The notes: generated by a model from the letters alone, not told the origin. A DNA stretch of 64,000 bases from Actinomycetes bacterium (GCA_023264975.1 JAHFUS010000008.1:7219-71218), one strand, 5' to 3'. Shown: positions 1-64,000, counted from the stretch's first letter. Numbers and translations: made by a program.

Positions 1-806
1 ACGCGCGAGAGCAGCGGAGGCGGCGGGGCGAGCGGGTCGCCCTGGTGTTCCAGGAGCCGATGACCCGGCTCGACCCGCTGCAACGGGTCGAGGCGCACTT
101 CGTCGAGACCATCCGCGCCCATCGCCCCAAGGTCTCCCGCCGGGAGGCGAAGGCGACGGCCCGCCGGGCGCTGGCGGGCGTGCGTATCTCCCCCACCCGG
201 GCTCGCAACTACCCACACGAGTTCTCCGGCGGCATGCGCCAGCGCATCATGATCGCCCTGTCGATCGTGCTGGAGCCGGCGGTGCTGATCGCCGACGAGC
301 CGACCACCAGCCTCGACGTGATCGTCGAGGCGCAGATCCTCGAGATCCTCGACGAGCTCCGGGCCCGGCTCGAGATGGGGCTCCTCTTGATCACCCACAA
401 CCTCGGCATCGTGGCCGAGAGCTGCGACCGGATGGCCGTGATGTACGCCGGCAAGATCGTGGAGGTGGGACCGGTCGACACGGTCTTCGCCAGCCCCCGC
501 CATCCCTACACCGAGGGCCTGCTGACCAGCGTCATCAGCCTCGACACCACCCGGCTGTCGTCCATCCCGGGGACGCCGCCCGACCTGCTGAGCCCGCCGC
601 CCGGCTGCCGCTTCGCCCGCCGGTGCCCGTTCGCCATGGAGGTCTGCCGCGAGGTGGAGCCCCGCCTGACGGCCGCGGGCATCGGCTCCCAGGTGGCATG
701 CCATCTCCATGCCGGCGCCGACCCGCGTAACCCCGACGGGGCATGGGTGCCCGAAGGCCGGCGGACCAGCCTCGACGACCCGCCGCTGCCGGCGGTGCGA
801 CGGTGA
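1..806 (+). CDS. Oligopeptide/dipeptide ABC transporter ATP-binding protein (OppD/DppD-like), 5' partial
   Basis: The frame is open to the window edge. Motifs: ABC signature FSGGMRQRIMIA, Walker B LIADEPTTSLD, H-loop ITHNLG, and an Opp-type C-terminal Cys motif GCRFARRCPF...VACHL. Confidence 0.85.
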   Translation, partial: AREQRRRRGERVALVFQEPMTRLDPLQRVEAHFVETIRAHRPKVSRREAKATARRALAGVRISPTRARNYPHEFSGGMRQRIMIALSIVLEPAVLIADEPTTSLDVIVEAQILEILDELRARLEMGLLLITHNLGIVAESCDRMAVMYAGKIVEVGPVDTVFASPRHPYTEGLLTSVISLDTTRLSSIPGTPPDLLSPPPGCRFARRCPFAMEVCREVEPRLTAAGIGSQVACHLHAGADPRNPDGAWVPEGRRTSLDDPPLPAVRR

Positions 807-2101
807 CCGCCCAGGCGACGGACCTGCCGGGACCGGCCGCGCTGGTGCGCCTGCGGGGCGTGAGCACCCACTTCCCCGTGCGATCGGGGTTCTTCGGCTC
901 CCTGGTGGGATCGCCGTCGGCCTGGGTGAAGGCGGTCGACGGCGTGGACCTCGACATCTACCCGGGCGAGGTATTCGGCGTGGTGGGCGAGAGCGGCAGC
1001 GGGAAGACCACGCTGGGCCGTACCATCCTGCGGCTCGTCGAGCCTATGGCGGGGAGCGTGGAGTACGACGGCGAGGACATCGCCCACTGGAACGAGGCCC
1101 GGCTGCGGCCCCTGCGCCGCCAGATCCAGCTGGTGTTCCAGGACCCGAACGCGGCGCTCAACCCGGCCATGACCATCGGTGAGGGGGTGGCGCACCCGCT
1201 GCGCATCCACGGGCTCGCCACCTCGCGAGCCGACGCCCGCCGCCAGGCGGCCGAGATGCTCGAGCGGGTGGGCATCGCCCCCGCCGGCGCCTTCCTCGAC
1301 CGCTATCCCGACGACCTGTCGGGAGGCCAGAAGCAGCGGGTCGTCATCGCCCGCGCCCTTATCACCCGGCCCCGACTCGTCGTGGCGGACGAGCCGGTGG
1401 CGATGCTCGACATGAGCGTTCGGGCCATGATCCTCGAGCTCATGCTCGACCTCCAGCGGGAGTTCGGGCTGACCTACGTCTTCATCACCCACGACCTCGC
1501 CACCGCCAAGTTCGTGTGTGACCGCATCGCCATCATGTACCTCGGGAAGGTGGTGGAGACCGGCGCCGCCGCACCCATCTACGCCCGGCCCGCCCATCCA
1601 TACACGACGTCACTCCTCGGCGCCGTACCCCGGCCCGACCCCAGCCGGCGGACGCGCACGAAGGAGCTCCCGGCGGGCGAGGTCCCCGACGCCGTCGACC
1701 CACCCCGGGGCTGCCGGTTCCATCCCCGTTGTCCGAAGGCCTTCGAGCCGTGCGGGTGGGAGGGACGGGATGTGCGGGACCTGTTCGAGGCCCGGTGGGC
1801 GGCGGACCCCACCGCCCACGAGCGGGAATCGCCGATCGTCGGACCACTCGGAAGGGTGTCGGTGTCACCCGACGCCGCCGTCTTTCCCCGCGGCGGAGAG
1901 CGCTTGCGCGGCCTTCTGGAGCAGCTGCGGGCCGAGGCCCCCGACAGCGGGATATGGAGCGCGGTGAGGTCGATCTCGACCGACGGCGGCGCGGTGGTGG
2001 TCCGCTTCGGTCCAGGCCCCGAGCCGGCGCTGCAGGACGTCGATCACCGCCAGGTCGCGTGCCACCTCCACGGGGTGACCGAAGCCGGCGCCGGGAGGTG
2101 A
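803..2101 (+). CDS. Oligopeptide/dipeptide ABC transporter ATP-binding protein (OppF/DppF-like) with an insertion in the C-terminal Cys-rich domain
   Basis: GTG at 803 overlaps the upstream stop (GTGA, 803-806). Motifs: Walker A GESGSGKTT, signature LSGGQKQR, Walker B VVADEPVAMLD. About 100 residues separate GCRFHPRCP..EPC from VACHL. Confidence 0.85.
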   Translation: MTAQATDLPGPAALVRLRGVSTHFPVRSGFFGSLVGSPSAWVKAVDGVDLDIYPGEVFGVVGESGSGKTTLGRTILRLVEPMAGSVEYDGEDIAHWNEARLRPLRRQIQLVFQDPNAALNPAMTIGEGVAHPLRIHGLATSRADARRQAAEMLERVGIAPAGAFLDRYPDDLSGGQKQRVVIARALITRPRLVVADEPVAMLDMSVRAMILELMLDLQREFGLTYVFITHDLATAKFVCDRIAIMYLGKVVETGAAAPIYARPAHPYTTSLLGAVPRPDPSRRTRTKELPAGEVPDAVDPPRGCRFHPRCPKAFEPCGWEGRDVRDLFEARWAADPTAHERESPIVGPLGRVSVSPDAAVFPRGGERLRGLLEQLRAEAPDSGIWSAVRSISTDGGAVVVRFGPGPEPALQDVDHRQVACHLHGVTEAGAGR

Positions 2102-2139
2102 CCCGAGGGGGGAGATCAGGCGGTGTCGCGGCGCCACAG

Positions 2140-5100
2140 CTATTGCAACGACACGATCGTGATGTCCGGGGCAACGGCGGAATCGAGGGAGTAGCCGACC
2201 CAGCCGAGATAGCGCTTGCCCGCATCAAGGCCACGCCACTTGGCGGTCAGTTGCGTGGGCGCGGCCTGCGCGACGGTGGTTGGGCTCGGGGAGACGGTCA
2301 GGTTGCCGGCGTCGACCGTTCCGATGACCCACGATGTGTACTTGTAAGAACCGCCGCTGCCTGTCTCGTAGCCGTTGACGTAAGCGGTGTACGTGCCCGG
2401 TACCGGGTTGCGCACGGTCACCTGCTCGTCGGCGTCTGCCGATGCGCTGTAGTCGAAGAACACGCCGTCCTTGTAGACGTACAGATCCAGGTCGTCGTTG
2501 TTGCTCGTGGTATCGACGTCGAACCGGAGCACCGAGGCTCCTGCCGCCGCCGACACGACGACTGTGTAGGACTTGGTCGAGGCGCCCACACTGGGTGCGC
2601 GAAGATCGAACGGCCCCGTCGCCACCGAATCGCTGGTCGGCGTCGACCCCACCAGGCCAGTCACCGAAGACGTCAGCGTTCCAGTGACACCCGGCGTCAC
2701 ATTGAACTGCTGCGATCCGGAGCCTGAGCCGACCGCACCGGTGATCTCCCGTGGAGCCGAGATGGCCACCGGTCGAACGGCCACCGGAATTCGCACTCGG
2801 TGGGTGCTGCCTTGAAACGTGATCTTGCCCTTGGCGTACTGGCCGAGCCTTCCGTCGGCATAGGTGATCGCCAATGACACGGTCCGCGAGGCACCCGCGG
2901 CCAACGTGAACGTGGAGGGAGTGGCCACGATCGAGAGGCCCGGCACGCCGGCGCTCACCGTGTAGGACTCGGACGAGGAGGAAACGTTCGTCACGGCGCG
3001 GGTGACGGTCCGGCTCCCAGCCATCGCGCCGATGGCGATGGACGCCTGGTTGAGATCTGGGCCGTCGAGCGGTGTCAGGGTGTCGTTGGGCGGCAGGAAG
3101 CGCACCCCGAGTGACACCATGTAGCGGCGCCAATCCACCGCAGCCGCGTCGAACACCAGCCCCGGGTCGAGAGCACCGTTCGGTTGGACGAAGCCGGCGC
3201 CCTGGTCGAACGGGTCGTCGGTCGACACGTGATCGCGAGTGGTCGTCATCAGCGCGGACTTGACCGCTGCCGGCGACCACGTGGGGTGCTTGGCCCGAAC
3301 GAGCGCAGCAAGACCTGCAATGTGCGGGGAGGCCATCGACGTACCTGAGAGGTAGTCGTAGCTCCGGCCGAAGTGGAACGGCGGCGCAACGGCAGCGACG
3401 ACGTCGACGCCCGGCGCCGAGATGTCCGGCTTGAGGATGTCGCCGCCCGTGGTTGTTGACGGACCACGCGACGAGAACGCCGCCACCTCGGGAACCTGCG
3501 TGGTCGACTCGCCCGGGTTCACGGCCGTGATCGCACCCGTGGCCGAGGAACCCTGGGCCGCTATATATGCCAGGATGGCGGTTCGAGCGACGTCGGGCAC
3601 ATGGACCGTCGGAACCGCGTGGAAGTCACCGTTGAGCGAGTTCGGGCTCGTGTTGGTGAGCACCATCCCGGCGCCCCCCGCCCGCTTCACCTCAAAGCTC
3701 TTGGCGATGCGGGCAATGACACCGCGGTCGCACTGGACGAGCTTTCCGGCGGTCTTGACCGGGTCGAGCGAACCGGGGTAACAGAGAGCGGCGTCGTGTG
3801 CGCTCGCAGTTGCGGTCCTGGCCGACAGCGAGGTCACGAGGGGCTTGACCGGAAGCGTTGCCGTGGTGGACGCCCCGACGAACCGCTTCCCGTTGCCAAG
3901 CTCGATCGCCTTCTCGGAGATGCGGAACGTGCTCGCCGCAACCGTGGTCAGCCAGGGGCTGGGGTGGTCGAGCGTGCTTGCGTCCGGTCCGCTGTTGCCA
4001 GCCGAGTTGGCCACGAAAACGTTGCTGTTCGCAGCAGCGCGGTAGGCCTGCTCGACCGCGCTCAGAACGCTGCTCTCGGTGCTGCCACCGACGGAGTAGT
4101 TGATGACGTCGACGCCGTCGGCAACAGCGTCGTTGATGGCTGCGACGGAATCGGTGTTGAAGCAGCCGTCATCTCCACCTGGCGCCGCCGTCCAGCAGAT
4201 CTTGTAGGCCGCGACGCGGGCGCCTGGCGCCATGCCGGACGCGGTCCCCTGGGGAGCGCCGTCGATACTGACTCCGGGAACACGGTTTCCGGCAGCGGTT
4301 GAGGCCGTGTGGGAGCCGTGACCGTCGCCATCACGTGGGGAGAGGTATTCCTCGTGGGCGATGTTCTTCTTGCCGAAGCCGCTGACGTAGTAGCGCGCCC
4401 CGATCAGCTTGTCGTTGCAGTTCTGCGAGCTGAAGAGCTCGCCTTGGACACAGGCGCCGAACCACTTGCCGCGCAGCCCTGTCGCCTCGACCGGATGACC
4501 GGCCGTGTCGCGCTTGAGCTCGCCGCCGGCAAATGAAGGGCTCTCTGGCCAGATGCCGGTGTCGATGACGCCGACGATGATGCTCCGTCCGGCCGTAGTG
4601 TTGCCGCCGAGCTGGCTCCAGGCTCCTCCTGTGGCGCCGAGCCCGAGGAACTCCGGCGAGTAGGTCGTGGTGATCTTCGCCAGAGCGTCCTTCTCGAGCG
4701 AAACGACGTCCTTGGCGCCCGAGAGCTTGCGAGCCTGCGAAGAACTCAGCTCGACGGCGACGCCGTTGTTGGTGACCGAGTAGTCGTAGAGCTTTGTGGC
4801 GCCGACTGCAGCCAAGGCGGCATCGTGGATCTGCGCGAGACGTCCGCGGTAGCGGATGACCTCGCCCCGGGTCGGGTCGAGCTTGTGTCCGGGTGCCGGG
4901 CGCGTGGGCGCGTACCCGGCGATACCGCCCTCGTAGGAGGCGGCTGGCTCATCGGCAAAGGTGACGATGTAGCGGCCCGCGGTGACGGCCTTGTCGTCGG
5001 CCGCGGCCTTCGACGACGGTGCGGCGTCCGGTTCGGCGGATGCGGTCGGCGTTGTCGCGGCGAGGCCGGCGATGGCAAGCGCCGCCGCCGCGGCTGCCGC

Positions 5101-5142
5101 CAAAGAGCGCCGGCTGCCCGCTAATCGAGGGATCGATGGCAC
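2140..5142 (-). CDS. Secreted subtilisin-like serine protease (S8 family; I9 propeptide, PA-type insert, C-terminal pre-peptidase-type domain)
   Basis: GTG start with AAGGA about 8 nt upstream. Signal peptide ends ...PTASA. Triad motifs: VGVIDTGI (Asp), GHGSHTASTAAG (His), SGTSMASPHIAG (Ser). C-terminal DLDLYVY...GTYTAYVNGY. Confidence 0.9.
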   Translation of the reverse strand: MPSIPRLAGSRRSLAAAAAAALAIAGLAATTPTASAEPDAAPSSKAAADDKAVTAGRYIVTFADEPAASYEGGIAGYAPTRPAPGHKLDPTRGEVIRYRGRLAQIHDAALAAVGATKLYDYSVTNNGVAVELSSSQARKLSGAKDVVSLEKDALAKITTTYSPEFLGLGATGGAWSQLGGNTTAGRSIIVGVIDTGIWPESPSFAGGELKRDTAGHPVEATGLRGKWFGACVQGELFSSQNCNDKLIGARYYVSGFGKKNIAHEEYLSPRDGDGHGSHTASTAAGNRVPGVSIDGAPQGTASGMAPGARVAAYKICWTAAPGGDDGCFNTDSVAAINDAVADGVDVINYSVGGSTESSVLSAVEQAYRAAANSNVFVANSAGNSGPDASTLDHPSPWLTTVAASTFRISEKAIELGNGKRFVGASTTATLPVKPLVTSLSARTATASAHDAALCYPGSLDPVKTAGKLVQCDRGVIARIAKSFEVKRAGGAGMVLTNTSPNSLNGDFHAVPTVHVPDVARTAILAYIAAQGSSATGAITAVNPGESTTQVPEVAAFSSRGPSTTTGGDILKPDISAPGVDVVAAVAPPFHFGRSYDYLSGTSMASPHIAGLAALVRAKHPTWSPAAVKSALMTTTRDHVSTDDPFDQGAGFVQPNGALDPGLVFDAAAVDWRRYMVSLGVRFLPPNDTLTPLDGPDLNQASIAIGAMAGSRTVTRAVTNVSSSSESYTVSAGVPGLSIVATPSTFTLAAGASRTVSLAITYADGRLGQYAKGKITFQGSTHRVRIPVAVRPVAISAPREITGAVGSGSGSQQFNVTPGVTGTLTSSVTGLVGSTPTSDSVATGPFDLRAPSVGASTKSYTVVVSAAAGASVLRFDVDTTSNNDDLDLYVYKDGVFFDYSASADADEQVTVRNPVPGTYTAYVNGYETGSGGSYKYTSWVIGTVDAGNLTVSPSPTTVAQAAPTQLTAKWRGLDAGKRYLGWVGYSLDSAVAPDITIVSLQ

Positions 5143-5382
5143 GCGAAGTCCTTTCGGGAGACCGGAACCAAGGGCGCAACTCCCTCAGACATCGCATCTG
5201 TTCGGGCCTGAGCGCCTTGGGCGGCGGTAGCCGACACGGCCGCCGGTGGTGAACAACTCGACGGCGCGGGGTCGGCCGTCGACGTCCATTGTATCCCTTT
5301 TGGTGCCGTCCGTTCCTCCTGCGTGACGTTGCAAGAGCGCTGCCGGTTGCCGGGGCCGTGAGGTGCGACAGCCGACCGAGGG

Positions 5383-6021
5383 CTACCGGCAGTCCACGCA
5401 GAGCTCGGAGCCGGGTACGAACTGCCCGGGCGCCTTGTGCATCCGGCACGTCGGGCAGACCCGCGTGAGGTCCGGCTTGCTCCTCGGGGCGGTGACCGCC
5501 TTCGGCTTGGTGGCACGGGGCGTGCGGGCGGGCGCCGTCCGGTTCGTCCTGGCCGTCGCCGGCCGCGCGGGGGCGACGGGGGGAAGCGGCTCCGCCGGCA
5601 GGGGGAAGGGCGGGTCGGCGAGCATCAGGTCGCCCTCGAGGAAGGCGTCGTCGACCTCCTCGGGCACGTCCTGGTACCAGTTGCCCGTCTCGAAGCGCGT
5701 CGGGATGCGGCCTTCGGTGCGGAAGTACTGGTTGGGCCGGGACCCGGCCCCGAGCCGGTACCCGACGACCCAGCGCCGGCCCTTGGTCCATCGCACCAGG
5801 TACAGTTCGGGATTGCGCCACACGCCGGCTGCCACGCCGGTCGGCCCGTAGGCGGCGGCGCCCACGGGCGACGCCTCCTCCACCAGGCCCAGGGTGCGAA
5901 GTACCGCGCTGCCGGGGTCGCCCTTCACCGGCTCGATAAGGCTGATTCGCCGGCCTTCGATGTCGACGGCGAGCTTTTGACTGCGCAGGGTCTCCACCGC
6001 ATCCGCCATCGCGTCGTCCAC
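5383..6021 (-). CDS. Hypothetical protein with Pro/Ala/Arg-rich linker and C-terminal CxxC...CxxC zinc ribbon
   Basis: 212-aa ORF that no other supported gene overlaps. C-terminus is VCPTCRMH...LCVDCR. I recognise no family for the N-terminal ~130 aa. Confidence 0.5.
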   Translation of the reverse strand: MDDAMADAVETLRSQKLAVDIEGRRISLIEPVKGDPGSAVLRTLGLVEEASPVGAAAYGPTGVAAGVWRNPELYLVRWTKGRRWVVGYRLGAGSRPNQYFRTEGRIPTRFETGNWYQDVPEEVDDAFLEGDLMLADPPFPLPAEPLPPVAPARPATARTNRTAPARTPRATKPKAVTAPRSKPDLTRVCPTCRMHKAPGQFVPGSELCVDCR

Positions 6022-6172
6022 CCCCTCATGTTGCCCGCCGCACCGGGCCCGTGACCATGTGGGCCGCGTCGGCGCTGGTCAGGGCGTGCAGAGGTCGGCC
6101 GGCGAATCGAGGCAGCGGAGGCGGCGGCGGGCGGTCCCGAGCGCCGGGGCCAGGCTCAGGGGCGGAGTCGGC

Positions 6173-6916
6173 TCAGGAGTGGTCGCCCGGGCCGAGCAGG
6201 ATCTCGATATGGGAGGCGGGCATGTCCCGCGACACGACGGCCGCTGCGACGTCGGTCAGCTTGACGTTGTGCCCACGAGCGTAGGAACGCAGCCGCCGGA
6301 AGGCCTCGTCCACCCCAACGCCCGCCCGCTCCGCGATGACGCCTTTGGCCTGTTCGATGGTGATGCGACTGTCCAGGGCGCCCTGGAGCTGCGTAGTCAG
6401 CCGGTTGGCGTCGTCGGCCGCCCGGTCCTGCAGCAGCGCGATGGTGGCGGCGTGGGCGAACGCCTGGGCGAGGGCGACGTCAGCGGTGGCCAGCGGTCCG
6501 GCCTCGCCCATGAAGAGATTGAGGGTCCCGAGCACGGTGTCGCGGACCCCCATCGGAAACGCGTGCACCGATGGCAGCCCAGCCTCGACGGCCTTGGGCC
6601 CGAAGACGGGCCAGGGGCTGTTGGTCCCCAGATCGCCATGGACCACCGCTTTCCCGGTCCGGAACGCGTCGAGGCAGGGGCCTTCGTCGTTCTGGATCTG
6701 GAACAGCTCGAGCAAGTTGGCCCGCTCGCTCGACGCGGCGACGACATGAAGGTTTGGGTGGACGTCAGCGAGCAGGATCCCCGTCGCCGAGGCGCCGAGG
6801 AGGTCCACGCAGCGGCCGCTCAACATGGTCATCACGTCGATGACGTCGAAGTCCTCGACGAGGGTGTCGGCCAACTGCACGAAGGTGTCAGCTAGCAGCT
6901 CTTCACGGCTTGCCAC
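6173..6916 (-). CDS. GAF domain + ANTAR domain RNA-binding antiterminator-type regulator
   Basis: N-terminal GAF-like region (EGPCLDAFRTGKAV). C-terminal ANTAR pattern: ALDSRITIEQAKGVIAERAGVGVDEAFRRLRSYARGHNVKL. Confidence 0.85.
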   Translation of the reverse strand: MASREELLADTFVQLADTLVEDFDVIDVMTMLSGRCVDLLGASATGILLADVHPNLHVVAASSERANLLELFQIQNDEGPCLDAFRTGKAVVHGDLGTNSPWPVFGPKAVEAGLPSVHAFPMGVRDTVLGTLNLFMGEAGPLATADVALAQAFAHAATIALLQDRAADDANRLTTQLQGALDSRITIEQAKGVIAERAGVGVDEAFRRLRSYARGHNVKLTDVAAAVVSRDMPASHIEILLGPGDHS

Positions 6917-7163
6917 GTCGCACTTCCTTTCCTTGTACCCGCCACGATTCTACGGCGGTTCCCAGCGAGGGATGGGGCGGCGCGGAATCGTTCGGCGCCC
7001 AGGCAGCATGTCGGCGGCCTTGCGCCGTGTCGGCCGCGAAACAGCCGACCGATGAGGAACCCTGGCCTGCCCACCTCCAGATACCGCGGAGCCGGCGGTG
7101 GGGGTGCACTCCGACGAGAAGCCGTCTGCTGCCCTTTGAGGGACCGGGCCTACCCTGCGTGCG

Positions 7164-8054
7164 ATGACCCTGGAACCGCCCGACGACCTGGCCCGCCGAC
7201 TCCCAGTTGAGGCGGATCGGCGGGGCGGGAGCATCGACGACGTCGGGTCCGAGATCCTCGCCGCCGGGCTCCCGCCCGAAGACCTGGAACGACCGGCGGC
7301 TGAGGGGATCGGCTTCAGTGGGATCGCAACCGCAAGGGACCACGGCGCTGGGGTCGACAGCCGCACCGTGGGGGTGCGGGCTGCGCTGATAGGTATCGAA
7401 TCCGGGCAATCGTCATGGAACCAGGTATGTGTGGCGTGCGCCGAAGCGCTGTTGGTCACCGGCGCCGGCATCATCCTCCTGGCCGGCGGCGAGCAGCGCA
7501 CTTCGCTCGGGATGTCCGACGAGGTGGCGGGAGTAATCGAGGAGGCCCAGTTCACCCTGGGCGAGGGCCCGTGCGTGGACGCCGCCCGCTCGTCCGCCCC
7601 GGTGCACGCCCCGGACCTGGCCGGTCCGGGGCAGACGAGCTGGCCGACGTTCTCGGCCCGGGCGGTCGACGCCGGCGTGGCGGCCATCTTCGCCCTGCCC
7701 CTCAAGGTGGGTTCCGCCAGACTCGGGGCCATGAACCTGTACCGGGACCGCCCGGGACCGCTGTCCCACGAGCAACTGGAGGCCGCCCTGGCGATAGCGG
7801 ACGTGATGACCCATGCCATCCTTGCCCTGCAGGCGAATGCCCCGGCCGAGGCCCTGGCCGCCGGCCTGGTCGACGTCGGGTTCCGCGCCCAGGTCCACCA
7901 GGCGACGGGGCGGGTCAGTGCCCAGCTCGGCGTCGGCGTCGCCGAGGCACTGGTTCGACTGCGGGCCTTCGCCTACGCGCAGGATCGCCCCATCGACGAG
8001 GTGGCGGCCATGGTGGTGTCCGGCACCCTCCGCTTCGACGACGACTCGCCCTGA
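7164..8054 (+). CDS. GAF domain + ANTAR domain regulator (paralogue of 6173-6916) with ~80-aa N-terminal extension
   Basis: GAF-like LGEGPCVDAARSSAPV. ANTAR pattern FRAQVHQATGRVSAQLGVGVAEALVRLRAFAYAQDRPI. The start codon is uncertain. Confidence 0.8.
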   Translation: MTLEPPDDLARRLPVEADRRGGSIDDVGSEILAAGLPPEDLERPAAEGIGFSGIATARDHGAGVDSRTVGVRAALIGIESGQSSWNQVCVACAEALLVTGAGIILLAGGEQRTSLGMSDEVAGVIEEAQFTLGEGPCVDAARSSAPVHAPDLAGPGQTSWPTFSARAVDAGVAAIFALPLKVGSARLGAMNLYRDRPGPLSHEQLEAALAIADVMTHAILALQANAPAEALAAGLVDVGFRAQVHQATGRVSAQLGVGVAEALVRLRAFAYAQDRPIDEVAAMVVSGTLRFDDDSP

Positions 8055-8244
8055 GCCCCCGGCGTGATTATCGACGCCCGGCGCGAGGACAGCTTCTGAA
8101 GGGGGCGACCGAGGGCCTCGGCGGCAGCCGCCAAGGTCATGCCGATGCGCACCGGACCGAGGCCGCGCAGGTCGAGTCGGAGGCGGTCGGGGGCGATGGC
8201 GGTGGTGGGCGACGACGACGCCACCGAGGCGGTGGCGACGTGGT

Positions 8245-9222
8245 TCAGGGGTTGCGCATCATGAGCCGGAGCCTGGGCCCGAGCCAGGGCTTGCGGCCCC
8301 AAGCCAGCAGCTTCCCGGTGGCGATGGCGGTCCACTGGCTCTGGCGGTCCCACATCACGTCGAGCAAGGCGACGGGGTCGGCCAGGATGTAGCAGTCGAC
8401 CCGGCGGGTGTGCGGCTCAGCCACCGTGACGGCGCCGTCGTCGAACAGGAATTGAGCACGACCGCCGCCACGGAGACGAACCTCGTAGGTGGCCCGTACA
8501 CCGGCTGCCTTCTCCTGGTCCACCATCGAGCGCGGGTCGAGTTGGGAGATGACGGGGAGGAGGAAGCCCTGGATGGCCAGCGCGGCATGACGGCGGTTGC
8601 CGGGCCACGGCCGCCCTGCGGCTCGGGCGATGTCGGCGCCGTGCATGACCGTCTCGTTGAGCAGGTGGCAGGTGAAGGTGCACTGGTCGACGGTGGTGCC
8701 GGCCACCATCCACGGCGAGCGGTCGTCCCCCGACCGGCTCTCGCATTCACCGAAGTATTCGGCCGCCCGCGCCTCGATCCGGTCGGCCAGCACTTTCGGG
8801 TCTCGCTCGGGGTCATTGCCCACCGCCTCCGTCGTGGTGGCGCCCAACTCCCATACGTCGGCGATCAGCGACTCCCCGTTCCGGCCGCCATGGTCGGGCA
8901 GGACTTCGAAGACGCGCGACAGGTCGCGCCGGGCCATGGCGGGTACGGCCACCCAGGCCTGCGACAGGTGCATGGCCACGCCGCCGAGGTCCCAGTCGCC
9001 GACGGCGTGGCCGTGCGGGTCGCCTACCGAGCGGAGGAGGGCGACGACCCGGGACACCTCGGAACGGAGGGCGGCCTTCGCCGCGGACCACTCCACCGCG
9101 TACGCGCTCGCCACCGATGCCCCCTTGGCTGCCGGTGCCCGGCCGGAAGGCCGCCAAGCTACCCGCGGGCCAGCCGAAACCGTGCATTGGCTCTCGTCCT
9201 GAGCGGAAACGGGGCGTACCAT
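8245..9222 (-). CDS. DinB/maleylpyruvate-isomerase N-terminal domain (mycothiol-dependent family) protein with SCP2-like C-terminus
   Basis: WDLGGVAMHLSQAW and CHLLNETVMHGADIARA resemble the metal-binding His helices of the TIGR03083-type family. C-terminal GKLLAWGRKPWLGPRL. The start is uncertain; GTG at 9114 is an alternative. Confidence 0.6.
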   Translation of the reverse strand: MVRPVSAQDESQCTVSAGPRVAWRPSGRAPAAKGASVASAYAVEWSAAKAALRSEVSRVVALLRSVGDPHGHAVGDWDLGGVAMHLSQAWVAVPAMARRDLSRVFEVLPDHGGRNGESLIADVWELGATTTEAVGNDPERDPKVLADRIEARAAEYFGECESRSGDDRSPWMVAGTTVDQCTFTCHLLNETVMHGADIARAAGRPWPGNRRHAALAIQGFLLPVISQLDPRSMVDQEKAAGVRATYEVRLRGGGRAQFLFDDGAVTVAEPHTRRVDCYILADPVALLDVMWDRQSQWTAIATGKLLAWGRKPWLGPRLRLMMRNP

Positions 9223-9305
9223 GACGGCAGGAACGAAAGAGGGTGAGGCCCACCGCTCTGTTCGCGAAGGCGTTCGTCGGGCCCGCCGACGGGAACGAGA
9301 GAACC

Positions 9306-9569
9306 ATGATCGGCTTCATCGTGTTCGGGCTGGTGGTCGGAGCGCTGGCCAGGCTCATCGTCCCGGGCAGGCAGGAACTCTCCATCGGCATGACCCTGGT
9401 CCTGGGCGTGGTGGGCTCGGTGATCGGCGGCATCGTCGCCAACGCCATCGGCACCGGCGACATCTTCGAGCTGAACTTCATCGGCTCGGTGGTGGCCATC
9501 GCCGCGTCGGTTGTGCTCATCGTCGGCGGAACGAGGGTCGGGGCGATCCGCCGGCGTTTCTCCCGCTGA
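9306..9569 (+). CDS. GlsB/YeaQ/YmgE (transglycosylase-associated) family small membrane protein
   Basis: MIGFIVFGLVVGALARLIVPG...GVVGSVIGGIVANAIG is a typical Gly-zipper three-helix pattern. I chose the ATG at 9306 rather than the longer ORF start at 9243. Confidence 0.8.
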   Translation: MIGFIVFGLVVGALARLIVPGRQELSIGMTLVLGVVGSVIGGIVANAIGTGDIFELNFIGSVVAIAASVVLIVGGTRVGAIRRRFSR

Positions 9570-9601
9570 CCCTGCGGGCCGCCTGCACTCCGATCCGGCG
9601 G

Positions 9602-10438
9602 TCAGAGGAACGAGTCGAGAACCTCGTTGATCCCGGCCAGCACCGGTCCGTCGCCCAGCGAGATGCCGGCGCCGGCGCGGTCGGCCTCAACGATCCCGGG
9701 GTCGTCGGGGACGATCCCGGCCAGGGGGATACCAAAGCCGCGGGCGGCGTCGTGGAAGGTGACGGGGTCGAGTTGGCGCCCCTTGTTGCCGACGAGGGCG
9801 ACCCGCTCGATCCCGTGCCTGGTCGCCATGGTGAACATCCGCTCAGCGGTGACGGAGGACTTGCGGCTCGGTTCCATCACGATCAGCAGCAGGTCGGTGT
9901 GCGCCACCGTGCCACTCGATCGCTCCAGGTGATCGAGGCCGGCTTCGAGGTCGAGCAGGGCGACGTCGGCCTCGCCGTCGAGCGCCGCTGCCAACAGGCC
10001 GCGCGAGGACGCGTGGGCCGGGCACCAGCATCCCCCGGGGTCGTCGCTGACGCGCATGGCGTGGAGGAGGGTGACGCCCGACGGCGTGGTGGTCCCGAAG
10101 CTGGTTACCAGCTGGTCGGTCGTGACGGCGCCGCCTCCCCAGCCGGCCACCAACGCCCGGGGCACCTCTCGCGCCTGGTCCACTGCGGCCTGCGAGAGCC
10201 CCAGGCTGATGCCCAGGTTCGGACTCACGTCGGTGTCGACGGCCAGCGTGCGCAGTCCCCGCGACGCGCAGGCCATGGCCACCAGCGCGGTGACGGTGGT
10301 CTTTCCCGAACCGGTCTTGCCCGTGACACCGACTCTGATGGCTCCGGCCTCCTGCGTGGCTGGCGTTGCAAGCTTGCGGCGGCGACCATAGCCAGTGTGT
10401 GCAAGGACGCGCTGTTCCGGGCGGGCACCGGGCTCCAT
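9602..10438 (-). CDS. CooC-type (MinD/ParA superfamily) nickel-insertion accessory ATPase
   Basis: Deviant Walker A GVTGKTGSGKTT, and the CxC metal motif PGGCWCPAH expected of CooC. The start is ambiguous. ATG at 10438 is used here. A strong AGGAGG lies 8 nt before an ATC at 10339, which would give the canonical (M)RVGVTGK N-terminus. Confidence 0.7.
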   Translation of the reverse strand: MEPGARPEQRVLAHTGYGRRRKLATPATQEAGAIRVGVTGKTGSGKTTVTALVAMACASRGLRTLAVDTDVSPNLGISLGLSQAAVDQAREVPRALVAGWGGGAVTTDQLVTSFGTTTPSGVTLLHAMRVSDDPGGCWCPAHASSRGLLAAALDGEADVALLDLEAGLDHLERSSGTVAHTDLLLIVMEPSRKSSVTAERMFTMATRHGIERVALVGNKGRQLDPVTFHDAARGFGIPLAGIVPDDPGIVEADRAGAGISLGDGPVLAGINEVLDSFL

Positions 10439-10808
10439 CGACGACTCCATCGACGACGCCCTCGACGTGTTCCCCCCGCTGCGCAGGCTGCTCGACCGGC
10501 CCGCCGGCCTGCTCTCCGGTGGCCAGGCCCAGCAGCTGGCGATCGCCCGGGCGTTGGTCTCGAAGGCCCAGGTGCTGGTGCTCGACGAGCCCACCGAGGG
10601 CATCCAGCCGTCGATCATCATCGAGATCGAGGACGCCATAGCCGGCCTGCACGCGGCGGGGATGACGATCCTGCTGGTGGAGCAGTACGTGGAGTTCGCC
10701 CTGCGTCTGGCGCAGCGTCACGCGGTGATGGACGGCGGCCTCATCGCCCACTCGGGCGACACGGCGTCGGTCGACCTGGCCACGTTCTCGGATCTGCTCG
10801 CCGTCTGA
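10395..10808 (+). pseudogene. 3' fragment of a urea/branched-chain-type ABC ATPase (UrtE/LivF-like); the Walker A half is missing
   Basis: It encodes only LSGGQAQQLAIARAL, VLVLDEPTEGIQPSII and LLVEQY (signature, Walker B, H-loop). The upstream DNA is occupied by the opposite-strand CooC-like gene, and no Walker A is present in any + frame. Confidence 0.7.
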
Positions 10809-10811
10809 GAA

Positions 10812-11693
10812 TCAGCCCAGCCGGTCGCGCAGCAGGGCGGCCGCCTCCAGGGGGTCGCCGTAGTTGAGGCGCCATGCCTGCGCCTTGCGGGCCAGGGTGG
10901 CGAGCAGGTGGAAGGACTCGGTCGGGTGCTTGTAGTGGTTGAACGAGCGCTGGAACAACCAGGTCATGGCCTCGCCCCGGGGCGCCGGCGTCAGCTCGCA
11001 TCCTCGGGCGTCGCCGTCGAGGGCCGGTTGGAGGTGGACGATATGGGCCAGGTCGAGGGGTGCCGTCACCGTGCGCGCGCCAATCTGGTCGGCGGTGATG
11101 GCGACCTCGCCGTCTCCGAGCTCGATGCCGGCGATGTCGTCGAGTGCCACGGCGTGGCGACTCCACGGTGAGAGGGCGAGGGCGCGCGGGTAGGGGACCG
11201 GACGCCTCGTGGCCGGGTCGACGCACAGGGCCTCGTCGGACACGTAGTCGAAGCCGGCCACAAGCCCGGCGGCGGCGAACGTCGTCTTGCCGGTGCCCGA
11301 CGGTGCCGGGAAGGCGATGGCCGACGAACCGGAAGCGACGACGCCGGCATGCACAGCCAAGCCGGCGAAGGCGTCGATGGCGGCCTCGTTGACGGCCGTG
11401 AGGACCGCCGCCAGAGCGACGCCCGGCGGACCCGACACGTCGAGCTCGCCGGTGGTGGCGTGCAGGCAGCGGTCGTGGCCGTGCCGCTCACATCCGTCGA
11501 CGACCGCGTACCGCTTGGCCGAAGCCGGCCCACCGGCGACCTTCGGGAACGCCTCGAACAGCTGCGCGATGGCGGCGGCCACCTCGTTCGACGTGCAGGT
11601 GATCCGGAACGCTGTGCCGAGCAACTCCCAGGTGACGTCGTGGACGGATTCCCCGACGACAGGGCCGGCGGTATCGCCCCTGCCCGGCGTCAC
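10812..11693 (-). CDS. HprK-related (HPr kinase-like) P-loop serine kinase of the RiPP-accessory type
   Basis: P-loop FPAPSGTGKTT followed by GFDYVSDEAL. The GTG start overlaps the PqqD stop (GTGA, 11693-11690). No HPr or PTS context is present. Confidence 0.7.
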   Translation of the reverse strand: MTPGRGDTAGPVVGESVHDVTWELLGTAFRITCTSNEVAAAIAQLFEAFPKVAGGPASAKRYAVVDGCERHGHDRCLHATTGELDVSGPPGVALAAVLTAVNEAAIDAFAGLAVHAGVVASGSSAIAFPAPSGTGKTTFAAAGLVAGFDYVSDEALCVDPATRRPVPYPRALALSPWSRHAVALDDIAGIELGDGEVAITADQIGARTVTAPLDLAHIVHLQPALDGDARGCELTPAPRGEAMTWLFQRSFNHYKHPTESFHLLATLARKAQAWRLNYGDPLEAAALLRDRLG

Positions 11694-11974
11694 CCCCCGG
11701 CCGGCATAAGCAGGCCGTCGTCGCGCAAACGGCCGACGGTGGCGGCCACCTCGGCCCGAATGGACTCGGGGGTGGCGCCGTAGGCGACGGCCAGGGCGGC
11801 GACCACCCCGTCGAGGGTGAGCTCGCCGTCGCTGAGGCGCCAGACGTCGGCCGCCGTGGCGTTGAGGACGTAGACCTGGCTCGAGTCGGGATGGAGGAGG
11901 GCGATGCTCTCGTCGACCTCGGTCTCGACCACGCCGTGAACGGCTGGCCCGACCCTCGCACCGGCGTCGTCCAC
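11690..11974 (-). CDS. PqqD-family peptide chaperone (RiPP recognition element)
   Basis: 94 aa. SIALLHPDSSQVYVLNATAADVWRLSDGELTLDGVVAALAVAYG...IRAEVAATVGRLRDDGLL matches the PqqD/RRE winged-helix pattern. GTG start. Confidence 0.75.
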   Translation of the reverse strand: MDDAGARVGPAVHGVVETEVDESIALLHPDSSQVYVLNATAADVWRLSDGELTLDGVVAALAVAYGATPESIRAEVAATVGRLRDDGLLMPAGG

Positions 11975-12034
11975 GGTGCCGAGGCTACCGCTGTGGGGCG
12001 GCGGTGGTCTGGCGGACGGCAGTCAGCAATACGA

Positions 12035-12063
12035 TTGACTCATATTGGAAGAATTGCTACGCT
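12035..12063 (+). promoter_or_regulatory. Candidate sigma-70-type promoter (TTGACT-N17-TACGCT) facing the Tat-signal mini-ORF
   Basis: Hexamers read directly: TTGACT at 12035-12040, TACGCT at 12058-12063, 17-nt spacer. They lie inside a ~54% GC island; adjacent coding sequence is visibly more GC-rich. Confidence 0.3.
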
Positions 12064-12137
12064 GAGCGGTCAAGCGACCATTTCCCTTATCGAGCGGAAA
12101 CTCTGCGTGTCGAGGAAGCAGTGCTCACCGGACGTGT

Positions 12138-12157
12138 CAGAAGTTCTCTGACTTCTG
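12138..12157. repeat. Perfect 7-bp inverted repeat CAGAAGT-N6-ACTTCTG in the divergent control region
   Basis: Read directly. It lies between the candidate promoter and the ATG at 12224, so it could be an operator or a 5'-UTR hairpin. Confidence 0.5.
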
Positions 12158-12223
12158 GTTTGAGACCCGGATTTCGGGGAATAGATATGCGATCAGTGGC
12201 AGTCAAACTACTGGGGGCGGTAC

Positions 12224-12412
12224 ATGGACGAGAAGCGTGACGGTGGGTTGTCCCGGCGGGACGCGCTGAAGAGGGGCGCCGTCGTTGCCAGTGCGGCGTG
12301 GATCGCGCCGGCAGTGATGGCGCTGCCTGTGAGCAGCGCTTCGGCTGACTCCCCGAGTGGGACGTCGACGAAGCCGAAGAAGACCAAGGTGCACCTGCTG
12401 GGGAACCGCTAG
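12224..12412 (+). CDS. 62-aa mini-protein with twin-arginine (Tat) signal and a 21-aa Ser/Thr/Lys-rich tail
   Basis: GGGGGCGG lies 4 nt before the ATG. SRRDALK fits the S/T-R-R-x-F-L-K consensus. A hydrophobic region ends in ASA, leaving DSPSGTSTKPKKTKVHLLGNR. Third-codon positions are GC-rich, consistent with coding. Confidence 0.5.
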   Translation: MDEKRDGGLSRRDALKRGAVVASAAWIAPAVMALPVSSASADSPSGTSTKPKKTKVHLLGNR

Positions 12413-12455
12413 CACCGAGCCGTTCGGCGGCTGCGCTCCACCGCCGCCGGCATCG

Positions 12456-13667
12456 TCAGTGCGTGTGGCGCCGCTCCTCGGCGGCGATGGCCTCGAGGAA
12501 CTCTTGGCGGTCCGCATCCGAGCCTTCGTCATGGCGAGGCGAGTTCAGGCTGGTCGGGTCCATGTCGGGAGCGAATGGCGCCAGCGACAGCCTCGCCCTC
12601 GGTGGTAGGGCGGCGCGCAGCCGGCGCCGGAACTCGATCGCGGTCGACGCCGTGCCGGCGCGGGCGGACCGGGACAGGAGCAGGGCGATGGAGCGGCTCC
12701 CGCCGGACCGGGCAGGCGGGGCGACCAGGTCCACCGCCCCGCCCGCCACCAGATAGGCGCGCCCGCCCGCCATCGCCTCGGGCACGCCCGCGGGCACGGG
12801 CACGGCGAGGACCCTCCGGGCCCGGCTCAAGGCGAGGGCGACCGCCGGCCCCATGCCCCAGGAGCGGGCGCGGGCGACCAGGTCGTCCCAGTTCGCACCG
12901 CCGGCGATGACCCGTTCCAGGTCCTTGAGCCACACCAACCGGTGCCCACCTGACAGCGTGGCGTGCGCGCCCAGGTGGACGAGGGTGTCGAGCGGGTCGA
13001 GTGTGCGTATGGCCGTCCCCCCCACCCGGGCCGGTCGTGCCCGTTCCGCCAACTCGGCCATCGACGGCCTGAAGGTCCGCCGCACGGCCGGTCCGGTGAA
13101 CAGGTGCCAGTGGAGGTCGAGGAGCGTTTCGTGGCGGAGCCGGAGCAGCACTTCGCCCACCTGGAGCTCGCGCAGGAGCCGCCAGTTGCGGTCGAGCAGG
13201 GTCGCGCCCTGCTCCCCGAGTGCGGTCAGGACGTCGCCCACGGCACTGGCGGGCACCACGACGTCGAGATCCGAGTACGAGCGGAGATCGGGCCGGGTGT
13301 AGTGCAGCTCGGCCAGGACCGGCCCCTTCACCACCAGCCACGACACGCCCAGGGCGTCGAGGGTAGGGCCCAGCTGGGCCAGGTCGCCGAGCGCCCGCAC
13401 GTGGCGGTCCACGCCGCGGTGGTGGGCGGCGGCCAGCCCGGCGAAGCGCCCGGCGCTGACGACCGGGGCCAGGCTGTGGTGCACGCATCCGCTGACACCG
13501 TGGAACTCGGCGGCGGCGGCCACCCGGTCAGGTCCGGCCAGGTCGGCCAGTGCCGCCACACCGTCCGGCGCCGTGGCCCAGTCGTGTTCGGTCACGCATC
13601 GCCGGAGGAGCCGGGCCGTCGCCGTGGCCGCGCCCAGCACTCGGGACCGGCGGGCCGGCCCCGTCAC
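12456..13667 (-). CDS. Nucleotidyltransferase family protein (uncharacterised NTP_transf_5 / PF14907 type)
   Basis: YSDLDVVVP and LLDLHWHLF motifs. GTG at 13667 overlaps the CHAT gene stop (GTGA, 13667-13664), so I prefer this start to the 466-aa ORF start. Confidence 0.75.
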   Translation of the reverse strand: MTGPARRSRVLGAATATARLLRRCVTEHDWATAPDGVAALADLAGPDRVAAAAEFHGVSGCVHHSLAPVVSAGRFAGLAAAHHRGVDRHVRALGDLAQLGPTLDALGVSWLVVKGPVLAELHYTRPDLRSYSDLDVVVPASAVGDVLTALGEQGATLLDRNWRLLRELQVGEVLLRLRHETLLDLHWHLFTGPAVRRTFRPSMAELAERARPARVGGTAIRTLDPLDTLVHLGAHATLSGGHRLVWLKDLERVIAGGANWDDLVARARSWGMGPAVALALSRARRVLAVPVPAGVPEAMAGGRAYLVAGGAVDLVAPPARSGGSRSIALLLSRSARAGTASTAIEFRRRLRAALPPRARLSLAPFAPDMDPTSLNSPRHDEGSDADRQEFLEAIAAEERRHTH

Positions 13668-15943
13668 GTCGCGGGAGCGGGAGCGGCGGCGGCGGCGGCC
13701 TCCGGCTCGGTGAGGCGCAGGTGGGCCCAGCAGTGCGCGGTGTAGACGAGCCCGAAGAGGTTGCCCGACGCCAGGAAGTCGAAGCGGGCGGCCTGGAGGG
13801 CGGCGCCGATCTGTGCGTCGGGCTGCAGGAGGGCAGCGAAGAAGGCCTCGGCCCACGCCATGGCCTGGAGTTGGGGCACCTTCACTTCGGTGCCGATCAC
13901 CCCGACCGCGTTGCCGCCCCCCACGAAGGCGTCGACGTACGACACCAGGGTGGCCGGCGTGATCTCGAGCGAGTGGCAGGCGTTGATGACGACGAGCGGC
14001 CGCACCCGGTCCCAGATGACCTTGTTCTCGGCGAAGCCGGCGTCGAAGAGGTCGATGAGCTCGGTGGCCGTGATCTGCTCACGGTCGCCGACGGACAAGA
14101 AGGTGTCCGGGCTGCCGACCTGGTCCTTGTCGCCGTGGCAGTAGAAGTAGACAACCGGCAGGTCGGCCGACAAGAGGCCGAGGATGTCCTTCTTGGCGGC
14201 GCTCTCCTGCACCAGCACCCCGGCGAAGCGGGACTCGAACAGCGACCGCAGCTTCTGCACGTGGGCGGCCAGCGCCTTCTGGTCGACCTTCCTCGACTCG
14301 CCGACGGCCACCACCGCCTCGGGCGCGACCGGTATCGACGCAGTGGGGTCCTTGGAGGATGCGGGGGCCTCGATCATCTGGGTGAAGCCCCAAAAGCCGA
14401 ACGGGCAGAGCAGGTCCTTGGTGTGAGGCACGTCACCCGCCCGGGGGCAGGTGTCTGTGGGCCCGGCGACAAGGGGGCTGCGCTCGTCCCACTCCGTCAC
14501 CAGGGGGCACACGGGCACGTCGCGGACGTCGTCCGGCAGGCCGATCTCGTAGAGGTAGTTCCACGGCACGGTGAAGCGGACGTTGCGGGGCCGGGCGATG
14601 TGCACGATGGGCCTGGGTGACGTACGACGCAGCTCGCCGAGCACGTCGCGCGCCTGGAGGAACAACTGGCGGTAGAGCTGGCGGCCGAGCGGGGCCAGCT
14701 CCCGCAGGTCGTCGACGAGGTCCTCCTTCGTGCGCATCCGCTGGTCGGCGGCCCGGTAGACAAGGGCCTTGCGCAGGTCGCCCACCAGCGGGCCGATGGT
14801 GTCGTCGGGCAGCGAGAAGGCGGTGGCCTCCGCCGGCATCTCGCCAGGGGGGCGCAGCACGATGCCGTGGGCACCCCCGTCGTTCGTGTTGGTGACGATG
14901 CTGAAGCGAGGCGTGTCGGGGATGGTCTCGAGGTCGTCGAGTGCGGCCGACGCTGTGTAGTCGGTGGTGATGGTGAAGCCACCCGGTCCATCGAGGTCGG
15001 TGACGAGGACCTGTGACTGCACCGGAGCGTCGCGGTAGTAGTAGCCGATGCGGGCCCGTGCCGGGCCGGCCGCCGGCACCCGGAGGGCGACGTCGATCCA
15101 CGGCTGACCGCTGTCCAGCGCGGTCGCCGGGCTGCCGTCGGCAGGCAGATGGAACGCCTGCTCCACCGAGCGCTGGTCCCGGTCGAGGTCGTCGAACGTC
15201 GTCGCCACTGCGAAGTCGGCGCTGGTCACCAACACCCGCAGTTCGAGGTCGCGCTTGGGGAGCACTTCGTCGGGGAAGGCGACGGGCCCGGTCACGTGGG
15301 TGCCTCGGTCGAGAGGGCCGATGCTGAGGCGGAGGCGGAGATCGGCATGGGGAACCAGGGGAAGCGCCTCGTCGAGCCGTTCGCCTCCGCTGTCGGCGAC
15401 GACCGCGTTCGCGTACCTGGTGCGGGCCCGGACGGCGCGGGCGGGCGAGGGGGACTGGGGGCCCGGGAGCGGCGCGGGCGGCTTGCTCCTCGGCTTGGCC
15501 GGTGCCGGAGATGCTGGTGGAGGCAGGTTGCGACGAACGGGAGGTGAAGGCGGTAGTGCTGCGTCGGGAGTGTGGGGCGCGCCGCCGGGAAGGGACCGCG
15601 GAACCGGCTCCGGGATGAAGAGCTCGCCGGTCGGCAAGGGGTCCTCGTACGGCGGGACCGGAGGGAGGGGAGCGCTCTGGGGCGGCGAAGCCCCGGGCGT
15701 CGCGGCCGCGGGCTGAGCGGACTCTGGCGGGTGGGCCGGCACCGGCGGCGCCGACGGCGGGCCGGGCGAAGGAGGGGCGCCGACGGCGGGGCCGTGGCGC
15801 CGGCCGAGACGCGGCAGCCGGAAGCGGGGGAGCCTGGACGGCCCGCCGACGGTGGTGGGGCCTCCGGTCGAGCCCGGCCCGCGGAACAGACCGGAGAGGG
15901 CGGCCCCCACCGCCCTGATCCTGGCCAGCAGCCACTCGACCAT
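13664..15943 (-). CDS. CHAT-domain (caspase-like) protease with N-terminal helix, ~140-aa proline-rich spacer and an unassigned middle region
   Basis: C-terminal ~200 aa carry the His motif VVYFYCHGD and the Cys motif LVVINACHS. They are preceded by LCPFGFWGF. I recognised no TPR, NACHT or SAVED sensor. Confidence 0.8.
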   Translation of the reverse strand: MVEWLLARIRAVGAALSGLFRGPGSTGGPTTVGGPSRLPRFRLPRLGRRHGPAVGAPPSPGPPSAPPVPAHPPESAQPAAATPGASPPQSAPLPPVPPYEDPLPTGELFIPEPVPRSLPGGAPHTPDAALPPSPPVRRNLPPPASPAPAKPRSKPPAPLPGPQSPSPARAVRARTRYANAVVADSGGERLDEALPLVPHADLRLRLSIGPLDRGTHVTGPVAFPDEVLPKRDLELRVLVTSADFAVATTFDDLDRDQRSVEQAFHLPADGSPATALDSGQPWIDVALRVPAAGPARARIGYYYRDAPVQSQVLVTDLDGPGGFTITTDYTASAALDDLETIPDTPRFSIVTNTNDGGAHGIVLRPPGEMPAEATAFSLPDDTIGPLVGDLRKALVYRAADQRMRTKEDLVDDLRELAPLGRQLYRQLFLQARDVLGELRRTSPRPIVHIARPRNVRFTVPWNYLYEIGLPDDVRDVPVCPLVTEWDERSPLVAGPTDTCPRAGDVPHTKDLLCPFGFWGFTQMIEAPASSKDPTASIPVAPEAVVAVGESRKVDQKALAAHVQKLRSLFESRFAGVLVQESAAKKDILGLLSADLPVVYFYCHGDKDQVGSPDTFLSVGDREQITATELIDLFDAGFAENKVIWDRVRPLVVINACHSLEITPATLVSYVDAFVGGGNAVGVIGTEVKVPQLQAMAWAEAFFAALLQPDAQIGAALQAARFDFLASGNLFGLVYTAHCWAHLRLTEPEAAAAAAPAPAT

Positions 15944-16210
15944 TCAGTCTCCGCCCAGCCATCTGGTGTCCTTCAGAACGGTGACCCCGAGGATCAGGTA
16001 GCCGAAGAAGCCGACGAAGAGGCCGATGCTGTACCAGGCGAACAGGCGGGCGCCGTCGAACATGGTCGTCACGGCTGCGCCGCCAACGGCGCCGATCACC
16101 GAGGCGATGTCGGAGATGGCCACCGCCTCTCTGGAGCGGCGCAACGTGCGGTAGGTCACCCAGCCGATCACCACGCCGAAGCACCACGCGCCAGCGGCTT
16201 GGGTCTGCAT
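15944..16210 (-). CDS. Small (88 aa) predicted three-helix membrane protein, first gene of the CHAT operon
   Basis: Three hydrophobic stretches: WCFGVVIGWVTY, IASVIGAVGGAAVTTMF, WYSIGLFVGFFGYLILGVTVL. Its stop is directly followed by the CHAT start (TGAATG, 15946-15941). Confidence 0.6.
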   Translation of the reverse strand: MQTQAAGAWCFGVVIGWVTYRTLRRSREAVAISDIASVIGAVGGAAVTTMFDGARLFAWYSIGLFVGFFGYLILGVTVLKDTRWLGGD

Positions 16211-16314
16211 TCGGCCAACCCCTGTTCTCCGCCCGCCAGGACGGTCGCCGTCAACGTAGCCTTGGCGGCGGCCGTCGACTCGGCCCGCCGGACGCCGGGT
16301 AGGGTGGCGCCCCT

Positions 16315-16881
16315 ATGGCGTCCCAGGCCACCTTCGCCGCCCAGGCGATGGAGCACATGGGGTCGCTCTACGGGGCCGCCCTGCGCATGACCAGGAACCC
16401 GGCCGACGCCGAGGACCTCCTCCAGGAGACCTACCTGAAGGCGTACCGGTCGTTCGCCACGTTCCAGGAGGGAACCAACCTCAAGGCGTGGCTCTACCGC
16501 ATCCTCACCAACACCTTCATCAACTCGTACCGGGCCAAGAAGCGCCGCCCCGAGCAGACCGACGTCGAAGACGTGGAGGACCTCTACCTGTACCACCGCC
16601 TCGGCGGCCTGGAGGCGGCGGCGGCCGGGCGCAGCGCCGAGGAAGAGGTGCTCGACAGTTTCACCGACGACGAGGTGAAGCAGGCGCTCGAAGCACTGCC
16701 GGAGCAGTTCCGGATCGCCGTCCTCCTCGCCGACGTGGAGGGGTTCTCCTACAAGGAGATCGCTGAAATGACCGACGTCCCGATCGGCACGGTGATGAGC
16801 CGCCTGCACCGGGGAAGAAGGGCGCTCCAGAAGACGTTGTTCGACTTCGGTATGGAGCGCGGCCTCGTAGGAGAGCGTTAG
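16315..16881 (+). CDS. sigH: ECF sigma factor, SigH/SigR (thiol-stress) type
   Basis: Region 2 [17 protein letters not shown]...WLYRILTN. Region 4 [32 protein letters not shown] anti-sigma gene follows immediately. Confidence 0.9.
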
Positions 16882-17165
16882 TGATGGACGAAACCGCCCA
16901 CCACAAGTGCGCGGTCGCCGTGGAGCGGCTCTACCACTTCCTCGACCACGAGCTCGACGACGCCAGCGCGGCCGACGTCCAGCGCCACCTCGACGACTGT
17001 CTGCCTTGTCTGGAAGCGTTCGACTTCGAGCTCTCGTTGCGCGTGATGATCGCTTGCAAGTGCCGCGACCAGGTGCCCGAGATGGTGTGGATCCGCATCT
17101 GGAAAGCCATCCAGGGCGAGGGCGGCCCCGAAGAAGGCAATGGGGGAATGCTTCCCTCCGAGTGA
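16881..17165 (+). CDS. rshA: Zinc-associated anti-sigma factor (RsrA/RshA type)
   Basis: HxxxCxxC motif HLDDCLPC plus upstream Cys (HHKCAV). The start overlaps the sigH stop. Confidence 0.85.
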   Translation: MMDETAHHKCAVAVERLYHFLDHELDDASAADVQRHLDDCLPCLEAFDFELSLRVMIACKCRDQVPEMVWIRIWKAIQGEGGPEEGNGGMLPSE

Positions 17166-17180
17166 CTGTTCGAGTGAGAG

Positions 17181-17372
17181 ATGGCGAACGAACGAGCTAT
17201 CCAAGGAACACCATTCAAGGGCGCCGACCGGCCGTCACGGTCCTTCGGAGCAGGCAGGGTCTGTAGAGAGCCGCATTGCGAGACCCGCCTGTCGATGTAC
17301 AACAGCGGGAAGTACTGCTACGAGCACGAGCCGATGTCCGTGCCTCGTACCCGGGGCAAGAAGATCGCCTAG
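17181..17372 (+). CDS. Small conserved-looking Cys/His (zinc-ribbon-like) protein
   Basis: 63 aa with CREPHC-x12-CYEH. It sits directly after sigH-rshA on the same strand. I cannot name a family. Confidence 0.5.
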   Translation: MANERAIQGTPFKGADRPSRSFGAGRVCREPHCETRLSMYNSGKYCYEHEPMSVPRTRGKKIA

Positions 17373-17423
17373 GCGACGGGGGCCGATCAGACGATCGGCC
17401 GACCCTGGACCTACCATCGACGG

Positions 17424-17558
17424 ATGGACCCCATCCTTGCCGCCAAGGTCTGGCATTACTGGATCGGCATCGCCATCCTCATGCCCGCACTGCTGGCCGT
17501 GCTGTTCACCGTCATCGGCTATCTCGTGAAGGTGACGAGCAAGAAGTACCCCCGGTAG
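17424..17558 (+). CDS. Possible 44-aa single-pass membrane peptide (below the ORF-track size cut-off)
   Basis: Translated by hand: MDPILAAKVWHYWIGIAILMPALLAVLFTVIGYLVKVTSKKYPR. Third-codon positions are GC-rich. Its stop is 3 nt before the next gene's GTG. Confidence 0.35.
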   Translation: MDPILAAKVWHYWIGIAILMPALLAVLFTVIGYLVKVTSKKYPR

Positions 17559-17561
17559 GCC

Positions 17562-18641
17562 GTGCGCTCTAGCCAGGCCATCAACTGGGAGCTGGCCGAG
17601 AAGGTGGCCGTCCGCGTGGCCGGCCGGGAGCCTTTGGCCGATTCGTACCACTACGCCTCGCTGGCGCCCGACTTCGCCGAGTTGACGGCCGAGGCGGAGG
17701 AACTGGTGGCGGCCGCCACCGGGCTTCGCTCCGCCGCCGGCCCCGCCCGGGCCCGCGTCACCGACCGGGCCGGGTGGGTCCATGCCAACATCGCGTCGTT
17801 CCAGCGCCTGCTGCGCCCGATCACCGACAAGCTCGGCCCCCGGCTGGCGTCGAGCCGCCTGGCCCCGGTGAGCCGGGCCGTCACCGGCGCCCAGCTCGGC
17901 ACGATGCTCGGCTGGATGTCGAGCCGGGTGCTCGGCCAGTACGACCTCCTGCTCATCGAGGAGGAGCGCCCGGAGGAGCAGGACATCGTCTACTTCGTGG
18001 GGCCGAACATCATCGGCCTCGAGAAGCGGTTCGGCTTCCCGCCTCGCGAGTTCCGCCTGTGGCTGGCGCTGCACGAGGTCACCCACCGGGTGCAGTTCAC
18101 CGGGGTGCCGTGGCTGCGGCCCCACTTCCTCTCGCTTGTCGAGGGGTGCCTCGGCGCTGTCGAACCCGACCCCAAGCGCTTCACCGAGGCCCTGCGCAGG
18201 GCCGTCGACGAGATGCGGGCGGGCAAGAACCCCCTGGCCGACGGCGGCCTCGTGGCCCTGTTGGCGGGCCCGGAGCAGAAGGCCATGCTCGACCAGGTTG
18301 GTGGGCTCATGAGCCTGCTGGAGGGCCATGGCGACGTCACCATGGACCGGGCCGGCGCCGAGCTCATCCCGAGTGCCGAGCGCTTCAGCAACGTGCTGCG
18401 CCAGCGCCGAGCCGAGGCCAAGGGCGCGGCCAGGTTCGTCCGCCAGCTGGTGGGCCTGGAGGCCAAGCTCAAGCAGTACGAGCAGGGCGAGAAGTTCATC
18501 GAGGCGGTCGAGGCGCAGGGCGGCACCGAACTGCTGGACCACGTGTGGCGGGGGCCCGAGTGGCTGCCCGACCTGGCCGAGATCCGCGAGCCGTCCGGGT
18601 GGATCGAGCGGGCCCGGGCCGCCTCGGCGGTCGTCGGGTAG
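17562..18641 (+). CDS. Zinc-dependent metalloprotease, DUF2342 family
   Basis: HExxH in WLALHEVTHRVQF. N-terminal INWELAEKVA is typical of this actinobacterial family. It sits next to tilS, as I remember for other Actinomycetota. Confidence 0.8.
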   Translation: MRSSQAINWELAEKVAVRVAGREPLADSYHYASLAPDFAELTAEAEELVAAATGLRSAAGPARARVTDRAGWVHANIASFQRLLRPITDKLGPRLASSRLAPVSRAVTGAQLGTMLGWMSSRVLGQYDLLLIEEERPEEQDIVYFVGPNIIGLEKRFGFPPREFRLWLALHEVTHRVQFTGVPWLRPHFLSLVEGCLGAVEPDPKRFTEALRRAVDEMRAGKNPLADGGLVALLAGPEQKAMLDQVGGLMSLLEGHGDVTMDRAGAELIPSAERFSNVLRQRRAEAKGAARFVRQLVGLEAKLKQYEQGEKFIEAVEAQGGTELLDHVWRGPEWLPDLAEIREPSGWIERARAASAVVG

Positions 18642-18653
18642 GTTCGACGAGCC

Positions 18654-19397
18654 GTGGCACGCGTCCTGGTGGTGGACGACGAGGCGGTCATCCGCCGCCT
18701 GGTGCGTCTCAGCCTCGAGCAGGACGGGCACGGGGTCACCGAAGCGGCCGACGGTGTGGAGGCCCTGCTGGCGATCGGCCCCGACGGGCCCGACGTGATG
18801 GTGCTCGACCTCACCATGCCCCGCCTCGACGGGTGGGAGGTGCTGGGCCGCCTCAACGCCGGCGGCCGGTCGTCCGACCTGCCGGTGATCGTGCTCACCG
18901 CCGTCGATGCCGAGGTCGACCGCATCCGCGGTGGCGTCGAGGGCGCCGTGCGCTACCTCACCAAGCCGTTCAGCCCCGACGATCTGCGCAAGCAGGTCCG
19001 GGAGGCCACGGACACGCCCGCATCGGAGCTGCGCCGCCGCGCCGCCGTCGAGGCCCTCGAGCGCATGGCCGCCCTGGAGCGGGGCGCCGCCGGGGGCGGT
19101 CCCCCGCCCGCCTCCCGTCCCCATGTGGCCCGCCTCGGTGGTCCGGTCCCCTCGGCCGGCCCCCGCACCGGCGCCCGGCGCCTCGGCTCCCACCAGGTGC
19201 TGGCCCTGTCCGACCGCCAGCGTGAGCTGCTCGAGGCGGTGTCCTCCACGCCGACCGTGCTGGAGGCGGCCGAACGCCTGGGGGTGAGCCGGTCCAACGT
19301 GTACGCCAGCCTGCACCGCATCGCCCGCCGGCTGGCGGTGGACTCGGTGGCCGAGCTCGTCGTGCTGGCCCGCCAGGGTCGGGGCGACGCTGCCTGA
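18654..19397 (+). CDS. Response regulator (receiver domain + C-terminal HTH)
   Basis: VLVVDDE...MVLDLTMPRLDG...YLTKPF receiver motifs. C-terminal LSDRQRELLEAV...LGVSRSNVYASLHRIARRL. Confidence 0.85.
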   Translation: MARVLVVDDEAVIRRLVRLSLEQDGHGVTEAADGVEALLAIGPDGPDVMVLDLTMPRLDGWEVLGRLNAGGRSSDLPVIVLTAVDAEVDRIRGGVEGAVRYLTKPFSPDDLRKQVREATDTPASELRRRAAVEALERMAALERGAAGGGPPPASRPHVARLGGPVPSAGPRTGARRLGSHQVLALSDRQRELLEAVSSTPTVLEAAERLGVSRSNVYASLHRIARRLAVDSVAELVVLARQGRGDAA

Positions 19398-19416
19398 CGG
19401 GCCGGCGGCGCCGGCC

Positions 19417-20331
19417 CTGCTCGACCGGTGCTCGTTCCCTCCGGCAGGGACGGCGCTTTCGTGCGCGGTCTCCGGCGGGGCCGACTCGCTGGCCCTGCTG
19501 GTGCTGGCCACTGCGGCCGGTTGCGACGTCACCGCCCACCATGTCGACCACGGTCTGCGCCCCGGCTCGACCGAGGAGGCCCTGGTGGTGGCGGCGGCGG
19601 CGGACCGGTTCGGCGCCCGCTTCGAGGCCCACCGCGTCACCGTCGCCGCCGGGCCCAACCTCGAGGCCCGCGCCCGCGCCGCCCGCCTGGCCGCACTCCC
19701 GTCCGGCGCCGCCACCGGCCACACGGCGGACGACCAGGCCGAGACGATCCTGCTCAACCTCCTGCGGGGCGCCGGCCTCGACGGCCTGGCCGGCATGCGC
19801 CCTGGTCCGGCCAAGCCGATCCTCGCCCTCCGGCGGGCCGAGACCCAAGGCCTGTGCAGGGGCTTGGGCCTCGAGCCTGTGCGGGACCCTTCGAACGAAG
19901 ACCCCGCCCATCGCCGCAACCGCATCCGCCACGAGGTCCTGCCCCTGCTGGACGACGTCGCCCAGCGCGACGTGGTGGCCGTCCTCGTCCGCCAGGCCGC
20001 CCTGCTGCGCGACGAGGCGGACCTCCTCGACGAGCTGGCCGCCGGCGCCGATCGGTCCGACAGCCGGGCGCTGGCCGCCCTGGCGCCGGCCGTGGCCCGC
20101 CGGGTCGTCCGCCGCCTCCTGGCCGGTGACCACCCGCCGGGAGCGGCGGCAGTGGAGCGTGTCCTGGCCGTGGCCCGCCACGAGGCGGCCGCCTGCGAGG
20201 TCGAGGGCGGCCGCACGGTGCGCCGCTCGGCCGGCCGCCTGTCGGTTGACGACACACCGCCCGGGGACGGTCCCGCGTCACGGGACCGGGCTTGGAGAGC
20301 GGTTGAGGGGCACAGCCCCCCGACCGTCTAG
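19417..20331 (+). CDS. tilS: tRNA(Ile)-lysidine synthetase
   Basis: The PP-loop SGGADSLALL lies upstream of the first canonical start (GTG 19501) in the same open frame. GHTADDQAETILLNLLRG. The start is set provisionally at CTG 19417 (see findings). Confidence 0.8.
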   Translation: MLDRCSFPPAGTALSCAVSGGADSLALLVLATAAGCDVTAHHVDHGLRPGSTEEALVVAAAADRFGARFEAHRVTVAAGPNLEARARAARLAALPSGAATGHTADDQAETILLNLLRGAGLDGLAGMRPGPAKPILALRRAETQGLCRGLGLEPVRDPSNEDPAHRRNRIRHEVLPLLDDVAQRDVVAVLVRQAALLRDEADLLDELAAGADRSDSRALAALAPAVARRVVRRLLAGDHPPGAAAVERVLAVARHEAAACEVEGGRTVRRSAGRLSVDDTPPGDGPASRDRAWRAVEGHSPPTV

Positions 20332-20340
20332 CTTCGACGT

Positions 20341-20916
20341 ATGGCCGACGAACCGGGCTCCGCCGCCGACCCGAACCTGGGCAAGGTCGTGGTCACCCAG
20401 GCCGAGCTGGAAGCCCGCATCGCCGAGCTGGGCGAGCAGCTGACGGCCGACTACGAGGGCCGGGCGCCCCTCCTCGTCGGCGTGCTGAAGGGTGCTTTCG
20501 TGTTCATGAGCGACCTCGCCAGGGCGATCCGCCTGCCCCTGGAGTTCGACTTCATGGCCGTGTCGTCGTATGGCAGCGCCACGAAGACGAGCGGGGTCGT
20601 CCGGATCGTCAAGGACCTCGACCTCGACCTCACCGGGCGTCACGTGCTCCTGGTGGAGGACATCGTCGACAGCGGGCTCACGCTGTCCTACCTGCGCCGG
20701 AACCTGGCCGCTCGGGGGCCGGCCACCCTGGAGGTGTGCGCACTCCTGGTGAAGGACGGGCTGCAGCGGTCGGACCCCGAGCTTCGCTACGTGGGCTTCA
20801 CCATCCCGCCCGAGTTCGTGGTGGGGTACGGGCTCGACGTGGCCGAGCGCTACCGGAACCTGCCGTACGTGTGCGCATACGTCGGCGACACAGGCACAGG
20901 TACCCTGCAAGGGTGA
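20341..20916 (+). CDS. hpt: Hypoxanthine phosphoribosyltransferase
   Basis: [16 protein letters not shown] and the PRPP motif [14 protein letters not shown]. Confidence 0.9.
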
Positions 20917-20956
20917 CTTCCGCTTCCTGCGCCCGCTCCGACCGCTCCGTTCCCTG

Positions 20957-22939
<1,983 letters not shown>

Positions 22940-22943
22940 CCCG

Positions 22944-23516
22944 GTGACGGAGGTCGACCGGGGGCGAATCCAGGAGGCGGTGCGGGAGATCCTCGCGGCC
23001 ATCGGCGAGGATCCCGAGCGGGACGGTTTGCGGGACACGCCGGCGCGGGTGGCCGACATGTACGCCGAGATCATGTCCGGCCTCCACACCGAGCCCCGTG
23101 AGGTGCTCGACGTCACCTTCGAGGCGGGCCACGACGAGATGGTCATGGTGCTCGACATCCCGCTCTACAGCCTGTGCGAGCACCACCTGGTGCCCTTCAT
23201 GGGGAAGGCCCACGTGGCTTACATCCCGAACGTCGACGGCCGCATCACCGGCCTGTCGAAGCTGGCCCGGCTAGTGGAGGGCTACGCCCTGCGCCCGCAG
23301 GTGCAGGAGCGTCTCACCACCCAGATCGCCGATGCCATGGAGGCCGTCCTCCAGCCCCGCGGCGTGCTGGTCTCGCTCCAGGCCGAGCACCTGTGCATGT
23401 CGATGCGGGGTGTCAAGAAGCCCGGGACCACCACGGTGACGCAGGCCGTACGGGGGCTGTTCCGGGACGACCTCCGCACCCGGGCCGAGGCGATGGCCTT
23501 CATCCACGGGCGGTAA
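22944..23516 (+). CDS. folE: GTP cyclohydrolase I
   Basis: [22 protein letters not shown] and [13 protein letters not shown] motifs. Confidence 0.95.
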
Positions 23517-23573
23517 GGGCAGCCGTTCAGGCGGGGCAGTGGCCGGCGCCGGCGATGGGCGGCTCGTCGATCG

Positions 23574-23606
23574 GCGGACGTCGCGACAAAGTTCGTCCGT
23601 ATTTTT
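23574..23606 (+). terminator. Possible intrinsic terminator after folE
   Basis: CGGACG (23574-79) pairs with CGTCCG (23593-98) across a 13-nt loop, followed by TATTTTTT. The stem is short, so this is tentative. Confidence 0.35.
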
Positions 23607-23786
23607 TCGGCTGGTCGGTGCTCCTCTTCTGTGCCGGTCCCCGGGGGGCGGCAACGAAGGGGGGATCGCCGGAAGGGCCGGGCAATGGCGCCCGGTCCTT
23701 CGGCGCGTCCACCGAACGGCGCGAACGAGAGGCCGCGGCGGGCGCCGGCGGGCGCCGGCGGGCGGCGGCGGGTACGGTCGCCGGCC

Positions 23787-25214
23787 ATGGCGCGGCGCTA
23801 CGACCTGGTGATCGTCGGCATGGGGTCGGGCGGGATGGTGGCGGCCGAGTTCGCGGCCAAGCTGAAGCTGAAGGTGGCGGTGGTCGAGCAGGGGCGGGTG
23901 GGCGGCGACTGCCTGTGGACCGGGTGCGTGCCCTCGAAGGCGCTGCTGGCGTCGGCCAAGGTGGCCCACCACCTGCGCACGGCCGACCGGTGGGGCCTTC
24001 CGGCCACCGATCCCGCCATCGACACGGCGGCCGTGTGGAGGCGCATCCGGGCCGTCCAGCACGACATCGCGGCCACCGACGACAACCCGGAGCGCTTCCA
24101 GGCCCTAGGCATGGAACTGATCACCGGCACGGCCCGCATCAGTGGGCCCCACAGGGTCGAGGTGGGCGGGCGCACCCTGCAGACCCGCTACGTCCTGCTC
24201 TGCACGGGCAGCAGGCCGGCCACGCCCCCCATCCCCGGTCTGGCCGAGGCCCGGTACCTCACCAGCGAGAACGTGTTCGAGATCGACAGGGCGCCGGCCC
24301 GGGTCGTCGCCATCGGCGGCGGTCCGATCGCCATCGAGCTGGCCCAGGGCCTCACCCGGCTCGGGGTGAAGGTCACCGTCCTCCAGAAGGGGCCCGGCAT
24401 CCTGCCCCGCGACGAGCCCGAGCTGGTGGCCATCCTCACCCGGCGGCTGCGGGCCGAGGGCGTCGACCTGCGCCTCGACGTCGACATCGAGCGGGTTGCG
24501 GTCACCGACGACGGCGCCAAGGTGGTGCACGGCACCCAGGCCGGCGAGCCCACGTCGTGGGAGGCCGACGAGCTGCTCGTGGGCGTGGGCCGGCGGCCCA
24601 ACGTCGAAGGGCTGGGCCTTGAGGACGTCGGCGTCGATATCGGGCAACGGGGCGTGAAGGTCGACGACCGCATGCGCTCGACCGTGCCGTCGATCTATGC
24701 GGCGGGCGACGTGGCCGGGCGGTTCCTGTTCACCCATTCGGCCGGCCACGAGGCGGTCCGGGCTGTCCGCGACATGTTCTTCCCCGGCCGTGGCACGGTG
24801 AGCGACCTGGTGCCGTGGTGCACGTTCACCGACCCCGAGCTGGCCCACGCCGGGCTCACCGAGGGCGAGGCCAGGAAGGTCCATGGGGAGGTGCAGGTCC
24901 ACCGGATGGACCTGTCCCACTCGGACCGGGCCAGGGCCGACGGGGACGCCGAGGGCCGCATCGTGGCCGTCTGCGGCCCGAAAGGACGCCTGGTGGGTGC
25001 CGGCATCCTGGCCGCCGGCGCCGGCGAGATGATCCACGAGCTGGCCCTGCTCATAAAGGACGAGCGGCCCCTAACCGACCTTTCCAGCCTCATCCACGTG
25101 TACCCGACGCTGTCCACGTCGATCGGGCAGCTGGCGGCCGAGGGGACCTTCGCGTCTGCCCTGCGGCTCGCCTGGGTCACCCGTCTCACCCGGCTGTGGC
25201 CGTTCGGGCGGTGA
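23787..25214 (+). CDS. FAD-dependent pyridine nucleotide-disulfide oxidoreductase (dihydrolipoyl dehydrogenase / mercuric reductase-like family)
   Basis: ATG at 23787 gives YDLVIVGMGSGG (FAD fold), the redox-active GGDCLWTGCVPSK, an NAD fold VVAIGGGPIAIE, and the C-terminal interface HVYPTLS. Confidence 0.85.
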   Translation: MARRYDLVIVGMGSGGMVAAEFAAKLKLKVAVVEQGRVGGDCLWTGCVPSKALLASAKVAHHLRTADRWGLPATDPAIDTAAVWRRIRAVQHDIAATDDNPERFQALGMELITGTARISGPHRVEVGGRTLQTRYVLLCTGSRPATPPIPGLAEARYLTSENVFEIDRAPARVVAIGGGPIAIELAQGLTRLGVKVTVLQKGPGILPRDEPELVAILTRRLRAEGVDLRLDVDIERVAVTDDGAKVVHGTQAGEPTSWEADELLVGVGRRPNVEGLGLEDVGVDIGQRGVKVDDRMRSTVPSIYAAGDVAGRFLFTHSAGHEAVRAVRDMFFPGRGTVSDLVPWCTFTDPELAHAGLTEGEARKVHGEVQVHRMDLSHSDRARADGDAEGRIVAVCGPKGRLVGAGILAAGAGEMIHELALLIKDERPLTDLSSLIHVYPTLSTSIGQLAAEGTFASALRLAWVTRLTRLWPFGR

Positions 25215-25270
25215 ACATCCCCCGCTGGGGGCGACTCCGGCGGGGCGGCTGGCCGGTACGCTCGACCCCG

Positions 25271-26038
25271 ATGGCCCCCCTCGTGATGGGCGTGCTCAAC
25301 GTGACCCCTGATTCGTTCTCCGACGGCGGGCGTTTCGTCGACCCCCGGCGGGCGGTGGCCCACGGCCTCGCATTGGCCGCCGAAGGGGCGGACGTGGTCG
25401 ACGTGGGCGGCGAGTCCACCCGCCCCGGAGCGGCGCCGGTCGACGAGGCCGAGGAACTGCGCCGGGTGCTCCCCGTGGTGGAGGCGCTGGCCCCTCACGT
25501 GCGGGTGTCGATCGACACCACCAAGGCGGCGGTGGCGGCGGCCGCCCTGGAGGCGGGCGCCACCCTGGTGAACGACGTCTCCGCGTCACTGCACGACGTG
25601 GCGGCGGCTGCGGGCGCCGGATGGGTGGCAATGCACCGCCAGGGCGACCCCCGGTCCATGCAGGTGGCACCTGCCTACGACGACGTGGTGGCCGATGTGG
25701 TCGCCTTCCTCGTCGAGCGGGCGGAGGCGGCCCGGCAGGCCGGCGTCACCGAGGTCTGGGTCGACCCCGGCATCGGCTTCGGCAAGCTGGCCCGTCACAA
25801 CCTCCTTCTGCTGCGCCATCTCGACGTGTTGGTCGCCACCGGCCTCCCGGTCGTGGTGGGCACCAGCCGCAAGTCGTTCCTCGGCGCCCTCGCCGGCGGC
25901 ACACCCCCCGATGACCGCCTGGAGGGCTCCCTGGCCACCGCCGTGGTGGCCATGGCGAGCGGCGCCTGCATGGTGCGGGTGCACGACGTGGCCGCCACCG
26001 TGCAGGCCGCCCGCCTCGTGGGGGACGTGGCGGCATGA
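25271..26038 (+). CDS. folP: Dihydropteroate synthase
   Basis: MGVLNVTPDSFSDGG, DVGGESTRPG, DPGIGFGK motifs. ATG at 25271 lies within the longer ORF. Confidence 0.9.
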   Translation: MAPLVMGVLNVTPDSFSDGGRFVDPRRAVAHGLALAAEGADVVDVGGESTRPGAAPVDEAEELRRVLPVVEALAPHVRVSIDTTKAAVAAAALEAGATLVNDVSASLHDVAAAAGAGWVAMHRQGDPRSMQVAPAYDDVVADVVAFLVERAEAARQAGVTEVWVDPGIGFGKLARHNLLLLRHLDVLVATGLPVVVGTSRKSFLGALAGGTPPDDRLEGSLATAVVAMASGACMVRVHDVAATVQAARLVGDVAA

Positions 26039-26529
26039 GGGGCAAGTGGGCGGCGGGGCTGCCCCCCCGCAACTTCACCTGGATCATCAGGGACTCTCTC
26101 GCCGTGAGCGAGCGGCCGGGCGGCTACGCCCGCAACCACCGCCGGGTCCGCCGCCAGGAGGAGATCATCTGGCTGCGGGAGCAGGGCTTCAGCCGGGTCG
26201 TCTCCCTGCTGGGCTCGCCCCACAACCTGCACGCATACGACGAATTGGGCGTCACCTGGGCGCACATCCCGTTCAGCACCCTCGACGAGCCCCGCACGGT
26301 CCTGCCCGAGCTCTACGGCCGGCTCCAGGGGTGGCTGGCGGCGGGCGAGAAGGTCCTCGTCCACCAGGAGGACCTGGGGGACCGCATCATGGGCGTCATG
26401 GCCGGGTACCTGCTCGTCACCAAGATGATCGAGACAGGGCCCCAGGCCATCGCCGTGGTGGAGCGCATCGTGGCGCGCCAGATGGGTCCCGACGGCCGCC
26501 AGCTGGTCGCCCTCGCCCCCACCCTCTAG
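26035..26529 (+). CDS. Dual-specificity-phosphatase-fold protein lacking the catalytic Cys (HQEDLGDR in place of HCxxGxxR)
   Basis: ATGA overlap with the folP stop (26035-26038), and its stop abuts the folB GTG. Its layout matches the DSP fold: ...WAHIPFSTLDEP... (general-acid region) followed by GEKVLVHQEDLGDRIMGVMAGYLL. Confidence 0.6.
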   Translation: MRGKWAAGLPPRNFTWIIRDSLAVSERPGGYARNHRRVRRQEEIIWLREQGFSRVVSLLGSPHNLHAYDELGVTWAHIPFSTLDEPRTVLPELYGRLQGWLAAGEKVLVHQEDLGDRIMGVMAGYLLVTKMIETGPQAIAVVERIVARQMGPDGRQLVALAPTL

Positions 26530-26910
26530 GTGCCGCCAGTGCCCGCCGGCGACGTGATCGAGTTGCGGGGACTGCGGGTCCTCAGCCGCCACGGCTGCCT
26601 CCCCGAGGAGAAGGAGCGGGACCAGCCCTTCGAGGTCGACCTCGACATCCACCTCGACCTGTCAGGAGCCGGGCAGTCGGACGACCTGGGCGACACGCTG
26701 GACTATGGCGGGATCGCCGTGGCGGCGGCGGCCATCGTCGCCGGCCCGCCAGCCCACCTGCTCGAGCGGGTGGCCGAGCGCATCGCCGGCGCCGTGCTCG
26801 CCGACGCCCGGGTGACGGCCGTCACCGTCGCCGTGCGCAAGCTGCGCCCACCCGTGCCGGTCGACCTGGCCACCGCCGGTGTGCGCATCACCCGGCACCG
26901 GCCGGCCTAG
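26530..26910 (+). CDS. folB: Dihydroneopterin aldolase
   Basis: IELRGLRVLSRHGCLPEEKERDQPFEVDLDI...DLGDTLDYG pattern. GTG start directly after the preceding stop. Confidence 0.85.
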   Translation: MPPVPAGDVIELRGLRVLSRHGCLPEEKERDQPFEVDLDIHLDLSGAGQSDDLGDTLDYGGIAVAAAAIVAGPPAHLLERVAERIAGAVLADARVTAVTVAVRKLRPPVPVDLATAGVRITRHRPA

Positions 26911-26924
26911 CGGGCGGCGGCGGC

Positions 26925-27371
26925 GTGCGGGTCTTCGTCGCTCTCGGCTCCAACCTGGGCGACCGCCGAGCCCACCTGTGCGCCGCGGTGGAAGGCCTTC
27001 CCGGCGTCGTCGCGGTGTCCGGCGTCTACGAGACCGACCCGGTCGGCGGCCCCGGCGGGCAGCCGCCATACCTGAACGCCGTGGTCGAGCTGGAGACCGA
27101 TCTGTCGCCGCGGGCGCTGCTCGGCATCGGCCAGGGCCTGGAGGCGGCGGCCGGCCGGGTGCGGGATACGCGGTGGGGGCCCCGCACGCTCGACGTCGAC
27201 ATCCTGCTGGTGGGCGACCTCACCGTCGACGAACCCGACCTCACCGTGCCGCACCCGCGCCTGCGCGAGCGGGCGTTCGTGCTCGTCCCCCTTCACGATG
27301 TGGCGCCCGATCTGGTGGGGCGCCGCCCTGTCGACGGGTCGGTCCGGCCCGCCGGCCGGCTGGAGTCGTAG
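26925..27371 (+). CDS. folK: 2-amino-4-hydroxy-6-hydroxymethyldihydropteridine pyrophosphokinase
   Basis: VFVALGSNLGD, WGPRTLDVDILL, VPHPRLRERAFVLVPL motifs. GTG at 26925 lies within a spurious longer ORF. Confidence 0.9.
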   Translation: MRVFVALGSNLGDRRAHLCAAVEGLPGVVAVSGVYETDPVGGPGGQPPYLNAVVELETDLSPRALLGIGQGLEAAAGRVRDTRWGPRTLDVDILLVGDLTVDEPDLTVPHPRLRERAFVLVPLHDVAPDLVGRRPVDGSVRPAGRLES

Positions 27372-27425
27372 GAGCGAACGCACCCGTTTCGGTGGTGGTT
27401 TCAGATGTCCTGCCGATGAGACATC

Positions 27426-29609
27426 GTGGGATTCCGCCAATCCACCGGCCCGGCCCGCGAGCAGCGGCCGGCGGGCCCGGTTGCCGCGCCGGTCGGCACC
27501 GTACCGCCGGCTGCGAACGGGCCCGACGAGCGGCATGCGCTGCGTCTGGCCAACCACCGCCTCCGCCTGGCCCTCGACGCGGCGGACGACGCCTTCGTCG
27601 GCATGGACGCCGCCGGCTGCATCACGGAGTGGAACCGGACGGCGGAGGCGATGTTCGGCTGGCGGGTCGAGGAGGTGGCCGGCCGCGATCTGGCGGACAC
27701 GATCGTGCCCGCCCGCCACCGGGAGGCGCACCGGAAGGGCTTGTCCCGGTACCTCGCCACTGGGCAGACCACGCTGCTCGGCCGGCGTGTCGAGATCACC
27801 GCCGTCCACCGCGACGGGCGTGAGTTCCCTGTCGAGGTCGCCATCCGGGCGGTCGACGGCGGCCCGGACGGCTGCAGCTTCTTCGCCTATGTCCAGGACA
27901 TCTCGGAGCGGTTGGCGCAGCGGGATGCATTGCGCGAGAGCGAGACAAGGCACCGCGTCCTGGCCGAGCGGCTTGTCGCCGCACAGCAGATCGCCGGGAT
28001 CGGCAGCTGGGAATGGGACGTGCCGGCCAATTCGGTGACGTGGTCAGAGGAGCTGTGCCGGATCTTCGGCGTGCCCACGGGTAGCCACCCGAGCACATAC
28101 GACGACTACCTGGCCGCCGTGCACCCCGAGGACAGGCGCGGCACTGACGCCACGATCCGCCTCGCCCATGAGACCGGCCAGGCCTTCAGCTTCGACCATC
28201 GCGTCGTGCACCCGGACGGCACCGTTCGGATCGTCCACTCGCAGGGCGACGTGACCATGGGCGACGACGGCACGGCGCTGCGCCTCGCCGGGACGGCGCA
28301 GGACGTCACCGACAGCGTGGCTGCGGCCGTCGCACTGCGCGACAGCGAGCGCGCCCTGGCCGAGGCGCAGCGAATCGCCCGGCTGGGAAGCTGGGAGTGG
28401 GACCTTGCGTCCGGCCGCGGGACCTGGTCCGCCGAGCTGTACAGCATGCTGGCACTGGACCCGGGGACCGCAGGGGTCGAACCGGAGGACTTCGTCGCCG
28501 CTTACCGGCGCTATCTGGATGCGGTCCATCCGGAGGACCGGGCCGAGGCCGAGTCGGCCATCGGCACCGCCATCGAGACGCGCCAGGAGTACGCCTTCGA
28601 CCACCGCCTGGTGGGGACCGACGGCGCCGTTACCTGGGTCCAAGGCCGCATACGGGCGGAAGTCGACGACGACGGCGTCCCGAGCCGGGTGCACGGAACG
28701 GCGGTGGACATCACCGAGCGGGTCGCTCTCGAGCAGAAGCTGACGGCCCTCGCGCTGTTCGACGACCTCACCGGCCTCCACAACCGCCGAGGTTTTGTCA
28801 CCCTGGCCGACCACCACCTTGCCCTGGCCGCGCGCACCGGCCGGCCGGTTCCCCTGCTGTTCGTCGACATGGACGAGATGAAGACCATCAACGACACGTT
28901 CGGCCACAACGAGGGGGACCGGGCGCTGGTGGAAGTGGCAGCGTTCCTGCGGTCCGCCCTGCGCGCCTCGGACCTGGTGGCCCGTGTCGGTGGCGACGAG
29001 TTCTGCATCCTCATGGTCGACGACGGCTCGGGGTCCGCCACCGACGTCGAGCGGGTCGCGGACGGCCTCCGCGCCGGCCCCCCCCGGGGCGGCCGGGCCT
29101 ACCCGCTTACCCTGAGCGTGGGCGTGGCCGGGCTCGAGCCGGGGGCGGGGATCTCTGTCGAGGACCTGATGGGCCGCGCCGACGGGGCCATGTACGAGGA
29201 CAAGAGCGCCCCCCGCCGTCGGGTCCGCGTGCTCGTGGTGGAGGACGACCCCAGCCTGCGGCGCCTGGCCGAGCTGAGCCTGCGGTTCACCTATGACGTC
29301 ACCGCCGCCACGGGCGCCGCTGCGCTGGCCGAAGCGGCCGAGCAGGTACCCGACCTCGTGCTGCTCGACCTCAACCTGCCCGACCTGCACGGCACGGAGG
29401 TGCTCCGGCGGATGCGGGAGGTGCCGGGCGGCGATCGGATGTCGGTGATCGTGATGACGGCGGCGGCCGGTCCGACCACCGAGCTGGAGAGCCTGCACGG
29501 CGGCGTCGACGACTTCGTCACCAAGCCCCTCGACCTCGGGATTCTCGAGGCCCGGATGAGGAACGTCCTCCAGCGCTCGACGACCCGACCCCGACGGTTT
29601 TGGGGCTGA
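27426..29609 (+). CDS. Triple PAS/PAC - GGDEF diguanylate cyclase with C-terminal receiver domain
   Basis: Three PAS/PAC repeats (W-x-W and HPED motifs recur). The GGDEF active site is RVGGDEFCIL. The C-terminal receiver is VLVVEDDP...LLDLNLPDLHG...FVTKPL. Confidence 0.85.
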   Translation: MGFRQSTGPAREQRPAGPVAAPVGTVPPAANGPDERHALRLANHRLRLALDAADDAFVGMDAAGCITEWNRTAEAMFGWRVEEVAGRDLADTIVPARHREAHRKGLSRYLATGQTTLLGRRVEITAVHRDGREFPVEVAIRAVDGGPDGCSFFAYVQDISERLAQRDALRESETRHRVLAERLVAAQQIAGIGSWEWDVPANSVTWSEELCRIFGVPTGSHPSTYDDYLAAVHPEDRRGTDATIRLAHETGQAFSFDHRVVHPDGTVRIVHSQGDVTMGDDGTALRLAGTAQDVTDSVAAAVALRDSERALAEAQRIARLGSWEWDLASGRGTWSAELYSMLALDPGTAGVEPEDFVAAYRRYLDAVHPEDRAEAESAIGTAIETRQEYAFDHRLVGTDGAVTWVQGRIRAEVDDDGVPSRVHGTAVDITERVALEQKLTALALFDDLTGLHNRRGFVTLADHHLALAARTGRPVPLLFVDMDEMKTINDTFGHNEGDRALVEVAAFLRSALRASDLVARVGGDEFCILMVDDGSGSATDVERVADGLRAGPPRGGRAYPLTLSVGVAGLEPGAGISVEDLMGRADGAMYEDKSAPRRRVRVLVVEDDPSLRRLAELSLRFTYDVTAATGAAALAEAAEQVPDLVLLDLNLPDLHGTEVLRRMREVPGGDRMSVIVMTAAAGPTTELESLHGGVDDFVTKPLDLGILEARMRNVLQRSTTRPRRFWG

Positions 29610-31534
29610 CCGCCGTGGCCAGGGCCGGCCGACCCACCTTCATCCGGCAGGTGGCGCGCCAGCGCCTGGCGCTCGTCGCCTTAGCCGCCGGTCTCCTCCT
29701 GACCGCCACCGCCAGCCTGGCGTTCGCCGGCAACGTGGCCAGGGACCGCCAGGCCGAGCTGGGCGGCCTGGCCGTGCAGGCCCGCACCGCCATCGAGCGG
29801 CGGGTCGCCTCCTACGCCGAGCCGCTCTACGGGATGAGCGCCGTCCTCGGCGGCCCGCAGCCGGCCGACCGGGCTGCGTTCCATCGCTACGTGGACCTGG
29901 CGGGGACGGGTCGGCGCCAGCCCGGCCTGCTGGCCTACACCTTCAACCGGCGCGTACCGGCCGGCGAGGTCGCCGCCTTCGAGGCGTCCGTCCGGTCGGA
30001 CGACAGCCTCGAGCCCGGTGGTAACGCCGGGTTCGACGTCCACCCCGACGCCGAGGCGGGGGCCGACCGGGTGGTAATCGAGTTGGTCGAGCCGTGGGCG
30101 GGCAACGAGATGATCCTCGGTTACGACGTCGCCAGCGATCCGGAGCGCCGCGCGGCGGTCGAGGCGGCACGCGACAGTGGCCGGCTGGTCGCCACGACGC
30201 CGGTCCGCCTGATGCAGGAGGACGGCAACACAGGCTTCCTCCTCAATTTCCCCGTCTACCGCACGGTCGGCGTGCCGGGTACGGCGCCCGCCCGGCGCCG
30301 CCACTTCGTCGGTGTGGTCACAGCCGCCGTGAGCCTGGACCAGATGCTCACCGGCGTTGCTGGGGGGGCACCGGCGGCGCCGACGGCGCGCATCCGCATC
30401 CGCATTACCGATGTCGGCGCGACCCTTGACCCGCGCAGCAACGCCGAACCGGAGGGGGTGCTCGTATTCGACAGCGCCACGTCCGGCGCCACCGCGGCCG
30501 GCGGCGGGCGGGCGTCGGCCGCGGTCGCCGACCTCAACGTCGGGGGGCGCCGCTGGCGCCTGGTCGCCACGCCCGAGCGGCCGCTCGGCTCCGGGCAGGT
30601 GGCGCAACTCCCGTGGGTCGCGGGGATCGGCGGTGGCGTGCTCAGCGTCGTGCTCGCCTGCCTCCTCGCCTCGCTGTCAGGGTCGAAGCTCCGGGCGGTG
30701 GCGCTGGCCGCCGGCATGACGACCAACCTGCGGCGCCAGGAGGACGAGCTGCGGCGCGCCAACCGCCACATGGCCGAGTCGAATGCGGCCTTGGCGGCCG
30801 CCGACCGGGCCAAGGACGCATTTCTCGGCACCATGTCGCACGAGCTGCGCACGCCACTGACCGCCATCGCCGGCTTCGCCCGGCTTCTGGACGGCCGCTG
30901 GGACGGCCTCGACGCGGACGAGCGGCGTGAGTCGCTCACCCAGATCATCCGCAGCGCTGGAACCCTCGGAAACCTGGTCGACGACCTCCTCGAGTTCAAC
31001 CGCACGGGCGACCAGGCGCCGGCCCTGGTGCTCGAGCCCGTCGACATCGCGCGGGCCGTGCGCGAGGCGGTCGAGGTGCTGCGACCACTGACGGCGACGC
31101 ACCACATCAACCTCGACACGGCCGATGCGACGGCGCTGGCCGACCCGATCGCCCTCTCCCGGATCCTGACCAACCTGGTCACCAACGCGGTCAAGTTCTC
31201 GCCCGAGGGGACGACCGTGACCGTCGCGACCCGGGCTCTCGGCGACGATGCGGTGCTCGAGGTGGGCGACCAGGGGCCGGGCATCCCCGCCGACCAGCGG
31301 GACGTGGTGTTCGAGCGGTTCTACCGGGCGGAGGACAAAGCCCGGCCGAGGCGACCCGGTACCGGGATCGGCCTCGCCGTGGTGAAGGACCTGGCAGAGC
31401 GCCAGGGCGGCTCCGTGCGCATCCTCGACGGAGCCGGTGGCGGCGCCGTCTTCCGGGTGGAGTTGCCGATGGCCCCGGGTCCGGTCGCGGCATCCCTGGG
31501 GCGCGAGGCCACGCACCAGGAGGACTTCGTTTGA
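29600..31534 (+). CDS. CHASE-domain sensor histidine kinase
   Basis: An extracytoplasmic ~300 aa lies between two TM helices and carries ELVEPWAGNEMILGYDVASDPERRAAVEAARDSGRLVATTPVRLMQ (CHASE-like). HisKA MSHELRTPL. HATPase N/G boxes LVTNAVKFS and GTGIGLAVV. The start (TTG 29600 or GTG 29615) abuts or overlaps the upstream stop. Confidence 0.85.
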   Translation: MGLTAVARAGRPTFIRQVARQRLALVALAAGLLLTATASLAFAGNVARDRQAELGGLAVQARTAIERRVASYAEPLYGMSAVLGGPQPADRAAFHRYVDLAGTGRRQPGLLAYTFNRRVPAGEVAAFEASVRSDDSLEPGGNAGFDVHPDAEAGADRVVIELVEPWAGNEMILGYDVASDPERRAAVEAARDSGRLVATTPVRLMQEDGNTGFLLNFPVYRTVGVPGTAPARRRHFVGVVTAAVSLDQMLTGVAGGAPAAPTARIRIRITDVGATLDPRSNAEPEGVLVFDSATSGATAAGGGRASAAVADLNVGGRRWRLVATPERPLGSGQVAQLPWVAGIGGGVLSVVLACLLASLSGSKLRAVALAAGMTTNLRRQEDELRRANRHMAESNAALAAADRAKDAFLGTMSHELRTPLTAIAGFARLLDGRWDGLDADERRESLTQIIRSAGTLGNLVDDLLEFNRTGDQAPALVLEPVDIARAVREAVEVLRPLTATHHINLDTADATALADPIALSRILTNLVTNAVKFSPEGTTVTVATRALGDDAVLEVGDQGPGIPADQRDVVFERFYRAEDKARPRRPGTGIGLAVVKDLAERQGGSVRILDGAGGGAVFRVELPMAPGPVAASLGREATHQEDFV

Positions 31535-32688
31535 GCGGGCGCCGGCCGCTCCGACTGCGCCGGCCCATCGGGTCGCGTCTCGCCCCGGTCCTCCTCGCCC
31601 TGGCGCTGACCGCTCCGGCATGCGCCGGCTACGGGGACGGCGCGATCGACGAACACCGGGCGACGGTGAAGGTGGGGTTCGTGTTCGTCGGGTCCCGGGA
31701 CGACCTCGGCTACAACCAGGCGGCCTGGGAGGGGAGCGAGGCGGTGGCGGAGGCCTTTCCCGACGTCGAGGTGCTGCGGGCCGAGCACGTGCCCGAGACC
31801 GAGAAGGCCGAGCAGGTCATGGAGCGCATGATCAACCAGGGGGCCAGCATCCTGTTCCCCACCAGCTTCGGCTACTTGGACGCCGCCGTGGCCGTCGCCC
31901 GCCGCCACCCCGAGGTGGTCGTCGTCCACCAGGGAGGGGTCGAGCCGTCGCCCGGCCTCGCCAACCTGGGGACGTACTTCGGGGCCGTCTACGAGCCGGT
32001 GTACGAGGCGGGCATCGCCGCCGGCGCGGCCACCCGGACCGGCCGGCTGGGTTTCGTGGCCGCCTTCCCCATCCCGGCCACCTTCAACAACGTGAACGCC
32101 TTCACCCTCGGGGCCCGTTCCGTGAACCCGAGCGTCACCACTTCGGTGATCTTCACCGGGTCGTGGTGCAACCCCGCCTCTCAGGTGAAGGCCACCAGGG
32201 CCCTCCTCCGCCTGGGGGCCGACGTGCTGACCCAGCACCAGGACTGCACCCGCACGGTGCTCGAGGCCGCGGAGCGGGCCGGGGTCTCGTCGGTCGGGTA
32301 CCACTACGACGGGTCCGAGGTGGCGCGCCGGGGCTGGTTGGCGGGCTCGGCGTGGGACTGGCGCGGCCTGTTCGTCGACATCGTGCGCACGGTGGGCTCC
32401 GGCGCCTTCGCCCGCAGCCCCTACGGGAGGGACTTCCGCGGGAGCCTTCGCACCGGCGACAACCCGTTCGTCCTCACCGAACTCGGGCCCACTGTCGCCG
32501 GCGCCACCCGCGTCCGCGTGGCCGAGGCCGAGCAGCGGTTCCGCGACGGCGGGTCACCGTTCACCGGGCCAGTCGTCGATAGCTACGGGGTCGAGCGCAT
32601 CGCCGCCGGGGTCGTGTTGAGCCAGGCCGAGATCGACAGCATGGACTGGTTCGTGGCCGGCGTGGAGGGCGACCTGCCGGAGCGGTAG
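31531..32688 (+). CDS. BMP-family (PnrA/Med-like) substrate-binding protein, putative lipoprotein
   Basis: The TTG start overlaps the kinase stop (TTGA). Signal ...LALTAPACAG. KVGFVFVGSRDDLGYNQAAWEG...FPTSFGYLDAAVAVARRHPEV matches the BMP family pattern. Confidence 0.8.
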   Translation: MSGRRPLRLRRPIGSRLAPVLLALALTAPACAGYGDGAIDEHRATVKVGFVFVGSRDDLGYNQAAWEGSEAVAEAFPDVEVLRAEHVPETEKAEQVMERMINQGASILFPTSFGYLDAAVAVARRHPEVVVVHQGGVEPSPGLANLGTYFGAVYEPVYEAGIAAGAATRTGRLGFVAAFPIPATFNNVNAFTLGARSVNPSVTTSVIFTGSWCNPASQVKATRALLRLGADVLTQHQDCTRTVLEAAERAGVSSVGYHYDGSEVARRGWLAGSAWDWRGLFVDIVRTVGSGAFARSPYGRDFRGSLRTGDNPFVLTELGPTVAGATRVRVAEAEQRFRDGGSPFTGPVVDSYGVERIAAGVVLSQAEIDSMDWFVAGVEGDLPER

Positions 32689-32784
32689 CCCGAAGGCCGG
32701 CCGGCGGGCCGGGGGCGGTACGATCGGCTCCACGGACGGCATCCCGGAAGGGGGCCGGAACGGAAGGGCCCGGCTCTGCGCGAC

Positions 32785-33609
32785 ATGAACCTGCTCGACA
32801 CCATCCCGGCGCTGCGCAAGGCGCTCGACGCCGAGCGGGCGGCCGGCGGCACCGTCGGCCTGGTCCTCACCATGGGAGCGCTGCACGAGGGTCACCTGTC
32901 GCTGGTGCGCCGGGCCGCCGCCGAGTGCGACGTGGTGGCTGTCACCGTCTTCGTCAACCCCCTCCAGTTCGGGCCGCACGAGGACCTCGCCGCCTACCCC
33001 CGCCGGCTGGAAGACGACGCCGCCCTGTCTGAGGGGGCCGGCGCCTCCTACGTGTTCGCCCCGTCTGTGGAGGAGATGTTCCCGGACGGCACGCTGACGA
33101 TTGTGCACGTGGCCGAAGTCGGCGACGGGCGCGAGGGCCGTGCCCGGCCGGGGCACTTCGACGGCGTGGCCACGATTGTGGCCAAGCTGTTCGCCGTGGC
33201 CGGCCCGTGCCGGGCGTACTTCGGCGAGAAGGACCACCAGCAGCTGGAGGTGGTGCGCCGCATGGCCGCGGACCTCTCCTTTCCGGTACAGATCGTGGCC
33301 TGCCCCACGGCGCGGGAGGCGAACGGACTGGCCCTGTCGAGCCGCAACGCGTACCTGTCACCGGCCGAGCGGGCGGCCGCCCCGGTCGTCCACCGGGCCC
33401 TGCTGGCCGGGCGGGCGTTGGTGGAGCGGGGCGTCACCGATCAGGCCGCCGTCGGCGCGGCCATGGCGGAGGTCCTAGCCACCGAGCCCGCCGCCCGCCT
33501 CGACTACGCAGAGGCGTTGGCCGGCGCCGACGGGAAGGTGCGGCTCTTCGTGGCCGCCCGCATCGGCACCACCCGCCTGATCGACAACCTGGAGGCCACC
33601 GCCCCGTGA
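32785..33609 (+). CDS. panC: Pantoate--beta-alanine ligase
   Basis: [37 protein letters not shown] motifs. Confidence 0.95.
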
Positions 33610-33968
33610 GACGCCAGATGCTGAAGTCCAAGATCCACCGGGCCACCGTCACCGACGCCAACGTCGACTACGTGGGGTCCGTCACCATCGACGCCGGCCT
33701 GCTGCGGCGGGCCGATATCCTCGAGCACGAGCAGGTGCACGTGGTCGACGTGGACAACGGCGCCCGACTCGTCACCTACGCCCTCGCCGGCGGGCCGGGG
33801 GAGCTGTGCCTCAACGGGGCCGCCGCCTGCCTCGTCGAGCCCGGTCACCGGGTGATCGTGATCAGCTACGCGGAGTACGACGACGCCGAGGTCGACGCCC
33901 ACCAGCCGATCGTTGTCCACGTCGACACCTCCAACAAACCCACCGCCCCGGCCGCCGCCGGCCGGTAG
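33606..33968 (+). CDS. panD: Aspartate 1-decarboxylase
   Basis: (V)[28 protein letters not shown] includes the G-S self-cleavage site. GTG overlaps the panC stop (GTGA). Confidence 0.9.
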
Positions 33969-33981
33969 ATTCTCCCCGACG

Positions 33982-35559
33982 GTGGATATCGACCTGCTGG
34001 TGCTGGGTTCCGGGGTGGCCGGTCTTTCGGCCGCCGTGCGGGCGGCGGTGGCCGAGCCAGGCCTGCGGGTGGGAGTGCTCACCAAGGCCGAGCTGGCCCA
34101 GTCTGCCACCCGCTGGGCCCAGGGCGGGGTGGCCGCCGTGCTCGGCGGCGACGAGGACTCCACCGACCTCCACCTGGCCGACACCCTGGCCGCCGGCGCC
34201 GGCCTGTGTGACGTCGACGCCGTGCGGGTGCTGGTGGACGAGGGCCCCGGCCGGGTGAACGAGCTCATCGCCCTCGGGGCCGTGTTCGACCGGGACCACA
34301 AGGGCGCCCTCCAGCTGGCACGGGAGGGCGGCCACTCGGTGGCCCGGGTCGTTCATGCCGGCGGGGCGGCCACGGGCGCCGAGATCGAGCGGGCCCTGGT
34401 GGACGCCGTGCGGGAGACCGCCGCCGCCGTCCTGGAACGCTGGTTCGCCCTCGACCTGCTGGTGGAGGGCGGCCGCTGCCGGGGCGTGGCGGCGCTCGAC
34501 GAGCACGGTCGGCACCGGGAGGTGCGGGCCACCCATGTGCTCCTGGCCACCGGGGGAGCGGGCCAGCTCTACTCGGTGACCACCAACCCGTTGGAGGCCA
34601 CGGGCGACGGCCTGGCCATGGCCCTGCGGGCCGGCGTGGCGGTGGCCGACGTCGAGTTCATGCAGTTCCACCCAACAGCCCTCCACCACCCCGCCATGCC
34701 GCGGCCGCTGCTGTCCGAGGCCCTGCGGGGCCACGGTGCCCTCCTGCGGGACGCCGATGGCGAGCGCTTCGTGGACGAGCTGCGGCCGCGCGACCAGGTC
34801 AGCCGGGCCATGACCGAGCGCCTGCTGGAGCAGGGAGTCGAGCACCTCTGGCTCGACGCCACCGGCCTCGAGCGCTTCGACGAGCGCTTCCCCACCATCG
34901 CCGCCTCGGTGCGCAAGGTCGGCCTCGACCCCACCACCGACTGGCTGCCGGTGGCGCCGGCCGCCCACTACCTGTCCGGCGGCGTCCTCACCGACCTCCA
35001 CGGCGCCACCGCCCTTCCCGGCCTGTGGGCGTGCGGTGAGGTGGCGTGCACCGGCGTCCACGGCGCCAACCGGCTGGCGTCCAACTCGCTGCTCGAAGGC
35101 ATGGTCTTCGGCCCCCGCGTGGTGGAGGCCGTGCTGGCCGGCGTGGACGGGCCGTCGGCCACCGGCGCACTGCGCGACGTTCTCGGCGGCGAAGTCCTCG
35201 GCGGGACCGCCGCTCCCGCCCTCTCCCTCGGGCCTCTGGTCGGCGAAATGGCGCCGGCGCGGACCGGATGGGCTGACCAGAGCGGGTCGGGAGAGCTCGA
35301 GAAGACCCGCTCGGTGCTGCAGCACGCCATGACCGAGGGTGCGGGTGTCCTGCGCTCGGCGTCCTCCCTGGCCGAGACGGCGGCCGTGCTGGACCGGCTG
35401 GGCGACGTGTCGGGCGACCCGGAGCTGGCCAACCTGCACGTGGTGGCTCGGGCCTTGGTGCTGGCCGCCACCGCACGCCAGGAGTCCCGCGGCTGCCACG
35501 GGCGGACCGACTTCCCCGAGCCCCGCCCCGCGCTGGCCCACCGACTCGTGATCGGATGA
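33982..35559 (+). CDS. nadB: L-aspartate oxidase
   Basis: DLLVLGSGVAGLSAA FAD fold, HPTAL, GGV.TD, ACTGVHGANRLASNSLLE. I prefer GTG 33982 to ATG 33913, which would overlap panD by 56 nt. Confidence 0.9.
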   Translation: MDIDLLVLGSGVAGLSAAVRAAVAEPGLRVGVLTKAELAQSATRWAQGGVAAVLGGDEDSTDLHLADTLAAGAGLCDVDAVRVLVDEGPGRVNELIALGAVFDRDHKGALQLAREGGHSVARVVHAGGAATGAEIERALVDAVRETAAAVLERWFALDLLVEGGRCRGVAALDEHGRHREVRATHVLLATGGAGQLYSVTTNPLEATGDGLAMALRAGVAVADVEFMQFHPTALHHPAMPRPLLSEALRGHGALLRDADGERFVDELRPRDQVSRAMTERLLEQGVEHLWLDATGLERFDERFPTIAASVRKVGLDPTTDWLPVAPAAHYLSGGVLTDLHGATALPGLWACGEVACTGVHGANRLASNSLLEGMVFGPRVVEAVLAGVDGPSATGALRDVLGGEVLGGTAAPALSLGPLVGEMAPARTGWADQSGSGELEKTRSVLQHAMTEGAGVLRSASSLAETAAVLDRLGDVSGDPELANLHVVARALVLAATARQESRGCHGRTDFPEPRPALAHRLVIG

Positions 35560-35593
35560 GCCCTCCGTACCGAGAAGGCCCGGGAGCGGGTCC

Positions 35594-36442
35594 GTGAGCC
35601 CGTTCGACCCTCCCCTGGCGGCCGTGCGCGAGGTGGTCGCCCGTGCCCTGGCCGAGGACCTGCTGCCCCTCGGCGACCTCACCGCCGGCCTGGTCGACCC
35701 GTCGGCCAGAGGCTCGGGCGCCGTCGTGGCCCGGACCGCCGGCGTGCTGGCCGGCTCCTTGTGCGTCACGGAGACCTACGCGCAGGTGGACCCGGCGGCG
35801 TCGGTGCGCTTCGTGCTGGCCGACGGCTCGTCGCTGGCGGCCGGCACCAAGGTGGCGGAGCTCGACGGTCCGCTCGCCTCCCTGCTGTCCGGGGAGCGGA
35901 CGGCGCTCAACCTGCTGTGCCACCTGTCGGGCGTGGCCTCGCTGACCAGGCAGTTCGTCGGCGCCGTGGGCGCCTCGTCCACCCGGGTGCTCGACACCCG
36001 CAAGACGCTCCCCGGCCTCCGCGCCCTGCAGAAGGCGGCCGTGCGGGCGGGCGGGGGCCACAACCACCGGGGGAGCCTGTCGGAGATGGTGCTGGTGAAG
36101 GACAACCACCGGGCCGCCCTCGGCGTCGTCGACGCGGTGGCGACGGCCCGCCGGCGCTGGCCCTTTCGGGCTGTCGAGGTGGAGTGCGACACGGTCGAGC
36201 AGGTCGAGGAGGCCGTCGCCGCCGGCGCCACCGCCGTGCTGCTCGACAACATGAGCCCGGCCGAGGTGCGTCGGTGCGTCGACCTGGTGGCGGGCCGGGC
36301 CCTTACCGAGGCATCGGGCGGCGTCACCCTCGACACCGCGGCCGCCTATGCAGCGACCGGTGTCGACTTCGTGTCGGTGGGGGCACTCACCATGTCGGCC
36401 CCCTCACTCGACCTCGGCCTCGATCTCGGCGGTGGCGGCTGA
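35594..36442 (+). CDS. nadC: Nicotinate-nucleotide pyrophosphorylase (carboxylating)
   Basis: LAEDL..GDLT, TRKT.PGLR, KDNH, LDNM motifs. Confidence 0.9.
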   Translation: MSPFDPPLAAVREVVARALAEDLLPLGDLTAGLVDPSARGSGAVVARTAGVLAGSLCVTETYAQVDPAASVRFVLADGSSLAAGTKVAELDGPLASLLSGERTALNLLCHLSGVASLTRQFVGAVGASSTRVLDTRKTLPGLRALQKAAVRAGGGHNHRGSLSEMVLVKDNHRAALGVVDAVATARRRWPFRAVEVECDTVEQVEEAVAAGATAVLLDNMSPAEVRRCVDLVAGRALTEASGGVTLDTAAAYAATGVDFVSVGALTMSAPSLDLGLDLGGGG

Positions 36443-37216
36443 GTGCTCCTCGCCATCGACACGGGCAACACCCAGACGGTCCTCGGCCTGTTCGACGGCG
36501 CCGAACTGGTGTCGAGCTGGCGCATCGCCACCAATGCCGATCGCACGTCGGACGAACACGCCCTGGTGGTGAACCAACTCCTCGACCTGGAGGGTTACCC
36601 GCCCGACGACGTCGTCACCGGCATCGCCATCGCGTCCACCGTCCCCGCCCTCACCGCCACGTTGCGCGCCATGACGGCCCGCTGGTTCGACGTGCCGACC
36701 GTGGTGCTGGAGCCGGGCGTGAAGTCGGGAGCGGCGATCCTCGCCGACAACCCCAAGGAGGTCGGCGCCGACCGGGTGGCCAACACGGTCGCCGTGCACA
36801 CCCTTTTCGGTGGGCCGGCGGTGGTGGTCGACTTCGGCACGTCCACCAACTTCGACGCCGTGTCGGCCAAGGGCGAGTACCTGGGCGGCGCCATCGTCCC
36901 CGGCATCGAGATCAGCCTCGACGCCCTGTTCGGGCGGGCCGCCGCCCTGCGCCGGGTCGAGCTGGTGGAGCCCCGCAACGTGATCGGAAGGACCACGGTG
37001 GAGTGCATCCAGTCGGGCGCCCTCTACGGCTACACCGACCTGGTGGACGGCATGTGCCGGCGCATGCGGGCCGAGTTGGGTGGGGCCACGGTGGTGGCCA
37101 CCGGCGGGCTGAGTGGACTCATCAGCCCCCTGTCCGACACGATCGACCACCACGAGCCCTGGCTGACCCTTCACGGGCTGCGGCTCGTCTTCGAGCGCAA
37201 CACGACCGACAAGTAG
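36443..37216 (+). CDS. coaX: Type III pantothenate kinase
   Basis: LLAIDTGNT, VVVDFGTSTNFD, GGAIVPG motifs. Confidence 0.9.
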   Translation: MLLAIDTGNTQTVLGLFDGAELVSSWRIATNADRTSDEHALVVNQLLDLEGYPPDDVVTGIAIASTVPALTATLRAMTARWFDVPTVVLEPGVKSGAAILADNPKEVGADRVANTVAVHTLFGGPAVVVDFGTSTNFDAVSAKGEYLGGAIVPGIEISLDALFGRAAALRRVELVEPRNVIGRTTVECIQSGALYGYTDLVDGMCRRMRAELGGATVVATGGLSGLISPLSDTIDHHEPWLTLHGLRLVFERNTTDK

Positions 37217-37221
37217 GCCCT

Positions 37222-38631
37222 GTGTCCCCAGCCGACGTCCCCTACCGCTACGACCGCGACCGCACCGCCGCGTCCCTGCACGCCGAGTTCGACGGGCTGG
37301 AGCCGGGCGCCGAGACGGGCGTCACCGTGTCGGTGGCGGGCCGCCTCATGCTGCGCCGCGACCAGGGCAAGGTGGCCTTCGGCACCCTCCAGGACTCCAC
37401 CGGACGCGTCCAGCTCTTCGCCAGGGCCAACACCACGCCGTCGTACGACGGCTTCTGCGCCCTGTCGCTCGGCGACTGGACCGGTGTGAAGGGCCAGGTC
37501 GTGAAGACCCGCAAGGGCGAGCTGAGCGTCACCGTCGACGAGTGGACGGCGCTGGCCGAGGCCCGCCGCTCCTTCCCCGACAAGTGGCACGGAATCACCG
37601 ACACCGACACCCGCTACCGCCAGCGTTACGTCGACCTGTGGGTCACCGACGAGGCCCGCGCCGCCCTCCAGCTGCGCAGCCGGGCCGTCAGCCTGCTGCG
37701 CCGCTTCCTGGAGGACCGGGGCTTCATCGAGGTGGAGACGCCGATCTTCCACCCCATCCCGGGTGGGGCCACGGCCAAGCCGTTCGTCTCCCACCACAAC
37801 GCCCTCGACATGGACCTGTACCTGCGGATCGCCACCGAGCTGTACCTGAAGCGGCTGGTGGTGGGTGGCTTCGAGAAGGTCTTCGAGGTGGGCCGCACGT
37901 TCCGCAACGAGGGCCTGTCGCCCCGCCACAACCCCGAGTTCACCATGCTGGAGCTTTACGAGGCATACGCGGACTACGGCGACATGATGCGCATCACCGA
38001 GGAGCTGGTGGCCCACCTGGCCACCGAGGTGCGCGGCACCACCAGGCTCACCTACGGCGGGCGCGAACTCGACCTCACGCCGCCGTGGCGGCGCGCGACC
38101 CTCACCGAGCTGGTGGAGGAGCACGCCGGCGTGCACATCGACGTCGACACGCCGATCGACGACCTTCGCGCCATCGCCTCGGCCTCGGGGGTGGAGGTGG
38201 ACGAGGCGTGGGGTCCCGGGAAGCTGGTGCTGGAGGTCTACGAGACGACCACCGAGTCCGAGCTCTGGGGCCCGGTCTTCGTGTGCGACTACCCCAAGGA
38301 GGTCTCGCCGCTCGCACGGGCCCACCGGTCCAAGCCCGGCCTGGCCGAGCGCTTCGAGGCCATCGTCGCCGGCCGCGAGCTGGCCAACGCTTTCAGCGAG
38401 CTGGTCGACCCGGACGACCAGCGGGCCCGCTTCGAGGACCAGGCCCGGGCCAAGGCGGCGGGCGACGACGAGGCCATGGAGCTCGACGAGGACTTCCTGC
38501 GCGCCCTCGAGTACGGCATGCCCCCAACGGGCGGCCTCGGCATCGGCATCGACCGCCTGGTCATGCTCCTCGCCGACGCCCACCACATCCGCGACGTCCT
38601 CCTGTTCCCCACGCTGAGGCCGGAGCAGTAG
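37222..38631 (+). CDS. lysS: Lysine--tRNA ligase (class II)
   Basis: OB-fold N-terminus (VSVAGRLMLRRDQGKVAFGTLQD). Class II motifs FRNEG, ELANAFSEL, GGLGIGIDRLVM. GTG 37222 lies within a spurious 956-aa ORF. Confidence 0.95.
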   Translation: MSPADVPYRYDRDRTAASLHAEFDGLEPGAETGVTVSVAGRLMLRRDQGKVAFGTLQDSTGRVQLFARANTTPSYDGFCALSLGDWTGVKGQVVKTRKGELSVTVDEWTALAEARRSFPDKWHGITDTDTRYRQRYVDLWVTDEARAALQLRSRAVSLLRRFLEDRGFIEVETPIFHPIPGGATAKPFVSHHNALDMDLYLRIATELYLKRLVVGGFEKVFEVGRTFRNEGLSPRHNPEFTMLELYEAYADYGDMMRITEELVAHLATEVRGTTRLTYGGRELDLTPPWRRATLTELVEEHAGVHIDVDTPIDDLRAIASASGVEVDEAWGPGKLVLEVYETTTESELWGPVFVCDYPKEVSPLARAHRSKPGLAERFEAIVAGRELANAFSELVDPDDQRARFEDQARAKAAGDDEAMELDEDFLRALEYGMPPTGGLGIGIDRLVMLLADAHHIRDVLLFPTLRPEQ

Positions 38632-38648
38632 CAGTTCTCGTCGGTGAA

Positions 38649-38669
38649 ACGGCGCGAAATCCGCGCCGT
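38649..38669. terminator. Hairpin between convergent lysS and the polyprenyl synthase gene
   Basis: ACGGCGCG-aaatc-CGCGCCGT, an 8-bp perfect stem. There is no clear U-tract. Confidence 0.4.
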
Positions 38670-38692
38670 CCTGCCGACAAGAACGGCTGGCC

Positions 38693-39670
38693 TTATCCCG
38701 TGACGTCCTCCAGGAGCCTGTGGCCGAGTTGGGCCATGGCGGTCGTGACAGGGCCCGAGGGGAAGGTGGCAGCCGCTTCGGCCGCCTGGTCGGCGTAGCG
38801 CCGGCCGACACAGCAGGCGGCGGCGATGCCGTCGCTGGCCTTGACGATGTCGCGGGCCTTGTCCCGCTCGGGGCCGTCGAGGGGCTTGCCGAGCAGGGCC
38901 CGCAGCTCGCCGCCCGCCTCCGTCTCGGCCAGGGCCACGATCACCGGCAGGGTGTAGGTGCCCTGCACCAGGTCCTGGCCGGCCGCCTTGCCGAGCGACT
39001 CGTCGGTGCCGATCACGTCGAGGATGTCGTCGCGGATCTGGAACACCATGCCGAAGGCGAGGCCGTAGGCGGTCAGGGCGTCGATGGCGGGGCGGTCGAG
39101 GCCGGCGGTGATGCCGCCGATGCGGCACGACGCCGACATGAGCGACGCCGTCTTGCCGGCGATGGAGGAGAGGTAGGCCTGCTCGGTGCGGGCCACGTCG
39201 AAGGCGGTGCGAAGCTCGCCCACCTGGCCCTCGCACAGGCGGCCGATGGTGGCGGCCAGGAGACCGGCCACGTCGTTGCCGAGCGAGGCGGCGATCTCCG
39301 ACGCACGGGCCAGGAGGAAGTCGCCGGCCAGGATGGCCACCAGGTTCCCCCACCGGGAGTTCACGGTCTCCACGCCACGGCGGCTCGTGCCCTCGTCCAT
39401 CACGTCGTCGTGGTAGAGCGACCCGAGGTGCACCAGTTCGACCGAAACGCCCCCCTGGACCACGTCGGGCGTGGCCTCCACGCCGCCGGCCGCGGCCGCC
39501 ATGAGGGCGAGGGCGGGACGTAGGCGCTTGCCGCCGGCGGTGATGAGGTGACCGGCCACCTGGGAGAGGAACGGGTCCTCGGCCACCACCGAGCGGTGGA
39601 GCGCCTCCTCCAGCCCGGCGAGGTCGTCCCCCAGCCGGGGAAGGTTCAGCAGCTCGGCGATGTTGACCAT
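38693..39670 (-). CDS. Polyprenyl diphosphate synthase (trans-IPPS, GGPP/long-chain type)
   Basis: First DDxxD: SLYHDDVMDE. Second: FQIRDDILD. GKxxGxD present as GKAAGQDL. Confidence 0.9.
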   Translation of the reverse strand: MVNIAELLNLPRLGDDLAGLEEALHRSVVAEDPFLSQVAGHLITAGGKRLRPALALMAAAAGGVEATPDVVQGGVSVELVHLGSLYHDDVMDEGTSRRGVETVNSRWGNLVAILAGDFLLARASEIAASLGNDVAGLLAATIGRLCEGQVGELRTAFDVARTEQAYLSSIAGKTASLMSASCRIGGITAGLDRPAIDALTAYGLAFGMVFQIRDDILDVIGTDESLGKAAGQDLVQGTYTLPVIVALAETEAGGELRALLGKPLDGPERDKARDIVKASDGIAAACCVGRRYADQAAEAAATFPSGPVTTAMAQLGHRLLEDVTG

Positions 39671-39796
39671 CGGCTAAGACCGTACGCCACGTCGCCGATC
39701 AACAGACAACCGACGACGAGGGCCCGATCGCCCTCGATCCGAACCCCTGGGTAGACTTGGAACCCGGACCACTCACTCCACCTAGGAGGCGGTCAC

Positions 39797-42295
39797 TTGT
39801 TCGAACGCTTCACCGATAGGGCCCGCAGGGTTCTCGTGCTGGCGCAGGAGGAAGCGCGCCTGCTCAACCACAACTTCATCGGCACCGAGCACATTCTCCT
39901 CGGCTTGATCCACGAGGGCGAGGGGGTGGCGGCCAAGGCTCTCGAATCACTCGGGATCTCCTTGGAAGCGGTACGCGAGAAGGTGGAGGAGACGATCGGC
40001 CCGGCCGGATCATCCACCACCGGGTCGCCACCGTTCACGCCCCGGGCTAAGAAGGTGCTCGAGCTGTCGCTGCGAGAAGCCCTGCAGCTGGGCCACAACT
40101 ACATCGGCACCGAGCACATGCTCCTCGGCCTCGTCCGCGAAGGCGAGGGTGTGGCGGCCCAGGTGCTGGTCAACCTGGGGGCCGACCTGTCCCGGGTCCG
40201 CCAGCAGGTCATCACCCTGCTGTCCGGCTACGCCGGCGGCAAGGAGGGCGCCACCACCAGCGGCGCCACCGGCGCCGGCAGCGCGGAGACGCCTTCGGGC
40301 TCGCCCGTGCTCGACCAGTTCGGCCGTAACCTCACCACCCAGGCCCGGGAGAAGAAGCTCGACCCGGTCATCGGGCGTGAGCGCGAGATCGAGCGGGTCA
40401 TGCAGGTGCTGTCCCGGCGCACCAAGAACAACCCGGTGCTCATCGGCGAGCCCGGTGTGGGCAAGACGGCCATCGTCGAGGGCCTCTCCCAGCGCATCGT
40501 GGCCAACGACGTGCCCGACACGCTCAAGGGCAAGCAGCTCTACACCCTCGACCTGGGCGCACTGGTCGCGGGGTCCCGTTACCGCGGCGACTTCGAGGAG
40601 CGCCTGAAGAAGGTGCTGAAGGAGATCCGCACCCGCGGCGACATCATCCTGTTCATCGACGAGCTGCACACGCTCGTGGGTGCAGGGGCGGCCGAGGGTG
40701 CCATCGACGCGGCGTCGATCCTCAAGCCCATGCTGGCGCGGGGCGAGCTGCAGACCATCGGCGCCACCACCCTCGACGAGTACCGCAAGCACCTGGAGAA
40801 AGACGCCGCCCTCGAGCGCCGCTTCCAGCCCATCAAGGTGGAGGAGCCCACGCTGGCCCACACCATCGAGATCCTGAAGGGCCTGCGCGACCGCTACGAG
40901 GCGCACCACAGCGTCACCATCACCGACCAGGCCCTGGTGGCCGCCGCCAACCTGGCCGACCGCTACATCTCCGACCGCTTCCTGCCCGACAAGGCCATCG
41001 ACCTCATCGACGAGGCGGGCTCACGGCTGCGCATCCGGCGCATGTCCACGCCCACCGACTACAAGCAGCTCGAGGAGGAGATCGCCAAGGCCCGCAAGGA
41101 GAAGGAGCAGCACATCGAGCACCAGGCCTTCGACCTGGCCAAAAGCGCCTCGGAGAGGGAGAAGGGCCTGCTGGTGCGCCGCGAGGCCAAGGAGGTCGAG
41201 CTGCGGGCCGCCGGCGACAACCTGTTCGACGTCGTCGACGAGGAGGTCATCGCCGAGGTCCTGGCCAACTGGACGGGCATCCCGGTGACCCAGCTCACCG
41301 AGGAGGAGACGGCCAAGTTGCTGCGCATGGAGGAGGACCTCCACCGGCGCATCATCGGCCAGGAGGACGCCATCTCGGCGCTCTCCCGGGCCATCCGCCG
41401 CACCCGGGCCGGCCTCAAGGACCCCAAGCGCCCCAGCGGCTCGTTCATCTTCCTGGGCCCGACAGGCGTGGGGAAGACGGAGCTGGCCAAGGCCCTGTCG
41501 GAGTTCCTGTTCGGGGACGAGTCGGCGCTGATCCAGCTCGACATGTCCGAGTACATGGAGAAGCACACCGTCTCCCGCCTGGTCGGCTCGCCCCCGGGTT
41601 ACGTCGGCTACGAGGAGGGCGGCCAGCTCACCGAGGCCGTGCGGCGCAAGCCGTTCTCCATCGTTCTGTTCGACGAGATCGAAAAGGCCCACCCCGACGT
41701 GTTCAACACCCTCCTGCAGATCCTCGAGGACGGGCGCCTCACCGACGCCCAGGGCCGCTCGGTGGACTTCAAGAACACCGTGCTGATCATGACCTCGAAC
41801 CTGGGCACGGCCGACCTGCGCAAGGCGTCGATCGGCTTTGCCAAGACGAGCGAGTCGGTCACCTACGAGCGCATGAAGGAGAAGGTCAACGACGCCCTGA
41901 AGCAGCACTTCAGGCCCGAGTTCCTGAACCGCATCGACGAGGTCATCGTCTTCCACGAGCTCACCAAGGACGAGGTCACCCAGATCGTCGACCTGATGAT
42001 CAAGCGGGTCCGCGAGCAGCTCGAGGGCCAGGGGCTCGGCTTCGAGCTCACCCAGGAGGCCAAGCTGTACCTGGCCGACAAGGGTTACGACCCCACGCTG
42101 GGCGCCCGGCCGCTGCGCCGGGCCATCCAGACCTACATCGAGAACCCGCTCTCCGAGCGGATCCTGGTGAAGGAGTTCGCGGCCGGCATCACCATCGTGG
42201 TCGAGGTGGAGGACGGGGAACTGGTCTTCCGGTCCATCGAGCCCCTCGAGCCCCCGCCGGTCGAGCTGGCCGGTACCGGTTCCGGGTCCGAGTAG
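39797..42295 (+). CDS. clpC: ATP-dependent Clp protease ATP-binding subunit ClpC
   Basis: TTG start 8 nt after AGGAGG. Clp_N repeats ([12 protein letters not shown]...). Two AAA modules (GEPGVGKTA; GPTGVGKTE) and a UVR-like linker. Confidence 0.95.
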
Positions 42296-42317
42296 CCGGC
42301 GCAGGCGCCAGGCGCGC

Positions 42318-42350
42318 AAGAGGCCCCCGCCGGGAAGGCGGGGGCCTCTT
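42318..42350. terminator. Strong GC hairpin, bidirectional terminator between clpC and the convergent metalloprotease gene
   Basis: AAGAGGCCCCCGCC-gggaa-GGCGGGGGCCTCTT (14-bp perfect stem), followed by a T-containing tail. Confidence 0.6.
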
Positions 42351-42374
42351 GTCGTTCGGAGTGAGGGTGCCGGG

Positions 42375-43154
42375 CTACTCGGCCCAGGTCACGAAGGTGA
42401 ACACCTGCTCGCCGTTGCCGAGGTCCCGGGCGAACAGCGAGGGCTTCCCGTCCCTCGAGTACCGGACGGCGGTGCCCCACTCGGCCCGGCTGTTGCCGGC
42501 GCCGGCGGCTGAGGGGCTGGCTGCCGCCGCTCCCACGGTGGTCGTGCTGTCAACGTGGGCGTAGATGCTCACCAACTGGTCGTAGTCGTGGGTGTTGGGC
42601 GCCACGTTCGAGGGCGGCCCGAGGGGGTTGCTCGTGTAGTCCATGCACGTGCCCAGGTTGGTGTTGGTCTGGTTCTCGTCCTGGTGGCCCAAGCCGAACG
42701 TGTGGCCCACCTCCTGGCACATGACCATGCGCCGCCACTCGGCCTTGTTGTAGCTCGACGTGTTGAAGTAGCTGTCGTTCACCTTGACGGCGCCCTTGGT
42801 GATGTGGTCCCCGCTGGCCCAGATCTGGGCCAGGCCCAGCCAGCCGTTGTTGCCGTAGGTGGCGTTGCAGACCTCGACCCGGCCGGTCGGGGGAGTGCAG
42901 CGCTTGAGGTTCGTCACGGTCCCGGTCGCCTTGCTCGTGTCGAGGACGCTCGACCCGCTCCAGTCGGTCGACGCCTGGTCCAGGTACGGGTCCCACGCGG
43001 AGGAGACGTTGTCGCCCAGCGTGAGGGTGAAGGTGGTGCCGGTCCTCGCCCAGTGGTAGTTGGCCCAGGCGTGGTCGGCGGCGGCGGGGCCGGCGGCCGT
43101 GCCGGCCAGGGCGGCGGTGGCGGCGAGGGGGAGGATCAGGCGGCGGAGGCGCAT
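42375..43154 (-). CDS. Secreted metzincin-type zinc metalloprotease (snapalysin/matrixin-like)
   Basis: Signal peptide MRLRRLILPLAATAALAG. Extended zinc motif HTFGLGH in QEVGHTFGLGHQDE. Confidence 0.8.
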   Translation of the reverse strand: MRLRRLILPLAATAALAGTAAGPAAADHAWANYHWARTGTTFTLTLGDNVSSAWDPYLDQASTDWSGSSVLDTSKATGTVTNLKRCTPPTGRVEVCNATYGNNGWLGLAQIWASGDHITKGAVKVNDSYFNTSSYNKAEWRRMVMCQEVGHTFGLGHQDENQTNTNLGTCMDYTSNPLGPPSNVAPNTHDYDQLVSIYAHVDSTTTVGAAAASPSAAGAGNSRAEWGTAVRYSRDGKPSLFARDLGNGEQVFTFVTWAE

Positions 43155-43336
43155 GAGCGGTTCGTCCTTTGTGGGGTGCAGCGGGTGATGGTCCAGTCAG
43201 CGAGTCATCGGCAGCTTTGCGATTCGCGAGAGCGCGGAGTGCCCACCGTGATACGAACCACCGCAGCAACTGATACACGGCCCCGGCCGGGAATCCAAGG
43301 GTCATCTGCCCGTATGTCACGAGCGCGACGGGCCCT

Positions 43337-44146
43337 TTGACCGTCGGTAGCCTCAACGCCGTGGGCGACGCCGGTGGTCGACAGGTGTCCCCTCGCCACC
43401 TGCTTGCCGCCCGCGTCCTCGCCGCCGCCGTGGCCCTGATCGCCCTGGGTGCCTGCCGGGCCGACCTTTCGGTCGAGGTGGAGGCGACCGCCGGGGGCAG
43501 GGGCCACATCCGCGCCGTCCTCACCCTGGACAAGGAGGCCGCCGCCCAGGTGCCGGACCTGGCGCAACAGCTGCGGGTGGAGGACCTCGAGCGGGCCGGC
43601 TGGGACATCGACGGCCCGGGCCCGACCGACGGGGGGGGCGTGACCCTGCGGGTCTCCAAGCCCTTCTCGTCGCCTACCGGCGCCGCCCGGGCGATCGAGG
43701 AGTTGAGCGGGGCCGGCGGCCCGTTCTCGACCCTGCGCCTGACCAGGGAGCGCGGCCTGTGGAAGACGAAGACGGCGTTGCGGGGGACCGTCGACCTCAC
43801 CGCCGGCCTCGGGGCGTTCGGCGACGACGCCCTCACTGCGACACTGGGGGCGCCCAACCTGGGGCTCGACCCGGCGGCGGTGGAGCGGGAGTTGGGCAAG
43901 CCCCTTCCCGAGGCTGTGCGGGTCGAGTTGATCGGGCGGCTGCCGGGCACCGTCAGGTCGAACGCCCCGTCGTCCCGCGACGGCGCCGGCGTATGGCCCG
44001 TCGTTCTCGGCGCCACATCGGCCGTGACGGCCTCGTCGGAAGTGTGGAACGTGCTCACGCTGGCCTTCGCCGGGCTGGCGGCGGTGAGCGGGCTCGCCCT
44101 TCTTGTCGTCCTTGTCAGGCGTAGTCGATTTTTTTCGTGGCTGTGA
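43337..44146 (+). CDS. LppM-like (DUF3153-type) lipoprotein with C-terminal TM anchor
   Basis: N-terminal hydrophobic segment with lipobox-like LIALGAC. C-terminal helix LTLAFAGLAAVSGLALLVVLV followed by basic residues. The family assignment is from memory of LppM architecture. Confidence 0.5.
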   Translation: MTVGSLNAVGDAGGRQVSPRHLLAARVLAAAVALIALGACRADLSVEVEATAGGRGHIRAVLTLDKEAAAQVPDLAQQLRVEDLERAGWDIDGPGPTDGGGVTLRVSKPFSSPTGAARAIEELSGAGGPFSTLRLTRERGLWKTKTALRGTVDLTAGLGAFGDDALTATLGAPNLGLDPAAVERELGKPLPEAVRVELIGRLPGTVRSNAPSSRDGAGVWPVVLGATSAVTASSEVWNVLTLAFAGLAAVSGLALLVVLVRRSRFFSWL

Positions 44147-44223
44147 CCAAAGGCCCTGGTGCCGCCGCGCCCACGCGCCACACTTCGTGACAGGGCGCCC
44201 ACGCCGGGGCGCAGCTCGGGGGG

Positions 44224-45276
44224 ATGACGATGCGGGGAACGTCAAGGGTTGCCACACGCGCGCTGTTGGCGGTCGCTGTGACGGGAGCGCTGCTGGTCAG
44301 CGGGCTGTCCGGGCCGGCCAGCTCAGCCGAGGAGCAGGTGGCCGGCGACCACGGCCACGGCGCAGCCCAAAAGCACCGCTCGCACGGTCCCGACGGCATC
44401 GCCCTCGACCGCCAGGACCTGGTGGCGGCGCCGTTCGCGGCCGACGCCGAGGTGCCCTGGGCGTCCCCCGAGTACGACGGCGCCGCCTACACGAGCGACC
44501 GTCCGGACGTGGCCGGCCGGGCCGGCCTGGCCATGGTGCACGCGATCTACGTGTACGCCAGGGAGATGTCGAGCCGATTCCCGACCTTCGGCGCCATGTT
44601 CCAGGCCGACATGCGCGACGCCTCCAGGCTGCTCCAGACGCAGTACGGCCGCGGCATCCGCTTCGACGAGCGGCCGGACACCCGTGGCGGCGGCCGGCCC
44701 ACCGTGGTCGACGTCACCGTCGTCCACAGCCGGTACCGCTCCGCCCAGCTGGGCGCCGCCAACCAGTTCGACGTGGTAGCCGGCGAGCTGGCGGCCGACG
44801 GCCGGTTCTCCAACCCCGACAAGAAGTACGTCGTCTTCCTCGACGCCCCCTCGCAGTACTGCGGCCAGGGGGAGCTGTGGCAGGACACCCGGCGCAACGC
44901 CGGCAACGCCAGCGAGCAGCGCACCATCGCCATCGTCTACCGGCCCTACGACCCGAACACCGCCACCACCGGCGGGTTCTGCCGGGGCCGCACCCTGCGT
45001 CACGAGCTCGGGCACAACCTCGGGGCGCTGCAGAACGTGGCGCCGCACGCCTTCGACGGCGCCCACTGCGCCGACAGCGCGGAGGACACCATGTGCTACA
45101 CGTTCGCCAACACCCCGGACACCGGTGCGGCAGTGTTCGACTACGGCAACGACGACTACTGGGACCCCATCGCCGCCGGCGGCACCACCAAGCTCCCGTG
45201 GTGGACGGTGAACCTGTCGAGGTTCGTCTGCCCCCCCGGCGGCGACTGCAGCAGGCCGAACATCCCGGAGTTCTGA
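44224..45276 (+). CDS. Secreted putative zinc metalloprotease (HExxH)
   Basis: Signal peptide ending ...SGPASSA. HELGHNLGA followed by further His/Asp residues and several Cys. Confidence 0.65.
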   Translation: MTMRGTSRVATRALLAVAVTGALLVSGLSGPASSAEEQVAGDHGHGAAQKHRSHGPDGIALDRQDLVAAPFAADAEVPWASPEYDGAAYTSDRPDVAGRAGLAMVHAIYVYAREMSSRFPTFGAMFQADMRDASRLLQTQYGRGIRFDERPDTRGGGRPTVVDVTVVHSRYRSAQLGAANQFDVVAGELAADGRFSNPDKKYVVFLDAPSQYCGQGELWQDTRRNAGNASEQRTIAIVYRPYDPNTATTGGFCRGRTLRHELGHNLGALQNVAPHAFDGAHCADSAEDTMCYTFANTPDTGAAVFDYGNDDYWDPIAAGGTTKLPWWTVNLSRFVCPPGGDCSRPNIPEF

Positions 45277-45450
45277 CGGGGTCGGGAGGCCACGATCGGA
45301 CGACCCTGGTCATGAGCGAGGCGGAGCAGTACGTGACGCCAGGTAGTGGTAGCGGCGGGCACTCGAGGGGCGCCCGTCGTGTTGAACGGGGTCTGACTCG
45401 GTTGCTCCCCGCGGCGGCGCGGTCACACCCACTCCGTAGGCTGGCCGCCG

Positions 45451-46824
45451 ATGGCCCGCCTCAGGACTGTGCACCGCTGCCGGGAGTGCGGGGCGGGGTC
45501 GGCGCAGTGGAGTGGGCGGTGCCCGGGGTGCGGGGATTGGAACACGCTGGTCGAGGAGGTGGAGGGCCCGTCGCCCCGGCGGGCGGCGGCGGCGGGAGTG
45601 GCCGGCGGCGACCGGCCGGTGCTGGTGGCCGACGTGGAGATGGCCGAGTGGCGGGCCCGGCCCACCGGCATCGGTGAGCTCGACCGGGTGCTGGGGGGCG
45701 GGCTGGTGCCGGGGTCCGCCACGTTGGTGGGGGGCGAGCCGGGGATCGGGAAGTCGACCCTGCTGCTCCAGGCGGCGGCGGCCATGGCTGCCGCCGGGGC
45801 CCGGTGCCTGCTGGTGTCGGCCGAGGAGTCCAAGCAGCAGGTGCGGTTGCGGGCCGAGCGCCTGGGCGCACTGGAGGCCGGCCTGTGGCTGGTGTCGCAG
45901 ACGTCGCTGGGAGGGATCGTGGCGGCGGTGGACGAGGTGAAGCCCGACGTCCTGGTCGTCGACTCGATCCAGACCGTGTTCGACCCCGAGATCGGCTCGG
46001 CACCGGGCTCGGTGGTGCAGGTGCGGGAGTGCGCCCACCAGTTGGTCGGGCTGGCCAAGCAGCGGGGCCTCGCCACCGTGCTGGTCGGCCACGTCACCAA
46101 GGACGGCGCACTCGCCGGCCCACGGGTCCTCGAGCACGTGGTCGACACCGTGCTGTCCTTCGAGGGTGAGCGCCACCATTCCCTGCGCCTCCTGCGGGCG
46201 GCCAAGCACCGCTTCGGCCCCGCCGGCGAGCTCGGCCTGTTCGAGATGGCGGGTGGGGGTCTGGTGGGCGTCCCCGATCCGGGCGCCCTCTTCCTGGGCG
46301 ACCGGCGGCCGGGCGTGCCCGGGTCGGTCGTCGTGCCGGCCATGGAGGGCCAGCGACCGCTGCTGGTGGAGGTGCAGGCGCTGGTGACCAGGAACGAGGC
46401 GCCCAACCCCCGTCGGTCGGCCCAGGGCCTCGACGCCGGCCGGGTGTCGCTCGTGCTGGCCGTGCTGGGGGAGCGGGCGGGCGTCCCGCTGAGCAGGTAC
46501 GACGTGTACGCGTCGGCCGTGGGCGGCGTGCGCATCGTGGAGCCGGCTGCCGACCTGGCCGTGGCGCTGGCCCTCGCCTCGGCCGCCACCGGCCGGCCCC
46601 TGCCATCCGACCTGGTGGCATGCGGCGAGATCGGCCTGGCCGGCGAGCTGCGCCGGGTGGGCCACGCCGAGCGGCGCCTGTCGGAGGCGGCGCGCCTCGG
46701 GTTCCGCCGGGCCGTCGTGGCCGCCTCCGCCCCCGACGGCCCCGCTGGGCTGGAGGTGGTCAAGCTGGCGTCCCTCGACGAGGCCCTCAGGCTGGTCGGT
46801 CTCGCAGGGCCCTCACAGAAGTAG
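45451..46824 (+). CDS. radA: DNA repair protein RadA
   Basis: N-terminal zinc finger CRECG...CPGC, Walker A GEPGIGKST, KNRFG-type motif AKHRFGP, Lon-like C-terminal domain. Confidence 0.95.
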   Translation: MARLRTVHRCRECGAGSAQWSGRCPGCGDWNTLVEEVEGPSPRRAAAAGVAGGDRPVLVADVEMAEWRARPTGIGELDRVLGGGLVPGSATLVGGEPGIGKSTLLLQAAAAMAAAGARCLLVSAEESKQQVRLRAERLGALEAGLWLVSQTSLGGIVAAVDEVKPDVLVVDSIQTVFDPEIGSAPGSVVQVRECAHQLVGLAKQRGLATVLVGHVTKDGALAGPRVLEHVVDTVLSFEGERHHSLRLLRAAKHRFGPAGELGLFEMAGGGLVGVPDPGALFLGDRRPGVPGSVVVPAMEGQRPLLVEVQALVTRNEAPNPRRSAQGLDAGRVSLVLAVLGERAGVPLSRYDVYASAVGGVRIVEPAADLAVALALASAATGRPLPSDLVACGEIGLAGELRRVGHAERRLSEAARLGFRRAVVAASAPDGPAGLEVVKLASLDEALRLVGLAGPSQK

Positions 46825-46833
46825 AATCCGCTC

Positions 46834-47907
46834 GTGCTCAGCCGGCGCAGTACGGCGATGACCGAGGCGCTGGGCGCCGTCGCCCCGGGCCGCCCGCTCA
46901 GGGAGGGCCTCGACCGCATCCTGCAGGCCAACATGGGCGCCCTCATCGTGGTGGGCGACGGTCCCGACGTGTTGGCTATCTGCTCCGGCGGTTTCCTGCT
47001 CGACGCCGAGTTCAGCCCCCAGCGGCTGTCCGAGCTGGCCAAGATGGACGGAGCCATCATCCTGGCGTCCGACGCCAGCCGTATCGCCCGGGCCAACGTC
47101 CACCTGGTGCCCAACCCCAACGTGCCCACGTCGGAGACGGGCACCCGGCACCGCACGGCCGAGCGGGTGGCCAGGTCGGTCGACGTGCCGGTGATCTCGG
47201 TGTCCGAGGACATGTCGATCATCGCCGTGTACCGCCAGGACACCAAGCACCCGCTCGAGCCGGCGCCCCGCCTGGTCAACCGGGCCAACCAGGCCCTGCA
47301 GACCCTGGAGCGCTACAAGACCCGTCTCGACGCCGTGAGCGGGGCCTTGTCGGCCCTCGAGGTCGAGGACCTGGTGACGGTGCGCGACGTGGTCACCGTG
47401 CTGCAGCGGGCTGAGATGGTGGGGCGCATCGCCGAGGAGATCGACGGCTACATCGTCGAGCTCGGCACCGACGGCCGTCTCGTCCTGCTCCAGCTCGAGG
47501 AGCTCATGGGCGGCGTGGCCGACGAGCGCCGGCTGGTGATCAAGGACTACTTCCAGGACAGGCTCCGGTGGAAGCTGGAGGAGGCGCTGGAGGCGCTGTC
47601 GAGCCTGAGCACCGAGGACCTGCTCGACCTCAAGACGGTCGTCACCGTGTTGCACCTGCCCGAGCCGTCCAGCGAGATGGAGGCCGGCGTGCAGCCGCGC
47701 GGCTACCGGCTGCTGTCGAAGATCCCCCGCCTGCCGGACCAGATCATCGAGAACATCGTGGTCCGCTTCGGCGGCCTGCAGAAGGTGCTGCGGGCCAGCA
47801 TCGAGGAGCTCGACGACGTGGACGGGGTGGGCGAGGTACGGGCCCGCGCCATCAAGGAAGGCCTCTCCCGCCTGGCCGAGACGTCAATCCTCGACCGCTA
47901 TGCCTGA
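46834..47907 (+). CDS. disA: DNA integrity scanning protein DisA (diadenylate cyclase)
   Basis: DAC domain GALIVVGD...DGAII...GTRHRTAER, with a C-terminal HhH (VDGVGEVRARAI). Confidence 0.95.
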   Translation: MLSRRSTAMTEALGAVAPGRPLREGLDRILQANMGALIVVGDGPDVLAICSGGFLLDAEFSPQRLSELAKMDGAIILASDASRIARANVHLVPNPNVPTSETGTRHRTAERVARSVDVPVISVSEDMSIIAVYRQDTKHPLEPAPRLVNRANQALQTLERYKTRLDAVSGALSALEVEDLVTVRDVVTVLQRAEMVGRIAEEIDGYIVELGTDGRLVLLQLEELMGGVADERRLVIKDYFQDRLRWKLEEALEALSSLSTEDLLDLKTVVTVLHLPEPSSEMEAGVQPRGYRLLSKIPRLPDQIIENIVVRFGGLQKVLRASIEELDDVDGVGEVRARAIKEGLSRLAETSILDRYA

Positions 47908-47924
47908 GTTTCGCCCTCACTCGC

Positions 47925-48072
47925 TTCGCTCCGTTCGGGCGAGTCTGGCGGTGCTGTGGCGACCGGCGGAGCCGGCCGCCACCGCGCTGATTCCTTTCTT
48001 GCCGCCCGCCTGGGGGGCCGCCTTCGGCGGCGTCTGCGGCCGGCGGCACCCCTGGCGGACCACCCCCTTCTG
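47925..48072. repeat. Single copy of a hairpin-rich intergenic repeat family (related to 50388-50600)
   Basis: By eye, GGTGCTGTGGCGACCGGCGGAGCCGGCCGCCACCGCGCTGA (47949-47990) aligns with 50489-50530, and TGGGGGGCCGCCTTCGGCGGCGTCTGCGGCCGGCGGCA (48011-48048) aligns with 50559-50596. Confidence 0.5.
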
Positions 48073-48717
48073 GTGAGCCGGGTCACGCTTTCTTCCGGGA
48101 CTCCTGCCGAGCTTGTGCAGCCTCCCGGCGATCCGGTGCGGGGGTTGGTTCTGGTGCCGGACATCATGGGGTTGCGGCCGCTCTTCGACGGGATGTGTGC
48201 CCGGTTGGCCGAGGAGCACGGGTGGGCGGTGTGCGCGCCCGAGCCGTTCCCCGGCCGGGAGCACCTGCCGATCGAGCAGCGCGATATCGGGTCGAACGAC
48301 GACGAGGCGGTGCTGGGGGACCTGGTGGCCGCCGCCGACCTGCTCGACGTGGAGCCGGTGGCCGTGCTCGGGTTCTGCCAGGGCGGGATGTGGGCGTTGA
48401 AGGCGGCGAGCACGGGCCGGTTCGACAGGGCGGTGGCGTTCTATGGACTGCTCCGCGTGCCGTGGGCCCGCCCCGGTCACGCTCAGCCGCTCGAGTTCCT
48501 CACCAGGCCGGGCACCGCTCCTGTCCTGGCCATCGCCGGCGGTCGGGACCTGCTGGTCCCGGTGGGCGATGTCGACGCGCTGGCGGAAATACCGGGGGTC
48601 GAGGTGGTGTTCTACCCGGAGGGCGAGCACGGCTTTGTCCACGACCCGGCACGGTCCACCCACCGGCCCGACGACGCCGCCGACGCGTGGCGCCGGGTCC
48701 TCGCGTTCCTCGCCTGA
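48073..48717 (+). CDS. Dienelactone hydrolase family protein
   Basis: GLVLVPDIMGLRPLFDGMCARLAEEHGWAVCAPEPF is the typical DLH N-terminus. Nucleophile region GFCQGG. I chose GTG 48073 so that the repeat element stays intergenic. Confidence 0.75.
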   Translation: MSRVTLSSGTPAELVQPPGDPVRGLVLVPDIMGLRPLFDGMCARLAEEHGWAVCAPEPFPGREHLPIEQRDIGSNDDEAVLGDLVAAADLLDVEPVAVLGFCQGGMWALKAASTGRFDRAVAFYGLLRVPWARPGHAQPLEFLTRPGTAPVLAIAGGRDLLVPVGDVDALAEIPGVEVVFYPEGEHGFVHDPARSTHRPDDAADAWRRVLAFLA

Positions 48718-48804
48718 GGGCGACGGCTGCGTTTCGGTTGTCCGGTCCGGGCGATTCCCGGTACCCTGCGTTCATCCCCCCTTCATCTCTTCCTCTGGAG
48801 AGGT

Positions 48805-49293
48805 ATGCCTGAAACTGCGTTCGATGTCGGTGACAAGGTCGTCTACCCGCACCACGGGGCGGCGGTGATCGAGAAGCGAGAGAAGAAGGAAGCCTTCGGT
48901 GAGACCAGGGAGTACCTGGTCTTGAAGCTGGCCTACGGCGATCTCACGCTGATGGTGCCCTGTGACAACACCGACGAGGTCGGGCTCCGCGAGGTCATCA
49001 ACGACGAAGAGGTGGAAGAGGTCTTCGCAGTCCTTCGCAAGAAGGAAGCGCGGATGCCCACGAATTGGTCGCGCCGCTACAAGAACCACGTCGAGAAGCT
49101 GAAGTCGGGCGACATCTACCAGGTCGCCGAGGTAGTGCGGAACCTCTCCATCCGCGACAAGGACAAGGGCCTGTCGGCCGGCGAGAAGCGAATGCTCACC
49201 CGCGCCCGGCAGATCCTCGTGTCCGAGCTCACCTTCGCCATCGGCGTCTCCGAAGAGGAAGCTGAGCAGAAGCTCAACGAAGCACTCCCGTAG
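48805..49293 (+). CDS. carD: CarD-family RNA polymerase-binding transcription regulator
   Basis: FDVGDKVVYPHHGAAVIEK...RRYKNHVEKLKSGD. GGAGAGG RBS. Confidence 0.95.
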   Translation: MPETAFDVGDKVVYPHHGAAVIEKREKKEAFGETREYLVLKLAYGDLTLMVPCDNTDEVGLREVINDEEVEEVFAVLRKKEARMPTNWSRRYKNHVEKLKSGDIYQVAEVVRNLSIRDKDKGLSAGEKRMLTRARQILVSELTFAIGVSEEEAEQKLNEALP

Positions 49294-49304
49294 ATCGGGG
49301 GTCT

Positions 49305-50417
49305 TTGTTACAGGCCTCTGTCCGGGAGGTCGATACGAGCGCAGTGTTCGTAGAAGTCGTCCGCCTCTTCATCGTCTTGCTGACGACGGCGGCGGGCTTT
49401 GCCATCGGCAGGGACCCGTCGGCCGTCGACGCCGGTAACGGGGCGATCCTCGGCGCCACCCTCGGCGCCTGTGTGGGCTACGTGGCGGGCGGCGTCCTGG
49501 GGCGCCTGCTCGACCACGGCCTCGGCATGGCCGAGCGCCGTTTCGAGCGCACGCCGGCCCACCAGCTGCTGGCCGGCGGGGTCGGCGCCATCGTGCTGGG
49601 CGGACTGGCCGGCGTGGTCGTGCTGCCGGCCGCCCTGGTGTTCCCGCCGCAGATCGGCTGGTCGGCAGTGGGGCTGGTGGTGTGGGTCGGGGCCTTCCTC
49701 GGCTACCGCATCGGCGCCCGCAAGAGCGACGAGCTGCTGGCCATGGCCGGCCTGTCGTCGCAGCCGCTCCTGCGTACGACCCAGTACGGCTCGCCGGAGT
49801 CGCCCGCCGTCCTGATCGACGCCACGACGGTCGCCGACGGGCGCGTGCTCGCCGTGGTGCGGGCCGGCTTCCTGCGCGACGCCCTGGTCGTGCCGCGCTT
49901 CGTCCTCGACCACCTCCGGGCCATCGCCGAGATCGAGGACCCTGTGCGCAGTCGCCGGGGCCGGCGCGGGCTCGAGATGCTCGAGGCGCTGCGGCTCCAA
50001 CCGGAGGTGACGCTGCACGTGCTGGAGGACGAGCTGCCCGAGCACGACGACGCCCACGCCAAGCTGGTGGCCCTGGCCCGCCGCTCCAACAGCGCGCTGC
50101 TCACCCTCGACGAGGCGCTCCAGCGCACGGCCGAACTGCAGGGCGTGCGGTGTCTCAGCCTGCGCCGGCTGGGGGAGGGCATGCGCCCCGTCTACCTGCC
50201 CGGCGAGGCGGCCCGCCTCCCCATCGTGCGCGAGGGCAAGGAGGCCGGGCAGGGCGTCGGCTTCCTCGACGACGGCACCATGGTGGTCGTCGGCGGCGCC
50301 CGGGAGCTCGTGGGCCAGGAGGTGGACGTGCGCATCACCAGCAAGGTGGAGACGTCGGTGGGGCGGATGCTCTTTGCATCCCTCGATTCGGAACCGGAGG
50401 TTCCGAATCGAACTTGA
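49305..50417 (+). CDS. PIN/TRAM domain membrane protein (YacL-like)
   Basis: N-terminal TM helices, a PIN-like core (VLIDATTVADGR...LLTLDEAL), and a C-terminal TRAM (GQEVDVRITSKVETSVGRMLFA). The last ~10 codons are encoded by the repeat element. Confidence 0.8.
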   Translation: MLQASVREVDTSAVFVEVVRLFIVLLTTAAGFAIGRDPSAVDAGNGAILGATLGACVGYVAGGVLGRLLDHGLGMAERRFERTPAHQLLAGGVGAIVLGGLAGVVVLPAALVFPPQIGWSAVGLVVWVGAFLGYRIGARKSDELLAMAGLSSQPLLRTTQYGSPESPAVLIDATTVADGRVLAVVRAGFLRDALVVPRFVLDHLRAIAEIEDPVRSRRGRRGLEMLEALRLQPEVTLHVLEDELPEHDDAHAKLVALARRSNSALLTLDEALQRTAELQGVRCLSLRRLGEGMRPVYLPGEAARLPIVREGKEAGQGVGFLDDGTMVVVGGARELVGQEVDVRITSKVETSVGRMLFASLDSEPEVPNRT

Positions 50418-50600
50418 TGGTGCTGCGGACGGCCGGCGAGCCGGCCGTCCTTTCGGCTCGGAACCGGAGGTTCCTCGCCGAGTTGATCGTGCTGGAGGAC
50501 GACCGGCAAGCCGGCCGTCCTCCGCGCTGACAGCTCATCGACTGCGGGCCGCCAGCCGTGGGGGGCCGCCTGCGGCGGCGTCGGCGGCCGGCGGCAAACC
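50388..50600. repeat. Two tandem ~70-bp units plus a shared tail of a hairpin-rich repeat family
   Basis: TCGGAACCGGAGGTTCC occurs at 50388 and again at 50458 (70-nt period). Each unit also carries a GGACG(G/A)CCGGC..GCCGGCCGTCC hairpin. The tail TGGGGGGCCGCC.GCGGCGGCGTC.GGCGGCCGGCGGCA is shared with the 48.0 kb copy. Confidence 0.6.
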
Positions 50601-50665
50601 CAGCCCCGTCCCACTCGCCCGGCGTCCCTTCTCGTGCTCTCGCCAAGTTCGGGCGATGATGCGGT

Positions 50666-51766
50666 GTGCTTGTTTGGACGATCGTCTTGGCTGCGGGGAC
50701 TGGGTCGCGGTTCGGGGGGGCTAAGCAGTATGCGTCGCTCGGGGGGCGGCGGGTGCTCGACTGGTCGCTGGATGCGGCCCGGGCGGCGGGGGACGGGGTC
50801 GTGCTCGTGGTGCCGGCGGGCGAGGTGGAGCGGCCGGAGGCGGCTGATGCCGTGGTGGCGGGGGGCGACACCCGCTCGGGTTCGGTGCGCAAGGGGCTGG
50901 GCGCGGTGCCGGACGGCGCCGACGTGGTGGTTGTCCACGACGCGGCCCGCCCGCTGGCCGGCCCTGTGCTGTTCCGGGCCGCCGTCGAGGCGGTGCGCAG
51001 GGGCGCCGCCGGCGCGGTGTGTGCCGTTCCCGTCACGGACACGGTGAAGCGGGTGACGGGGTCCACCGTGGTGGCCACCCTGGACCGCGCCGAGCTGTGG
51101 GTCGTGCAGACGCCGCAGGCATTCGACGCCGGGGCGCTACGGGCGGCCCACGCCGGCGGGGGCGAGGCGGGTGACGACGCCGCCCTGCTGGAGGCGGCCG
51201 GTGAGGAGGTGGTCGTCGTGCCCGGCGATCCCCGCAACCTGAAGCTCACCGGCCCCGATGACCTGGTGGTGGCCGAGGCTCTCGGTGGATCACCTGCGGT
51301 ACGCATCGGGCAGGGCTACGACGTGCACGCCTTCAGCGACGACCCGGCCCGCCCCCTGGTTCTCGGTGGCGTGGTGTTCGAGGGCGAGCGGGGCCTCAGC
51401 GGCCACAGCGACGCCGACGTGGTGGCGCATGCCGTCGCCGACGCCGTACTCGGCGCCGCCGGGCTGGGCGACCTGGGCCGTCACTTCCCCGACACCGACC
51501 CGGTCTGGGCCGGCGTTGACAGCCTGGTGCTGCTGGCCGAGGTGGTGCGCCGGGCGTCCGATGCCGGCTGGCGCCCGGCCAACGCCGACTGCACAGTGGT
51601 GTGCGAGCGGCCCCGCCTGGCGCCCCGGCGCGACGACATGGAGGCCCGCCTGGCCGCCGTCCTGGCCGCGCCGGTCAACGTCAAGGCGGCTCGGGCGGAA
51701 GGCCTCGGCGCCCTCGGGCGGGGTGAGGGCATCGCCTGCTCGGCCGTCGTCCTGGTGGGCCGGTGA
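50666..51766 (+). CDS. ispDF: Bifunctional 2-C-methyl-D-erythritol 4-phosphate cytidylyltransferase / MEcPP synthase
   Basis: IspD: VLAAGTGSRFG, VVVHDAARP. IspF: RIGQGYDVHAF, GHSDADVVAHA. Confidence 0.9.
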   Translation: MLVWTIVLAAGTGSRFGGAKQYASLGGRRVLDWSLDAARAAGDGVVLVVPAGEVERPEAADAVVAGGDTRSGSVRKGLGAVPDGADVVVVHDAARPLAGPVLFRAAVEAVRRGAAGAVCAVPVTDTVKRVTGSTVVATLDRAELWVVQTPQAFDAGALRAAHAGGGEAGDDAALLEAAGEEVVVVPGDPRNLKLTGPDDLVVAEALGGSPAVRIGQGYDVHAFSDDPARPLVLGGVVFEGERGLSGHSDADVVAHAVADAVLGAAGLGDLGRHFPDTDPVWAGVDSLVLLAEVVRRASDAGWRPANADCTVVCERPRLAPRRDDMEARLAAVLAAPVNVKAARAEGLGALGRGEGIACSAVVLVGR

Positions 51767-52641
51767 CGCCGCCGCCGGGTCGGCGACCGGCGGGAGGCGG
51801 CCAGCCGCCCCGGGGCCGGCGCCCGTCCGCCGGCGTGCCCGCCCGTCGTGGCTCGCCGCCGGGTGCACCGTCGCGCCGCGGCGGCCGGTCAGCGCTGCAG
51901 GGGATCGGCGGCGAGCAGGTCGAGGGCCGCCACGCCGTGCGCGAGCTGCTGGCCGCCGGCCGCCGGCGGGTGCGCGAGGTGCTGGTGGCCGACGGCATGG
52001 ACCCGTCCGCCCTCGTCACCGAGATCCTCGACCTGGCCGCCGGCGCCCGTGTTCCGGTGCGCCGGGTCACCCGCGCCCGACTCGACGCGGCGGCCGCTAC
52101 TGATGCGCCCCAGGGCGTGGTGGCCAGGGCCGAGGCCCTTACGGAGGCGGACCTCGACGACCTGGTTCGCACCGTGGCCGGGCGCACGCCGTTCCTCCTC
52201 GCCCTCGACGGCGTCACCGACCCCCACAACCTGGGTGCCCTGCTGCGCACCGCAGAGTGCGCCGGAGCGACGGGCGCTGTGTTGCCGCGCCACCGGGCCG
52301 TCCACATCACCCCCACCGTCGCCAAGACGGCGGCAGGCGCCATCGAGCACCTGCCCCTCGCCGTCGTGCCCGGGCTGCCGGCCGCCCTCAACCATCTGCG
52401 CAAGGCGGGGGTGTGGACGGTCGGGCTCGACCAGGACGCCCGCCAGAGTGTCTACGACCTGGAGCTGGGCGCCGAGCCCGTGGCCCTGGTCCTGGGCGCG
52501 GAGGGGAGTGGCCTGTCGCGGCTCGTCCTCCAGCGGTGCGACGTGGCCGTGCACATTCCTCAGAGAGGGTCGCTGCCGTCGCTGAACGTATCCGCCGCCG
52601 GCGCAGTGGCCTGCTTCGAACTGGCCCGCCGGCGGGCCTAG
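51763..52641 (+). CDS. rlmB: 23S rRNA (guanosine-2'-O)-methyltransferase RlmB (SpoU/TrmH family) with basic N-terminal extension
   Basis: The GTG overlaps the ispDF stop (GTGA). VEGRHAVRELL, LDGVTDPHNLGALLRTAE, VLGAEGSGLS, SLNVSAAGAV. Confidence 0.85.
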   Translation: MTPPPGRRPAGGGQPPRGRRPSAGVPARRGSPPGAPSRRGGRSALQGIGGEQVEGRHAVRELLAAGRRRVREVLVADGMDPSALVTEILDLAAGARVPVRRVTRARLDAAAATDAPQGVVARAEALTEADLDDLVRTVAGRTPFLLALDGVTDPHNLGALLRTAECAGATGAVLPRHRAVHITPTVAKTAAGAIEHLPLAVVPGLPAALNHLRKAGVWTVGLDQDARQSVYDLELGAEPVALVLGAEGSGLSRLVLQRCDVAVHIPQRGSLPSLNVSAAGAVACFELARRRA

Positions 52642-52725
52642 CGCCCGGCGGCAGGCACACGACCGATTTGGGCGGCGGGCGCTGATTTTGGCGCGCCCAC
52701 CCGCGCCTAAACGCCACTGTGACCA

Positions 52726-52754
52726 TTGACACTCGGGGTGCCCCTAGTTACAAC
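52726..52754 (+). promoter_or_regulatory. Candidate promoter TTGACA-N17-TACAAC upstream of the Spo0H-like sigma gene
   Basis: Hexamers read directly in a low-GC intergenic stretch ~80 nt upstream of ATG 52835. Confidence 0.35.
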
Positions 52755-52761
52755 TAACTAG
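52744..52761. promoter_or_regulatory. 18-bp palindrome CTAGTTA-caac-TAACTAG overlapping the candidate -10
   Basis: Perfect 7-bp arms read directly. Its position suggests an operator. Confidence 0.45.
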
Positions 52762-52834
52762 CTCTTTCCCGCAGGGCCGCTGCTCGAACCGCACGTTTCG
52801 GTCTTTCGTCACACCACAGCAGGAGCCCACGCCA

Positions 52835-53497
52835 ATGCCGGTCCGCTGCGACATCCCCTCCGCCGTCGTCACCGACGCCGACCTCGTCGAGCGTTATCAC
52901 GCCGGCGACACGGACGCCCTGCTGGTGCTGCTCGAGCGCTACCGGCGCTTCGCCGCCGTTCGGGCCCGCACCTACTTCCTGGCCGGTGGCGACTCCGACG
53001 ACATCGAGCAGGAAGGGATGATCGGGCTCTTCAAGGCGGCGCGCGACTTCCGGGGCGACCGTGAGTCGTCGTTCCGGGCCTTCGCCGAGCTGTGCATCAC
53101 CCGCCAGGTCATCAGCGCCGTGAAGTCGGCCACCCGGCACAAGCACCGCCCGCTCAACCAGTACGTGTCGCTCTCGGGCGTGCGGGGCGGCGACGACGCG
53201 GCCGAGCGCTCGGTCGAGGACCTGCTCGATCCCCATGCCGTCGCCGACCCGGCCGATGCGGTGATCTCCAACGAGCGCATGGCAGCCATGAAGCGCTCGA
53301 TCGGTGAGACACTCTCCGGGCTCGAGGTCGAGGTGTTGCGCCTCTATGTGGAGGGCAAGTCCTACCAGGAGATCAGCGCCCAGCTCGGCCGGCACGTGAA
53401 GTCGATCGACAACGCCCTCCAGCGCATCAAGCGCAAGCTCGAAGGTCACCTGAACGAGGGCGTCGCCCCCGAGGACCTGGTCCTCGCCCAGGGGTAG
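52835..53497 (+). CDS. Sigma-70 family sigma factor closely resembling Bacillus SigH (Spo0H)
   Basis: Long collinear matches to B. subtilis SigH as I remember it: RARTYFLAGGDSDDIEQEGMIGLFKAARDF, SFRAFAELCITRQVISAVKSATRHKHRPLN, SYQEISAQLGRHVKSIDNALQRIKRKL. Confidence 0.85.
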   Translation: MPVRCDIPSAVVTDADLVERYHAGDTDALLVLLERYRRFAAVRARTYFLAGGDSDDIEQEGMIGLFKAARDFRGDRESSFRAFAELCITRQVISAVKSATRHKHRPLNQYVSLSGVRGGDDAAERSVEDLLDPHAVADPADAVISNERMAAMKRSIGETLSGLEVEVLRLYVEGKSYQEISAQLGRHVKSIDNALQRIKRKLEGHLNEGVAPEDLVLAQG

Positions 53498-53542
53498 CGA
53501 CCGGCGGACCTGAGGTCCGGCCCGCGGTCGGCGCGCAGAGAG

Positions 53543-53616
53543 AGCCCGAGGTGGGAATCGAACCCACGACCTGACGCTTACAAGGCGCCTGCTCTGGCCG
53601 TCTGAGCTACTCGGGC
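53543..53616 (-). tRNA. tRNA-Thr (anticodon UGU)
   Basis: I folded a 74-nt cloverleaf by hand: acceptor GCCCGAG/CTCGGGC, D arm GCTC/GAGC, anticodon stem GGCGC/GCGTC with loop CTTGTAA, T arm GTGGG-TTCGATT-CCCAC. CCA is not encoded. Confidence 0.9.
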
Positions 53617-53684
53617 AACCGGAGGTGCAGCGTAGAGCGGGAGGGTCCTTGAACTGCGGTGAGTTGGCTGGCAGGCTGCCAGGG

Positions 53685-53945
53685 ATGTCCATCTCCGACC
53701 GCGACCGGGCGATCCTCGACTTCGAACGAACGTGGTGGACCCTGCCGGGGCCCAAGGAGCTGGCCATCCGCGAGCATCTCGGCCTGTCCGCCACGCGGTT
53801 CTACAAGATGCTCGGCGATCTGGTGGAGTCGCCGGACGCCCTCGCCTACGACCCGATGGTCGTCCGCCGCCTGCGGCTGAAGCGTGACCTGCGCCGGCGG
53901 GCCCGGTACGAAGGGCCCGCCAGCGGGCGGCCCCAGATCCGTTGA
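53685..53945 (+). CDS. DUF3263 domain protein
   Basis: MSISDRDRAILDFERTWW...GPKELAIREHLGLSATRFYKML is the characteristic DUF3263 pattern. ATG 53685 lies within the longer ORF. Confidence 0.7.
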   Translation: MSISDRDRAILDFERTWWTLPGPKELAIREHLGLSATRFYKMLGDLVESPDALAYDPMVVRRLRLKRDLRRRARYEGPASGRPQIR

Positions 53946-54586
53946 GGAACATGCGCCGCCCGGGTCAGTCAGGCGACGACGCCTCGTTCGGGCGCTCGGC
54001 GGGCATGCAGCCGGGCCGCGGCGCGGCCTTGCTCGTGGTGGCGGTGCTGCTCGGCGTGGTCCTGCTCAACGCGGCCGACGACGCGCCGCCCGACCGGGCG
54101 CCAGCGGGGTCCTCCGACAACGGGACCTCCGAGACGACCCTCCCCGCGGAGGTCAGCACCACGACGGTAGTCACCCTGCCGCCCCGTGCGCCGGCCGACG
54201 TGAAGGTCATCGCCGCCAACGGCACGGACACCAAGGGCGTGGCCCGCAAGGCCACCGACCTGTTGAAAGCAAGCGGCTACAACGTGTTGTCGCCCACCGA
54301 CACCACCGCCAAGGCAGCGGCCAGCAACGTGTACTTCGTGGGTGACTACCAGCGCGAGGCGGAGGCGGTCGCCGCCGGCCTGAGCCTGCCTGTGACCAGC
54401 GTCCAGCCCTTCCCGACGGCGCCGCCGCCCATCGCCGACGCCCGGGGCGCCAGCGTCATCGTCGTCATCGGCTCCGACCTGGCCTCGACCCTCGGAGGGT
54501 CGACAACGGCGTCGACGGCGGCCGGCGCCACCAGCACCACCACGGCGGCGCCGGGCGCCACGACGTCCACCACCAAGAAGCCCTGA
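53942..54586 (+). CDS. LytR C-terminal (LytR_C) domain membrane-anchored protein
   Basis: TTGA overlap with the upstream stop (ATG 53951 is an alternative). One TM helix, then VKVIAANGTDTKGVARKATDLLKASGY...VYF, then a Thr/Ala-rich tail. Confidence 0.7.
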   Translation: MRNMRRPGQSGDDASFGRSAGMQPGRGAALLVVAVLLGVVLLNAADDAPPDRAPAGSSDNGTSETTLPAEVSTTTVVTLPPRAPADVKVIAANGTDTKGVARKATDLLKASGYNVLSPTDTTAKAAASNVYFVGDYQREAEAVAAGLSLPVTSVQPFPTAPPPIADARGASVIVVIGSDLASTLGGSTTASTAAGATSTTTAAPGATTSTTKKP

Positions 54587-54598
54587 CCGCGGGCCGCG

Positions 54599-55390
54599 TC
54601 AGCCGGCGCGGCGGGTCGTGGCCGTCACGTCGACCTCGAGCGTCCCCGGCACCGCCACGCCCGCCACCCCGGCGGGCGGCAGCAGGGTGACCGCGTACCG
54701 GCCCGTACTGCGGGACTCGACGGCATGGACCTGGTCGTCGTCGAGGTCGTAGGAGACCACGGCCGCGGTGTCGAGCGACCCCTCCAGGGCGAGGCGCCCT
54801 CCCGTGTCGCCGGCCGTCTGGCGCACCGGCAGCCGGTAGCGGCTGTCCACCCGTGCCACCCGCCGCCCGCCGTCCACGCCGAGCGCCACCAACCGCCCCC
54901 GGCCCGTGACCCGTGCCGCGGACGAAGCGGAAGGCAACGCCACCGGCTCGTCGATCTCCCACGTCTCGCCCGGGGCGAGCGCCCGCCGGGGCGGCGCCGC
55001 AGCCGACGCAGGCAGTATCTCCGACAACCCCAGGTCGCCCAGGGCGTCCGCCGGCAGTCCCTCGATCCGCTCCACCCCCACAAGCTGCCCGGCCCGGTCG
55101 AACCGCACCAAGAACGTCGAGGGAGCAACTCCCTCCTGCGACAACCGGACCTCGACCTCAGCCCCCTCCGCCCCCGACGACAGCACGCGGTGGCGAGCCG
55201 TCAGGGTCGAGGACGCCTCCCGCCGCCTGGCAGCTTCGTCGCCGATCCGGGTGACCGTGACGGCGCGCACCGAGGTCCGGTAGGTCACAACCTCGCCGAC
55301 GGCCGGCCGGTACGAGATCCTGACCGTCCCCGGCGAGCAAGCAGGAAGCGCGACCAGCCCCAGAACCCCCACCCACCGGAGCGCGCGCAC
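54599..55390 (-). CDS. Hypothetical lipoprotein
   Basis: Signal with lipobox LVALPAC. The rest looks beta-rich. I recognise no family. Confidence 0.55.
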   Translation of the reverse strand: MRALRWVGVLGLVALPACSPGTVRISYRPAVGEVVTYRTSVRAVTVTRIGDEAARRREASSTLTARHRVLSSGAEGAEVEVRLSQEGVAPSTFLVRFDRAGQLVGVERIEGLPADALGDLGLSEILPASAAAPPRRALAPGETWEIDEPVALPSASSAARVTGRGRLVALGVDGGRRVARVDSRYRLPVRQTAGDTGGRLALEGSLDTAAVVSYDLDDDQVHAVESRSTGRYAVTLLPPAGVAGVAVPGTLEVDVTATTRRAG

Positions 55391-55458
55391 AACCCATCCC
55401 TACCCCATCAACCGACCATCTCGCCGCGGGGAGGATCGGCGCAGGTACGTTCACCCGG

Positions 55459-56238
55459 GTGGAAGAGCTGTTCGCAGCATTCAGGAGCGAGCCGGGAACC
55501 GCAGGCATCCTCAGCGACTTCGACGGGACCCTCGCCCCGATCGTCGACGACCCGGATGCCTCCAGACCCCTGCCGGAGGCCGTCGACCTCCTCCACCTCC
55601 TGGCCACCACCTACGGGCGGGTCGCCGTCATCTCGGGCAGGCCCGCCGCCTTCTTGTCCACCCACCTCCGACTGGCGGAGGGCGACGGCCTGATGGCCAT
55701 CGGTCTCTACGGCATGGAGATGGCCGGCGGCGGTCAGGTAACCGTCGACCCCCGCGTGCTTTCGTGGCTGCCCGTCGTCGACGAGGTGGCGTGCCTGGCC
55801 GAGGAGCAGGCCACCGCCGGCGTGTACGTGGAGCGCAAGGGCCTGTCGGTCACGCTGCACTACCGCACCACGCCGTCAGCCGCGGCGTGGGCGACGGAGT
55901 GGGCGGCCGCCCAGGCCGGGCGCACCGGGCTCATCCGCCACCCGGCCCGCATGTCGGAGGAGTTGCGGCCGCCGCTGCCGGTGGACAAGGGCACCGTCGT
56001 GGCCCAGCTGGCCGCGGGGCTCCGGCGCGTCTGCTTCGTGGGTGACGACGTGGGCGACCTGCCGGCGTTCGCCGCCCTCGACGAGCTGGCGTCCTCGGGG
56101 GCCATCACCGCCGTGAAGGTCGGCGTGCTCAGTGAGGAGGCGCCGCCCGAGTTGCTGGCCGGCGCCGATGTGGTGGTGGACGGCCCGGGAGGGGTCGTCG
56201 ACCTCCTCAGTCGCCTGCTCCCCCCGACGCCGGCGTAG
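55459..56238 (+). CDS. otsB: Trehalose-6-phosphate phosphatase
   Basis: HAD motif I LSDFDGTLAP, VISGR, and a late GDDVGD motif. Confidence 0.85.
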   Translation: MEELFAAFRSEPGTAGILSDFDGTLAPIVDDPDASRPLPEAVDLLHLLATTYGRVAVISGRPAAFLSTHLRLAEGDGLMAIGLYGMEMAGGGQVTVDPRVLSWLPVVDEVACLAEEQATAGVYVERKGLSVTLHYRTTPSAAAWATEWAAAQAGRTGLIRHPARMSEELRPPLPVDKGTVVAQLAAGLRRVCFVGDDVGDLPAFAALDELASSGAITAVKVGVLSEEAPPELLAGADVVVDGPGGVVDLLSRLLPPTPA

Positions 56239-57604
56239 CCACCGCCAGCTGGTCGTCGAGCCAGTCCTGGGGCGTGCGCCGGGTGGCTGCCCTGTGCAGG
56301 ATGGCGGCCCGGGCGGCCCGCTCCTCGGCCGGCATGGAGAGCGCCTCGGACAGGGCGGCCGCCGTGCCCGAGATGTCGAAGGGGTTCAGGCCCAGGGCTC
56401 CGTGGGCCAGCACGTCCCAGGCGCCCGCCTCCGTGCTCAGGGCCAGGACACCGTCGCGCTCGTTCAGCACGGGGCCTTCGAGGGCGACCAGGTTCATGCC
56501 GTCGCGTACCGGGTTCACCAGGAGCACGTCGTAGCGGCGCAGCGCCGCCACCGAGCGGGGGAACGAGTCGCTCATGTCGAGCAGCACCGGGGTCCATGAC
56601 GGTGTCGACCAGGTGGTGTTGAGCCGTTCGACGAACGCCTCGACCTCGGCCCGGTAGGCCAGGTACTCGGGCAGGCCGTCCCTCGACGGGTACACGGAGG
56701 CGGCGAACACGACCCGCTCGCGCCAGTGCGGCTCCTCCTCGAGCAGCGCCTCGAAGGCGAGGAAGCCCCGCAGCAGGTTCTTGGAGAGCTCGATGCGGTC
56801 CACCCGCACGATGAGATGGCGGTCGCCCACCCGCTCCTCGAGGTGTTGCAACTCGGCGGTCGACTCGGGCGACGCCGCCACCACGGCCAGCTCGGTGGCG
56901 TCGATGGCGGCGGGCGACACGAACGTCGCCGGCGTGGTGCCGAGCACGGCCCGGGCGCACGCCTCGAAGGCGTGCGACCAACGCTCCGAGTGGAACCCGC
57001 TGGCGCCATGGCCGGCCATGGCCGCAAGGAGCTCGGTTGCGACCGCGTCGGGCAGCACCCGAAGGGTGGACGGCTCGCAGAACGGCGTGTGGTGGAAATA
57101 CCCGGTGCGCAGGTCGGGCCGCAGCCTGGCCACCGCCGCGCCCACCAGAGGCAGCTGGTAGTCGTGCACGAGCACGGTGCCGCCCTCGGGCGCTTCGGCT
57201 GCGACGGCGGCCGCGAACGAGTGGTTCACGTCGCGGAAGGTGGCCCACGCCTCGTGCCAGCGCCTGTCGATGCGGGGGCGCCGGGGCAGGTCGTAGAGGC
57301 CGTGGTTGAGGAACCAGAGGGTGGCGTTTGCGATGACGTCGTAGAACTGGCGGTAGGCGGCCGGGTCGATGGCCAGCGAGCACAGGCGGAAGCCCTCGGC
57401 CTCGACCGCCCCCTTGGACGCTGCCAGCCGGTCGGCGTCGGTGATGGCGGCGGCGACCCACGTGGCGCCCGTGCCGACGACCGCCGGACCGAGGCTGGAC
57501 ACCAGGCCGCCCGCCCCCCGCCGGGTCACCAGCTCGCCGTCCGCACCGGTGCTGAAGGACAGCGGACCACGGTTCGAAACGACGACCAGGTCGGGGTGGC
57601 CCAT
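56207..57604 (-). CDS. otsA: Alpha,alpha-trehalose-phosphate synthase (GT20)
   Basis: ATG 57604 gives MGHPDLVVVSNRGP...GGLVS...LWFLNHGLYD...VHDYQL...FHHTPF...NPVRDGMNLVA. The longer ORFs on this strand are 5' artefacts. Confidence 0.9.
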   Translation of the reverse strand: MGHPDLVVVSNRGPLSFSTGADGELVTRRGAGGLVSSLGPAVVGTGATWVAAAITDADRLAASKGAVEAEGFRLCSLAIDPAAYRQFYDVIANATLWFLNHGLYDLPRRPRIDRRWHEAWATFRDVNHSFAAAVAAEAPEGGTVLVHDYQLPLVGAAVARLRPDLRTGYFHHTPFCEPSTLRVLPDAVATELLAAMAGHGASGFHSERWSHAFEACARAVLGTTPATFVSPAAIDATELAVVAASPESTAELQHLEERVGDRHLIVRVDRIELSKNLLRGFLAFEALLEEEPHWRERVVFAASVYPSRDGLPEYLAYRAEVEAFVERLNTTWSTPSWTPVLLDMSDSFPRSVAALRRYDVLLVNPVRDGMNLVALEGPVLNERDGVLALSTEAGAWDVLAHGALGLNPFDISGTAAALSEALSMPAEERAARAAILHRAATRRTPQDWLDDQLAVATPASGGAGD

Positions 57605-57624
57605 GCCGGTGCAACGATACCCGT

Positions 57625-58641
57625 GTGCCCCGTGTGGTCGCCGCTCCTGACAAGTTCCGTGGCACGGCGTCGGCGCGCCAGGTCGCAGCGGCCATCGCGG
57701 CAGCGGCCGCAGCCGCCGGCTGGGCGTGCGACGAGGCGCCCGTCGCAGATGGCGGCGAGGGCACCCTCGACGCCATCGGCGGCCGCGTGCGCTCCTCCCG
57801 CGTGCGCGGGCCGCTGGGCGAGGCGGTGGAGGCGGAGTGGCGACTGCTGTCGTCCCTGCCCGGGACGGTGGTTGGCAGCGGGCCCATGGCACTGATCGAG
57901 ATGGCCAGGGCGACGGGGCTCGACCTGGCCGGCGGGCCCGAGTGGAACGACCCAATGCGGGCGTCCACCGAGGGCGTCGGCGACCTGATCCTGGCCGCCG
58001 TGGCGGCCAAGGCCCGGCGGGTGGTGGTGGCCGTCGGCGGCTCGGCATCCACCGACGGCGGGCTCGGCTGCCTCAACGCGCTCCGGCCACGGGGCCGGCT
58101 GGCGGGCGTCGACCTGGTGGTGGCGTACGACGTCACCACGACCTTCGTCGGCGCGGCCGCCGAGTTCGCGCCGCAGAAGGGCGCCACGCCGGCGCAGGTA
58201 GCGCTTCTCGGCCGCCGGCTGGAACGGCTGGCCCAGGTTTACCTCGACGAGTACGGCGTCGACGTGCGGTCCATCCCCGGCGCGGGTGCGGCCGGGGGCC
58301 TGGCCGGCGGGCTGGCCGCCGTGGGCGCCACCCTCCTTCCCGGTTTCGACTTCGTGGCCGACACCATCGAGCTGGCCGAGCGCATCGAGGGCGCCGACCT
58401 GGTCGTGACCGGCGAAGGCTTTCTCGACGAGCACTCCTTCGACGGCAAGGCGGTCGGCGGCGTGGTCGAGCTGGCCGAGGAGGCGGGCGTTCCGGTGCTC
58501 GTTGTGGTGGGGGAGGCGTTCGACTCCGGCCCCGTCCCCGCCGTCTCCCTGGTGGAGCGCTTCGGCCGCACGCGCGCCTTCGAGGACACCCTCGCCTGCG
58601 TCGAGGAAGCCGTCTCGGCGCACCTGTGGGCGTTACCCTGA
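57625..58641 (+). CDS. glxK: Glycerate kinase
   Basis: VVAAPDKFRGT...ADGGEGT...VTGEGFLDEHSFDGKAVGGV pattern. Confidence 0.85.
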   Translation: MPRVVAAPDKFRGTASARQVAAAIAAAAAAAGWACDEAPVADGGEGTLDAIGGRVRSSRVRGPLGEAVEAEWRLLSSLPGTVVGSGPMALIEMARATGLDLAGGPEWNDPMRASTEGVGDLILAAVAAKARRVVVAVGGSASTDGGLGCLNALRPRGRLAGVDLVVAYDVTTTFVGAAAEFAPQKGATPAQVALLGRRLERLAQVYLDEYGVDVRSIPGAGAAGGLAGGLAAVGATLLPGFDFVADTIELAERIEGADLVVTGEGFLDEHSFDGKAVGGVVELAEEAGVPVLVVVGEAFDSGPVPAVSLVERFGRTRAFEDTLACVEEAVSAHLWALP

Positions 58642-58645
58642 CGCG

Positions 58646-59863
58646 GTGATAGAGCGGGTCCGACGGGCGGGCCAGGTGTCATGGGCGGCGGTGGGTGTGG
58701 CCACGCTGCTGGCCGTCGTCGGGATCGTCCTGTGGACCGTGCGGGTGATCTTCCCGCCCCTGGTCCTGGCCGGCGCCATCGTCTTCCTCCTCAACCCGGT
58801 GGTCACCGGTCTCCAGCACCGGGGCGTGCCGCGGGCGGCCGGCGCCGGCATCGCCTACCTCGGCGTCATCGGGCTCGTGGTGCTGGCCGGCGCCCTGGTC
58901 TACCCCATCGCCGCCGACCAGGCACGCGAGCTGGGTGACGACTGGCCCGTGATCAAGATGAAGGCCGAGAACTGGATCGACGACGCGGTCGAGACGTCGC
59001 AGGGGACCTTCCTGGAGTTCACCCGCGCCGACCTCGAGGACGCCCTCGGCAACAAGAACACGACCTTCCGCCAGCAGCTCGACCAGGCGCGCGACCTGGG
59101 GCTGAAGATCTTCCACATCCTGCTGATCCTCCTGCTGGCGCCGATCATCGCCTTCTACCTGCTGGTGGACGCCCCCCGTGTCCGGGAGGTGATTCGGTCC
59201 CTTGTACCGCCGGGGGCCAAGGCCGAGGTCGACCATGTGGCCCACCGGCTCAACCGCGCCATCGGCGGCTTCTTCCGGGGCCAGCTGGTGGTGGCCACCA
59301 TCGTCGGCGTGATGTGTTCCGTCGGGCTGCTCATCATCGGCCTGCGCTTCTGGTTCCTGGTCGGGATGATCGCCGGCCTGTTCAACATCGTGCCGCTCAT
59401 CGGACCGTGGGTCGGCGGCGTGCCCGGCATCGTCATCGCCCTCACCACCGGCACACCCCTCCAGGCCGTCGGCGTGGTCGTGGTGATGGTGACGGCCCAG
59501 CAGATCGACAACCACTTCATCACGCCCCAGGTGATGCAGCGGGTAGTCCAACTCCACCCCGCAGCGGTGATCCTCGCCCTCCTCGCGGGAGGCTCACTGG
59601 GAGGCTTCTTCGGCCTCCTCCTCGCCGTGCCCCTCGCCGCCGTGCTGAAGATCATCTGCGGCCACGTCTGGCGGACCCACATCCTCGACGAACCCTTCGA
59701 GCAAGCCGTCGCGGAGGAGGAGGCCGCAGAGGGCGACGGGCCCATCGAGGACGCCGTCGATCTCGATCGCAATGCCGGGCAGGCCACCGATCCCCTCCGA
59801 CAACCACTGTCGGGCCCGGGCCCTCCTGGCCGACGGCCACCAGTTCCGGCGCCGCCGCCCTAG
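58646..59863 (+). CDS. AI-2E family transporter (PerM/UPF0118) with Pro-rich C-terminal tail
   Basis: Multiple TM helices. Conserved NIVPLIGPWVGGVP and IDNHFITPQVM motifs. GTG 58646. Confidence 0.85.
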   Translation: MIERVRRAGQVSWAAVGVATLLAVVGIVLWTVRVIFPPLVLAGAIVFLLNPVVTGLQHRGVPRAAGAGIAYLGVIGLVVLAGALVYPIAADQARELGDDWPVIKMKAENWIDDAVETSQGTFLEFTRADLEDALGNKNTTFRQQLDQARDLGLKIFHILLILLLAPIIAFYLLVDAPRVREVIRSLVPPGAKAEVDHVAHRLNRAIGGFFRGQLVVATIVGVMCSVGLLIIGLRFWFLVGMIAGLFNIVPLIGPWVGGVPGIVIALTTGTPLQAVGVVVVMVTAQQIDNHFITPQVMQRVVQLHPAAVILALLAGGSLGGFFGLLLAVPLAAVLKIICGHVWRTHILDEPFEQAVAEEEAAEGDGPIEDAVDLDRNAGQATDPLRQPLSGPGPPGRRPPVPAPPP

Positions 59864-59896
59864 CGGCCCGGAAGGCGAGGGAGGGACGGCCCATTC

Positions 59897-60859
59897 CTAC
59901 GCCGTGCGCAAGCCGCCGGAGGAGGACGAGGCAAGAGAAGCCAACTCCGCCACACAGGGACCGGCACCGGCCCGCGACAGGACCGTCCGCAACACGGCCT
60001 CAGCCTGAGGACCGAGTTCGGCCAAGGGCCGGTTCCGGTGCACCCGCCGCCCCAGGTCCACCTGCACCATCGACCCCAGCCCGTACCGCCCGGCCACGTC
60101 CGCCAGCAGGGCGATGTCGACCCCGTAGCCCCGCACGAACGGCACCTGTTCGAGCACGTCCCGCCGGCCGGCGCATTCACCGGCCAGCGGCTGGGTGAAG
60201 CCGGCCAGCGCCGGCAGCAGCACCCGAAGGGCCGGCTTGGCCATCAGCTCGGTGACCCGCCCGCCCTCGCCGTCGCGGCCGTCGAAGGGCCGGTCGTAGA
60301 AGGCCTTCACGAAGGTGACGGCGGCGTCGGCCAGCAAGGGCCCGACCAGCCCCACCACGAAGGCAGTGGCGAACGAGCGCACGTCGGCGTCGCAGTACAC
60401 GACGAGGTCTCCGTCCGACGCGGCCAGGCCGGCCTGCATGGCCTCGCCCTTGCCGCCCCCTCCGCCCGGCACCACGCGGGCGCCGGCCGCCCGTGCCGCC
60501 GCCGCCGTGGCATCCGTGGAGCCGTCGTCGACCACCACTATCTCGTCCACCAGCCGGTGCTGCAAGCACAGGCGTCTGTGCACGGCGGCCACGATGGGGC
60601 CGACCGTCGCCTCCTCGTCCCTCGCCGGGAGACACACCGAAACCCGCCGGCCGCCCTTCACCGCCGCCAGGGCGGCGGCGTCGAACGACGACCCGGGCAC
60701 CGTCGCCGGACCGCGGCCGGGGAGGGGAGGGACGGTCGCCACGCCCCCATCTTCCTCGATCCGGCCGCGGCCGCCGGTCGATGGTTTGCCAAGATGACGG
60801 CCGGCGGTCGACAATGGAGCCGTCATCCAGAGCGGTCGAGGGACCGGGCCCAGCGACAC
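59897..60859 (-). CDS. gpgS: Glucosyl-3-phosphoglycerate synthase-like GT-A glycosyltransferase (GT81)
   Basis: VSVCLPARDEE, IVVVDDGSTD, GKGEAM, VYCDADV motifs. The start is uncertain. Confidence 0.7.
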   Translation of the reverse strand: MSLGPVPRPLWMTAPLSTAGRHLGKPSTGGRGRIEEDGGVATVPPLPGRGPATVPGSSFDAAALAAVKGGRRVSVCLPARDEEATVGPIVAAVHRRLCLQHRLVDEIVVVDDGSTDATAAAARAAGARVVPGGGGGKGEAMQAGLAASDGDLVVYCDADVRSFATAFVVGLVGPLLADAAVTFVKAFYDRPFDGRDGEGGRVTELMAKPALRVLLPALAGFTQPLAGECAGRRDVLEQVPFVRGYGVDIALLADVAGRYGLGSMVQVDLGRRVHRNRPLAELGPQAEAVLRTVLSRAGAGPCVAELASLASSSSGGLRTA

Positions 60860-60890
60860 CGCGGCAACCAGCGGGCTTTCAGCCCATCAG

Positions 60891-62183
60891 GTGCCAATGC
60901 CCGGAACGATGAGGAGGAATCACGTCGTGCCGTCCCCACCTGGCCCCTACGTCACGGGCCTCACCTGTCGCGAGTGCGGCCGTCCGTACCCGGCCGAGGC
61001 CCTGCACGTGTGCGAGTACTGCTTCGGCCCGCTCGAGGTGGCCTACGACTACGAGGCCATCGCGTCGGTCACCAGCCGGGAGCGCATCGCCGCCGGCCCC
61101 ACAAGCATGTGGCGCTACGCCGACCTGCTGCCGGCCGAGTCCACCGATCCGGTGAGCCTGGGCGCCGGCTTCACGCCGCTCGTGCGAGCAGACCGCCTGG
61201 CGGCCGAGCTCGGCCTCGGTGAGCTGTGGGTGAAGAACGACACCCTCAACCCGACCGGGTCGTTCAAGGACCGGGTGGTGTCGGTGGCGCTCACTAAGGC
61301 CCGCGAGCTGGGCTTCAAGGTGGCGGCGTGCGCCTCCACCGGCAACCTGGCCAACTCGGTCGCCGCCCATGCCGCCCACGCCGGCATGCAGTCGATCGTC
61401 TTCATCCCATCGGACCTGGAGGAGGCCAAAATCGTCACCACCGCCGTCTACGGCGGCCGGCTGGTGGCGGTCGAGGGCAACTACGACGACGTGAACCGCC
61501 TCTGCGCCGAACTGGCCGGCGAGCACCCCACGTGGGCGTTCGTCAACGTCAACATCCGCACCTACTACGCCGAGGGCTCCAAGACGCTGGCCTTCGAGGT
61601 GGCCGAGCAGCTCGGGTGGATGGTGCCGGACCACGTCGTGGTGCCCGTCGCCTCGGGCAGTCAGCTGGTCAAGGTCCACAAGGGCTTCGACGAGCTGCAC
61701 AAGGTCGGATTGCTCGATGAGGAGCCGCATGTGCGGGTGTCGGGCGCCCAGGCGGCCGGGTGCTCGCCGGTCGCCACCGCCTTCTTGGAGAAGAGCGACC
61801 TCATCCGGCCCCAGAAGCCGAAGACCATCGCCAAGTCGTTGGCCATCGGCAACCCGGCCGACGGCTGGTACGCGCTCGACGTCATCCGCTCCACCGGCGG
61901 CGGTGTCGGGTCGGTGACCGACGAGGAGATCGTGGAGGGCATCCGCCTCCTGGCCCGCACCGAGGGGATCTTCGCCGAGACGGCGGGCGGCGTCACCATC
62001 GCCACGCTGGCCAAGCTGGCCGCCTCGGGCGTGGTGCGGCCCGACGAGCGGGTGGTGGCCTACGTCACCGGCCTCGGCCTCAAGACGATCGACGCCGTCA
62101 GCCCCCATGTCGGGCCGACCGTTACGATTCCGCCCAGCATGGAGGCGTTCGCGGCCTTCATGGAGACGGAGAGCGGTCGATGA
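60891..62183 (+). CDS. Threonine synthase-family PLP enzyme with N-terminal zinc ribbon
   Basis: CRECG...CEYCFGPLEV ribbon. PLP lysine motif NPTGSFKDR. ASTGNLANS. Translationally coupled to a ThiS/MoaD-like gene. Confidence 0.85.
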   Translation: MPMPGTMRRNHVVPSPPGPYVTGLTCRECGRPYPAEALHVCEYCFGPLEVAYDYEAIASVTSRERIAAGPTSMWRYADLLPAESTDPVSLGAGFTPLVRADRLAAELGLGELWVKNDTLNPTGSFKDRVVSVALTKARELGFKVAACASTGNLANSVAAHAAHAGMQSIVFIPSDLEEAKIVTTAVYGGRLVAVEGNYDDVNRLCAELAGEHPTWAFVNVNIRTYYAEGSKTLAFEVAEQLGWMVPDHVVVPVASGSQLVKVHKGFDELHKVGLLDEEPHVRVSGAQAAGCSPVATAFLEKSDLIRPQKPKTIAKSLAIGNPADGWYALDVIRSTGGGVGSVTDEEIVEGIRLLARTEGIFAETAGGVTIATLAKLAASGVVRPDERVVAYVTGLGLKTIDAVSPHVGPTVTIPPSMEAFAAFMETESGR

Positions 62184-62458
62184 GCGTCAACGTACGGATC
62201 CCCACCCAGCTGCGCACCCTCACCGGCGGCGCCGGCGACGTGAGCCTCGACGGGGCGACCGTGGGCGAGCTACTCGCCGCCCTCGACGCCGCCCATCCCG
62301 GCTTCGGCGAGCGTCTCTTCGATGACGACCGCAAGCTGCGTCGCTTCGTCAACGTGTTCGTGGCCGACGAGGACGTGCGCTTCCTCCAGGGGCTGGACAC
62401 GCCGGTCGCAGCGGGACAAACGGTGTCGATCGTGCCGGCGGTGGCGGGCGGCATCTGA
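62180..62458 (+). CDS. MoaD/ThiS-family sulfur-carrier-like protein ending in GG-Ile
   Basis: ATGA overlap with the upstream stop. 92 aa with a beta-grasp-like pattern. The C-terminus VPAVAGGI was read from the DNA (ggc ggc atc tga). Confidence 0.75.
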   Translation: MSVNVRIPTQLRTLTGGAGDVSLDGATVGELLAALDAAHPGFGERLFDDDRKLRRFVNVFVADEDVRFLQGLDTPVAAGQTVSIVPAVAGGI

Positions 62459-62511
62459 CTCCCCACCCCCTGGGCGCTCAACCGGCGGCGCCCCCGTGCC
62501 GATAGCGGATC

Positions 62512-62982
62512 ATGGCCGAGGTGCTGATCGTCGACGACGACGATGACATCCGGGCGATCCTGGCGTTCACGCTGGAGGACGCCGGGTTCGAGGTGCGGGA
62601 AGCGGCCGACGGCAACCAGGCGGTGGCCGCCCTGGAGGCGAAGGCCCCGGACTGCCTCGTCCTCGATGTGATGATGCCGGTTTTCGACGGGTTCGGCGTG
62701 CTACGCACGCGGCGCCAGTCGAACCTGGCGCCCGATGCCCGGGTCATCCTCCTTACCGCCCGCACGGCCGAGCGCGACTTCGTGCGGGGCTGGGAGCTCG
62801 GCGCCGACGAGTACCTCACCAAGCCCTTCGACCCCGACGAGCTGGTGGTGACCGTGCTCAGGCTCCTCAAGAGCTCGCCCGCCCAGCTCAACGAGCGCCG
62901 GGAGTCGGAGCTGAAGAAGGCCGAGCTGCTCGAACGGCTCGAATCCGCCTTCAACCGGCCGGGGGCCACCCCGCTGTCCTGA
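62512..62982 (+). CDS. Single-domain response regulator with short coiled tail
   Basis: VLIVDDDDD...LVLDVMMPVFDG...YLTKPF receiver motifs. No output domain. Confidence 0.85.
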   Translation: MAEVLIVDDDDDIRAILAFTLEDAGFEVREAADGNQAVAALEAKAPDCLVLDVMMPVFDGFGVLRTRRQSNLAPDARVILLTARTAERDFVRGWELGADEYLTKPFDPDELVVTVLRLLKSSPAQLNERRESELKKAELLERLESAFNRPGATPLS

Positions 62983-63126
62983 TCTCCCCGGCCGGGGCCC
63001 CCAACGAAGTCCCGAGCGAGCCGGAGGCGAGACCAGGGACCCCGGCCTCCTCCCCGAAGCGGGGTCCCCATCCCCGCTCGGCGCCGTTGTCCTGCGTCAC
63101 CTCGACCGGGGTCTGCACGTGGTGTT

Positions 63127-63153
63127 CTGGCACTCGCTTGCGTTGAGTGCCAA
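63127..63153. promoter_or_regulatory. CIRCE-like inverted repeat (degenerate copy)
   Basis: CTGGCACTC-N9-GAGTGCCAA, compared with the consensus TTAGCACTC-N9-GAGTGCTAA. Confidence 0.6.
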
Positions 63154-63165
63154 CGGGTCGTAGCA

Positions 63166-63192
63166 TTAGCACTCAGATACCGAGAGTGCTAA
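63166..63192. promoter_or_regulatory. CIRCE element (HrcA operator), perfect consensus
   Basis: TTAGCACTC-agataccga-GAGTGCTAA, ~75 nt upstream of the groEL ATG. Confidence 0.85.

Positions 63193-64000
<808 letters not shown>

What the first reader, a model, noticed from the sequence alone, without database searches (positions are those of the whole stretch)
13664..16210. CHAT protease with an unusual architecture, translationally coupled to a 3-TM mini-protein and a nucleotidyltransferase
The 759-aa protein has four parts:
- a short amphipathic N-terminus (MVEWLLARIRAVGAALSGLF)
- a ~140-aa spacer that is largely Pro, Ala and Ser
- a ~350-aa middle region I cannot assign to any family
- a C-terminal CHAT core (CPFGFWGF; YFYCHGD; INACHS)

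CHAT proteins I know usually carry TPR, NACHT, SAVED or EAD-type sensor modules. None is evident here.

Start and stop codons abut or overlap at both junctions, which implies stoichiometric co-expression with the 88-aa membrane protein and the PF14907 enzyme. The three gene products may form a membrane-tethered protease complex.
Basis: partly seen in the sequence, partly recalled or inferred. Interest (0 to 1): 0.7.

Follow-up and report, generated by a model that had tools for sequence, protein, structure and literature searches.

The report
Membrane mini-protein paired with CHAT protease
The 88-residue membrane protein and the caspase-like CHAT protease form a two-gene module found in at least eight bacterial phyla and, as far as I could find, undescribed, whereas the neighbouring nucleotidyltransferase belongs to a separate peptide-modification cassette.

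Summary
The sequence observation holds. There is an 88-aa three-segment membrane protein (TM88, 15944-16210, minus strand). There is a 759-aa CHAT protein (13664-15943) whose ATG abuts the TM88 stop. There is a 403-aa PF14907 enzyme whose GTG overlaps the CHAT stop (GTGA).

Comparative data split the proposed trio.

- **TM88 and CHAT are one unit.** TM88 lies next to 37 of 42 near-full-length CHAT relatives, in three gene arrangements. Conversely, 64 of 80 TM88-seeded metagenome loci carry the CHAT gene. Nine relatives have a TM88-like domain fused to the protease N-terminus.
- **TM88 is the better conserved partner.** Median identity is 65% against 36% for the protease, in 75 of 75 loci.
- **The nucleotidyltransferase is not part of the unit.** It accompanies the pair only in close Acidimicrobiales relatives. 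Elsewhere it sits in lasso-peptide clusters.

The "unassignable" middle region is a confidently modelled tandem beta-sandwich plus helical module. It has no significant structural match. The catalytic His603 and Cys656 are invariant. The N-terminus varies across the family (TM helix, TIR, EAD8, HU and others).

The closest precedent is the predicted EACC1-caspase conflict system, but TM88 is not detectably homologous to EACC1 and the domain order is reversed. Function is inferred, not shown.

The parts
15944..16210 (-). TM88: an 88-aa protein with three hydrophobic segments. It is the constant membrane partner of the CHAT protease. Conserved motifs are GWVTYRTLRR (loop 1), a Gly-rich second segment (VIGAVGGAAVT) and a C-terminal WLG tail.
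   Evidence: It is 64-70% identical across phyla. There are 731 homologues, the 120 listed being 76-113 aa (most 87-91). It has no Pfam, NCBIfam, PADLOC or PDB match.
13664..15943 (-). CHAT-family cysteine protease, 759 aa, stop codon included. Its ATG abuts the TM88 stop.
15884..15943 (-). N-terminal hydrophobic or amphipathic helix (MVEWLLARIRAVGAALSGLF). It is the probable membrane- or TM88-associating element.
   Evidence: Conserved in L001 and L085 and in P0002, P0006 and P0010. Kyte-Doolittle hydropathy is 1.2-1.4 here and 1.7-2.1 in P0002 and P0006.
15437..15883 (-). Pro-rich low-complexity linker (residues 21-169, 34% Pro).
   Evidence: Length varies between relatives through in-frame indels. 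GC3 is 0.84.
14804..15436 (-). Constant tandem beta-sandwich module (residues 170-380). It starts with the RYANA motif.
   Evidence: AF2 pLDDT is 91-98. Foldseek finds no PDB or viral hit with E < 1e-3. It is conserved in all family members.
14621..14803 (-). Helical segment (residues 381-441) between the beta-sandwich module and the CHAT fold.
   Evidence: helices at core residues 211-227, 237-258 and 260-271.
13700..14620 (-). CHAT (caspase-fold) protease domain, residues about 442-748.
   Evidence: Pfam PF12770. Foldseek matches Csx29/TPR-CHAT, separase and SAVED-CHAT with E from 1e-9 to 1e-7.
14384..14509 (-). Invariant Cys479, Cys499 and Cys513, with His507 conserved in at least 90% of sequences, in the N-lobe. 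This may be a metal site. The stretch ends in CPFGFWGF.
   Evidence: Invariant and near-invariant columns in the 115-sequence alignment. Positions. Metal binding is inferred.
14135..14137 (-). Codon of the catalytic His603 (YFYCHGD).
   Evidence: Invariant column H434 of the core alignment.
13976..13978 (-). Codon of the catalytic Cys656 (INACHS).
   Evidence: Invariant column C487 of the core alignment.
12456..13667 (-). PF14907 nucleotidyltransferase-fold protein, 403 aa. Its GTG start overlaps the CHAT stop (GTGA). It is physically coupled here, but it belongs to the neighbouring peptide-modification cassette and not to the conserved module.
11690..11974 (-). PqqD-family peptide-binding protein of the neighbouring cassette.
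   Evidence: PF05402 with E = 9e-16. Weak matches to lasso and HPr-rel-A PqqD models.
10812..11693 (-). HprK-related kinase-like protein of the neighbouring cassette.
   Evidence: TIGR04352 at 66 bits, below its cut-off of 200. Its start overlaps the PqqD stop.

Best explanation
The locus holds two independent modules that happen to be fused into one operon in this Acidimicrobiales lineage.

**Module 1, the real finding.** This is a self-contained two-gene system.
- TM88 is an extremely conserved 88-aa membrane protein with three hydrophobic segments.
- Its partner is an active CHAT (caspase-fold) cysteine protease. The constant part of that protease is a tandem beta-sandwich, a helical segment and the CHAT domain. 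The N-terminus is exchangeable.

**Proposed mechanism (inferred, not shown).**
1. TM88 sits in the membrane as an oligomeric hub.
2. The protease is held at TM88, through its N-terminal helix (a true TM helix or a TM88-like domain in relatives) and probably through the constant beta-sandwich module.
3. TM88 controls protease activation, acting as a membrane-state sensor or as a restraining anchor.
4. Once active, the His603/Cys656 protease cleaves cellular targets or its own linker.
5. This makes the pair a membrane-coupled stress or conflict (abortive-infection-type) system. It would be analogous to, but not homologous with, the predicted EACC1-caspase systems.

**Module 2.** The PF14907 protein, PqqD and the HprK-like kinase form a RiPP-type peptide-tailoring cassette. 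Its GTGA overlap with the CHAT gene is a lineage-specific juxtaposition.
For: **Shown: TM88 and CHAT travel together.**
- Adjacency holds in 37 of 42 genome loci with near-full-length CHAT relatives, across at least 8 phyla.
- Three arrangements occur: 17 upstream on the same strand, 11 downstream on the same strand and 9 convergent.
- In reverse, 64 of 80 TM88-seeded metagenome loci carry the CHAT gene. Most of the rest are contigs too short to tell.
- Identities of the two proteins to the window co-vary (Spearman 0.73, p = 7e-14). TM88 is the more conserved in 75 of 75 loci, with medians of 65% and 36%.
- No third gene is conserved across 46 loci.

**Shown: physical link.**
- Nine relatives carry a TM88-like domain fused to the protease N-terminus (E from 2e-48 to 2e-7). 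About 15-20 others start with a TM helix.
- Two loci with fused proteins still keep a standalone TM88 gene (L086 and L019). This suggests homotypic TM88 contacts.

**Shown: the protease looks active.**
- His and Cys are invariant in 115 sequences.
- The fold matches Csx29, separase and SAVED-CHAT.

**Supporting a conflict role.**
- N-terminal domains in relatives include TIR_2, EAD8, DUF4332/HHH, HU and ABC-ATPase.
- Distribution is sparse and patchy. One species has copies at a chromosome end and at a plasmid end (L042, L064).
- Some loci lie near prophage, integrase or toxin-antitoxin genes.

**Shown: the nucleotidyltransferase is separate.**
- It is absent from all loci outside close Acidimicrobiales relatives.
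- A 42% homologue sits in a lasso-peptide cluster.
- The related PsmN acts together with an HprK-type kinase on a peptide's C-terminal serine (PMC6993621).
Against: - No experiment or structure shows a TM88-protease contact. No complex prediction could be run.
- The defence-island signal is weak. The 138 flanking ORFs are mostly housekeeping, with only a handful of restriction, MzaA, PDC or Fic hits.
- There are no PADLOC hits and no copies on viral contigs.
- The very high conservation of TM88 is unusual for fast-evolving immune components.
- The conserved 4-nt overlap with the nucleotidyltransferase gene in at least three relatives (window, L001, L085) could reflect a real lineage-specific functional link.
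- Locus retrieval was motif-seeded, so frequencies are biased towards canonical members.
Confidence: 0.55

Rival explanations
1. Protease-activated membrane executioner, following gasdermin-like logic. TM88 is the substrate and effector. The CHAT protease senses a trigger through its beta-sandwich or N-terminal domain. It then clips TM88, for example at the cytosolic YRTLRR loop or the C-terminal WLG tail. Cleavage converts TM88 into a pore or depolarising oligomer that kills or arrests the cell.
For: - Caspase-fold proteases that activate a membrane effector are an established bacterial theme. This rests on knowledge of gasdermin-protease operons and was not tested here.
- TM88 has Gly-rich, tightly conserved membrane segments and conserved charged cytosolic loops.
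- It is conserved far more strongly than the protease, as expected for a packed oligomeric membrane assembly.
Against: - No cleavage site is known.
- TM88 shows no similarity to gasdermins, holins or other known pore formers.
- A TM88-like domain is fused to the protease in nine relatives, and the WLG tail is retained inside several of those fusions. That fits an anchor or hub at least as well as a substrate.
Confidence: 0.22
2. TM88, the CHAT protease and the PF14907 enzyme form one stoichiometric, membrane-tethered three-protein complex.
For: - The start and stop codons abut or overlap at both junctions.
- The CHAT/PF14907 overlap is kept in L001 and L085.
Against: - PF14907, PqqD and HprK-like homologues are absent from all TM88/CHAT loci outside close Acidimicrobiales relatives.
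- A PF14907 homologue occurs in a lasso-peptide cluster without CHAT or TM88.
- PsmN-type enzymes work with HprK-type kinases on peptides.
Confidence: 0.06
3. A non-conflict physiological role. TM88/CHAT is an accessory membrane-stress or membrane-protein processing module, with regulated proteolysis at the membrane and no link to phage or competitor defence.
For: - Flanking genes are mostly housekeeping.
- There are no PADLOC hits and no viral copies.
- TM88 is conserved like a protein that contacts an invariant cellular component.
Against: - Distribution is very sparse and patchy across phyla, with a plasmid copy and a chromosome-end copy in one species.
- The N-terminus is exchangeable and includes TIR and EAD8, domains typical of conflict systems.
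- Several loci lie next to prophage, integrase or toxin-antitoxin genes.
Confidence: 0.17

Closest known systems
EACC1-caspase two-gene membrane-associated conflict system (Kaur, Burroughs, Iyer and Aravind 2020, eLife, PMC7159879, 'System 4'). It is a computational prediction.
   Same: - Both are two-gene units of a small, strongly conserved membrane protein and a caspase-superfamily protease.
- In both, the protease has a constant part and a highly variable terminal region.
- In both, the small component is better conserved than the protease, and its membrane segment has a Gly-rich patch.
- Both are common in Actinobacteria and sporadic elsewhere.
- Both variable regions draw on unusual domains. 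The paper lists EF-Tu domains, and one relative here is database-labelled 'elongation factor Tu'.
   Different: - TM88 has three hydrophobic segments, not one TM helix with alpha+beta extensions.
- The window's TM88 matches no Pfam family at E <= 5 other than two noise-level hydrophobic hits.
- The domain order is reversed. Here the variable region is N-terminal and the CHAT domain C-terminal.
- A constant tandem beta-sandwich precedes the protease domain.
- Therefore it works like an EACC1 system but is not a member.
TPR-CHAT (Csx29) of type III-E CRISPR 'Craspase', and SAVED-CHAT of type III CRISPR signalling
   Same: These are the best structural matches of the protease domain (Foldseek E from 1e-9 to 1e-7, about 220-440 aligned columns). 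All are regulated bacterial CHAT proteases with a His-Cys dyad.
   Different: - No TPR or SAVED domain is present.
- No cas genes appear among the ORFs of the surrounding ~14 kb of the window or in the most frequent Pfam families of neighbours at related loci.
- Sequence identity is only 10-17%.
- The regulatory partner here is a small membrane protein, not an RNA-guided complex or a cyclic oligoadenylate.
Bacterial gasdermin plus protease operons
   Same: Both have a caspase-fold or CHAT protease encoded next to a membrane-acting protein. In gasdermin operons this gives a cell-death type of immunity.
   Different: - TM88 is 88 aa and an integral membrane protein. It is not a soluble gasdermin of about 250 aa.
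- There is no sequence similarity.
- Cleavage of TM88 is not shown.
Lasso-peptide tailoring set PsmK (HprK-type kinase) and PsmN (uncharacterised nucleotidyltransferase) with a PqqD RRE; also Haft's 'HPr-rel-A system' (TIGR04352/TIGR04353). This applies to the neighbouring cassette only.
   Same: The window has the same combination of a PF14907 protein, PqqD and an HprK-related protein. A 42% PF14907 homologue lies in a full lasso cluster. PsmN adds hexose to the serine phosphorylated by PsmK (PMC6993621).
   Different: - No Asn-synthase-like cyclase or transglutaminase-like leader peptidase appears among the ORFs listed for 9000-22000. Only some of those ORFs were scanned against Pfam.
- The TIGR04352 and TIGR04353 scores are far below their cut-offs.
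- No precursor peptide is identified.

Membership tests
CHAT domain / clan CD caspase-fold cysteine proteases (PF12770) | Match to the Pfam CHAT model above its gathering score | tested here: met
   30.5 bits against a cut-off of 24, E = 3.4e-7, residues 545-728.
CHAT domain / clan CD caspase-fold cysteine proteases (PF12770) | Conserved catalytic His-Gly and Ala-Cys dyad motifs | tested here: met
   His603 (YFYCHG) and Cys656 (INACHS) are invariant in 115 aligned family members.
CHAT domain / clan CD caspase-fold cysteine proteases (PF12770) | Caspase/hemoglobinase fold similar to solved CHAT proteases | tested here: met
   The AF2 model has pLDDT 92.6. Foldseek matches Csx29 (7zoq, 7xsq, 8eex), separase (5fc2) and SAVED-CHAT (8tl0) with E from 3e-9 to 1e-7.
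CHAT domain / clan CD caspase-fold cysteine proteases (PF12770) | Proteolytic activity | not testable with these tools
   This needs biochemistry.
EACC1-caspase two-gene conflict system (Kaur et al. 2020) | [quoted passage not shown] | tested here: not met
   TM88 has three hydrophobic segments. For the window's TM88, Pfam lists only FeoB_C and Na_Pi_cotrans noise at E <= 5. EACC1 is not among the 25 families most often hit by the 114 members.
EACC1-caspase two-gene conflict system (Kaur et al. 2020) | Constant caspase domain at the N-terminus with a variable C-terminal region | tested here: not met
   Here the N-terminus varies and the beta-sandwich plus CHAT part is the constant C-terminus.
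EACC1-caspase two-gene conflict system (Kaur et al. 2020) | The small membrane component is constant while the protease component diversifies, and the variable region draws on conflict-system domains | tested here: met
   TM88 is more conserved in 75 of 75 loci. TIR_2, EAD8, HU, HHH/DUF4332 and ABC-ATPase occur at the variable end.
CRISPR-associated CHAT proteases (TPR-CHAT/Csx29, SAVED-CHAT) | TPR or SAVED sensor domain fused to CHAT | tested here: not met
   No Pfam, NCBIfam or PADLOC hit lies outside the CHAT domain. The beta-sandwich model has no PDB hit with E < 1e-3.
Bacterial gasdermin-protease systems | A gasdermin gene adjacent to the protease | tested here: not met
   The only conserved neighbour is the 88-aa TM88. 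It has no Pfam or PADLOC match.
Known anti-phage defence systems (PADLOC-DB 2.0) | Match of any component to a PADLOC model | tested here: not met
   No hits at E <= 0.01 for TM88, CHAT, PF14907, PqqD or the HprK-like protein.
HPr-rel-A / lasso-type PqqD + HprK-like + PF14907 cassette (neighbouring genes only) | PF14907 protein next to PqqD and an HprK-related protein | tested here: met
   Window genes at 12456-13667, 11690-11974 and 10812-11693. The same set occurs in L001 and L085. A lasso cluster holds a PF14907 homologue.
HPr-rel-A / lasso-type PqqD + HprK-like + PF14907 cassette (neighbouring genes only) | Scores above the NCBIfam cut-offs for HprK_rel_A (TIGR04352) and PqqD_rel_X (TIGR04353) | tested here: not met
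   66.1 bits against 200, and 25.3 against 35. It is related but not an equivalog.
Lasso-peptide biosynthetic gene cluster | Asn-synthase-like cyclase and transglutaminase-like leader peptidase present | tested here: inconclusive
   Neither appears among the ORFs listed for 9000-22000 or among those of them that were Pfam-scanned. Not every ORF was scanned, and the rest of the 64-kb window was not searched.

The most novel reading that the evidence does not exclude
TM88/CHAT is a previously unrecognised, widespread class of membrane-coupled caspase-like immune or cell-death switch. An ultra-conserved 88-aa membrane protein is either the sensor of membrane perturbation or the protease-activated executioner. 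Exchangeable N-terminal domains (TM anchors, TIR, EAD8, DNA-binding modules) direct or arm the protease.
Probability: 0.35. Interest if true: 0.8.

Novelty: new variant of a known kind. Interest (0 to 1): 0.62.

Why it matters
Caspase-fold proteases are central to cell-death immunity in animals and, as recent work shows, in bacteria (Craspase, SAVED-CHAT, gasdermin activators). In each case the key question is what switches the protease on.

Here the only conserved partner is a tiny membrane protein. It is better conserved than the enzyme itself and has no family assignment in Pfam, NCBIfam, PADLOC or the PDB. If it gates or executes the response, it would be a new and minimal way to couple membrane state to proteolysis.

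The module has only two genes and occurs in cultured Streptomyces, Kitasatospora and Pseudonocardia strains, so it can be tested directly. Separating it from the neighbouring peptide-tailoring cassette also prevents a wrong three-protein model from entering annotation.

Tried and rejected
**Searches that found nothing**
- NCBIfam and PADLOC scans of TM88 and CHAT gave no hits.
- A Pfam scan of 114 TM88 members at E <= 5 gave only hydrophobic noise such as FeoB_C and DUF3180.
- A TM88 profile against PDB sequences gave nothing below E = 0.1.
- Foldseek of the isolated beta-sandwich model against the PDB and BFVD gave no hit with E < 1e-3. Only generic Ig-like, adhesin, ASF1 and Vps26-like folds appeared, with TM-scores (normalised to the query) of at most about 0.33.
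- Scans of IMG/VR viral contigs for the CHAT family and for TM88 found none.
- The N-terminal PF26784-type domain (P0026) has no PDB sequence relative.
- Three literature searches found no description of a small membrane protein paired with this CHAT family.

**Ideas tested and rejected**
- JGI labels some TM88 proteins 'YeaQ/YmgE'. An hhalign comparison of the TM88 profile with the window's own Gly-rich small membrane ORF (9306-9566) gave only 24% probability, so no relationship is claimed.
- I looked for a third conserved gene by clustering all flanking ORFs of 46 loci. Beyond antisense shadows and lineage synteny there was none.
- A functional link to the adjacent ECF sigma and zf-HC2 anti-sigma pair was considered. 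It was rejected because that pair belongs to a conserved sigma/Zincin_2/tilS/hpt/ftsH block. L001 has two extra genes inserted between it and TM88, and the neighbour-gene tables of the other loci looked up individually list no sigma factor.

**Calls that failed**
- The look-up of P0426 (Blastococcus PF14907) found no record.

**Not attempted**
- Complex prediction. The structure tool returns no coordinates or PAE, so a fused-chain model could not have been evaluated.

Full report
**1. What is in the sequence**

The window is 67-76% G+C. On the minus strand, three ORFs follow each other without gaps.
- An 88-aa ORF lies at 15944-16210.
- A 759-aa ORF lies at 13664-15943. Its ATG directly follows the first ORF's TGA, and a GGAG sits 5 nt upstream of that ATG.
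- A PF14907 ORF follows. An in-frame GTG at 13667 overlaps the CHAT stop (GTGA).

That GTG gives a 403-aa protein identical to an independent database gene call (P0390). The ORF's upstream extension has GC3 of 0.57 against 0.91 inside the gene.

After a 480-nt gap come a PqqD gene (11690-11974) and an HprK-related gene (10812-11693).

Residues 21-169 are 34% proline.

The long N-terminus is genuine. The hydrophobic helix right after the TM88 stop, and a Pro-rich linker with in-frame indels, recur in two relatives with 95% and 87% identical proteases (L001, L085). They also recur in P0002, P0006 and P0010. GC3 is 0.84 there.

**2. The protease belongs to a large, uncharacterised family**

Residues 170-759 find more than 130 clusters of homologues. 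Most align at 37-52% identity over about 97% of the query (a few at 30-34%). They come from Acidimicrobiales, Acidobacteriota, Gemmatimonadota, Alphaproteobacteria and others. The "unassignable" middle region and the CHAT core are therefore one conserved unit.

AlphaFold2 with this alignment gives pLDDT 92.6 and pTM 0.92. The model has three parts:
- a beta-rich module of about 210 residues;
- about 60 helical residues;
- a CHAT fold.

The CHAT part matches Csx29/TPR-CHAT, separase and SAVED-CHAT (E from 3e-9 to 1e-7).

The beta module, modelled alone, has pLDDT 91.3. It has no PDB or viral match with E < 1e-3, only generic tandem Ig-like folds. It is not a known sensor domain.

His603 and Cys656 are invariant in 115 sequences. 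So are Cys479, Cys499 and Cys513, and His507 is conserved in at least 90% of sequences. The last four may form a metal site; that is an inference.

The region N-terminal to the constant part varies widely:
- TIR_2, EAD8, DUF4332/HHH, HU and ABC-ATPase with a MalK OB domain;
- a domain of about 300 aa labelled PF26784;
- Lys/Ala-rich tails;
- single TM helices in about 15-20 members;
- a TM88-like domain in nine members.

**3. The 88-aa protein is the conserved partner**

An 88/89-aa gene lies immediately upstream of the CHAT gene in Acidobacteriota, Afipia, Longimicrobiaceae and Rhizomicrobium contigs. These proteins are 64-70% identical to the window's.

The family has 731 members at E <= 1e-3. 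The 120 listed are 76-113 aa, most 87-91, and none has a Pfam domain. In a library clustered at 50% identity, the canonical form collapses into essentially one cluster, with about 630 more divergent clusters around it.

*Genome scan seeded with CHAT motifs.* It returned 75 loci. Of the 42 with near-full-length matches, 37 have a TM88 gene adjacent:
- 17 upstream on the same strand;
- 11 downstream on the same strand;
- 9 downstream and convergent.

Two of the five exceptions are cut by contig ends. One is a degraded gene. One (L039) has a different small membrane ORF in the same place. A more distant sister clade, mostly Chloroflexota, lacks TM88.

*Metagenome scan seeded with TM88 motifs.* 64 of 80 loci carry the CHAT gene. 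Of the 16 without it, about 11 have no more than about 900 nt of flank on at least one side. About three to five are true orphans, for example L149.

*Further evidence.*
- Identities of the two proteins to the window co-vary (Spearman 0.73, p = 7e-14). TM88 is the better conserved in 75 of 75 loci.
- No third gene is conserved.
- Two loci whose protease carries a fused TM88-like domain still keep a standalone TM88 gene (L086, L019). This suggests homotypic contacts between TM88 units; that is an inference.

**4. The nucleotidyltransferase is a neighbour, not a partner**

Homologues of the PF14907 protein, PqqD and the HprK-like protein occur beside the pair only in close Acidimicrobiales relatives: L001/L008, L085 and L088.

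A 42%-identical PF14907 protein lies in a complete lasso-peptide cluster. That cluster has an ABC exporter, PqqD, an Asn-synthase-type cyclase, a ScmC-like protein and a transglutaminase-type peptidase, with no CHAT or TM88.

In the pseudomycoidin cluster, the uncharacterised nucleotidyltransferase PsmN adds hexose to a C-terminal serine phosphorylated by the HprK-type kinase PsmK (PMC6993621). That PsmN belongs to PF14907 is my inference from its description.

The window's cassette scores below the cut-offs of the HPr-rel-A models. The ORFs inspected show no cyclase. It is a related, orphan peptide-tailoring set. The GTGA overlap with the CHAT gene is conserved in at least three relatives. 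It is best read as a lineage-specific operon fusion, though a local functional link cannot be excluded.

**5. How it probably works**

*Shown.* The pair is a two-gene unit. The protease has an intact catalytic dyad, a constant beta-sandwich/helical module and an exchangeable N-terminus. Many members are anchored in the membrane or fused to a TM88-like domain.

*Inferred.*
1. TM88 forms a membrane hub.
2. The hub docks and controls the protease.
3. On a membrane-related signal the protease is activated.
4. It then cleaves targets or its own linker.

TIR and EAD8 fusions, the sparse distribution across at least eight phyla, plasmid-end and chromosome-end copies in Streptomyces okerensis (L042, L064), and occasional prophage or toxin-antitoxin neighbours all favour a conflict or abortive-infection role.

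The counter-evidence is real:
- flanking genes are mostly housekeeping;
- there are no PADLOC hits;
- there are no viral copies;
- TM88 is unusually conserved for an immune component.

The main rival is that TM88 is the protease's substrate and a pore-forming executioner.

**6. Comparison with what is known**

The closest precedent is the predicted EACC1-caspase "System 4" of Kaur et al. 2020 (PMC7159879). It also has a strongly conserved small membrane protein and a caspase with a hypervariable end.

TM88 fails the defining features of that system:
- it has three membrane segments and no detectable EACC1 match;
- the domain order is reversed.

EACC2 systems (PMC8195603) also differ.

The pair therefore works like an EACC-type system but is not a member. 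Three literature searches found no description of this pair.

**7. Verdict**

A two-protein membrane-associated protease module is supported; a three-protein complex is not.
- I rate it a new variant of a known (predicted) kind and of moderate-to-high interest. It is a compact, testable and widespread module whose key component has no family assignment.

**Caveats**
- Loci were retrieved by motif seeding.
- Many contigs are short.
- Neighbour ORFs were chosen by a heuristic.
- All structural statements rest on AlphaFold2 models.

Noticed in passing
window 12224-12412 (+); also L001 11102-11293 (-) and L085 11305-11505 (-): A small ORF (62-66 aa) lies on the opposite strand between the PF14907 gene and PqqD. 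It has a Tat-like SRRDALK motif, a hydrophobic core and an ASA|D cleavage site, followed by a short, variable Lys/Ser-rich tail. It is conserved at protein level in three genomes and has GC3 of 0.86. It may be an exported mini-peptide or a precursor linked to the tailoring cassette.
   Followed up: partly
window 10812-13667 (-): The PF14907, PqqD and HprK-like genes form an orphan RiPP-type tailoring cassette. The ORFs inspected show no lasso cyclase or leader peptidase. Scores are well below the HPr-rel-A model cut-offs, so this may be a distinct sub-family with an unknown substrate.
   Followed up: partly
L001 4605-7089, compared with window 16211-16314: In the relative whose protease is 95% identical, an astacin-BTRD1 protein (685 aa) and a 113-aa gene are inserted between the ECF sigma gene and TM88. 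The window has only a 104-nt intergenic region there. The spot appears to be a variable insertion site.
   Followed up: no
L009 2923-5031 (same contig as L002 5379-7484); L044 5827-10808: Some loci carry more than one CHAT gene around a single TM88. In L009 a different CHAT protein of 701-703 aa, which is not a family member, lies directly upstream of TM88. In L044 two family paralogues lie in tandem before one TM88.
   Followed up: partly
L039 7680-7949 (+): In a Micromonosporaceae contig, the CHAT family gene is followed by a small membrane ORF that is not detectably homologous to TM88. It has a similar size and a YRARR loop. It may be a displaced analogue. A WD40-type CHAT protein lies upstream on the other strand.
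   Followed up: no
L042 (Streptomyces okerensis chromosome, 7314218-7327588 of 7330005) and L064 (plasmid p1, 961-14330): The same species carries the module near a chromosome end and near a plasmid end. The plasmid copy of the CHAT gene is split into two ORFs. This is consistent with terminal, mobile or duplicated DNA.
   Followed up: no
window 14384-14509 (-), CHAT residues 479-520: Cys479, Cys499 and Cys513 are invariant and His507 is conserved in at least 90% of family members. They sit in a high-confidence loop region of the CHAT N-lobe that has little regular secondary structure. The stretch looks like a structural metal site, which to my knowledge is not a usual feature of CHAT domains.
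   Followed up: partly
proteins P0019, P0026, P0031, P0042, P0046, P0048 (N-terminal 250-310 residues): A recurrent N-terminal domain of about 300 aa is labelled PF26784 in the precomputed annotation. It is absent from the local Pfam copy, and P0026 has no PDB sequence relative. Its identity might hint at the system's input or output.
   Followed up: partly
window 9243-9569 (+): A 108-aa Gly-rich small membrane ORF looks like a GlsB/YeaQ-type protein. It has no Pfam hit at E <= 1e-3 and only 24% hhalign probability against TM88.
   Followed up: partly
window 16315-22939 (+): A conserved housekeeping block lies divergent from TM88. It comprises an ECF sigma factor, a zf-HC2 anti-sigma factor, a 63-aa conserved ORF, a Zincin_2 metallopeptidase, a response regulator, tilS, hpt and ftsH. 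The same order occurs in L085, and in L001 except that no response regulator is called there. This supports an Acidimicrobiales chromosomal origin for the window.
   Followed up: partly
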